A program made the position numbers and the translations under genes. A stretch of 15,894 bases of DNA from Candidatus Latescibacterota bacterium. GTDB taxonomy: Bacteria > Latescibacterota > UBA2968. The notes under the pieces are model-generated. The model searched no databases and had not been told where the DNA came from. It saw only the letters and a program-made list of their open reading frames with translations. Below are positions 1 through 15,894 of this stretch, piece by piece. The stretch is taken from positions 28,361-44,254 of the forward strand of contig JAYODI010000046.1 of the NCBI GenBank assembly GCA_038279365.1. The letters are read 5' to 3'. Numbering within the stretch: the first letter of the stretch is position 1; every line of letters begins with the position of its first letter.

Positions 1-9
1 TTTGTTGCG

Positions 10-1041
10 TTAGGGGATGAGGAGGTATTTTAGGCCTTGTTGTTGTTCGGCACCGTTAAAGGCTTGTTCCCATTCTTCGAGGGGGAGATGGTGGGAAACA
101 AATTGGGTGAGGTCGATGGTGTTTGTGATGACAAGGTCTAAGGCTTTGCGCCAGCTTGCCCAGTTTTGGGCAATAAAACCTTGCACGTGCAGTTGTTTGT
201 AGATGATTTTGCCCCAGTCTATTTGAATGGGATGATCGAGTAAGGCCACTTGGGTGAAGGTACCCAGTGGCCTTACTGCTTCGAGGCATTGGGTGATGGC
301 ACCTGCTGAACCTGCACAGTCAATGACAATGTCGGCACCGTGACCGTTGGTGAGGTCACGGACATATTGAACGGGATCGGTTTGGTTGATGTTGAGCGTG
401 TGTGCAATGCCGAGTTCTTTGGCTTTTTCAAGACGCTCGGTGTCGCGCTCGGTGCCACATAGGATGACGTGACCACCCGATAATTGAGCCAATGTGGCGC
501 ACATAAGACCAATGGGGCCTGGGCCCGTGATGAAGATGGTGTCATTGGGCGATATGTGGGTGTTGAGGCTGATGGCTTTGACACAGCAGGCAAGGGGTTC
601 GACCAAGGCGGCGGCATCGTAAGAGATGGATTGGGGCAGTGGAAAAACAAGATTGCCGGGCACGACACAATATTCTGCAAAACCGCCATCTTGCATGCTG
701 CCAATGGATTTGCGGTGGGCGCAAAAGAAGTATTCGCCGACTTGGCAATATCGACAATGGCCACAGGCATTGTTGGCGGAAGGCATGATGGTGACGCGGT
801 CACCGAGTTTGATGTGCTGGACGTTTGCGCCTGTTTCGACAACGTCGCCAGAGATTTCGTGGCATAGGGTAACGGGTGGGTGAAAGCCATACCCGCCGTG
901 GCGAATGTGTAGGTCGGTTCCGCAAAGCCCACCGCGTTGAACGGCAATCTTGACATCGTGTGGATGTTGGATGTTTGGCTCTGGTATGTCGCATAGGGCG
1001 ATGTTGTCTGGGCCATTTTTGATTTTTCGAACTGCACGCAC
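10..1041 (-). CDS. Zinc-dependent medium-chain alcohol/polyol dehydrogenase (sorbitol/threonine dehydrogenase-like)
   Basis: 343 aa. Catalytic Zn motifs GLCGTD and CHE (GHE variant), structural Zn cluster CGHCRYC-x7-C, Rossmann GPGPIG. GTG start preceded by GGAG. Confidence 0.93.
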   Translation of the reverse strand: MRAVRKIKNGPDNIALCDIPEPNIQHPHDVKIAVQRGGLCGTDLHIRHGGYGFHPPVTLCHEISGDVVETGANVQHIKLGDRVTIMPSANNACGHCRYCQVGEYFFCAHRKSIGSMQDGGFAEYCVVPGNLVFPLPQSISYDAAALVEPLACCVKAISLNTHISPNDTIFITGPGPIGLMCATLAQLSGGHVILCGTERDTERLEKAKELGIAHTLNINQTDPVQYVRDLTNGHGADIVIDCAGSAGAITQCLEAVRPLGTFTQVALLDHPIQIDWGKIIYKQLHVQGFIAQNWASWRKALDLVITNTIDLTQFVSHHLPLEEWEQAFNGAEQQQGLKYLLIP

Positions 1042-1265
1042 GACGAGCTCCTTTTTGAGTCAGAAATCGCATCGGATATGAAGCTGAAGCAATATAGAAT
1101 GAGATGCTGTCAAAACCCAATGGATATTTATGGGTTTTGATATTGAGGGAGATCCAATGCCGTGGTGAAAGTGGAAATTGCTCTGTTGGGCAAATAATCA
1201 TATCTTTGGGCGTGATGTTTGATGGATTGGATTTGGTATTTGGGTATCTGTGATAAAGGGATTTT

Positions 1266-2033
1266 ATGGGAACGTATCAAGCTGTAATCTTGGCCGCGGG
1301 AATGGGTATTCGATTAGGTGCTGTGACCCAAAATGTACCTAAGGGGTTGGTTGAAGTGGGTGGAAAAACATTGATGGCACGTTCTGTTGAAAATTTGCGG
1401 GCGTTTGGGATTGATGACATTATTCTTGTGACTGGGCATAAGTCAGAATTGTATGAAGATTTTGCCAAAGACAAAGCGTATATCACACTTGTTCATAATG
1501 ATCAATATGCTGAGTCGGGAAATATGTATTAATTTTATTTGATGCGGGATTTTTTAAAGACGGATATTTTACTTTTGGAATCGGACGTGCTGTATGAAAA
1601 ACGCGCATTGGAGCGGTTGATGCAGGCTGGTTTTGAAGATGGGGTTTTGCTCTCGGGATATACGGGTGCAGGTGATGAAGTGTATGTATCGGCAACGGAT
1701 GGACGCGTAGATGGAATTTCGAAAAAACGAGAGACATTAAATCAAGTGGTGGGTGAGTGGGTGGGGATCTCTAAGCTTTCAGTGTCTTTACAACTGGCGA
1801 TGTTTGCTTGGGCCGAAAAGCGATTTCAAACCTCACTGTTTGGCGACTATGAATCGGATTGTATGGCCGAGGTTGCGCAACAGTATCCTATTGCATTTGA
1901 AAAAGTAGATGATTTGGTGTGGTCAGAAATGGATGACGCCCATCATTATGAGCGTATGACTCAAGTGGTTTTACCTTTGATGATACAGAACGATCAGATG
2001 TACTTTCCAAATCAAGGGACTTCTAAATCGTGA
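1266..2033 (+). pseudogene. NTP-transferase family cytidylyltransferase (PntC/LicC-like) interrupted by a single in-frame TAA at 1530-1532
   Basis: ORFs 1266..1532 and 1539..2033 share a frame and join into ~255 codons (..ESGNMY*FYLMRDF..). N-terminal ILAAGMGIRL...PK signature, then LLLESD, GDEVY, GEWVGISKL and VWSEMDD. May be a true nonsense mutation or a sequencing error. Confidence 0.85.
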
Positions 2034-2071
2034 TGGTGTGGTCAAAATAGAGCAATAGGAAATTTCAACAT

Positions 2072-2767
2072 ATGAGTAAAAAAACAAAATCTATTTCGAG
2101 TTCTAATGAAGACTTTATTGATCATTTGACGTATGGCACGTATGCAAAGGTGGCGGCTTATATTCCGCATTGGATCACGCCGAATCAATTGACTTGGGCA
2201 AACTTTGTTTGTGCGATGATTGCGTGCTGGGGATTGATTTTGGTGGAGGCCAATTGGATTTTACCTGTTTCAGCACTCTTTTTGTATTTGTTCACCTTTT
2301 TTGATGCATTGGATGGGATTCACGCGCGTTTGTCGGGGCAGTTGAGCAAGTTTGGTCATTTTCCCGACCATTTTTTAGATGGATTTACGTGGTTGTTTTT
2401 GTATTTCGCGGTGATCGTACATTTTTCACTTTGGTCACCGTTTCTTATTTTTTTATTGATGTTGCGGATGTTGATGCAATCATTTGCCTATCTGACCGAG
2501 AGTGTGACTGGGCATTTGCATTTGCCACGATTGGGGCCCACGTGTGAGGTGATGGGGTATTGCGCAGGGTTTGTGGTGACATTTTTCTATCCCGAAAATT
2601 TTTCCATTTCGTTTTTACATGATGTGCCTTATGTGTCTGATTTTTTAGCGCGAAATGATTTGTTAGAACTCACCGTGATGAAGGTGCTTCTTTTGGGATA
2701 TATTGTGGGTTTGCCTCCTGCGATTTTGAACTTTTATCAACAGGCGTATCTGACGACCAAGGGTTAA
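2072..2767 (+). CDS. CDP-alcohol phosphatidyltransferase family membrane protein (choline/ethanolamine phosphotransferase-like)
   Basis: Signature D-x2-DG-x2-AR-x8-G-x3-D-x3-D (DALDGIHARLSGQLSKFGHFPDHFLD), upstream WITPNQLT motif, several hydrophobic segments. AGGA upstream of the ATG. Confidence 0.9.
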   Translation: MSKKTKSISSSNEDFIDHLTYGTYAKVAAYIPHWITPNQLTWANFVCAMIACWGLILVEANWILPVSALFLYLFTFFDALDGIHARLSGQLSKFGHFPDHFLDGFTWLFLYFAVIVHFSLWSPFLIFLLMLRMLMQSFAYLTESVTGHLHLPRLGPTCEVMGYCAGFVVTFFYPENFSISFLHDVPYVSDFLARNDLLELTVMKVLLLGYIVGLPPAILNFYQQAYLTTKG

Positions 2768-2845
2768 GGGTGAGTAATGTGTCCCGAAATCCTTTGGACT
2801 GGTGATGTGTTTTTATGTGCTTAATTGTATTAAGGGGTGCGAGAT

Positions 2846-3904
2846 ATGAAACGTATGTGGCAGCATTTGTTGCTGATTGGCATTTTGGTTGTGTCTGGTG
2901 GTGTTTGGGCTGAGTTGCCGCCTGCACCAGAAGGGGCATTTAGCTTGGTGGTGATTCCCGATACACAGCATTATAAAGGTAAGGGAACAAAAGCCGAGCC
3001 AGAGAGTGTTGATTTGGTGACCAATTCGGTTTTTGAGGCTTATACCGGATGGGTGTCCGACCACCTTGAAGATCAGCGTGTTGTTTTTGTCAGTCATGTG
3101 GGCGATATTGTCGATAAAAATGTGCCCGAGCAATGGGCCGTGGCGCGCACACAAATGGATCGGTTACATGGGCAGATACCTTATGGTATTTCTGTGGGGA
3201 ATCACGATTTAAAATCCAATGGAGATTCGTCTCTGTTTCAAAAGTATTTTCCTGCATCTCGTTTTGAAAGTTTTGATTGGTATGGCGGTTTTTTTAAAAA
3301 GAAAAAAGGTGAGGCGGCTGTTTCGGGGAACAATGCCAACAGTTTTCAATTGTTTTCTGCTGGTGGGATGGATTTTGTGTTTTTGCATTTGGAATGCAAC
3401 GCGCCGGATGATGTGTTGACCTGGGCAGATGGGGTATTGGAACGGTATAAAGATCGGAAGGCGTTGATTACAACGCATATGTATTTGGGGCCGTTGAACA
3501 AACCCAAAGAGGGGCAGGGATATTTTGATGACCCGAAGGGGCGCATGCAGTGGACAAAACGGCATGAGAAACGGGGAAATTCACCACAACAAATGTGGGA
3601 CAAATGTTTTCGGAAACACGCCAATTTGATGGCAATATTTTGTGGCGATCAGAGTCGCACACAAAGTATGTACTCGGTAGCGCAAGGCGATCACGGCAAT
3701 TTGGTGCATGAATTGTTGTCGGATTATGGCAGTGAAGGGTTGCGCGTGTATCGGTTTTTTCCTGCCGCGTGCAGAATTGAAGTGATAACCTATAATCCCA
3801 TATCTGAGGCATTGTGCTCTGGCACACGGATTGTGCCAGAGCGTGGACGGCATCAGTTTGTGATACAGACACATCTTATGGGTACCACATGTGGTCATGA
3901 GTAA
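2846..3904 (+). CDS. Exported calcineurin-like metallophosphoesterase
   Basis: Motifs PDTQH, HVGDIVD, VGNHD, TTH. Sec-type signal peptide MKRMWQHLLLIGILVVSGGVWA. ATG 2846 preferred over GTG 2837 (AAGGGG upstream). Confidence 0.85.
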   Translation: MKRMWQHLLLIGILVVSGGVWAELPPAPEGAFSLVVIPDTQHYKGKGTKAEPESVDLVTNSVFEAYTGWVSDHLEDQRVVFVSHVGDIVDKNVPEQWAVARTQMDRLHGQIPYGISVGNHDLKSNGDSSLFQKYFPASRFESFDWYGGFFKKKKGEAAVSGNNANSFQLFSAGGMDFVFLHLECNAPDDVLTWADGVLERYKDRKALITTHMYLGPLNKPKEGQGYFDDPKGRMQWTKRHEKRGNSPQQMWDKCFRKHANLMAIFCGDQSRTQSMYSVAQGDHGNLVHELLSDYGSEGLRVYRFFPAACRIEVITYNPISEALCSGTRIVPERGRHQFVIQTHLMGTTCGHE

Positions 3905-3914
3905 TTGATGATCT

Positions 3915-3968
3915 AAAAAATGCCCTCAGATAGGGTGCACGAGCACCTCAATCTTTGGGCATTTTTTT
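3915..3968. terminator. Probable bidirectional intrinsic terminator between convergent genes
   Basis: AAAAAATGCCC (3915-3925) pairs with GGGCATTTTTT (3957-3967), with inner AGAT/ATCT and GGTGC/GCACC pairs. A and T tails on both sides. Lies between convergent stops at 3904 and 4008. Confidence 0.75.
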
Positions 3969-4007
3969 ATTGCTGGGTTTAATGGGTATTTTAAGTCATG
4001 ATCCTGT

Positions 4008-4907
4008 TTATAACTTTTGTTCCTCTGCCAACAACACATCCATCATTTGATGTACGCGTGGAATATCTTTTTCGGCAACGTCTTCTACAAATGGAATGAC
4101 AGGGCCGCCAGCAAGGTTGGCATATTCTAAGGCGGTGTGTAAGGCGGCAGCACTGTATCGCCCATTGCCTTCGGCTCGAAAGTCTTCAAATGGCACCATG
4201 AGGTCTCGCAATCGCTGGGCCTCTTTTTTATTGCCTGCAAAATATTGTTTGTGGATGTTCAAACTTATTTTGGGCACGAAGTTGGCCATGCCTGAACTGA
4301 AGCCAACGGCACCGTGGTTCATGAAATCGATACACGGGTCTTCGGCCAAGCCACAGGTGAGGGCGGCGTGTTGACCTGCACGGTCTCTAATTTTGTCAAA
4401 GGCATTAAAATCGCTCACCGCATATTTTAACCCGACAACTTCATCCAATTCACAAAGCTTGGCTACAGAATCAGCGGGCATGATGTCTAAACGACGTTGG
4501 TAAAGTATGATAGGCAGACCGACGGATTTGCTGATGTGTTTGAGGCCATTGAATGTCCCTTGGGCTGATGCAGGACCAACAATGGGCATGATCATCACAC
4601 CATCTACATTGAGCGATTTGGCAATTTGACCCATTTCAAGAGAGCGGCCATACCCTGGGCCAATGCCGGGCACGATGACCGCCTTGCCATTTGCAGCGTC
4701 TTGGAATGCACCGACCACTGTTTCGAATTCGGATAATGTTGAATCGTAGACCAAACCCGTTCCACATTGAGGCATGATAAAATCAACGCCATTTTCGATG
4801 AGGAAGTGCACATTCTTTTGAATGCCTTCCAAATCGACTTGTAGATTTTCTTTTCGTGGTGTGGTGGCAACGACTAAGACGGTGTGACAAGATTTTTGGG
4901 TAATCAT
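4008..4907 (-). CDS. Dihydrodipicolinate synthase family class I aldolase/dehydratase (KdgD-like)
   Basis: 299 aa. TTP start motif, CGTG loop, catalytic Tyr in ILYQR, Schiff-base Lys in VVGLKYA, GFSSGMANF. Confidence 0.85.
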   Translation of the reverse strand: MITQKSCHTVLVVATTPRKENLQVDLEGIQKNVHFLIENGVDFIMPQCGTGLVYDSTLSEFETVVGAFQDAANGKAVIVPGIGPGYGRSLEMGQIAKSLNVDGVMIMPIVGPASAQGTFNGLKHISKSVGLPIILYQRRLDIMPADSVAKLCELDEVVGLKYAVSDFNAFDKIRDRAGQHAALTCGLAEDPCIDFMNHGAVGFSSGMANFVPKISLNIHKQYFAGNKKEAQRLRDLMVPFEDFRAEGNGRYSAAALHTALEYANLAGGPVIPFVEDVAEKDIPRVHQMMDVLLAEEQKL

Positions 4908-5001
4908 AAAGACCTCTTTAAAGTTAAAATATTTTCTGAGGGTTTAATTTTAGGTTTCGATGAGCCATGTGTCGATGTTTGCTGAGAATGAAGATGTGTT
5001 G

Positions 5002-5994
5002 TTATTTGATCTTCATGTCTTGAACGGCTTGCACAACATCTTTTACAGTGGGTATGGTTGCATCTTCAAGGGGTTTGCTAAATGGAATGGGCACATCCAT
5101 TGCGCCTAAGCGCACAATGGGCGCGTCGATATAATCAAAAGCACCTTGATAGACGACCGATGCCAATTCGCCTGTGATGCCATAACCGCGATGGCCTTCG
5201 TCGATGATGACAGCGCGGGTGGTTTTGATGACCGATTGAATGAGGGTTTCTGTGTCAAGTGGGACTAAGGTGCGCGGGTCTACAACTTCGGCATGGATGC
5301 CTTGTTCGGCCAAGTGGTCGGCGGCTTGAAGGGCAACGTGTACCATGCTGGATGTGGCAATGAGGGTAACATCATCCCCTTCGCGTTTGATGTCGGCTTG
5401 GCCAAGTGGAATGGTAAAGTCTTCATCTGTGGGCACCATGCCTTTGAGGGTGTACATCATTTTGTCTTCGTAGATCACCACGGGGTTGTTGTCGCGCACG
5501 GCGCTTTTGAAGAGGCCTTTGGCATCGGCGGGTGTGGAGGGTATAACCACTTTGAGACCTGGGATATGTGCCAACCAGGCATGTAAGCTTTGTGAGTGCT
5601 GGGCGGCAGAAGATCGCCCTGCACCGAGGGTGGTACGAATGGTCAATGGCACGCTGGCCTGACCGCCCGACATGTAACAGAGCTTGGCGGCTTGGTTAAC
5701 AATTTGGTCCATGGCGAGGGTGATAAAGTCGCCAAACATCACATCCACAATGGGTCGCATGCCCGTGAGGGCCGCACCGACACCAAGCCCCACCAAACCG
5801 GCTTCGGCAATGGGGGTATCGATGATGCGGTCGGGGCCAAATTCGTCGTAGAGACCGGTGAGCACTTTGAAGACGGTGCCTGCTGGGCCCACGTCTTCGC
5901 CCATGAGAAACACATTGGGGTCACGGCGTAATTCTTCGGCGATGGCTTCTTTAACGGCTTCGCCAAAGGTCATTTCTTTTTCAGACGTAGACAT
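5002..5994 (-). CDS. acoB: TPP-dependent acetoin/pyruvate dehydrogenase E1 beta subunit
   Basis: MGEDV, DTPIAE, DQIVNQAAK, AAQHSQ and EVVDPRTLVPLD are typical E1 beta motifs. Overlaps E1 alpha by 14 nt. Substrate is not certain. Confidence 0.93.
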   Translation of the reverse strand: MSTSEKEMTFGEAVKEAIAEELRRDPNVFLMGEDVGPAGTVFKVLTGLYDEFGPDRIIDTPIAEAGLVGLGVGAALTGMRPIVDVMFGDFITLAMDQIVNQAAKLCYMSGGQASVPLTIRTTLGAGRSSAAQHSQSLHAWLAHIPGLKVVIPSTPADAKGLFKSAVRDNNPVVIYEDKMMYTLKGMVPTDEDFTIPLGQADIKREGDDVTLIATSSMVHVALQAADHLAEQGIHAEVVDPRTLVPLDTETLIQSVIKTTRAVIIDEGHRGYGITGELASVVYQGAFDYIDAPIVRLGAMDVPIPFSKPLEDATIPTVKDVVQAVQDMKIK

Positions 5995-6943
5995 GCTGGT
6001 TCACCTCCGAAACGTCGGGATAGTCGGCTTTTTTGGCGGCTTCAACGGCATTGGCAACTTCGCTTTCCACTTCGCGCACTTCGGCGTCGAGCTCGGCTTC
6101 GGAGGCCAGTTTTTCGGTTTTCATTTTTTCACGTAGGCGATTAATGGGGTCTTTGGCGAGCCACTCATCGCGTTCTTCTTGTGGGCGATACGATTCACCT
6201 GGGTCGCCTACGTGGTGACCTCGATAGCGATAGGTGTCGCATTCGATGAGGGTGGGGCCACCGCCTGATCGGGCACGTTCAACGGCTTGGGCGGTGGCTT
6301 CATAAACGGCAATGGCGTCACTGCCATCGACTTGGGCCGATGGAATGCCAAAGGGTGTGGCACGGTCGGCAATGCATTTGCCTGCGGTGACACTTTGGGT
6401 GGCGGTGAATTCGCCATAGTGATTGTTTTCGCACAGATAAATGATGGGCAATTGCCAGATGGCAGCAAAGTTCATGGTTTCGAAGAAGATGCCTTGGTTG
6501 GAAGCGCCATCGCCGAAGAAACAAACAGCGACTTGGTCGGTGCCTCGTTTTTTGGCGGAGAGGGCAGCACCCGTGGCGATGCCAAAACCACCGCCGACAA
6601 TGCCGTTTGCACCGAGGATGCCCACGGACATGTCGGCAATGTGCATGGAGCCGCCTTTGCCACGGCAATGGCCCGTGACACGACCCATCACTTCGGCCAT
6701 CATGTATTCGAGGTTGCCGCCTTTGGCAACGCAGTGGCCGTGGCCTCGGTGGGTGCTGGTGATGTAGTCGTCGTCGCGCAGGGCGGTGCAGGCACCAACG
6801 GCAACGGCTTCTTCGCCGATGTAGAGGTGGGCGAGGCCGTGCATGAGACCGCCGGTATAGACTTCGTAGATTTGTTCTTCGAAGCGGCGGATGCGGAGCA
6901 TGTTGCGGTACATTTTTAGAAGGATTTCTGGGGGTAGGGGCAT
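5981..6943 (-). CDS. acoA: TPP-dependent acetoin/pyruvate dehydrogenase E1 alpha subunit
   Basis: HLYIGEEA, STHRGHGH, GKGGSMH, TPP motif GDGA...ENN, YRYRGHH. AAGGA RBS. Confidence 0.93.
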   Translation of the reverse strand: MPLPPEILLKMYRNMLRIRRFEEQIYEVYTGGLMHGLAHLYIGEEAVAVGACTALRDDDYITSTHRGHGHCVAKGGNLEYMMAEVMGRVTGHCRGKGGSMHIADMSVGILGANGIVGGGFGIATGAALSAKKRGTDQVAVCFFGDGASNQGIFFETMNFAAIWQLPIIYLCENNHYGEFTATQSVTAGKCIADRATPFGIPSAQVDGSDAIAVYEATAQAVERARSGGGPTLIECDTYRYRGHHVGDPGESYRPQEERDEWLAKDPINRLREKMKTEKLASEAELDAEVREVESEVANAVEAAKKADYPDVSEVNQHVYV

Positions 6944-7012
6944 GGATTGGGTTCCTTTGTTTGGTGCGGGTTATGCGGTTTGATGGTCATCTTTATTGTT
7001 TTGGTTTTGTTC

Positions 7013-7494
7013 TGCCTACGGCGTCATACTTTTCTTGAACACCCAAGAAAAGTATGCAAAAGAAGGGTGCCACTGCGTGGGGCTTAAATTTTGTTTCGTT
7101 GTATTTACGAGCGTCAACCACCCTCACCAGCCCGTGTGGTTCCCGCCCATCCACGTGTTCCACACGCCCCTTCCCCTCCCACCCATCACCGCCCATCCAA
7201 CCACACAACGGCCCACCCCACCCGCGGGCGAAGTTGAAGTTTTGGTGTATTGATTTTACACCCCACCAAAAACACCACAAAAATCACAACCCCGATCACG
7301 TAAAGCGATCGTGATTTTCCGCGTGATCCCGTTCAGCTATTTGCTTTGTAAAAGCGATGAACGGTTTAGGCTATATTATATTGGTGTACCCACTGTGGGT
7401 ATTTGCGGAAAATCAGCCTTCCCGGCACCTGAGGGACGGCTTTTTTTGCTTACTTTTTTTAGCTGTTGAAAAAAAGTAAGTCGTGCCGAAGGCA
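7013..7494. mobile_element. Non-coding ~480 bp structured element with ~55 bp imperfect terminal inverted repeats (MITE-like or structured ncRNA; family not identified)
   Basis: Left end TGCCTACGGC-GTCATACTTTTCTTGAACACCCAAGAAAAGTATGCAAAAGAAG aligns with the reverse complement of the right end TGCCTTCGGC-AC-GACTTACTTTTTTTCAACAGCTAAAAAAAGTAAGCAAAAAAAG (34/43 in the core, with compensatory changes). No credible ORF inside. Splits the E2 and E1 alpha genes. Mobility is inferred. Confidence 0.6.
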
Positions 7495-7557
7495 AACCAA
7501 GATAAAATCTAAAATAAAACCTGCTTTCATGCAGTGTCTATCAAATAAAAGCTCCTC

Positions 7558-8745
7558 CTACAACCACTTCTCCAAATTCCCCACATCCTCCAAACTCTGC
7601 TTAAGCGTCTGTAAAAATTGCGCCGCAACAACCCCATCCACCAGCCGATGATCTGCCGAAAGCGTAATGTCTGCAATCTGACGCACTGCAATGGTGAGTG
7701 GATCTCCAATAGGAACCACACGAGGAATCGCCGCACCAATGGCAAGAATCGCCGCTTCGGGCGGGTTGACAATGGCGGTGAAGGTGGTGACACCATACAT
7801 GCCCAAGTTTGAAATGGTAAACGTGGCTGAAGCATCACCGTGGAGTTTACCTGCACGGGCGTCATTGACCCGTTGGCTTCGAATGTCGGCCAAATCGGCG
7901 AGGAATATTTTTTGTGCGTTGGGAATAACGGGTACAACGAGACCATCATCGGTGCCAACAGCAAGACCAATGTTGACGGTATCGTGAATGACCATCGCCT
8001 GAGTGCCGTTGAGACTGCTGTTGAGTTTGGGATGTTGTGTGAGGGCCTCGGCTGTGGCTTTGATGAAGAGGTCGGTGACCGAGAGTTTGATGTTGTCGGT
8101 TTGGGCAAGATTTTTGCGCCACGTTTCGGCATCGGTCATGTCAATTTCAATGCCCACATAAAAGTGGGGAATGGTGCTTTTGCTATAGGCCATCGTTTTA
8201 CCAATGGCTTGTCGCATTTTTGAAAGAGGACTGCTGCCTGCCTGGACAACGGGTGGCGATGCGGCTGTGCGTTCAACATCGGCTTTGACAATGCGCCCAC
8301 CTGGGCCTGTGCCGATAACGGTGGCGAGGTCGATGTCCAATTCACGTGCACGGTGACGCGCGGCAGGTGAGCGTTTGATGCGCGTTGATGGTGTGTTTGG
8401 GGGAAGTGATTGCGCAGGTTCTGAAACAGATGCTTCAACTTGTGCTTCGGTTGATGGTGTTGACGCGGATGTTTTAGAGAAGGCATCTTTGTCAAATGGT
8501 TCGTCTAATTCATCGGTGAGAATGGCAATGGGCGAAAGCACAGGAACCACGTCACCGTTTTGGGCCAAGATGTGACGCAAATAACCTTTTTCGGGTGCTT
8601 CGTATTCAAAGACGGCTTTATCGGTTTCCAGTTCGAGCAGAATGTCACCTTTTTCGACGCGGTCGCCTACTTTTTTGCGCCATTCGATAATGGTGCCTTC
8701 GTCTTGTTGGAGACCGTATTTGGGCATGTTGATGGGTTTGGTCAT
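7558..8745 (-). CDS. acoC: Dihydrolipoamide acyltransferase (E2) of a 2-oxoacid/acetoin dehydrogenase complex
   Basis: Start reassigned to MTKPINMPKYG (ATG at 8745) because the upstream extension is translated tandem repeat. One lipoyl domain (ETDKA), peripheral-subunit-binding domain (SPAARHRA...GTGPGGRI), catalytic DHRLVDG. Confidence 0.92.
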   Translation of the reverse strand: MTKPINMPKYGLQQDEGTIIEWRKKVGDRVEKGDILLELETDKAVFEYEAPEKGYLRHILAQNGDVVPVLSPIAILTDELDEPFDKDAFSKTSASTPSTEAQVEASVSEPAQSLPPNTPSTRIKRSPAARHRARELDIDLATVIGTGPGGRIVKADVERTAASPPVVQAGSSPLSKMRQAIGKTMAYSKSTIPHFYVGIEIDMTDAETWRKNLAQTDNIKLSVTDLFIKATAEALTQHPKLNSSLNGTQAMVIHDTVNIGLAVGTDDGLVVPVIPNAQKIFLADLADIRSQRVNDARAGKLHGDASATFTISNLGMYGVTTFTAIVNPPEAAILAIGAAIPRVVPIGDPLTIAVRQIADITLSADHRLVDGVVAAQFLQTLKQSLEDVGNLEKWL

Positions 8746-8772
8746 AGGGAACTCGTTAAAGAGGTAAGGGTG

Positions 8773-8868
8773 AAATGGCAAACGGCAAACGGCAAACGGC
8801 AAATGGCAAATGGCAAATGGCAAACCTGGAGGTGTCAAAGATGGATGATGTTATTTTTGCCGTTTGCC
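8773..8868. repeat. Heptamer tandem array (AAAYGGC)x7 with a facing inverted partial array
   Basis: Seven units at 8773-8821, ~30 bp spacer, then TTTTGCC GTTTGCC at 8855-8868. Confidence 0.92.
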
Positions 8869-8876
8869 TGTCTTTT

Positions 8877-9635
8877 TTATTGTGCCACCCAGCCACCATC
8901 TACGGGAAGTGCGACGCCAGTGATGTAACCCGCGGCATCGGAGCAAAGCCATGCAACGGCTTCGGCAACTTCTTCGGGTTTGGCGAGGCGGCCTAAAGGA
9001 GCGGCGGCAGTGTATTTTTCTCGGTTTGCGGGGTTGTGTGAAAAGATGTGTTCGAGCATGGGGGTGTGAATGGCACCGGGACAGGTGCAGTTGACACGAA
9101 TGTTTTTGTCGGCGTATTGCAATGCTGCGGTGCGGGTAAGGCCGGTGACACCGTGTTTGCTGGCGGCGTAGAGGGGGGATGATTTGCTGCCTACGAGACC
9201 TGATACAGAGGAGGCATTTACAATAGAGCCTCCGCCGCGTTTGAGCATGTGAGGGATCTCATATTTCATGCACAGCCATACGCCTTTGAGATTGATGTTG
9301 ATGAGTTGGTCCCAATCGTCTTCGGTAAAATCTGCTAAGAGCGCCGAGCGACCAAAGATGCCGGCATTGTTAAAGGCACAGTCTAATTGACCAAAGGTAT
9401 CAACGGTTTTTTTAACGAGGATTTCGATGTCTGATGATTTGGAGACGTCGGTTTTTACAAAGATGGCTTCACCACCTGATGTGCAGATTTGATGTGCGGT
9501 TTCTTCACCTTGGGTGGTGTCCATATCGGCAATGGCCACTTTGGCACCTTCGCGTGCAAATACGTTTGCAGTTGCACGGCCAATGCCCGATGCGCCACCG
9601 GTGATGAGAGCGACTTTGTTGGTGAGTAATGCCAT
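8877..9635 (-). CDS. Classical short-chain dehydrogenase/reductase (SDR)
   Basis: TGGASGIG, NNAG, catalytic Ser and YAASK, C-terminal ITG...VDGG. AGGA RBS. Confidence 0.95.
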   Translation of the reverse strand: MALLTNKVALITGGASGIGRATANVFAREGAKVAIADMDTTQGEETAHQICTSGGEAIFVKTDVSKSSDIEILVKKTVDTFGQLDCAFNNAGIFGRSALLADFTEDDWDQLININLKGVWLCMKYEIPHMLKRGGGSIVNASSVSGLVGSKSSPLYAASKHGVTGLTRTAALQYADKNIRVNCTCPGAIHTPMLEHIFSHNPANREKYTAAAPLGRLAKPEEVAEAVAWLCSDAAGYITGVALPVDGGWVAQ

Positions 9636-9679
9636 GATGGTTCCTAAAAAATTAGAAATTACTAACGTTGTAGGGTGGG

Positions 9680-9717
9680 TTCACTATGTTCACTGTGGGC
9701 TTTGCCCGTGCGCCTGT
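9680..9717. repeat. 38-bp intergenic repeat, copy 1 (partner at 11298-11335)
   Basis: 27/38 identical to 11298-11335 without gaps, and all differences are transitions. Contains the hairpin GGGC-TTT-GCCC. Confidence 0.6.
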
Positions 9718-9761
9718 GAAAAATGCAGAAAGGGTTATTTTTTTCCTTTTACACTTTTAAT

Positions 9762-11210
9762 TTATGCCCCAAAGCCTGGTGGTGGTGCTTGGTCTGCTGG
9801 GCCACGGCCTTGGGTATTTTGTTTGACGATCCAAGACATGAGTTTGTGCGAGAGTTGGTCGCGGATGTCGAGGTATTCTTCATCAAACCACAGGTTGTTC
9901 ATTTCGTCTGGGTCGCGGTCTAAATCGAAGAGCTCACCGGGGCAATCGTCTGGGCCGGGTGTGGGGCTGTGATAGAGGCTGAGCTTGTATTGGTTTTCGC
10001 GCCACATGGTGATGTGTATGGGCGGGTTGTGGTAGCCTTTTATTTGTGTTTCTTGATCGATACCGTTGCTGGCGTTGCGGTGCATGCAGGCGGCATAACC
10101 ACGTGTTTCGAGTGCGTCTTCATCTAAGAGATCACAGGCATCGGGCATGGTCAGGGGTTCACATTCGGCAATGGCGAGAGCGGTTTTGGCAATGTCGTGG
10201 AGTTGGCAGGGTGTGTTGATGACGTGCCCTGCTGGGCCATTGGGCACACGAATGATGAGTGGCACACGCGTGCACGCATCGTACATAAAACCGCCTTTCA
10301 TGGTCAGGCCATGATCGCCCAACATGTCACCGTGGTCGCTGGTGAAGATGACGATGGTATTGTCGGCTTGGCCGGTTTCCTCTAAGGTGTCTAAGACACG
10401 GCCCACTTGTTCATCTATGAGGGCGATGGCGGCATGGTAACCCACTCGATTTTCCCAAAGGGTTTCTTCGTCGGGAAATGTTTTGCTGGCTCTTTCTAAG
10501 CGATGTGCAATGGGGCGATGTTCAAAGGCTTCGTCGGTGGCAAAGTGTTCGGGAAGCGTGTCTTCGTCGATCAGGTTGCGGTATGCTTCTGGATAATTGG
10601 TATAAGGACTGTGTGGATCAAAGACGCTCATGCAACAAAAGAAGGGGCGATGTGTGCCTTCTCTGTCGTAGATGTAGTCGATGGTGCGGTTGGCGGCCCA
10701 AGTGGTAAAATGAGCTTCTGCACGTATGTGACCAATGCGGTTGCCGTCTTGTTGCCAGCGTTGGAGAATGTCGGGGTGATGAATGGCCAACCACCGCCAG
10801 TAGGCATTGTCACAACCTTGATAGGCATTGGGATCGGGTGCCCACTCATATGTGTTGAATCCGTCAAAGCGATGGCGATAATGCATTTCCCACATGTGAC
10901 CGGCCACGTGTAGTTTGCCAAAGAGTGCGGTGTCATAACCCGCTTCACGCAGGTGAAATGGGAAGAGCACTTCGTCTTGTGGCAACACATCGTGGAGGCG
11001 ATACACACCGTGTCCAGGGAGGTGTTTGCCTGTCCAAAGACTGGCGCGACTGGGTGTGCAGATGGTGGCATTGACATAACATTGGTTGTATCGAATGCCT
11101 TGTGCGGCCAATCGGTCTAAGTTGGGTGTGTGCACACCTTCAACACCGTAACAGCCGAGAGAATCCCAGCGTTGTTGGTCGGTGAGGATGAGTAGGATGT
11201 TTGAGGGCAT
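9762..11210 (-). CDS. Cys-type (formylglycine-dependent) sulfatase-like hydrolase, no signal peptide
   Basis: Start reassigned to MPSNILLILTDQQR (ATG at 11210). CTPSRASLWTG (CxPxR), FGKLH, DPHSP, FTSDHGDMLG. Confidence 0.93.
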   Translation of the reverse strand: MPSNILLILTDQQRWDSLGCYGVEGVHTPNLDRLAAQGIRYNQCYVNATICTPSRASLWTGKHLPGHGVYRLHDVLPQDEVLFPFHLREAGYDTALFGKLHVAGHMWEMHYRHRFDGFNTYEWAPDPNAYQGCDNAYWRWLAIHHPDILQRWQQDGNRIGHIRAEAHFTTWAANRTIDYIYDREGTHRPFFCCMSVFDPHSPYTNYPEAYRNLIDEDTLPEHFATDEAFEHRPIAHRLERASKTFPDEETLWENRVGYHAAIALIDEQVGRVLDTLEETGQADNTIVIFTSDHGDMLGDHGLTMKGGFMYDACTRVPLIIRVPNGPAGHVINTPCQLHDIAKTALAIAECEPLTMPDACDLLDEDALETRGYAACMHRNASNGIDQETQIKGYHNPPIHITMWRENQYKLSLYHSPTPGPDDCPGELFDLDRDPDEMNNLWFDEEYLDIRDQLSHKLMSWIVKQNTQGRGPADQAPPPGFGA

Positions 11211-11224
11211 GATTATTCCATAAG

Positions 11225-11280
11225 GGGAATGGCAAATTGGCGAATCTGCGAATTTGCGAATCAACGAATCTGTGAATCAA
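11225..11280. repeat. Degenerate octamer tandem array (CGAATCTG-like) x7
   Basis: GGGAATGG CAAATTGG CGAATCTG CGAATTTG CGAATCAA CGAATCTG TGAATCAA, followed by a short inverted remnant CCCATTCG at 11283-11290. Confidence 0.85.
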
Positions 11281-11297
11281 AACCCATTCGTCTATGA

Positions 11298-11335
11298 CTC
11301 GCTACGCTCGTTGTAGGCTTCGCCTGTGCGTCTAT
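11298..11335. repeat. 38-bp intergenic repeat, copy 2 (partner at 9680-9717)
   Basis: CTCGCTACGCTCGTTGTAGGCTTCGCCTGTGCGTCTAT. Hairpin AGGC-TTC-GCCT covaries with copy 1. Confidence 0.6.
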
Positions 11336-12168
11336 TTGTCTATTCCTGCTTGTTTTTTGGCTTGGGCTAAGGCTTTAAATGATTTTTCTGCGGCGACCCA
11401 CGGATCATACCCATCTTGTCGCCAAATTTGTGCGGTGACTTCGACGGTAACAGGGCAGGTGATGCCTGCGGCTGAGAGGGCTTTAAAGTAGGCCAATAGG
11501 TCGAGTGTACCATCACCGGGCAGTTGGTAGTGAACTTTGCCGTCTTTCATATAACCGTCTTTAACGTGTGTGGAGACAGTGTAAGGTGCGCAGAGGTTCA
11601 CGCTGTGTTGGAGATCAATGTCGATGACATGGAAATGGCTGATGTCGAAGTTGACCTTGAGGTGTTCGTGTTGGGTTTGTTTCATGAGCCAAGCCACTTT
11701 GTCGGGGGTGTCGAGCATTTGACCGGCGTGGGGTTCAATGGCAAAGATGACATTGTGTTTGGCGGCTTGGTCGGCGATAAAGAGCAGGCTGTCGCGCAGT
11801 TGGTTTTTGTTTTCTTCCCAATCGCCGTGAATACCTCCTGGAGTACTGACCAAAGGGATCGGTGTCTCTTCAAAATTGAGATCGTTGGCGAGTGCGCAAG
11901 CGGCATCAAATTTTTTGAGAACGCTTTCACGCGTGTCACCTTGTGTGCAAATGGGTAAGAGGCACATGATGACTGGCGGCGGATAGTTGAGGTCTTGTAA
12001 TGTATTAACAAGGCGCCCACGGTCGGATGCACTGAGTTTGTGTGGCGCGGTGGGCCAATCATCACCCACGTTGATTTCAACAGCCTCATAACCGATGTCA
12101 CGCAAACGGGGTAAGGCTTCAAAAATGTCGATGGTGGGCATGGCGTAGGTGCCGTATCCGAGTTTCAT
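11332..12168 (-). CDS. Sugar phosphate isomerase/epimerase (xylose isomerase-like TIM barrel)
   Basis: Start reassigned to MKLGYGTY (ATG at 12168, GAAAGG RBS). GYEAVE, AIEPH, NFDISH, HVKD, PGDG and final VE metal-ligand motifs. Confidence 0.9.
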   Translation of the reverse strand: MKLGYGTYAMPTIDIFEALPRLRDIGYEAVEINVGDDWPTAPHKLSASDRGRLVNTLQDLNYPPPVIMCLLPICTQGDTRESVLKKFDAACALANDLNFEETPIPLVSTPGGIHGDWEENKNQLRDSLLFIADQAAKHNVIFAIEPHAGQMLDTPDKVAWLMKQTQHEHLKVNFDISHFHVIDIDLQHSVNLCAPYTVSTHVKDGYMKDGKVHYQLPGDGTLDLLAYFKALSAAGITCPVTVEVTAQIWRQDGYDPWVAAEKSFKALAQAKKQAGIDK

Positions 12169-12185
12169 GGAGAACCTTTCAATGA

Positions 12186-12279
12186 GGCAAATGGCAAACG
12201 GCAAATGGCAAACGTGGTGATTCGCATCATATGGGGTGGTTGGGTTGGGTCTTTTGCCATTTTACTTTTGCCGTTTCAC
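12186..12279. repeat. Heptamer tandem array (GGCAAAY)x4 with a facing degenerate inverted array
   Basis: Four units at 12186-12213. TTTTGCC ATTTTAC TTTTGCC GTTTCAC at 12252-12279. Same unit as 8773-8868. Confidence 0.88.
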
Positions 12280-12284
12280 TGCTT

Positions 12285-13031
12285 TTATGCGACGTCTTTT
12301 AAACCATCCCATTGATCCCACATGTTATGTGGTAGATCGAACATGATGTCGTTGAGGTTGTGAAATGAGAACCGACTGACCAAGGCCATACGAATGGTGT
12401 CTTGGCAATTCATGCTGGCGGTGTGGAGCATGTAGTGATGCCAAAAGACGATGGAGCCCGCAGGGGCGGCGTGTTCGTAGCGGTTGGGTAAATTGGTGAG
12501 TTCGGGCACTTCGCCTTTGTTGATTTTCCACCCGTGGGTAATGGGATGCTGTCTAAAGTATTCGGCCACTTTCAGGTGTGATCCGCCCCAGGTGGTAAAT
12601 CCACCGCCTTGGAGGATGATGTCGCTGACATTGAGGGTCACGGCAATGGTGAATGTGCCGGCCACACCATCGGTAAGATAACCGTCGAGGTGCCCACGTG
12701 GGGGTGTCCAATTTTTGTGGCCTGTGGGAAAATTCATTTTACATAAGGGTTTTCCGGGGGGACGCATACGTCCTTTGCCGACGAGTTCTTCGGCCATGTC
12801 GTAGGTTGGGTTGTCGTGCAAGGTGGATATGATGGCGGGTTCATCGCTACAGGGTAGGTTGCCTTTTGGTCCGGCGTCGATCCACGATTTGGGATCATTT
12901 CTATCGGCCTCAATATGGTCCCAAAGCACATCTTTGGCATTTTCGATTTGGTCTTTGGGCACGACGTTGTGTTTGACAACATATCCGTTTTGCTTAAAGA
13001 AGGATTTTTCTTCGTTGGTGAAGTAAGACAT
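12285..13031 (-). CDS. Phytanoyl-CoA dioxygenase (PhyH) family Fe(II)/2-oxoglutarate dioxygenase
   Basis: Start MSYFTNEEKSFFKQNGYVV (ATG at 13031, AAGGAG RBS). HLD and distal H (MLHTAS), GGSH, and 2OG-binding R (IRMAL). Confidence 0.88.
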   Translation of the reverse strand: MSYFTNEEKSFFKQNGYVVKHNVVPKDQIENAKDVLWDHIEADRNDPKSWIDAGPKGNLPCSDEPAIISTLHDNPTYDMAEELVGKGRMRPPGKPLCKMNFPTGHKNWTPPRGHLDGYLTDGVAGTFTIAVTLNVSDIILQGGGFTTWGGSHLKVAEYFRQHPITHGWKINKGEVPELTNLPNRYEHAAPAGSIVFWHHYMLHTASMNCQDTIRMALVSRFSFHNLNDIMFDLPHNMWDQWDGLKDVA

Positions 13032-13093
13032 GGTGGCTCCTTTGTATCTGTAACTGGACACAGGCAAATATGTTAGAAGGGGAACGATGTCTT

Positions 13094-13122
13094 ATGCTAA
13101 TATGGTTTGGTGAGAAAGACAA
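13094..13122 (-). promoter_or_regulatory. Possible sigma70-type promoter for the PhyH gene and downstream genes
   Basis: Minus strand TTGTCT-N17-TAGCAT in the 97-bp gap, ~60 nt upstream of the ATG. Confidence 0.4.
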
Positions 13123-13128
13123 CCATTT

Positions 13129-14337
13129 TTAGATGGCGTCGATTTCCAATTTGTTGTCTGTTGGTGCCGAGCCAAGATCTGGAATTTCGAGCAATGTACC
13201 GTTTTGGATGGCAGATTCGTGAGCTATGAGGCCAGGAATGACATATCGTGCGGCATCCCAAACGTTGTTTGGTGGGGTTTGTTTGGCCACACAGGCACGT
13301 ACAAAATCGTCTACTAAGAATTGGTGCGACCCATTATGGCCATTGGGCAAGTTTTTGAATTCGGCAGGCAAGCGATGAATGGGGTGAATGGGTGCGGCAC
13401 TGTGGTGTGTGCCGTCATCGGCGGTGACTTTGTTCATGTCGCTGTCTACTTTTTGTGTGGTGCGACGGCATGTGAGTAGGTCATCTAAGTTTTCGGTTTC
13501 GGCTCTGTTTTTGGTGAGCCAAACGGCTCCGGCGTTGTTGTGTTCAAAACTACCTTGGGTACCAAACATAGCCATGCGTACGGTGCCGGGGTGTCCGATG
13601 CGCCTAAATTCGTTGATGCGAGCCGTGCTGCCGTCTGACATTTTGAAGAGGGCACTTTCATTGCTAAATGGATTTTTCCATTGGTTGGCTGTGTAGATGC
13701 CGTCTTCGTGGTGGTCGAGAAATCCTTGACATGAAACATGTGTCATGTGTGCGCCCGTGACAGAGATGATGGTGCTGGTTGAATGTGTGGGATAATACAT
13801 GGGGGGCACGCCTGCTGTGTCGCGCCAGTTTTCACCACCACGCCATTTGGCTACGTCGTATAGGCCGTGATCCCAATCGTGATAATATTCGCCTTCGGCA
13901 TAAACGATTTGACCAAAGGCTTTTTTTGAAAATTGCTGACGACAGTAGACAATGGATGGGTAGTAGTAACTGGTTTCACCAATCATATAAATGTTGTTGG
14001 TTTGTTCAACGGTGTGAACGAGGGTTTTGATTTCATCGAGGGTGATGCCAGCGGGTACGGCAGAGTAAACGTGTTTGCCTGCATTGAGCGCTTGAATGGC
14101 TTGTGGGCCATGAAGCCAGTTTTGGGTGAAGATGGCAATGGCGTCTACATCGGTTGTACAGAGGTGGTCGAGAGAGGGGGAGGTATCCGCAATACCGTGT
14201 TTTTCTGCATTTGTTTTGAGTTTTTCCGCATCAAGGTCACAGAGTATGACTTGATCGACATGGGGATGTGCCTTGAAGAGGGTGATAAAGTGTTGGGCAA
14301 ATGCACCTGTGCCCACAATGCCAATACGTATGCTCAT
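13129..14337 (-). CDS. Gfo/Idh/MocA family NAD(P)-dependent oxidoreductase
   Basis: IGIVGTGAFA Rossmann start, H...ALNAGKHVYSAVP (EKP variant), YAEGEYYHD, YPTHS. GGAG RBS. Confidence 0.9.
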   Translation of the reverse strand: MSIRIGIVGTGAFAQHFITLFKAHPHVDQVILCDLDAEKLKTNAEKHGIADTSPSLDHLCTTDVDAIAIFTQNWLHGPQAIQALNAGKHVYSAVPAGITLDEIKTLVHTVEQTNNIYMIGETSYYYPSIVYCRQQFSKKAFGQIVYAEGEYYHDWDHGLYDVAKWRGGENWRDTAGVPPMYYPTHSTSTIISVTGAHMTHVSCQGFLDHHEDGIYTANQWKNPFSNESALFKMSDGSTARINEFRRIGHPGTVRMAMFGTQGSFEHNNAGAVWLTKNRAETENLDDLLTCRRTTQKVDSDMNKVTADDGTHHSAAPIHPIHRLPAEFKNLPNGHNGSHQFLVDDFVRACVAKQTPPNNVWDAARYVIPGLIAHESAIQNGTLLEIPDLGSAPTDNKLEIDAI

Positions 14338-14346
14338 AACGTGCTC

Positions 14347-15690
14347 CTACCATTTGGGATTGCCAACTTGAATGTCTGATTGTGGGGCTTCGAGAATGCC
14401 ACCTGTTTTTAGTATGTGATCTTGTAAGGTTGTGATGGAGATGTCTCTGGGTGTGGTGTTGTTTTGGATCGCGATGGCCGATGCAATGCCAGCGGCCTGA
14501 CCCATGCCCATTGCGGTGGCCGTTACGCGACTGGAAGCCAAGGCTTCGGAGGTGGCCGAGTGACAACGCCCTGCAACGAGGAGGTTGTCGCATTTTTGAG
14601 GCAATAAGGTGCGATAGGGAATGTCGTAGGGCGGTGTCCAGGGAATGTCGTGGTAGCCTGCTTTTTTGGCGGGGTGTTTGTCGAGCCGCCACGCACCAAT
14701 GACCACGACATCGTCTTTGGTGCGGCCTTCAATCACATCTTCACCTGTGAGGATATAGTCACCGACAATACGACGCGATTCACGTGCACCTGCAACCGGG
14801 CCTGAGGTCATAAAGTAAGCCTCTTTAAATTCTTCGAGTTCGCGTTGCCAATTTTCAAACATGGTCCATGCGTCTTTGCGGCCTTGTATTTCTGCTTGGG
14901 TGAAATCGTTGGGGTTTGTGTTGTCGCCTGGGTAGCGGGTGGCATTGAAGTAGACATCGCGGCCTGAGAAGGTGGCTGGATAAGGACCTGCGTAAAGATT
15001 GAGTTCGCCGCGTTTGTGGGCTTGTTCGAGCACGGCGGCACACCGACGGCGCAGGTCGAATGCAGGTTCGAGATAGGCGATGCGAAAGTGCAAGCTCATG
15101 GGTTGAAGGGATTCGGCTTTTTCAAAGGGCACACCTGCCCACGCGGCCACATCACCATCTCCGGTGCAGTCGATGACCACTTTGGGGCGAATGGCGGTGA
15201 GGCCATTTTTGTTGCTAACGACAACGGCGTCGATGTGTTGGCCATTGGTGATGACATCGGCCACTTGGGTGTGGTAGAGAATTTCGACACCCGATTCTTG
15301 AAGGATGGCATCGGCGGCACGTTTGAACCGCTCGGGGTCACAACGGGGGATGACACGTTCGGGGTGCATTTCGACAAAAGAAAAATCGCCGTTGACGTTG
15401 TAGCGCAAATTGGGACCTTGACCGGGTTTTATGACACCCATGCGTTCGAGCATTTCAAAAACGATGCCTCCCACAACAGGTTGGCCGGTGCGTTCGTCTA
15501 CAAAGCCGTCAAAGGCCGAACCGATGGTGGCGGTGAAGAACCCACCTGAGAAGCCGTTGCGTTCAATGACCATGGTTTTGGCACCTGCGCGTGCGGCGGA
15601 AACGGCGGCGCCAATTCCCGCTAAACCGGAGCCACAAACAAGTACGTCGGGTGTGGCCGTGATGGGAAGTTGTTTGGAATATGTGAGCAT
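14347..15690 (-). CDS. FAD-dependent oxidoreductase (FAD_oxidored/GidA-like family)
   Basis: Start reassigned to MLTYSKQLP (ATG at 15690, GAGG RBS). DVLVCGSGLAG, IDCTGDGD, RESRRIVG, YDIPYRTLLP, NLLVAGRCHS, GQAAG. Confidence 0.92.
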   Translation of the reverse strand: MLTYSKQLPITATPDVLVCGSGLAGIGAAVSAARAGAKTMVIERNGFSGGFFTATIGSAFDGFVDERTGQPVVGGIVFEMLERMGVIKPGQGPNLRYNVNGDFSFVEMHPERVIPRCDPERFKRAADAILQESGVEILYHTQVADVITNGQHIDAVVVSNKNGLTAIRPKVVIDCTGDGDVAAWAGVPFEKAESLQPMSLHFRIAYLEPAFDLRRRCAAVLEQAHKRGELNLYAGPYPATFSGRDVYFNATRYPGDNTNPNDFTQAEIQGRKDAWTMFENWQRELEEFKEAYFMTSGPVAGARESRRIVGDYILTGEDVIEGRTKDDVVVIGAWRLDKHPAKKAGYHDIPWTPPYDIPYRTLLPQKCDNLLVAGRCHSATSEALASSRVTATAMGMGQAAGIASAIAIQNNTTPRDISITTLQDHILKTGGILEAPQSDIQVGNPKW

Positions 15691-15703
15691 GGGAAACCTC
15701 AAA

Positions 15704-15824
15704 AGAATGGGCGAATGGACGAATCGGCGAATAGACGAATAGACGAAAAGGCGAGAATCTTGCAATATACTTTGGGAGGGGAGGATTCGCTGATTCGCAG
15801 TTTCGCTGATTCGTTTATTCGCTT
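15704..15824. repeat. Octamer tandem array (CGAATnnn) facing an inverted octamer array (ATTCGCTG-like)
   Basis: AGAATGGG CGAATGGA CGAATCGG CGAATAGA CGAATAGA CGAAAAGG (15704-15751), ~30 bp spacer, then ATTCGCTG ATTCGCAG TTTCGCTG ATTCGTTT ATTCGCTT (15785-15824). Confidence 0.9.
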
Positions 15825-15894
15825 TTTGTTTCAATACTATTGATGGCGTTTATGCCAATGATTTCGAGTGCGGTGTCTCCTGATGGGGGTTGCA
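15815..15894 (-). CDS. Probable 3' end of an upstream CDS truncated by the window edge
   Basis: Open frame ...QPPSGDTALEIIGINAINSIETKSE* ending at TAA (15815-15817), co-oriented with the cluster. Too short to assign a function. Confidence 0.45.
   Translation of the reverse strand, partial: QPPSGDTALEIIGINAINSIETKSE

Follow-up and report, generated by a model that had tools for sequence, protein, structure and literature searches.

INTRODUCTION

The closest kin in print of the sequence module described here are the BoxC, PIT (potential intrastrand triplex) and TMECO repeats, reportedly dealt with by Hoyne et al. in 2000, a paper cited in Holder et al. 2015. In the account of Holder et al. (2015, PMC4666352), these are short intergenic repeats of E. 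coli and other Proteobacteria that number tens per genome, and three tracts on one of their strands give a hairpin plus a third strand; they frequently form close inverted pairs at variable loci, and that account associates no transposase with them. The module, and the paired elements A and B that carry it, resemble them in these points. In contrast, TMECO as characterized there (PMC4666352) is a 37-nt purine-motif (class II) triplex, rich in G/C and not able to form in RNA; it has neither a pseudoknot helix nor a structured body of 130 to 300 nt, and its copies are spread over both strands without bias (13 plus, 10 minus). The module is A/U-rich, would form a pyrimidine-motif triplex of class IV order, is locked by a covarying pseudoknot, and is oriented relative to GC skew in 92% of copies. 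The BoxC/PIT/TMECO pattern CCCTCNCCC N3-6 GGGNGAGGG N3 GGGNGAGGG was not found at 7013–7080 or 7416–7493 of the window, by which we mean the whole 15,894-nt stretch of Latescibacterota DNA analysed.

Among RNAs, a pyrimidine-motif triplex with C+.G-C detail was reportedly described for yeast telomerase RNA by Cash et al. in 2013. Telomerase RNA and the SAM-II/SAM-V and preQ1-II/III riboswitches combine a stem 1, a pyrimidine loop 1 in the deep groove of an A-U–rich stem 2, and a short loop 3 (Brown 2020, PMC7583470), a layout that the module shares. The riboswitch triplexes in that review contain about two U.A-U triples and bind ligands; in contrast, 6 to 7 canonical triples are proposed for the module, its stem 2 has 12 to 13 bp, it has no ligand pocket, its copies number in the dozens, and the ribosome-binding site plays no part. 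Another likeness is to the ENE + A-rich tract and MALAT1, where a U.A-U run is likewise broken by C+.G-C and a genomically encoded A-rich strand stands at the end of a non-coding or transposable-element RNA (PMC7583470). Unlike the module, these are U-rich internal loops that clamp a 3′ A-tract and not H-type pseudoknots, and those listed in the review come from viruses, vertebrates, plants, and fungi, with none from bacteria (PMC7583470). They are RNA stability elements; a stabilizing role of the module is putative. As far as sequence can tell, the triple-helix pseudoknot fold appears to be uncatalogued for bacterial repeats; the ITxF database (Holder et al.) may list class IV motifs from other bacteria. 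Our literature searches on Latescibacteria intergenic repeats or RNA returned nothing relevant, and those on triple-helix/ENE RNA stability elements gave no bacterial example among the papers listed.

REP/BIME, ERIC, BOX, RUP, and Correia elements are many-copy intergenic repeats of modular or mosaic build that are present or absent between relatives. They are co-transcribed with their neighbours, and their hairpins can stabilize the upstream message; we know of no triple-helix pseudoknot in any of them. REP elements accompany RAYT (Y1) transposases, whereas here no Y1 linkage to the module was seen. Correia-type elements have terminal inverted repeats (TIRs) and target duplications, neither of which was seen for the elements of this genome. 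MITEs with passengers offer a parallel to the B-type core found inside TIR-bounded repeats of genus g5. Here, however, at least three unrelated TIR frames enclose the same core, and the conserved part is the passenger, not the ends.

RESULTS

Two repeat elements occupy the E2-E1alpha spacer

The gap between the E2 and E1alpha genes is 614 nt in this genome. A preliminary description had presented most of it as a single unit of ~480 bp with inverted termini. Its letter-level observations hold: imperfect inverted arms lie at 7022–7065 and 7440–7483 (44 nt, 80% complementary), mini-hairpins GCCTACGGC (7014–7022) and GCCGAAGGC (7485–7493) are each followed by an outward A-rich tail, and the strand read outward from either side closes with the same pseudoknot, mini-hairpin, and A-rich tail. 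Perfect hairpins are formed by 7025–7037/7044–7056 (13 bp) and 7449–7460/7469–7480 (12 bp). The unity of the element did not survive. In a BLAST search of the genome against itself, 87 HSPs and their depth profile split into two families, with depths of 21 to 24 over 7014–7223, 3 to 7 over 7254–7283, and 24 to 51 over 7294–7493. Because depth drops between 7254 and 7283, the spacer represents two repeat families rather than one unit, and copies that occur alone (see below) argue in the same direction. The look-alike “termini” are one end module of ~70 nt common to elements A and B, which are arranged tail to tail in our wording, that is, with 5′ ends facing each other across 7244–7294 (Table 1).

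The spacer is devoid of coding content. Its three ORFs of 85 to 95 aa had no Pfam match at cut-off, in agreement with the earlier remark that no transposase is seen. AAAGGAAC in the leader is the likely ribosome-binding site of E1alpha, judging from its sequence. Over the first 10 nt 3′ of 72 modules, A accounts for 54%, and G stays at 11 to 17%. Overlapping contigs from DNA runs X1 and X3 tile the insert, which confirms the assembly and nothing more (one run may be the source sample); no contig of these runs joins E2 to E1alpha without the insert.

Table 1. Features of the E2-E1alpha spacer, in window coordinates.
Feature	Positions	Strand	Remark
E1alpha start codon ATG	6943–6941	−	sequence
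Leader, end of element A to E1alpha start	6944–7012	−	G-poor, A/C-rich
Element A, ~230 nt	7013–7243	−	folding strand is minus, same sense as E2/E1alpha
A mini-hairpin P6, GCC-GUA-GGC, GNA triloop	7014–7022	−	stem pairs invariant
A AT-rich hairpin P5, 13 bp	7025–7056	−	loop bears 3′ strand of pseudoknot
A pseudoknot strand in P5 loop	7040–7044	−	pairs with 7065–7069, CACCC/GGGTG
A pyrimidine run L1, UUCUUUU	7058–7064	−	proposed Hoogsteen third strand for P5 AAGAAAA; mirror-repeat covariation, parallel register
A 5′ strand of pseudoknot, CACCC	7065–7069	−	covariation
A small hairpin P4, CCAC-GCA-GUGG	7070–7080	−	covaries at middle pair
A body long-range helix, 7134–7141 with 7199–7206	7134–7206	−	encloses hairpin 7154–7158/7162–7166
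Spacer between 5′ ends of A and B	7244–7294		plus strand A/C-rich; BLAST depth 3–7 vs 21–51 in elements
Element B, ~200 nt	7295–7493	+	folding strand is plus, antisense to operon
B closing helix P1, 7312–7322 with 7405–7415	7312–7415	+	11 nt, 100%; compensated variants
B hairpin P4, conserved loop GGCACCUGA	7416–7440	+	upper-stem variants
B pseudoknot, ACGGCU (7436–7441) with AGCUGU (7461–7466)	7436–7466	+	G-U pair included
B pyrimidine run L1, U6-7	7442–7447	+	proposed third strand for A7 of P5
B AT-rich hairpin P5, 12 bp	7449–7480	+	inverted repeat and covariation
B mini-hairpin P6, GCC-GAA-GGC	7485–7493	+	stem conservation
A-rich tail of B, up to E2 stop codon	7494–7557	+	sequence
E2 gene	7558–8838	−	adjoins B tail

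The shared end module carries a covarying pseudoknot and a triple-helix signature

The module consists, in this order, of a small hairpin, an H-type pseudoknot with an AT-rich hairpin loop, a GNA-loop mini-hairpin, and an A-rich tail. The 5′ strand of the pseudoknot pairs with the loop of the AT-rich hairpin P5, and a pyrimidine run of 6 to 7 nt is parallel to the purine arm of P5. Both ends of the spacer match the module covariance model with E of about 1e-18 to 1e-19. The pseudoknot proposed earlier is real, with at least five contiguous pairs in 51 of the 53 modules parsed in this genome. In an alignment of 55 modules, the pseudoknot helix was 89% paired with both-side changes in 4 of 7 pairs; A-type variants include CACCC/GGGTG, CAGCC/GGCTG, CGGC/GCCG, CGAC/GTCG, AGAGAC/GTCTCT, and CCCCC/GGGGG. 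P5 was paired in 96.8% of cells with both-side changes in 10 of 12 pairs, and the three pairs of the P6 stem were invariant (55/55) around the loops GAA, GTA, GCA, and GGA. For the whole structure, 94.8% of cells were paired compared to 84.6% in shuffles, and 14 of 22 pairs had both-side changes; none of 500 shuffles matched the real structure, and slid controls topped out at 58%. The two helices thus stand in H-type order with covariation support. Conservation of structure over sequence, as the preliminary description had proposed, is borne out by covariation in the A body and the modules and by compensated changes in the sister genome. Wobble pairs in the pseudoknot are G-T in 102 cases versus A-C in 4; therefore, it can form on one strand only.

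The pyrimidine run mirrors the purine arm of P5 (TTTTTTT/AAAAAAA, TTCTTTT/AAGAAAA, TTTCTT/AAAGAA). We parsed 85 of 93 unique modules to assess this relation. Where the run has an internal C, G stands at the mirrored place of the purine arm in 27 of 30 modules, and all-T runs are paired with A-only tracts with 1 to 4 exceptions of 55, the covariation spanning perhaps three to four sequence classes that are lineages and not independent events. The parallel register was better than the antiparallel one in 14 modules, equal in 14, and worse in 2. Tracts follow the order L1, P5 5′ arm, P5 3′ arm in 85 of 85 parsed modules, which places the module in ITxF class IV (Hoogsteen pyrimidine, Watson-Crick pyrimidine, purine, with the third strand parallel to the purine). 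A mirrored run in parallel register is the signature of a pyrimidine-motif triple helix, and the sequence changes of the module appear to follow triple-helix rules. The mirror symmetry equally allows a purine-motif DNA triplex on the opposite strand. A hairpin is inserted inside the pyrimidine run in three copies. In genus g5, ~100 nt of repeat continue 3′ of the module, so the module is not always terminal. Searches of Rfam 15 returned no matches at E up to 10 for 6700–7800 and none at E up to 1 for the whole window and four loci from other genera; as noted before, no named family fits.

The bodies of elements A and B are structured

Element A has 20 copies in this genome that cover 180 or more of the 231 model positions (nhmmer), and it is full-length in this genus only. 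Three compensated variants of its long-range helix were found (GTGTGGTT/AACCACAC, GTGCAGTT/AACTGCAC, and GTGCCGTT/AACGGCAC). The body hairpin varies as GCATAT/ATATGC, CGTGT/ACACG, and CGCGT/ACGCG, and the middle pair of P4 varies between copies as CAC/GTG, CGC/GCG, and CCC/GGG.

Element B has 44 copies spanning at least 150 of 201 positions (nhmmer, this genome). Its closing helix P1 encloses a variable hairpin (7329–7364) and hairpin P3 (7386–7392/7396–7402), and the P1 region (7312–7415) has a fold z-score of −4.45. Compensated variants of P1 in this genome are CCAC/GTGG and CTGC/GCGA; in other genera, its sequence is wholly different with pairing retained (GCACAGCGC/GCGCTGTGC, GGGCCGCGG/CCGCGGCCC, CGGCCGTGGCG/CGCCACGGCCG). 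The upper stem of P4 occurs as UCCC/GGGA, CCCC/GGGG, and UUCC/GGAA, and its loop reads GGC(A/G)NNUGA across four genera. Covariation of the B pseudoknot is seen in ACGGCA/TGCTGT, ACGGCT/AGCTGT, ACGGCC/GGCTGT, and GCGAC/GTCGT.

Elements are dispersed and the insert is secondary

There are 66 near-full matches to the module in this genome. Of the long copies, 17 of 20 for A and 41 of 44 for B are solitary. Side-by-side pairs, with A-B spacers of about 43 to 99 nt, were found at three loci here (C8, C113, and C49), at least five in the sister genome G002, and one in G001. Among 151 sampled Latescibacterota genomes, 63 contain the module, and B-type cores without A are present in four other genera.

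Empty E2-E1alpha junctions were sought in relatives and found. The insert is absent from 11 of 11 related junctions, whose gaps measure 11 to 12 nt in five cases, 25 to 36 nt in two, and 89 to 181 nt in four; since five relatives have 11 to 12 nt between the genes, the insert is secondary. E1alpha was not found in the same-genus genomes G001 and G002 (88 to 90% complete); the junctions compared lie outside the genus. When 20 element-carrying loci of a same-genus genome were considered, three matched sites here with 19 to 32 nt between the flanks, and one of these is an A+B pair (L073 of G002) that is missing as a whole at the matching site. The earlier notion of a non-autonomous mobile element therefore stands for a non-coding, multi-copy sequence that comes and goes between relatives and falls for a single unit with inverted termini.

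Copies shortened at the 5′ end retain the module. In an orthologous B copy of the sister genome, the module is about 90% identical with compensated changes in the P5 foot and the pseudoknot, and the neighbouring intergenic sequence is unalignable. In an orthologous A module of the same genome, L1, both P5 arms, and both pseudoknot strands changed together. The A copies of G002 at orthologous positions rank 17/17 and 8/17 in relatedness rather than first, for which repeated insertion, conversion, or fast compensated change may be responsible.

The longest word shared by the two flanks averaged 6.3 nt for 18 full A copies compared to 6.0 nt for mismatched flanks, which agrees with the earlier failure to see a clear target-site duplication; old duplications could have been erased, as the copies are 20 to 30% diverged. 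At filled and empty sites of two same-genus genomes, the intergenic DNA is too diverged for exact borders. An RBS-like AGGAGC after the E2 stop codon and AAGGAAC before E1alpha (AAAGGAGCC in relatives) were compared by eye, and a duplication call was rejected as too weak.

The B-type core is carried by MITEs in other genera

Apart from the shared module, which stands at just one end, A and B lack TIRs in this genome. In G022 and G006, the B-type core lies inside TIR-bounded units (TIRs of 18, 29, and 34 nt), and in genus g5, it lies within TIR-bounded repeats of 400 to 500 bp. Three kinds of TIR-bounded MITEs carry the core, one of them derived from an 825-bp IS5-family element that itself lacks it.

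Candidate partner genes were not linked to the module. The Y1 (HUH) transposase family PF01797 had two matches in this genome (G000) and none in G002 and G022; the five Y1 loci examined contained no module, nor did ~1.5 kb around the Y1 genes of this genome. TnpB (PF07282) had no matches in the module-rich genomes G000, G002, and G036, and six TnpB loci of G022/G006 had no significant module (best E, 0.015). Reverse transcriptase (PF00078) had no matches in G000 (98.5% complete), G002, G005, and G006 and one in G022. The 124 proteins flanking 69 element copies cluster into catabolic families only (sulfatase, 11; GFO/IDH/MocA, 4; unannotated, 4; enolase-type, 3), and no mobile-element genes were among the clusters.

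Copies are oriented relative to replication and to genes

Of 64 copies in this genome, 59 (92%) have their folding strand on the locally C-rich strand. The G-rich strand carries 57.7% of genes and 33 of 47 tRNA genes and was therefore taken as the leading strand. A bias of 24 versus 6 was observed in the sister genome. In a genome with near-identical recent MITE-borne copies, the bias was weak (16 of 29, with the origin assumed at dnaA). Orientation in genus g5 was calculated from dnaA positions, assuming the origin at dnaA and the terminus opposite, the skew over 3 to 4 kb being too weak.

The next gene past the module end of A is co-oriented in 19 of 20 copies, and the distance from the module to the next ORF start, as called, is 9 to 98 nt in 13 of 20. 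A begins 0 to 31 nt past the upstream stop codon in 7 of 19 copies. Between co-directional genes, B is antisense in 19 copies versus sense in 9; therefore, it is not simply a cis element of messages. Nine of the 19 antisense copies have their module end 56 to 72 nt from the neighbouring ORF.

Transcription signals

RNA-library contigs touch 7385–7483 (through another B copy, past the mini-hairpin) and short bits of an A copy, with DNA carry-over possible; elsewhere the elements have no coverage in the RNA runs. Sigma-70–like matches numbered 3 compared to 0.9 expected, and comparison with other copies showed no conservation of their hexamers. TTGAAA/TTGACA in the P5 loop suggested an outward promoter within the module, a reading given up for want of a consistent −10. 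By eye, P4 of B followed by U7 resembles an intrinsic terminator; a terminator scan found 0 sites at 6850–7650. P4 of A has only 4 bp, and the U run covaries with P5 as a third strand. The reading of P4 as a bidirectional terminator was dropped because it fails in genus g5.

DISCUSSION

We consider it slightly better than an even bet that a single joint account applies: two dispersed strand-specific repeat families, a module acting as a protective triplex-ended RNA, and MITE-borne spread. According to this account, A (in operon sense) and B (antisense) inserted into a former 12-nt intercistronic junction with their 5′ ends facing. The pyrimidine run would form U.A-U and C+.G-C triples in the major groove of P5, and the module would give RNA a compact, nuclease-resistant end. 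Such an end may protect the RNA upstream of it, namely, the element’s own body and, for A, also the upstream cistron, and may mark a processing boundary within polycistronic messages. A function of the elements as RNA modules with a protective triplex end is what these features suggest to us. When exposed as single-stranded DNA on the lagging-strand template, the folding strand may fold and be selected against, which would explain why 92% of copies have it on the lagging (C-rich) strand. Spread probably occurred by hitch-hiking on transposase-driven MITEs, the core outlasting decayed MITE flanks. A wider claim is tentative, and we hold it with clearly less conviction: that several families of Latescibacterota harbour one family of mobile non-coding RNAs with a long pyrimidine-motif triple-helix pseudoknot as their 3′ cap, a fold so stable that its DNA form is tolerated only on the leading-strand template, hence the replication-oriented copies.

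The module could instead act as single-stranded DNA, be it as an intrastrand triplex or hairpin signal, an HUH/Y1-type or other mobile end, or a PIT/BoxC-like repeat that affects replication and genome stability; we regard this as rather improbable. The GNA mini-hairpin is an unusually stable DNA hairpin motif, and it fits single-stranded DNA as well as RNA, as does the orientation relative to GC skew (59/64 here, 24 versus 6 in the sister genome). Elements of this genome have neither TIRs nor a detectable target duplication, 5′-shortened copies keep the module, and reverse transcriptase is absent from four of five genomes searched, this one included. G-T pairs and pyrimidine-motif triplexes are described as forming in DNA too (Holder 2015, PMC4666352). 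BoxC/TMECO repeats also occur in close inverted pairs, with five cases in E. coli K-12. However, the folding strand lies on the lagging strand, opposite to IS200/IS605, whose active strand was reportedly placed on the lagging-strand template by Ton-Hoang et al. in 2010. No module lies within about 1.5 kb of the two Y1 genes here, a Y1 match is missing from two module-rich genomes (one only 88% complete), and 130- to 300-nt bodies with long-range covarying helices and with loops conserved across families exceed what a transposon end needs. For A, 19 of 20 copies share the direction of the next gene, on a strand that carries only 42% of genes, which points to a transcription-mediated effect; the weak bias (16/29) among recent MITE-borne copies suggests selection after insertion, not oriented insertion.

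A single MITE of ~480 bp, with the modules as its terminal inverted repeats and A-only and B-only copies as half-elements, would account for the recurrence of the A+B geometry (three loci here, at least five in G002, one in G001), for the absence of pair L073 of G002 as a whole from the matching site here, and for the 44-nt arms with 80% complementarity. We find it improbable: solo copies dominate (17 of 20 A and 41 of 44 B) and have sharp, conserved inner ends, pair spacers vary from about 43 to 99 nt, the three paired A copies here best match solo A in G002, B-type cores lack A in four other genera, and neither a target duplication (18 A copies) nor a transposase (gap ORFs) was found. It would surprise us as much if A were a cis-regulatory leader of the downstream gene, riboswitch- or attenuator-like, with the triplex pseudoknot serving as sensor or expression platform in the manner of the SAM-II, preQ1-II, and guanidine-III riboswitches. 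A does lie in sense, with the next ORF start 9 to 98 nt beyond the module in 13 of 20 copies; its neighbours are often catabolic (sulfatases make up 11 of 124 flanking proteins, in addition to GFO/IDH/MocA and enolase-type enzymes); and the bacterial RNA triplexes covered by Brown (2020, PMC7583470) are ligand-binding H-type pseudoknots. Yet the same module ends B, most copies of which run antisense or stand between convergent genes; close relatives differ in whether an orthologous site holds an element; the ribosome-binding site is outside the pseudoknot; and Rfam gave no match. Moreover, A starts 0 to 31 nt after the upstream stop in 7 of 19 copies, too close for a promoter to fit in between. 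The terminator-like P4 and U7 of B and the three sigma-70–like matches versus 0.9 expected might point to an ordinary terminator/promoter spacer that is conserved along with the operon; this is refuted by copy number and by the short junctions of relatives. None of 11 related E2-E1alpha junctions contains the spacer, its sequence belongs to families of 20 to 66 copies, scanning for terminators gave 0 sites, the promoter-like hexamers lack conservation in other copies, and the A hairpin has only 4 bp.

If the fold proposed in our joint account is real, this would be the first bacterial interspersed repeat with a covariation-supported pyrimidine-motif triple helix of 6 to 7 triples. RNA triplex “caps” have so far been a matter of eukaryotic and viral RNAs, besides the short ligand pockets of riboswitches. 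On the wider, more tentative claim, the module would be to bacteria what the ENE/MALAT1 stability elements are to viruses, vertebrates, and eukaryotic transposons. It is a compact natural candidate to test as an RNA stabilizer or operon insulator. The near-complete replication orientation of the copies would be a direct genomic read-out of the cost of the folding strand, linking the RNA- and DNA-structure views of repeats such as BoxC/PIT, whose function has been open since the 1990s. The conserved part of MITEs, moreover, can be a structured passenger instead of the transposon ends. For annotation, it matters that the elements interrupt operons, give rise to spurious ORFs, and fragment assemblies, several contigs ending in them.

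Two repeat families in the E2-E1alpha spacer

The E2-E1alpha gap of the window measures 614 bp, and two multi-copy folded elements, specific to a single strand, have been inserted secondarily into the operon there. All features named in the preliminary description were recovered in the spacer by sequence inspection and an inverted-repeat search, and mini-hairpins GCCTACGGC and GCCGAAGGC were seen with A-rich tails pointing outward. None of the three short ORFs in the gap reached the Pfam cut-off.

Features of the E2-E1alpha spacer and flanking genes (window coordinates)
Feature	Position	Strand	Remark
E2 (2-oxoacid dehydrogenase)	7558-8838	minus	
E1alpha (2-oxoacid dehydrogenase)	5981-6943	minus	
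E1beta (2-oxoacid dehydrogenase)	5002-5994	minus	
Element A	7013-7243	minus	
Element B	7295-7493	plus	
Inverted arms	7022-7065 and 7440-7483		44 nt, 80% complementary
Perfect hairpins	7025-7037/7044-7056 and 7449-7460/7469-7480		
Additional long-range pair	7312-7322/7405-7415		

A sequence search within the window's own 6.03-Mb assembly (G000) gave 52 matches, and BLAST against this genome, a check suggested in the preliminary description, gave 87 high-scoring segment pairs (HSPs). HSP depth was 21 to 24 over positions 7014-7223, 3 to 7 over 7254-7283, and 24 to 51 over 7294-7493. Profile searches revealed 20 copies of element A (~230 nt) covering at least 180 of 231 positions and 44 copies of element B (~200 nt) covering at least 150 of 201; near-full copies of the end module numbered 66. 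A and B lie adjacent at only three G000 loci: the window, C113, and C49. Therefore, what had been taken for the inverted termini of one unit is one shared ~70-nt module, which forms the left end of A (in plus-strand reading) and the right end of B, and the two elements are separate repeat families.

The side-by-side arrangement recurs within the genus, at no fewer than five loci in G002 and at one in G001, in the constant order of upstream gene, B antisense, A sense, downstream gene. However, the distance between A and B varies from about 43 to 99 nt, and for each of the three paired A copies of G000, the best G002 match was a solo copy. Since several G000 contigs terminate within A or B copies (C76:1-191, C161:1-43, C110:1-60, and the ends of C163, C32, and C51), these repeats evidently break short-read assemblies. 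Depth over 7380-7527 was ~350 compared to ~8 nearby in two DNA runs.

Two other observations concern E2. Directly past its stop codon, on the minus strand at 7515-7545, a small hairpin (CUGC-AUGAAA-GCAG) is followed by a U-rich run; together they could serve as a weak terminator, or as a site of processing before element B. The E2 ORF encodes 426 amino acids, and since alignment with relatives begins only at residues 16 to 32 (8745-8838, minus strand), its true start probably lies downstream of the TTG called at 8838.

Secondary insertion into the operon

The preliminary description had proposed looking for empty junctions in relatives, and these exist: in the 11 related loci where E2 and E1alpha are neighbours, the gap was 11 to 12 nt in five, 25 to 36 nt in two, and 89 to 181 nt in four, the larger gaps containing other short repeats. 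In a relative from genus g4, a gap of ~66 nt holds a small hairpin. We also compared 20 element-bearing loci of G002 with G000, whose genes share ~82% nucleotide identity. Three of them, one an A+B pair, correspond to empty G000 sites (19, 24, and 32 nt versus 325, 281, and 530 nt); at two more the G000 site is nearly empty, and at least four have the element in both genomes.

The relatives' junctions longer than 36 nt (L041, L043, L048, and L051) carry short tandem motifs, namely GCAGATGAAC repeats and CACGAAT and CTCAGGA heptamers. It appears that the E2-E1alpha junction draws in small repeats of differing kinds, depending on the lineage.

Fold of the module

A and B copies are 70 to 80% alike in alignments, and their helices are kept through compensated changes. 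We define the module-sense strand as that reading small hairpin (P4), pyrimidine run (L1), AT hairpin (P5), and GNA mini-hairpin (P6); for B this is the plus strand, for A the minus strand. We scored 55 aligned modules, drawn from no fewer than seven genomes, against an explicit structure: 94.8% of cells were paired compared to 84.6% in shuffles, and 14 of 22 pairs showed both-sided changes; none of 500 shuffles was equally good, and slid controls reached at most 58%.

The pseudoknot, formed by the 5 to 7 nt directly before the pyrimidine run and the AT-hairpin loop, has at least five contiguous pairs in 51 of 53 parsed G000 modules. Its variants include ACGGCA/TGCTGT, ACGGCT/AGCTGT, ACGGCC/GGCTGT, GCGAC/GTCGT, CACCC/GGGTG, CAGCC/GGCTG, and GAGAGAC/GTCTCTC. 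Since its pairs comprise 102 G-T but only 4 A-C, it can fold on no strand other than the module-sense one; by the same count, the AT hairpin shows no strand preference (7 versus 9).

The fold is also conserved in place. At the orthologous C113 locus of G000 and G002, the two B modules share ~90% identity, in contrast to the neighbouring intergenic DNA, which is unalignable. The B P5 foot changes from ATTAC/GTAAT to CTTAC/GTAAG and the pseudoknot from ACGGCT/AGCTGT to ACGGCA/TGCTGC; in the adjoining A module, L1, both P5 arms, and both pseudoknot strands have changed together. The fold is thus maintained at a fixed locus and not just in an active master lineage. However, for two other A copies, positional orthologues in G000 and G002 are not each other's closest relatives.

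Some G000 modules (at C26, C34, C36, C45, C103, C111, C113, C136, C159, C175, and C191), though not the window copy, contain an inserted 25- to 30-nt mini-hairpin with core AGTAATTTGAGC, in either orientation and at three places: L1, the P5 loop, and between P5 and P6. With one mismatch allowed, ~12 of 29 matches to its pattern lie within modules; exact-core matches nearly all do. Three B copies (C7:27985-28271, C45:22683-22998, and C52:9088-9376) share a ~130-nt insertion between P3, the hairpin inside the closing helix P1, and the P1 3′ strand, which looks like an extra structured domain.

A triple-helix signature

L1, which links the pseudoknot strand to the AT hairpin, is the mirror image of the hairpin's pyrimidine arm and would therefore run parallel to the purine arm. 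We assessed 93 unique modules from seven genomes, of which 85 were parsed. All-T L1 runs go with A-only tracts in all but one to four of 55 modules, and an internal C in L1 is mirrored by a G in the purine arm in 27 of 30. The combinations were TTCTTTT or TTTCTTTT with AAGAAAA (16 modules), TTTCTTT or TTTTCTTT with AAAGAAA or a related tract (9 modules), and TTTCTT with AAAGAAG (2 modules), although these classes are lineages and represent perhaps three or four independent events. The parallel register fitted better than the antiparallel one in 14 cases, equally in 14, and worse in 2, both losses being parsing artefacts or copies bearing insertions.

Judged from sequence, such mirror covariation is what U.A-U and C+.G-C triples would require, and Watson-Crick pairing cannot account for it. 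The predicted topology is an H-type pseudoknot with the pseudoknot helix as stem 1, L1 as loop 1, and the AT hairpin as stem 2. The stem 2 foot is 5 to 6 bp, approximately the span that one linker nucleotide bridges across the deep groove of a pseudoknot. By the same mirror symmetry, the opposite strand could form a purine-motif DNA triplex.

Distribution and carriage by MITEs

A covariance model found the module in 63 of 151 sampled phylum genomes, many with at least 34 scored matches each. By family, it occurs in 27 of 29 genomes of f1, 19 of 19 of f2, 9 of 13 of f10, and 0 of 64 of f3. Full-length A was seen only in the window's genus. In genera g5 and g8 (families f1 and f2), B-type cores were found that share CCAUCA, P1, the P4 loop GGC(A/G)NNUGA, the pseudoknot, and matching L1/P5 classes; the sequence of their P1 is entirely different, with pairing retained.

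In G022, a B-type core lies within a ~500-bp MITE with 18-nt terminal inverted repeats (TIRs), whose left part is a transposase remnant of an 825-bp IS5-family element; the full-length element lacks the core. The core recurs in G006 within two further TIR frames, of 29 and 34 nt. The conserved part of these MITEs is the passenger.

The 825-bp element at L112:1958-2782 (also noted, L101:3000-3498) has 18-nt TIRs and an A8-G6 slippery run, likely a programmed frameshift; the MITE family derived from it gave 113 tblastn matches in G022. In G026 (family f2), some B-type copies (L132, L136, and L137) have an extra G+C-rich ~33-nt hairpin between P4 and the pseudoknot strand and have no GNA mini-hairpin, which makes the module a modular structure in its own right.

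Orientation with replication and genes

The copies are oriented with replication. GC skew in G000 is very strong and bimodal (about ±0.2 to 0.28 genome-wide), and we took the G-rich strand as leading because it carries 57.7% of ORFs and 33 of 47 tRNA genes. Of 64 long copies, 59 (19 of 20 for A and 40 of 44 for B) have the module-sense strand on whichever strand is C-rich locally. The five exceptions include three members of A+B pairs, in which one element is bound to be "wrong." The corresponding counts in G002 were 24 versus 6. With the origin assumed at dnaA, and among the matches listed, 18 of 23 modules are on the lagging strand in G022 compared to 16 of 29 in G006, whose copies are near-identical and recent. 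Gradual loss of wrongly oriented copies thus fits better than oriented insertion. In the window, plus-strand skew is +0.1 to +0.4 almost throughout, regardless of gene direction.

Orientation relative to genes, obtained with a crude ORF caller, follows the genome's gene-strand bias for B (19 antisense, 9 sense, and 12 flanked by divergent or convergent genes). For A, the gene past the module points the same way in 19 of 20 copies, while only 42% of genes are on that strand. A starts 0 to 31 nt past the upstream stop codon in 7 of 19 copies, and its module ends 9 to 98 nt ahead of the next ORF start, as called, in 13 of 20; A thus occupies short spacers between cistrons.

Discussion

The reading toward which we lean, by a small degree, combines RNA end protection, a cost of lagging-strand DNA, and dispersal by MITEs. 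In RNA, the module would be a compact, exonuclease-resistant end shielding the body of the element and, in the case of A, also the cistron upstream; it would also mark a processing boundary, with an unstructured A/C-rich leader beyond it. As DNA, this strand may be harmful on the lagging-strand template, which would orient the copies, and the core would be dispersed by MITEs. We hold an RNA function of the module, taken alone, with less confidence than this whole picture.

The main rival, a role purely as single-stranded DNA, would account for the orientation bias and the lack of TIRs, but it sits less well with the large covarying bodies, the coupling of A to the direction of transcription, and the missing enzyme. 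No reverse transcriptase was found in G000, no TnpB in G000, G002, or G036, and Y1 transposase genes are present but none is linked to modules. Proteins flanking the elements are catabolic enzymes, with no mobile-element proteins among them, and no target duplication was detectable at 18 full A copies, in agreement with the preliminary description. We regard this rival as unlikely, and prefer the reading in which an RNA end is protected.

The feature is real and belongs with interspersed structured or intrastrand-triplex repeats. No Rfam family matched it, and as far as our searches reach, the A/B fold, host range, and replication-linked orientation were not found in the published literature. 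The excerpted text of Brown 2020 (PMC7583470) lists RNA stability elements with a triple helix from viruses, vertebrates, and transposons of plants and fungi; the only bacterial RNA triplexes it lists are short ligand pockets within the pseudoknots of riboswitches. In print, the repeats closest to A and B are the BoxC/PIT/TMECO intrastrand-triplex repeats, which, in the excerpts of Holder 2015 (PMC4666352), are likewise intergenic, present in tens of copies, and frequently in inverted pairs; unlike A and B, they are described there as G/C-rich, purine-motif, and DNA-only, without a pseudoknot or strand bias.

Follow-up and report, generated by a model that had tools for sequence, protein, structure and literature searches.

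Between the genes for E2 and E1-alpha in the window (the whole stretch of 15,894 nt of Candidatus Latescibacterota DNA that was analysed) lies a 47-nucleotide sequence whose minus strand had been described, in an initial annotation, as an H-type pseudoknot with a matched pyrimidine third strand. Such a description raises the question of whether the fold is real and, if so, what it belongs to. Comparison of many copies has given a plain answer: the 47-mer is a real, conserved folded end of a multi-copy non-coding repeat that is present in several bacterial phyla.

The minus strand from 7071 to 7025 reads GGCACCC-TTCTTTT-G-CATACTTTTCTT-GGGTGTT-C-AAGAAAAGTATG, letter for letter as first reported. 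The two strands of stem 2 form a perfect inverted repeat of 12 bp (13 bp when the extra G-C is counted), and the sequence TTCTTTT matches AAGAAAA in parallel orientation at 7 of 7 positions. The segments GGCACCC and GGGUGUU, which had been drawn as a 7-bp stem 1, are indeed complementary at 7 positions, two of them G-U, but a full 7-bp helix is unsupported (see below). Folded as RNA, the 47-mer has a predicted energy of -15.6 kcal/mol (z = -3.74), a value equalled by none of 200 shuffled sequences; the argument that the fold goes beyond chance rests, however, on the comparison of copies and not on this single instance. The features of the 47-mer and its flanks, in the order in which they are read on the minus strand, are as follows.

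7070..7080, minus strand: mini-hairpin P1, CCAC-GCA-GTGG, directly 5' of stem 1; GG at 7071-7070 is shared with the claimed 7-bp stem 1
7065..7069, minus strand: 5' strand of stem 1, CACCC; partner at 7044-7040
7058..7064, minus strand: loop 1, the proposed third strand, TTCTTTT; parallel match to AAGAAAA at 7036-7030
7057, minus strand: 1-nt linker, G, between loop 1 and stem 2
7045..7056, minus strand: 5' strand of stem 2, CATACTTTTCTT; perfect inverted repeat
7040..7044, minus strand: 3' strand of stem 1, GGGTG, within the hairpin loop
7039-7037, minus strand: loop 3, TTC, the remainder of the hairpin loop beside a 5-bp stem 1
7025..7036, minus strand: 3' purine-rich strand of stem 2, AAGAAAAGTATG; inverted repeat, covariation
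7014..7022, minus strand: mini-hairpin P3, GCC-GTA-GGC; 99.1% paired in the alignment

In other copies the P3 stem reads GTC/GAC or CCC/GGG, and similarity within the family stops a few bases past it, at about 7005-7013, where the coverage of repeat copies falls.

The word 'terminus', which had been applied to the 47-mer from the start, proves to be apt. The 47-mer is one outward-facing end of an inverted doublet of about 500 bp, which occupies the E2/E1-alpha gap and consists of modules A and B, and the arms at 7022-7065 and 7440-7483 are 44-nt inverted ends with 80% complementarity. The remainder of the doublet contains the following features.

7072..7243, minus strand: body of module A, G-rich; 20 A-type copies aligned
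7204-7199 and 7141-7136, minus strand: basal stem of module A, GTGGTT/AACCAC; varies to GCAGTT/AACTGC and GCCGTT/AACGGC
7166-7154, minus strand: hairpin of module A, CGTGT-GGA-ACACG; varies to CATAT/ATATG and CGCGT/ACGCG
7285..7415, plus strand: body of module B; about 25 long copies, about 15 reduced to 80-110 nt
7416..7447, plus strand: terminator-like hairpin of module B, GCCTTCCC-GGCACCTGA-GGGACGGC and then T7, which doubles as loop 1 of the B end; covarying variants GCCTCCCC/GGGGCGGC; seen by eye
7449..7494, plus strand: right terminus, hairpin CTTACTTTTTTT-AGCTGTTG-AAAAAAAGTAAG plus GCC-GAA-GGC; inverted counterpart of the 47-mer

Copies of the repeat in the same genome amount to 52 matches, or 64 loci by blastn, and the subtype found at the right terminus (the B end) is the commonest of them. 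The E2/E1-alpha gap is 614 nt here versus about 100-115 nt, free of the element, in the related genomes G005 and G014, and two B copies on another contig (C73) correspond to empty sites in a genome of the same genus, G001. The family is present in 18 of the 24 genomes searched from the same taxonomic family versus 1 of 16 from the sister family, and it is multi-copy in related genomes too. The structure is thus not peculiar to the leader of the E1-alpha operon; it is part of a repeat with dozens of loci that has been inserted relative to kin.

An inserted doublet of this kind might be a feature of the DNA alone, that is, a MITE-like non-autonomous transposon whose ends fold as single-stranded DNA into a hairpin, a triplex of T.A-T and C+.G-C and a flank-loop helix, and are recognised or processed by an enzyme, with RNA uninvolved. 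G.T wobbles and pyrimidine-motif triplexes occur in DNA as well as in RNA, and the inverted arms are terminal inverted repeats of the sort by which MITEs are recognised. Doublets with outward ends are found not only here but also on contigs C113 and C49 and throughout genome G042; congeners differ in the presence or absence of copies, and the copies have a sharp outer and a ragged inner boundary. Copy number differs to an extreme degree among close genomes, as is also described in the available text of 10.64898/2026.09.22.753630.

Searches for TnpB, reverse transcriptase (RVT_1) and Y1 transposase found no enzyme able to move the element in the 98.5%-complete genome, which weighs against such a transposon. 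TnpB (PF07282) has 0 matches there, while the control was positive in 8 of 14 reference genomes, and an IS200/IS605 omega-RNA, the scaffold of a TnpB guide, was rejected for that reason. Retro-mobilisation was set aside in turn, given that RVT_1 is found neither in this genome nor in G001, G002, G005 or G006. Two matches to Y1_Tnp do occur in the genome, each without a module nearby; none was found in G014 or G022, two complete genomes with high copy numbers, and G003 has 75 Y1 homologues and no module, so that a REP/REPIN system with a RAYT was discarded as well. In addition, the intergenic DNA of kin has diverged too far for exact insertion boundaries or a target-site duplication to be recognised, whether sites are empty or filled, the matches listed for G042 leave no gap of coding size between paired ends, and the strong bias in orientation toward genes (below) is explained more easily by transcription. 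We regard an explanation in terms of DNA only as somewhat unlikely.

The helices themselves were assessed in an alignment of 39 copies from the same genome as the window. In this one genome, pairing reaches 99.1% in stem 2, where 7 of the 12 pairs show changes on both sides, and 94.9% in the 5-bp stem 1, where 4 of 5 do, although copies within a lineage are related and the counts therefore overstate the number of independent events. Neither the pairing nor the covariation observed was matched by any of 500 shuffles, and pairing falls to 41-56% once the 3' partner is displaced by 1-3 columns. Since both helices covary, the crossing (pseudoknot) topology of the initial annotation stands; it is the length of stem 1 that has to be revised. 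G7071 and G7070 also form part of the 3' arm of the mini-hairpin at 7080-7070, which itself covaries (CCAC/GTGG, CCGC/GCGG and TCAC/GTGA, with CCCC/GGGG also found; pair 48-59 of alignment A1 is CG in 24 copies, AU in 11 and GC in 2). Consequently, the supported stem 1 has 5 bp, formed by CACCC at 7069-7065 and GGGTG at 7044-7040.

For tests across phyla a rule-based parse was used, because MAFFT misaligns copies with 6-nt loops. When placement follows this fixed rule, pairs 1-5 of stem 1 are standard in 411 of 570 cells; with the loops permuted the number is 324.9 +/- 8.3, and the best of 1000 permutations reaches 354. In copies from other phyla, 166 of 272 stem-1 cells are paired versus 81 and 73 at shifts of -1 and +1. 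The stem-1 sequences differ among Pseudomonas, Oscillospiraceae and Latescibacterota, and each is self-consistent. The strand, too, is as first assigned: on the outward strand (the minus strand for the 47-mer), G-U combinations in stem 1 outnumber A-C by 47 to 9 in the same genome and by 36 to 10 elsewhere, an excess which argues that pairing has been selected on that strand.

The claim of a matched pyrimidine third strand, with C opposite the G-C pair, also came with a check named beforehand, namely covariation among three columns. Among 133 unique copies the sequences display this pattern, in which the loop-1 base appears to track the stem-2 pair, and they do so in one register only. Where stem 2 has a C-G pair, C stands at the mirrored position of loop 1 in 49 of 67 cases, versus 46 of 736 at U-A; in registers shifted by -2, -1, +1 and +2, the fraction with C at C-G pairs is 15/67, 14/67, 7/64 and 4/62. 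Other phyla taken alone give 34 of 42 at C-G versus 13 of 291 at U-A, and the C occupies five different helix heights, varying by lineage. The asymmetric cases are mirror repeats and not direct repeats, which argues against an alternative Watson-Crick pairing. At register 0, 18 of the 67 C-G cases break the rule; among them are TTTTTTT opposite AAAGAAA on contig C76 and some copies in which the match has moved by one position. The three-way correlation in these copies gives statistical support of the kind expected of base triples, and the triples themselves probably form.

A simpler reading would have only the hairpin matter, as a protein site or a plain stabiliser, with the match between flank and loop and the mirror run left over as by-products of ancestry. 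Most copies carry plain T-runs opposite A-runs and are thus uninformative about the third strand, related copies inflate the counts, and loop 1 can be lost altogether: the T-run is missing from some kin copies (L074, L099, L104), and an insert of about 28 nt replaces it in three others (C191, C103, C45). By-products of ancestry, however, sit poorly with the double changes in 4 of 5 stem-1 pairs within a single genome, with the distinct but self-consistent stem-1 sequences of the three lineages named above, and with a C rule that works in a single register yet applies at five helix heights and in several phyla. The hairpin-only reading is already disfavoured by these data, and we consider it very improbable.

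Although both helices are supported, they cannot coexist in the form first drawn. By an estimate from ideal A-form geometry (fibre parameters), sterics forbid a stem 1 of 7 bp closed by a single-nucleotide loop 3, as about 30 Å of minor groove would have to be crossed with a reach of at most 14 Å. A 5-bp stem 1 with the loop 3 UUC would need about 22-26 Å versus an available 28 Å at most and is borderline feasible. In many copies, nearly the whole hairpin loop is complementary to the flank, and 75 of the 89 best helices leave a loop 3 of 0-1 nt. On the same geometric model, a loop 3 of 0-1 nt and a full stem 2 exclude each other in a coaxial H-type knot, a clash which implies either that only 4-5 pairs of stem 1 form or that the helices alternate.

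If they alternate, the element might be a switch, in which stem 1 and stem 2 plus the third strand are alternating conformers; in B copies the opposite strand may act, where the loop-pairing flank is at the same time the 5' arm of the terminator-like hairpin and the knot would compete with termination. The near-complete complementarity just described, which on the outward strand leaves no room for stem 2 in full, is what suggests such an arrangement. In addition, the reverse strand would give a sterically canonical H-type knot, in which 0-1 nt bridge a deep groove of 5-7 bp and an A-rich loop of 8 nt runs beside the hairpin. Two features of the B copies would also suit a switch: the 3' arm of the terminator-like hairpin contains the 5' strand of B stem 1, and 23 of the 33 lie antisense to the gene that precedes them. 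The ratio of G-U to A-C in stem 1 nevertheless favours the outward strand, the pairing of C with G-C is the pyrimidine-motif rule of that same strand, and we know of no ligand or factor to which a switch would respond. We think a switch quite unlikely.

The orientation of the copies relative to genes bears on what the fold would do. Of 20 A-type ends, 19 are directed toward the start of the next gene; of 33 B-type ends, 23 are turned toward the 3' end of a gene. The A-type 47-mer in the window is 82 nt before the E1-alpha ATG, and a location in the E1-alpha operon mRNA is plausible because A-type modules point so consistently at the start of the next gene. Since B-type ends are mostly antisense to their neighbours, the message of those genes would carry the reverse complement, without the G-U pairs. 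Among metatranscriptome contigs from small shares of 3 runs, none covers module A or the 47-mer, which is neutral with respect to expression; one 184-nt RNA contig spans another B copy through the hairpin and mini-hairpin, but it is unstranded and could reflect DNA carry-over.

Known signals were also sought at the locus. A consensus scan found 0 terminator-like sites between 6800 and 7700; within the 47-mer the U-run precedes the hairpin, opposite to the order in an intrinsic terminator, and the terminator-like hairpin of module B was missed by the scan because its stem has one mismatch. The consensus spacing of a sigma-54 promoter is GG-N10-GC. The sequence TGGCAC...TTGCA, which overlaps the motif, has the spacing GG-N12-GC, and it was rejected as such a promoter.

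Taken together, these observations lead us to favour, tentatively and at a little under even chances, the reading that the conserved fold of the 47-mer, at the end of a non-coding and mobile-like repeat, is a triplex knot that serves as an RNA boundary structure. The unit in the window is an inverted doublet in which module A runs along the minus strand and module B along the plus strand, and its two end modules face outward. On the strand that runs from body to end, a U/A-rich hairpin of 11-13 bp (stem 2) would form, and the run 5' of it (U, with C at C-G pairs) would sit in the major groove parallel to the purine arm. Stem 1, a flank-to-loop helix of 4-5 bp, would hold the start of the run at the top of the hairpin, and a GCC-NNN-GGC mini-hairpin would close the element. 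Working as RNA, this fold would provide a compact, nuclease-resistant boundary in transcripts reading out of the element. The A-type copy considered here would then place a boundary structure in the 5' leader of the E1-alpha message, the B half could act as a two-way terminator for E2, and the fold may also be a recognition feature for copying the element. We think it rather improbable, though worth stating, that the module is a portable exonuclease-proof or insulating cap, a bacterial analogue of ENE and xrRNA structures, on a transposase-less mobile element that has reached at least five phyla and leaves terminator-plus-leader cassettes between genes, with E2 and E1-alpha as one such pair; were this so, the fold might also provide the handle used in copying the element.

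Beyond Latescibacterota, Oscillospiraceae genomes, a Bacteroidetes MAG and a Pseudomonas each carry from 32 to 116 copies of the end module; whole-genome counts were 116, 97, 75, 32 and 1, and a reversed-pattern control gave 0. A parsable module was present at 46 of 80 loci among the matches listed from the cross-phylum pattern scan. In G042 the modules are mostly minus-then-plus pairs 430-1030 nt apart, the same layout as in the window, and in both G041 and G042 the sequences that flank the doublets form inverted repeats as well. Viral contigs contained real modules in 2 of 16 matches (L226 and L238, of identical sequence); most of the others look like chance, several lying within one conserved stretch, and carriage by phage was discarded.

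One of these loci connects the module to a known family. No credible Rfam match was found in the window or at eight loci from other phyla, except at the Pseudomonas locus L108, where the module lies roughly 25-100 nt 3' of a match to the TwoAYGGAY RNA (RF01731; 43.1 bits, E = 1.3e-5). A TwoAYGGAY RNA was taken to have two AYGGAY-loop hairpins on a common basal stem and a score at or above the Rfam gathering value of 43 bits, with L108 as the positive control. The window has no match to RF01731 at E <= 1, nor the region 6950-7560 at E <= 10, and module A, with a basal stem and one GGA-loop hairpin only and no two AYGGAY loops, was rejected as such an RNA. The available text of 10.64898/2026.09.22.753630 describes extended TwoAYGGAY elements in Pseudomonas that have a "3' pseudoknot", multi-copy spread and divergent doublets; there the extension is largely confined to Pseudomonadota, and REP arrays lie downstream of TwoAYGGAY at a fixed position in SBW25. 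The word 'triplex' is absent from that text, and its "3' pseudoknot" would, judging by position, be the end module studied here.

These findings supply natural covariation for all three strands of the fold. They join the TwoAYGGAY elements of Pseudomonas to a wider class that shares the end module and not the AYGGAY core, and they offer a concrete target, in a cultivable Pseudomonas, for work on how such elements spread and how they affect neighbouring genes. The triple helices known to us in bacteria come from a small number of riboswitches and introns. A search of the literature, palindromic repeats of Latescibacteria included, found no described bacterial repeat with a triple helix.

The closest structural relatives are the triplex pseudoknots. 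Those of telomerase and SAM-II have the same stem order, a parallel loop 1 with U.A-U triples, and a loop 3 of 6-10 nt. Together with SAM-V (as treated in the available part of PMC6061858), they share with the 47-mer the succession of stem 1, pyrimidine loop 1, stem 2 and the two returning strands, the parallel alignment of loop 1 with the purine strand of stem 2, and U.A-U triples with an occasional C+.G-C. They differ in that loop 3 is only 0-3 nt here, so that stem 1 must be short or transient, and in that stem 2 is much longer here (11-13 bp) and has no ligand or protein context.

The likeness to ENE elements that had been suggested holds for the type of base triple and fails for the topology. 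ENE and MALAT1 triple helices have a U.A-U stack broken by C+.G-C and a proposed protective role at a transcript boundary (PMC6379651 and PMC7583470, in the parts available). In an ENE, a U-rich internal loop clamps a 3' A-rich tail, whereas here the third strand is the upstream U-run; the A-run belongs to the hairpin's own 3' arm and a U-rich internal loop is absent, and an ENE-type triple helix was rejected.

At the level of duplex DNA, TTCTTTT-GCATAC-TTTTCTT is a pyrimidine mirror repeat by the definition of H-DNA. However, H-DNA needs only a mirror repeat in the duplex, whereas here an additional inverted purine copy and a flank-loop helix lie on the same strand, which points to a single-stranded fold. 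REP/REPIN sequences and MITEs such as Correia are short, intergenic, palindromic repeats that form inverted doublets, differ among strains, and affect neighbouring transcripts. The present repeat shares with them the inverted doublet as a unit and the differences in presence and absence; unlike these lineage-specific repeats, it is conserved in sequence and fold across phyla; no association with a RAYT or transposase was found, and neither the crossing helix nor the mirror run is a feature of REPs. As far as the available account of the extended TwoAYGGAY elements (RF01731 core) goes, these are likewise multi-copy and intergenic, with large differences in copy number and frequent divergent doublets, and module A resembles them in having a basal stem that encloses a GGA-loop hairpin. 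The end module, in contrast, is found in Latescibacterota, Oscillospiraceae, Bacteroidota and others, where it is carried on unrelated bodies.

On the minus strand, positions 7071..7025 read GGCACCC TTCTTTT G CATACTTTTCTT GGGTGTT C AAGAAAAGTATG, which confirms the motif as described in the initial annotation, and its distance to the start of E1-alpha (82 nt from 7025 to the ATG at 6943) agrees with the ~80 nt given there. The hairpin arms (stem 2) are a perfect 12-bp inverted repeat, or 13 bp if the adjacent G-C is counted; the 5' flank and the hairpin loop are complementary over 7 positions, including two G-U (stem 1); and TTCTTTT (loop 1) matches AAGAAAA in parallel at 7/7 positions. The predicted RNA fold of the 47-mer has an energy of -15.6 kcal/mol (z = -3.74), a stability reached by 0/200 shuffles; the plus strand is equally stable (-15.5, z = -4.42). 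The surrounding features are as follows.

5002-5994, minus strand, E1-beta, neighbouring gene
5981-6943, minus strand, E1-alpha, neighbouring gene
7005-7243, minus strand, module A, from repeat coverage and blastn loci
7285-7505, plus strand, module B, from repeat coverage and blastn loci
7416-7447, plus strand, terminator-like hairpin GCCTTCCC...GGGACGGC plus T7, just before the B end module
7558-8838, minus strand, E2, neighbouring gene

The motif is not specific to the E1-alpha operon: it belongs to a repeat with 64 loci in the own genome, and its end module is present in several phyla. Searching this genome (6.03 Mb, 199 contigs, 98.5% complete) with the 614-nt gap between E2 and E1-alpha gave 52 matches, and blastn gave the 64 loci, this one included. 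Repeat coverage rises at ~7005 and drops at ~7505. Modules A and B both end in an alike hairpin unit, and these ends (7022-7065 and 7440-7483) are inverted repeats with 80% complementarity. The 47-mer is one outward-facing end of this inverted doublet, and the label "left terminus" is therefore apt. The doublet also occurs on two further contigs (C113 and C49); most loci in the own genome have just one module, A or B, or a B reduced to its final 80-110 nt.

Within the body of module A, the stretch 7136-7204 (minus strand) has a covarying basal stem, GTGGTT/AACCAC here and GCAGTT/AACTGC or GCCGTT/AACGGC in other copies, which encloses a covarying GGA-loop hairpin, CGTGT-GGA-ACACG (7166-7154, minus strand). 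TGGATGGGCGG occurs twice in this body, at 7199-7189 and 7153-7143 of the minus strand. The hairpin at 7416-7447, which has T7 on one side and the A-rich run GGAAAATCA on the other, is conserved with covariation in B copies; it was missed by a terminator consensus scan because its stem has one mismatch, and it looks like a two-way terminator. A separate hairpin of ~28 nt, of the type GAATGC-TCAAATTACTC-GCATTC, is found on eight contigs (C26, C111, C191, C103, C45, C113, C34, C36) in either orientation; it sits inside the hairpin loop, in the place of loop 1, or after the hairpin, and a variant is present at the kin locus L136. Its appearance is that of a very small secondary insertion with the end module as its target.

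Relative to kin, the element is an insertion at this site. In two genomes of the same family (G005, G014), E2 and E1-alpha are only ~100-115 nt apart, without the element, and at locus L185 of genome G006 short tandem repeats resembling CCCGTCTC occupy the gap in place of the element. Two B copies on contig C73 are absent at the orthologous sites of G001, a genome of the same genus, while in G002 one of these two sites is filled by a B copy of a different subtype. Between the two occupants of this site (G002:C277 and G000:C73), hairpin, loop and flank are altered in a mutually consistent way, a pattern that suggests replacement or conversion may have occurred rather than slow divergence. The intergenic DNA at the compared sites is too diverged for exact boundaries or target duplication to be read.

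The two stems were evaluated in an alignment of 39 outward-oriented ends from the own genome, which omits five ends with the ~28-nt insert beside the hairpin (C45:22673, C191, C103, C36, C34) and one truncated where its contig ends (C32:39185). RNAalifold recovers the hairpin together with the GCC-NNN-GGC mini-hairpin that closes the module, and 9/14 predicted pairs keep pairing through double changes. With the crossing helix included in the structure, stem 2 is 99.1% paired (7/12 pairs doubly changed) and a 5-bp stem 1 is 94.9% paired (4/5 pairs doubly changed); its junction pair is A-U in 14 ends, U-A in 9, C-G in 8 and U-G in 1, and unpaired in 0. This pairing and covariation was matched by 0/500 shuffles, and sliding the 3' partners reduced pairing to 41-56%. 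Across phyla, copies were parsed by rule: the mini-hairpin served as the anchor for locating the hairpin, and the hairpin's length, not a search, fixed the position of stem 1. Stem-1 pairs 1-5 are standard in 411/570 cells of these copies, compared with 324.9 +/- 8.3 (maximum 354 in 1000) when equal-length loops are permuted; in other phyla only, 166/272 are standard, and a shift by -1 lowers the count to 81, one by +1 to 73. Stem-1 sequences are wholly different between lineages, each still self-complementary (GGCACC/GGTGTT, ACGGCA/TGCTGT, GCGAC/GTCGT, AGAGAC/GTCTCT, AAGCAC/GTGCTT, AAGCGA/TCGCTT, GTCAA/TTGAC, GCTGA/TCAGC). Stem 2 is certain and stem 1 very probable. In stem 1, G-U outnumbers A-C by 47 to 9 in the own genome and by 36 to 10 elsewhere; the folding strand is therefore the body-to-end strand, here the minus strand that had been proposed from the G-U pairs.

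A further Watson-Crick complementarity touches the mini-hairpin (window site 7011-7024, minus strand): the base two positions before its GCC complements the middle triloop base in 105/108 unique modules across phyla, from the own genome and loci L052-L223 (T..A 55, C..G 35, G..C 8, A..T 7), and no ordinary secondary structure would account for such a pair.

In pseudoknots of this kind loop 1 crosses the deep groove, and a steric estimate was made from ideal A-form phosphate positions with the fibre parameters of the A-form helix. The deep groove is ~10 A across at 5-6 bp, so that one G is enough to bridge the distance between the seventh triple and the base of a 12-bp hairpin. For a stem 1 of 3, 5 or 7 bp, crossing the shallow groove takes ~17-19, 22-26 or 30-34 A, respectively; the fold as first drawn, with a 7-bp stem 1 and a 1-nt loop 3, is therefore impossible, while a 5-bp stem 1 with loop 3 UUC would be feasible, as a borderline case, in this model. 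A covarying mini-hairpin, CCAC-GCA-GTGG (7080-7070), also lays claim to the two distal G-U pairs of the 7-bp stem 1. Many other copies have a loop that complements the flank over nearly its entire length, and loop 3 is 0-1 nt in 75/89 best helices; either the hairpin coexists with no more than the 4-5 junction-proximal pairs, or its upper part and stem 1 take turns. That the module serves as a conformational switch is improbable, and ranks after the single-stranded DNA terminus considered below. Natural covariation of all three strands supports the main features of the original fold, its crossing topology and third strand, while its details are corrected to a stem 1 of 5 bp and a loop 3 of 3 nt.

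A loop 1 that runs alongside the purine arm in the major groove, parallel to it, should carry a C at the position mirroring each hairpin C-G. This was examined in 133 unique modules of 171 parsed (58 from the own genome, 12 from kin loci, 58 from scan loci and 43 from genomes G041-G045). The three-column covariation proposed as a check was found, at register 0 only: the mirrored base is C at 49/67 hairpin C-G pairs vs 46/736 U-A pairs, counts that are not independent events because the copies are related. At register shifts of -2, -1, +1 and +2, C is present at 15/67, 14/67, 7/64 and 4/62. A smaller first data set gave 41/56 vs 45/611; by source, the values are 10/17 vs 19/309 in the own genome and 39/50 vs 27/427 in all others, or 34/42 vs 13/291 in other phyla only. 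Depending on the class, C stands anywhere from the third to the seventh base of the run (TTC.., TTTC.., TTTTC.., TTTTTC.., TTTTTTC..), and loop 1 follows in most; from the class list, we estimate ~20 distinct classes in at least 4 phyla. Asymmetric examples like TTCTTTT/TTTTCTT are mirror and not direct repeats, so the pattern is not accounted for by an alternative Watson-Crick pairing between loop 1 and the A-run. Where the hairpin pair is an inverted G-C, with C on the purine arm, loop 1 has T in 18/47, C in 16/47 and G in 11/47; with bases so mixed, the pattern is not a blind mirror copy. At register 0 the rule fails in 18/67 cases, including C76 (TTTTTTT opposite AAAGAAA), and several of these copies fit only after a one-base shift. 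Taken together, the triple probably does form. The failures also include a subtype at three loci in kin genomes (L074, L099, L104), where ...GGGCAGTTGTACCCCGCTCG immediately precedes the hairpin in place of the T-run and the stem-1 flank; these natural variants with no third strand are useful controls.

The B module was matched in 18/24 same-family genomes searched, including 15/15 of genus g5, and in 1/16 searched of the sister family. A pattern of 16 specified bases from the end module, scanned on both strands of one genome per species (596 Gb), matched at least 119 stretches, and single matches mean little because ~277 are expected by chance. A complete module (T-run, G, NNTAC-T-run, loop, A-run-GTANN, N-CGCCG-N-AGGC) is present at 46/80 loci among the matches listed, from Latescibacterota MAGs, Oscillospiraceae/Oscillibacter, a Bacteroidetes MAG, Saprospiraceae, Lewinella, Rikenellaceae, Fibrobacter, Verrucomicrobia, several Pseudomonas and an Ectothiorhodospiraceae MAG. 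With a stricter pattern, whole genomes hold 116 and 97 copies (two 3-Mb Oscillospiraceae MAGs), 75 (the Bacteroidetes MAG), 32 (one Pseudomonas) and 1 (the Ectothiorhodospiraceae MAG); the reversed pattern gave 0 in 5/5 genomes. In G042, mostly a minus-strand copy is followed 430-1030 nt on by a plus-strand copy, the arrangement of the window. Among viral contigs, only 2/16 matches are real modules. In Oscillospiraceae (G042 L199, L211, L219, L194; G041 L200) the inverted-repeat ends run 20-40 nt past the mini-hairpin and include a further hairpin of the GTCGG-GTA-CCGAC type adjoining an A-run; in Pseudomonas copies the additional hairpin at this place is another one.

Direction relative to genes was assessed for the own genome's parsed copies, classed by upstream sequence, using the nearest ORF of at least 120 aa from a crude gene call. 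A-type ends aim at the start of the next gene in 19/20 cases, in 10 of which the hairpin is 22-84 nt from the ORF start, and B-type ends face a gene 3' end in 23/33 cases with a downstream ORF. With the hairpin and T7 before the B end and the A end at 82 nt, the order from E2 to E1-alpha is therefore terminator-like unit, A body, pseudoknot module, ATG; a fold within the E1-alpha leader would fit the direction data. Contigs from the RNA runs gave no coverage at this copy, and one metatranscriptome contig covers another B copy, through hairpin and mini-hairpin. Our best guess at function, as a whole statement and with somewhat less than an even chance, is an RNA boundary or cap structure. Ranked next, and unlikely, is a single-stranded DNA terminus for transposition. 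The search for an enzyme that could move the element yielded no candidate. The own genome has two Y1 transposase homologues, neither flanked by the module, and the complete genomes G014 and G022, both high-copy, gave no Y1 homologue; no TnpB-type domain was found in the own genome, and no reverse transcriptase there or in the high-copy genomes G001, G002, G005 and G006. G003 (same family, 8.4 Mb, one contig) has 75 Y1 transposase family matches and 0 copies of the repeat; these matches are an IS200/IS605-type burst. The RNA boundary or cap remains the preferred reading.

An Rfam search of the window gave no family match, and literature searches turned up no earlier report of triple helices in bacterial repeats of this type. 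In Pseudomonas, locus L108 has directly 5' of the module a TwoAYGGAY core (43.1 bits and E = 1.3e-5 for RF01731). In the available text of a preprint on extended TwoAYGGAY elements (10.64898/2026.09.22.753630), these are multi-copy (median 11-23, up to 202), 68.4% of their doublets are divergent, Csr/Rsm sponging is suggested for the AYGGAY loops, the extension is stated to be largely confined to Pseudomonadota, and the word "triplex" is absent. From its position, the 3' pseudoknot of that text would be the end module studied here. The basal stem and GGA-loop hairpin of module A are reminiscent of the TwoAYGGAY plan, but do not match TwoAYGGAY. The 47-mer forms the conserved end module of a non-coding element that is mobile-like and widespread, with a plan related to that of the extended TwoAYGGAY elements.

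Follow-up and report, generated by a model that had tools for sequence, protein, structure and literature searches.

At positions 7435-7481 on the plus strand of the window (the whole 15,894-nt stretch of Candidatus Latescibacterota DNA analysed), a triple-helix pseudoknot had been proposed as the right terminus of one element with a second knot at its left end, and the locus raises the question of whether this fold is genuine and what kind of element bears it. In the reading we favour, at a probability of about 0.55, the sequence forms the 3' end-module of a single type B repeat unit, one copy of a multi-copy structured non-coding element, and would have a cap or handle role in an RNA. Coordinates are given in Table 1.

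Table 1. Features of the paired repeat units and flanking genes, with positions in the window.
Feature	Positions	Strand	Components or basis
E1 alpha gene	5981-6943	-	Pfam E1_dh
Type A repeat unit, ~235 nt, G-rich body	7010-7243	-	genomic coverage; 27 BLAST matches
3' module of unit A (left knot)	7013-7070	-	stem 1 strand a GCACCC 7070-7065; TTCTTTT 7064-7058; G 7057; stem 2 arms CATACTTTTCTT 7056-7045 with AAGAAAAGTATG 7036-7025; loop GGGTGTTC 7044-7037; tail 7024-7013
Type A long-range helix		-	7206-7199 with 7141-7134; covaries among copies
Type A GGA-loop hairpin	7166-7154	-	covaries among copies
Type B repeat unit, ~205 nt, holding the right module	7295-7500	+	BLAST coverage by other genomic copies
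Type B long-range helix H1	7313-7414	+	GATTTTCCGC 7313-7322 with GCGGAAAATC 7405-7414
P0 hairpin	7416-7440	+	GCCTTCCC-loop-GGGACGGC; sequence
Stem 1, 5' strand (strand a)	7435-7441	+	GACGGC 7435-7440; pairs with 7461-7467; covariation
U-rich third strand	7441-7447	+	T7; covaries with the purine strand (register, length, C/G)
Linker G	7448	+	G in 101 of 104 distinct copies
Stem 2 hairpin, 12 bp and 8-nt loop	7449-7480	+	arms CTTACTTTTTTT 7449-7460 and AAAAAAAGTAAG 7469-7480; loop AGCTGTTG 7461-7468, with stem 1 strand b (7461-7467) inside it
Tail	7481-7494	+	TCGTGCCGAAGGCA; GCC-GAA-GGC mini-hairpin with GNA triloop; sequence, copy comparison
2-oxoacid dehydrogenase E2 gene	7558-8838	-	Pfam 2-oxoacid_dh, Biotin_lipoyl, E3_binding

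Architecture of the module and its repeat unit

The proposed knot is present on the plus strand, although its motif ends at 7480 rather than 7481. Both the six-pair stem 1 with its G.T pairs (7435-7440 with 7462-7467, two of them G.T) and the 12-bp stem 2 (all Watson-Crick) are read directly from the sequence, as originally described. Stem 1 can be extended to seven pairs via T7441-A7461, and base 7441 belongs either to the third strand or, alternatively, to stem 1 as its closing pair. The window has a single T7-N(4-14)-A7 arrangement where 0.01 would be expected, and a count of 1 was reached in 2 of 200 shuffles. In 87 of 104 distinct copies the linker G stands opposite a pyrimidine (T or C) at the first tail position, and that position is complementary to the variable position of the triloop in 103 of 104. 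The triloop itself is GAA in 65 of these copies, GGA in 24, GCA in 8 and GTA in 7, and the tail of the right copy carries a 2-nt TG insert.

The boundaries of the type B unit were placed where coverage by genomic BLAST matches rises (~7290-7300) and falls (after ~7500). H1 is predicted both by alifold on an alignment of 30 full-length copies and by single-sequence folding; it encloses a variable domain and a small hairpin at 7387-7401, and in other copies its strands are swapped for GCACAGCGC/GCGCTGTGC. The small hairpin covaries in the 30-copy alignment (ACCC/GGGT to CTCT/AGAG), as does P0 among copies at its position 5 (T-A to C-G). When the whole unit was folded, the long-range helix and the small hairpins covaried and the fold z-score was -3.9. 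In type B, the 3' arm of P0 shares bases with strand a of stem 1. The single-sequence fold also paired the tail with P0's 5' arm, but this pairing was dropped because other copies show no covariation for it.

The paired units and their surroundings

The left partner is real, on the minus strand (7070-7013). Third strand, both strands of stem 2 and stem 1 all differ between it and the right module, just as had been claimed. The idea that they are the two ends of one element did not hold: they are the 3' modules of two repeat units of ~210-240 nt that mostly occur solo, here type A (minus strand) and type B (plus strand) placed back to back as a divergent doublet in the E2/E1 alpha intergenic spacer. 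The E2 stop codon is convergent and lies 63 nt past the tail of unit B, and the E1 alpha start lies ~70 nt past the tail of unit A in the same direction. The doublet divides a 2-oxoacid dehydrogenase gene cluster, and it accounts for a 610-bp spacer that had seemed empty and for dozens like it. Neither open reading frame within the element, 6993-7280 (minus) or 7054-7314 (plus), has a Pfam match.

Copies and spread

A genome-wide search with the module pattern, suggested with the original prediction, returned 21 matches against 0 for a reversed-pattern control. An iterated nhmmer profile found 76 module matches in the same genome, only 43 of which keep all three features, while 24 lack an intact stem 2 and tail. 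The module is present in 13 of 31 related genomes at very uneven copy numbers (candidate counts from ~10 to 215 among relatives), and in all at least 126 loci in at least five phyla were found, with carriers in Latescibacterota, Bacteroidota, Oscillospiraceae, Fibrobacterota and one Vibrio metagenome-assembled genome (MAG). One and the same module closes otherwise unrelated bodies, namely types A, B and C here and others in Oscillospiraceae and Bacteroidota.

Most copies are solo A or solo B units that bear a single module. The A+B doublet occurs at three loci in G000, with near-full-length matches in G001 and G002; all three doublets of the window's own genome are divergent, with 322-338 nt between modules. 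In G005, the orthologous E2/E1 alpha spacer lacks the ~500-bp doublet, which has inverted ends, and this empty site is too diverged for a target-site duplication to be read.

Several candidate partners were set aside. An association with RAYT/IS200 genes was rejected since G014, G002 and G018 carry the element without a Y1 match and G003 has 75 Y1 matches and no element; likewise, no module was found in the neighbourhoods of eight Y1 (PF01797) genes. An autonomous element between paired copies was rejected because no transposase was found there, the intervening genes being enolase-family, sulfatase, malate dehydrogenase/Ham1, BamB-like and SHMT genes. Heptamer arrays considered as 5' partners of the units are kilobases distant. 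A search of viral contigs with the tail pattern gave 0 exact matches, and blastn of 7385-7500 against plasmids gave no match.

Covariation of the two stems

Covariation was assessed over 104 distinct copies, which are related by descent. The mean best stem 1 run was 5.32, against 4.46 ± 0.08 in 500 permutations of the loops (maximum 4.70). Stem 1 takes the form of at least nine different helices among the copies, and in alignment A1 both sides change in 5 of 5 pairs. The G.T pairs had been held to be valid on the plus strand only, and the tally agrees (164 G.T versus 20 A.C). Stem 2 is paired in 100% of alignment cells, with compensated pairs 3 and 5 in two alignments. The whole-structure covariation score was 0.321 versus 0.111 and 0.209 versus 0.063, values reached in 0 of 500 shuffles, and 95% of cells were paired in the structure as against 37-60% in slid controls. 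The element is shown to be repeated and its fold strand-specific, and it carries three covariation signals, the third of which lies in the U-rich strand.

Covariation of the third strand

Counted over copies that descend from common masters and are not independent (clearly separate three-way changes amount to some six to eight lineages), a G at purine positions b8-b12 is accompanied by C at t(j-5) in 22 of 29 cases, against 3 at offset -4 and 0 at offset -6. Copies with G as the first non-A base above the A-run have C at the matching third-strand position 20 times and T twice; those with C there have T 20 times, C twice and G five times, so that U is kept opposite the inverted pair in 20 of 27. 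In the upper part of stem 2, 12 of 12 two-position changes are U-A to G-C inversions with the third strand unchanged. Third-strand length equals the upper stem 2 length minus 1 in 54 of 65 copies and follows the A.U tract, and one lineage differs from five close relatives exactly at t6, a11 and b11. Where stem 2 is intact, 33 of 52 copies from the window's own genome and 66 of 117 from other loci show a perfect register. Third-strand complementarity, whose loss from other genomic copies had been named as the refuting outcome, is thus retained. The predicted switch of one position from C.G-C on the left to U.A-U on the right, with pairing kept, likewise belongs to a three-part architecture that recurs and covaries in many copies.

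Exceptions comprise 7 of the 29 informative G's, which lack the matching C; three of these are copies without any third strand, and the others include C76, C128_60229 and L142. In two copies, a G at b6 is accompanied by G at t1 instead of C. As judged from the sequence, the pattern fits Hoogsteen pairing and not an alternative Watson-Crick hairpin. Most informative copies have a G at either end of the A-run, so that the position of the C is also matched if the U-run pairs antiparallel with the A-run in a shifted register, and only the G-versus-C contrast separates the two models.

Geometry of the fold

H-type triple-helix pseudoknots, such as the telomerase RNA core and the SAM-II and preQ1-II riboswitches, have the order stem 1a, U-rich loop 1, stem 2a, stem 1b, stem 2b. 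The module has the same order, its interleaved stems (1a, 2a, 1b, 2b) both covary, the pyrimidines of its loop 1 follow the purine strand of the A.U-rich stem 2 in parallel (by covariation only), and the junction between stem 2a and stem 1b (L2) is 0 nt. It differs in being a dispersed repeat rather than a single-copy functional RNA, in a stem 2 that extends 5 bp below the triplex, and in loop 3, the linker between stems 1 and 2 (L3), which is a long A-rich strand in H-type knots and 0-2 nt here in nearly all copies with a stem 1 of at least 5 bp. Crossing 5-7 bp on the minor-groove side takes ~22-30 Å, and the module's loop 3 is too short to span stem 1. Because of this 0-2 nt linker, a full stem 1 and a full triplex are unable to coexist in a classical pseudoknot. 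A complete stem 1 probably excludes the top of stem 2, and the knot may be partly formed or toggling. The triple-helix pseudoknot is upheld as an architecture with covariation, while the complete pseudoknot plus triplex, as first drawn, is sterically doubtful.

Relation to TwoAYGGAY RNAs and other systems

In the Vibrio MAG (G031), the module starts directly after 9 of 9 full-length RF01731 (TwoAYGGAY) matches above the gathering score; five of these modules are complete, one is lost at a contig end and three are interrupted inside stem 2 by an insertion. [quoted passage not shown] As far as that text allows comparison, the present units resemble them in copy number (76) and unevenness, in having helix H1 and a 3' knot, the type B module following H1 and P0, and in the divergence of 3 of 3 doublets. 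They differ in belonging to another phylum, and the type A and B bodies lack the pair of AYGGAY loops and any RF01731 match. The extended architecture also has an upstream array of short repeats of 5-6 nt, and ATCA(C/T)- and CCATC-like boxes that are candidates for such repeats are visible by eye upstream of type B. An Rfam scan of the window at gathering thresholds gave 0 matches, cmscan of 6940-7560 at E ≤ 10 gave only snR13 and mir-3910 at chance level (E ~7), and RF01731 at E ≤ 1 had 0 matches in the window's own genome, though the 14 control genomes gave none either.

ENE/MALAT1-type triple-helix RNA stability elements clamp an A-rich strand, the RNA 3' tail, in a U-rich internal loop. 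The module resembles them in its predicted U.A-U triples, which a C+.G-C triple would interrupt close to the 3' end of the non-coding unit, and, by analogy, in a possible role as a block on 3' decay; unlike theirs, its A-tract is the 3' arm of a hairpin with more structure downstream. Structured intergenic repeats of bacteria include REP/BIME-REPIN, ERIC, Correia, BOX and RUP, which are likewise small, non-coding, modular, multi-copy and intergenic, differ in presence or absence and are commonly paired in inverted fashion. The present units are much longer, have several covarying helices and a tertiary motif common to several phyla, and, unlike REP-type repeats, show no RAYT association. Potential intrastrand triplex repeats (PIT/BoxC/TMECO) are abundant in bacteria and have been sorted into classes I-IV (Holder et al. 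2015, PMC4666352). Like these, the module is a repeated bacterial intergenic element in which a single strand would form a hairpin with a third strand; on that scheme, linked with Hoyne and Maher as well as Holder et al., its order of 5' Hoogsteen strand, pyrimidine strand and 3' purine strand is class IV, with 6-7 matched triplets in the two copies of the window where at least six are asked for, and its complementary strand has matching purine-motif (class II) potential. TMECO, as characterised in the same source, is a G/C-rich purine-motif triplex of Proteobacteria, whereas the module is an A/T-rich pyrimidine-motif one with a loop pseudoknot, a GNA tail and position-by-position covariation.

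Alternative explanations

The fold might be used as single-stranded or supercoiled DNA, that is, as a class IV pyrimidine-motif triplex or H-DNA with hairpins, and could then act in element copying or insertion or in replication stalling, like PIT/BoxC/TMECO or REP-type hairpins. A GNA triloop with a closing C-G pair is a classic form of stable DNA mini-hairpin, and the tail has such a triloop together with a 7-nt palindrome (XCGCCGX'); the pyrimidines of the third strand and of stem 2's 5' arm together make a mirror repeat, an H-DNA signature; the family is multi-copy, patchy and insertion-polymorphic, with all copies in one orientation in 12 of the 15 contigs that carry at least two; and abundant intrastrand triplex repeats are on record for bacteria (Holder et al. 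2015, PMC4666352). We nevertheless consider use as DNA unlikely, given that the distribution of Y1 (IS200/RAYT) transposases differs from that of the element, that no module lies beside a Y1 gene and no transposase between paired copies, that the module closes TwoAYGGAY units at their 3' end and these units are regarded as RNAs, and that unit orientation tracks neighbouring genes according to unit type, which fits transcription-related constraints. The bias towards compensatory and G.T changes, which indicates a single-stranded fold rather than a protein-binding duplex, also speaks against the left and right modules being terminal inverted repeats of one ~490-bp MITE that acts as double-stranded DNA with its transposase elsewhere. 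The inverted modules with outward tails, the TG...CA ends, the recurrence of the doublet (three loci in G000, matches in G001 and G002) and the empty orthologous site would suit such an element, which we hold to be most improbable as most copies are solo units with a single module, no target-site duplication is definable at the G005 site and no partner transposase was found.

Among readings at the RNA level, an ordinary hairpin with an intrinsic terminator, the U-run being its tail and the third-strand match a by-product of co-inherited T and A runs, draws on features specific to type B. There P0 is a GC-rich 8-bp stem with an A-rich run before it and T7 after it, which looks like a two-way intrinsic terminator and, by eye, fits a Rho-independent one; the type B module mostly lies just past a convergent stop codon (19 opposite/opposite and 7 same/opposite, n = 45); and T-runs match A-runs trivially. 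Such a P0 and U-run would also stop an RNA before stem 2, which counts against the reading we prefer. Types A and C, in contrast, lack a strong P0 (4-5 bp only) and still keep the U-run with C placed opposite G, the complementarity of the loop to upstream sequence covaries, and a terminator scan of 6800-7800 with a loop limit of 8 nt called 0 sites and passed over P0. The G-versus-C contingency (20/2 versus 2/20/5) and the length tracking are unexpected for a terminator tail, and we regard the terminator as quite improbable. A two-state switch, in which a single RNA would adopt either stem 1 or the triplex (together with the top of stem 2), would explain why all three elements covary although L2 is 0 and L3 0-2 nt, simple A-form geometry barring a full stem 1 together with a full stem 2 in the triplex topology, and in type B the place of strand a in P0 adds a third competing pairing. 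We think a switch distinctly unlikely: the geometric argument is rough and uses helix parameters from general knowledge, no ligand, conserved unpaired pocket or consistent downstream expression platform was seen, and start codons follow type A and C modules at 5-70 nt, which is mostly not so for type B.

Proposed role

The favoured 3' end-module is inferred to act as RNA, with all three parts formed in vivo, and to cap or mark the unit. The element is gained and lost between related genomes, and on one strand only its module would fold into three parts, the first being the A.U-rich hairpin of stem 2. The upstream U-run would lie in its major groove parallel to the purine strand, making U.A-U and C+.G-C triples that skip the loop-closing pair, the strand just 5' of the U-run would pair with the hairpin loop as stem 1, and the GNA-triloop mini-hairpin would come after stem 2. 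The resulting compact 3' domain, hard to unwind, may cap and mark the end of the unit and be recognised by the machinery that copies or binds units. A bolder version, which we hold only tentatively and think unlikely as it stands, makes the RNA triple-helix pseudoknot a universal 3' handle of self-spreading structured RNAs in at least five phyla, shielding them from exonucleases and read by the copying machinery, possibly through an RNA intermediate. Were it true, TwoAYGGAY and at least four other body types would form a handle superfamily, and the knot would be for bacteria what triple-helix stability elements are for eukaryotes and viruses. A real fold would mean a widespread natural bacterial triple helix with a clean record of Hoogsteen covariation (C+.G-C versus U.A-U, with U kept opposite C-G inversions), which is rare beyond a few riboswitches and telomerase. 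One 3' domain would then also join several orphan repeat families with the long-unexplained TwoAYGGAY RNAs, and an RNA of ~80 nt would offer an entry point to the spread of the element and its effects on neighbouring genes.

Six RNA runs contained 6-10% of the sampled words, and contigs of four were compared with the locus. The pieces found there lie on coding parts of E1 alpha and E2 and none over the element, nor was the transcript antisense to the operon that had been proposed to end here seen among them, which is evidence in neither direction; two ~20-nt pieces of one contig stem from another copy of the element.

Two repeat units in the E2/E1-alpha spacer

The 610-nt spacer between the E2 and E1-alpha genes contains two copies of a ~90-nt module, composed in order of strand a of stem 1, a U-run (the putative third strand), a linker G, a stem 2 hairpin with strand b of stem 1 in its loop, and a tail (a GNA-triloop mini-hairpin). 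The letters of the right module were as originally read, with the motif stopping at 7480 rather than 7481; the left partner was also present, and was found on the minus strand. Stem 2 of the right module comprises 12 Watson-Crick pairs, and its stem 1 (7435-7440 with 7462-7467) includes two G.T pairs and is extendable by T7441-A7461. The pattern T7-N(4-14)-A7 was observed once in the window vs 0.01 expected.

Coordinates of features in the window
Feature	Position	Strand	Sequence or remark
Right module	7435-7480	+	GACGGC, T7, G, CTTACTTTTTTT, AGCTGTTG, AAAAAAAGTAAG
Left module	7070-7013	minus	GCACCC, TTCTTTT, G, CATACTTTTCTT, GGGTGTTC, AAGAAAAGTATG, then tail
Type A unit	~7243-7010	minus	G-rich body
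Type B unit	~7295-7500	+	
Type A long-range helix	7206-7199 with 7141-7134	minus	TGTGGTT/AACCACA; other copies TGCCGTT/AACGGCA
Type B long-range helix (H1)	7313-7322 with 7405-7414	+	GATTTTCCGC with GCGGAAAATC
Type B P0 (hairpin just before U-run)	7416-7440	+	GC-rich hairpin
Module tails	7481-7494 and 7024-7013		
Type B upstream boxes	7265-7312		
Sigma-70-like hexamer pair	7117-7088	minus	TTGACG, 18 nt, CAAAAT
24-codon ORF	6990-6918	minus	
2-oxoacid dehydrogenase E2 gene	7558-8838	minus	
E1-alpha gene	5981-6943	minus	
Heptanucleotide arrays	8770-8829 and 12186-12217	minus	tandem TTTGCCR
28-nt direct repeat	8848-8875 and 12259-12286		79% identical
GCGAAT-like short tandem units	11232-11270 and 15784-15822		39 nt each, 79% mutually complementary

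The spacer segment 6990-7520 matched at least 40 further places in its own genome (6.03 Mb, 199 contigs). Because its left half (~7005-7245), right half (~7295-7500) and final ~110 nt recur separately, the window was taken to hold two different units, A and B, with 5' ends facing and 3' modules outward. The right motif, proposed earlier as the terminus of one element, is now described as the 3' module of one of two structured repeat units that form a divergent doublet. The A+B doublet also occurs on contigs C49 and C113 (inter-module distance 322-338 nt); on multi-copy contigs, copies outside such doublets were all solo, and all copies shared a single orientation on 12 of 15. An iterated nhmmer profile recovered 76 copies of the end-module in the genome, and a whole-module pattern had 21 matches there vs 0 with a reversed control.

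Alignment of 30 type B copies (~215 nt) showed a common arrangement of long-range helix, small hairpin, P0 and module, in which the long-range helix is swapped for GCACAGCGC/GCGCTGTGC in some copies and relatives and the small hairpin covaries (ACCC/GGGT vs CTCT/AGAG). Type A also has a GGA-loop hairpin, and a third body, type C, has a P0 that is different again. Fold z-scores were -3.9 for the plus strand of unit B, -4.3 for its complement and -1.4 for unit A, the values on both strands of unit B being in line with mostly Watson-Crick helices. Neither unit contained a Pfam-matching ORF.

Covariation of stems 1 and 2

A total of 216 module instances were collected (76 from the window's own genome, the rest from fetched loci), and 179 were parsed; these comprised 120 distinct forms, reduced to 104 when parsing was stricter. 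The best loop-to-upstream run averaged 5.32 pairs vs 4.46 +/- 0.08 in 500 permutations of loops between copies, none of which exceeded 4.70, and at least five stem-1 pairs were formed in 68% of forms vs 43% in permutations. At least nine stem-1 helix types were present, for example GGCGAC/GTCGTT, GACGGCN/N'GCTGTT, GGCACC/GGTGTT and AGAGAC/GTCTCT, with further helices including GCTGA/TCAGC, GCGGA/TCCGC, GTCAA/TTGAC and GTTTG/CAAAC.

Covariation was counted on two gap-free alignments, A1 (16 sequences) and A2 (30 sequences). Paired cells made up 95.0% of A1 (shuffled, 83.6%) and 95.5% of A2 (shuffled, 87.6%), and covariation scores were 0.321 and 0.209, respectively (shuffled, 0.111 and 0.063); none of 500 shuffles attained the observed values in either alignment, and slid controls had 37-60% of cells paired. 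Stem 2 was 100% paired, with three (A1) and five (A2) doubly changed pairs, and stem 1 had double changes at 5/5 pairs in A1. The unpaired stem-1 cells came from copies with a different upstream module, lacking both the stem-1 strand and the U-run. Among the 76 own-genome copies, 43 had all three features and 24 lacked an intact stem 2 plus tail.

A probable parallel third strand

U-run positions were numbered t1, t2 and so on, counting away from the linker G, and those of the stem 2 3' arm b1, b2 and so on, counting from its base, with a denoting the 5' arm. C at t(i) went with G at b(j) where j = i+5: of the 29 G's at b8-b12, 22 fell on this diagonal, vs ~6 expected from column margins, and offsets of -4 and -6 gave 3 and 0. 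The 31 informative forms came from several lineages and phyla and involved five or more positions. The misses were three copies without a U-run, C76, C128_60229 (which fits offset 4) and L142, and two copies with G at b6 had G, not C, at t1.

Because the A-run has G on each side in most forms, the position of C is also predicted by a shifted antiparallel Watson-Crick pairing of U-run with A-run. The two readings are separated by the base just above the A-run, since only Hoogsteen pairing ties a third-strand base to it. Among 82 forms with a U-run, the third strand had C in 20 and T in 2 where this base was G, and T in 20, C in 2 and G in 5 where it was C (an inverted pair). The C132 lineage was distinguished from five near-identical forms by t6, a11 and b11 alone. 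In upper stem 2, the two-position changes (12 in total) were without exception U-A to G-C inversions that left the third strand unaltered, as did the 16 in the lower stem; the other nine three-position contrasts involved upstream sites outside the third strand. Of 65 forms, 54 had a third strand 1 nt shorter than upper stem 2 and 6 had one of the same length (Spearman 0.81). From these sequence comparisons we read a parallel third strand that omits the loop-closing pair and appears to be under real selection; class IV, the pyrimidine-motif intrastrand triplex, is the matching class in the scheme as quoted by Holder et al. (PMC4666352). The predicted combination of hairpin, Hoogsteen third strand and loop pseudoknot is supported by covariation across many copies.

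Geometry and role of the module

Pseudoknot linker L2 is 0 nt, strand b of stem 1 beginning directly after the stem 2 5' arm, and strand b is separated from the stem 2 3' arm by 0-2 nt. With the U-run in the stem 2 major groove, this 0-2-nt linker would have to span stem 1 (5-7 bp) along its minor-groove side, a distance of ~22-30 A by A-form parameters; a kissing-loop geometry is compatible with stems 1 and 2 but places the U-run at the wrong end. For both reasons, a full stem 1 is probably incompatible with the loop-proximal triples within a single monomer; either the triplex state would have a partly opened stem 1, or the module would exist in two states. A switch with stem 1 and triplex as alternative conformers was judged improbable. 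The module most likely serves a putative RNA unit as a stable domain at its 3' end or as a recognition handle. In stem 1, G.T occurred 164 times vs 20 for A.C, so its pairing is effective on the structure strand only. Type B P0, flanked by A-rich and U-rich runs, resembles a bidirectional terminator; were it efficient, a plus-strand RNA would stop short of stem 2, an argument against reading type B as RNA. The terminator scan (tool loop limit 8 nt) called no site at P0. That the module acts instead as a triplex or hairpin in DNA was considered unlikely, if somewhat less so than the switch.

Neighbor orientations were counted from crude ORF calls. Type A copies lay in sense between co-directional genes in 12 of the 14 cases with both neighbors called and type C in 6/6, with the next ORF 5-70 nt past the tail in both types. 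Among 45 type B copies, 19 were opposite to both neighbors, 8 sense, 7 between convergent and 5 between divergent genes, and the tail was usually ~20-70 nt from the stop codon of a convergent gene. The window fits this pattern, with 63 nt from the B tail to the E2 stop and ~70 nt from the A tail to the E1-alpha start. The sigma-70-like hexamer pair lies inside unit A, directed towards the module and E1-alpha, and may place the A module in the E1-alpha 5' leader. The 24-codon ORF begins 23 nt past the unit A tail and extends across the E1-alpha start in a different reading frame.

Relation to TwoAYGGAY RNAs

No Rfam family matched the element, and RF01731, the TwoAYGGAY model, had 0 matches in the window's genome. 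In a Vibrio MAG (G031, source of loci L041 and L090), RF01731 had 14 matches, 10 of them above the gathering score (nine full-length, one partial), and all nine full-length matches were directly followed by stem-1 strand a, U-run and stem 2 start. The module was complete through the TCGCCGAAGGC tail in five loci and cut by the contig end in L183; in L179, L180 and L182 a common inserted sequence splits the stem 2 5' arm at one spot. Since the same module follows TwoAYGGAY RNAs in G031, it is a shared 3' domain of several families, to which the window adds the new bodies A and B. The one insert scanned (L182) encodes an IS110-family transposase (PF01548 and PF02371); insert junctions were seen on the left in L179, L180 and L182 and on the right in L041, L090 and L184, which suggests that the module is an insertion target of an IS110-family element.

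Passages of a 2026 preprint (bioRxiv 10.64898/2026.09.22.753630), which do not mention a triple helix, describe extended TwoAYGGAY RNAs of Pseudomonadota as multi-copy elements that have short repeats at the 5' end, a long basal stem and a pseudoknot at the 3' end. Their doublets are mostly divergent, and their expansion is likened to that of mobile elements. Among the papers listed in literature searches, none gave a triple-helix reading of the module. Repeated boxes of ATCA(C/T)- or CCATC-type, ~10-12 nt apart, can be seen ahead of the H1 5' arm in type B copies (for example the window, L025, L027, L029 and L030) and recall the short 5' repeats reported in those passages.

Distribution and mobility

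The module was present in 13 of 31 related genomes, in genera g1, g4 and g5 of the source family, and in the sister family it was present in 0/12 genomes. Initial candidate counts ranged from ~10 to 215 per related genome. A scan with an exact pattern, covering each species by one genome, gave at least 126 loci, the matches listed including Latescibacterota MAGs, a Bacteroidetes MAG, Saprospiraceae/Lewinella, Cytophagales, Oscillospiraceae (several loci per contig), Fibrobacter, Chitinispirillaceae and the Vibrio MAG. Viral contigs had no exact match to the tail pattern, and plasmids had no blastn match to 7385-7500. The E2/E1-alpha orthologs of genome G005 are ~100-150 nt apart with no doublet trace, so ~500 bp has been gained or lost. 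An autonomous transposon between paired copies was rejected, the intervening genes being ordinary and free of transposases, as was a Y1 transposase partner, whose distribution does not track the element.

Module copies on ten contigs (C26, C34, C45, C103, C111, C113, C136, C159, C175 and C191) contain a ~28-nt mini-hairpin with core GCTCAAATTAC and stem ATGC/GCAT or ACGC/GCGT, inserted in either orientation before stem 2, in its loop or after it. Its pattern had 12 matches vs 0 in the control; 11 were exact and all in module copies, and the remaining one (one mismatch, C177) lay outside module hits. In L185 (G000:C19, 290-400), a type B copy that keeps P0, U-run and tail, stem 2 is exchanged for a ~78-nt insert of unrelated sequence with its own hairpins, an instance of module swapping.

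Tail and other short repeats

The first tail nucleotide was complementary to the middle GNA-triloop base in 103 of 104 distinct copies (T-A 65, C-G 24, G-C 8, A-T 6), giving a 7-nt palindrome, XCGCCGX', that could be an extra tertiary pair, a dimerization site or a protein site. In the window, the E2 gene and a xylose-isomerase-like gene each have a heptanucleotide array at the annotated start or just before it; 65 such arrays of 3-20 units occur genome-wide, none adjoining a module. The 28-nt direct repeat stands beside both arrays, upstream of the two different genes, which may share it as part of a leader or promoter. The GCGAAT-like stretches, another type of short-repeat array, are each close to where a minus-strand gene is annotated to start.
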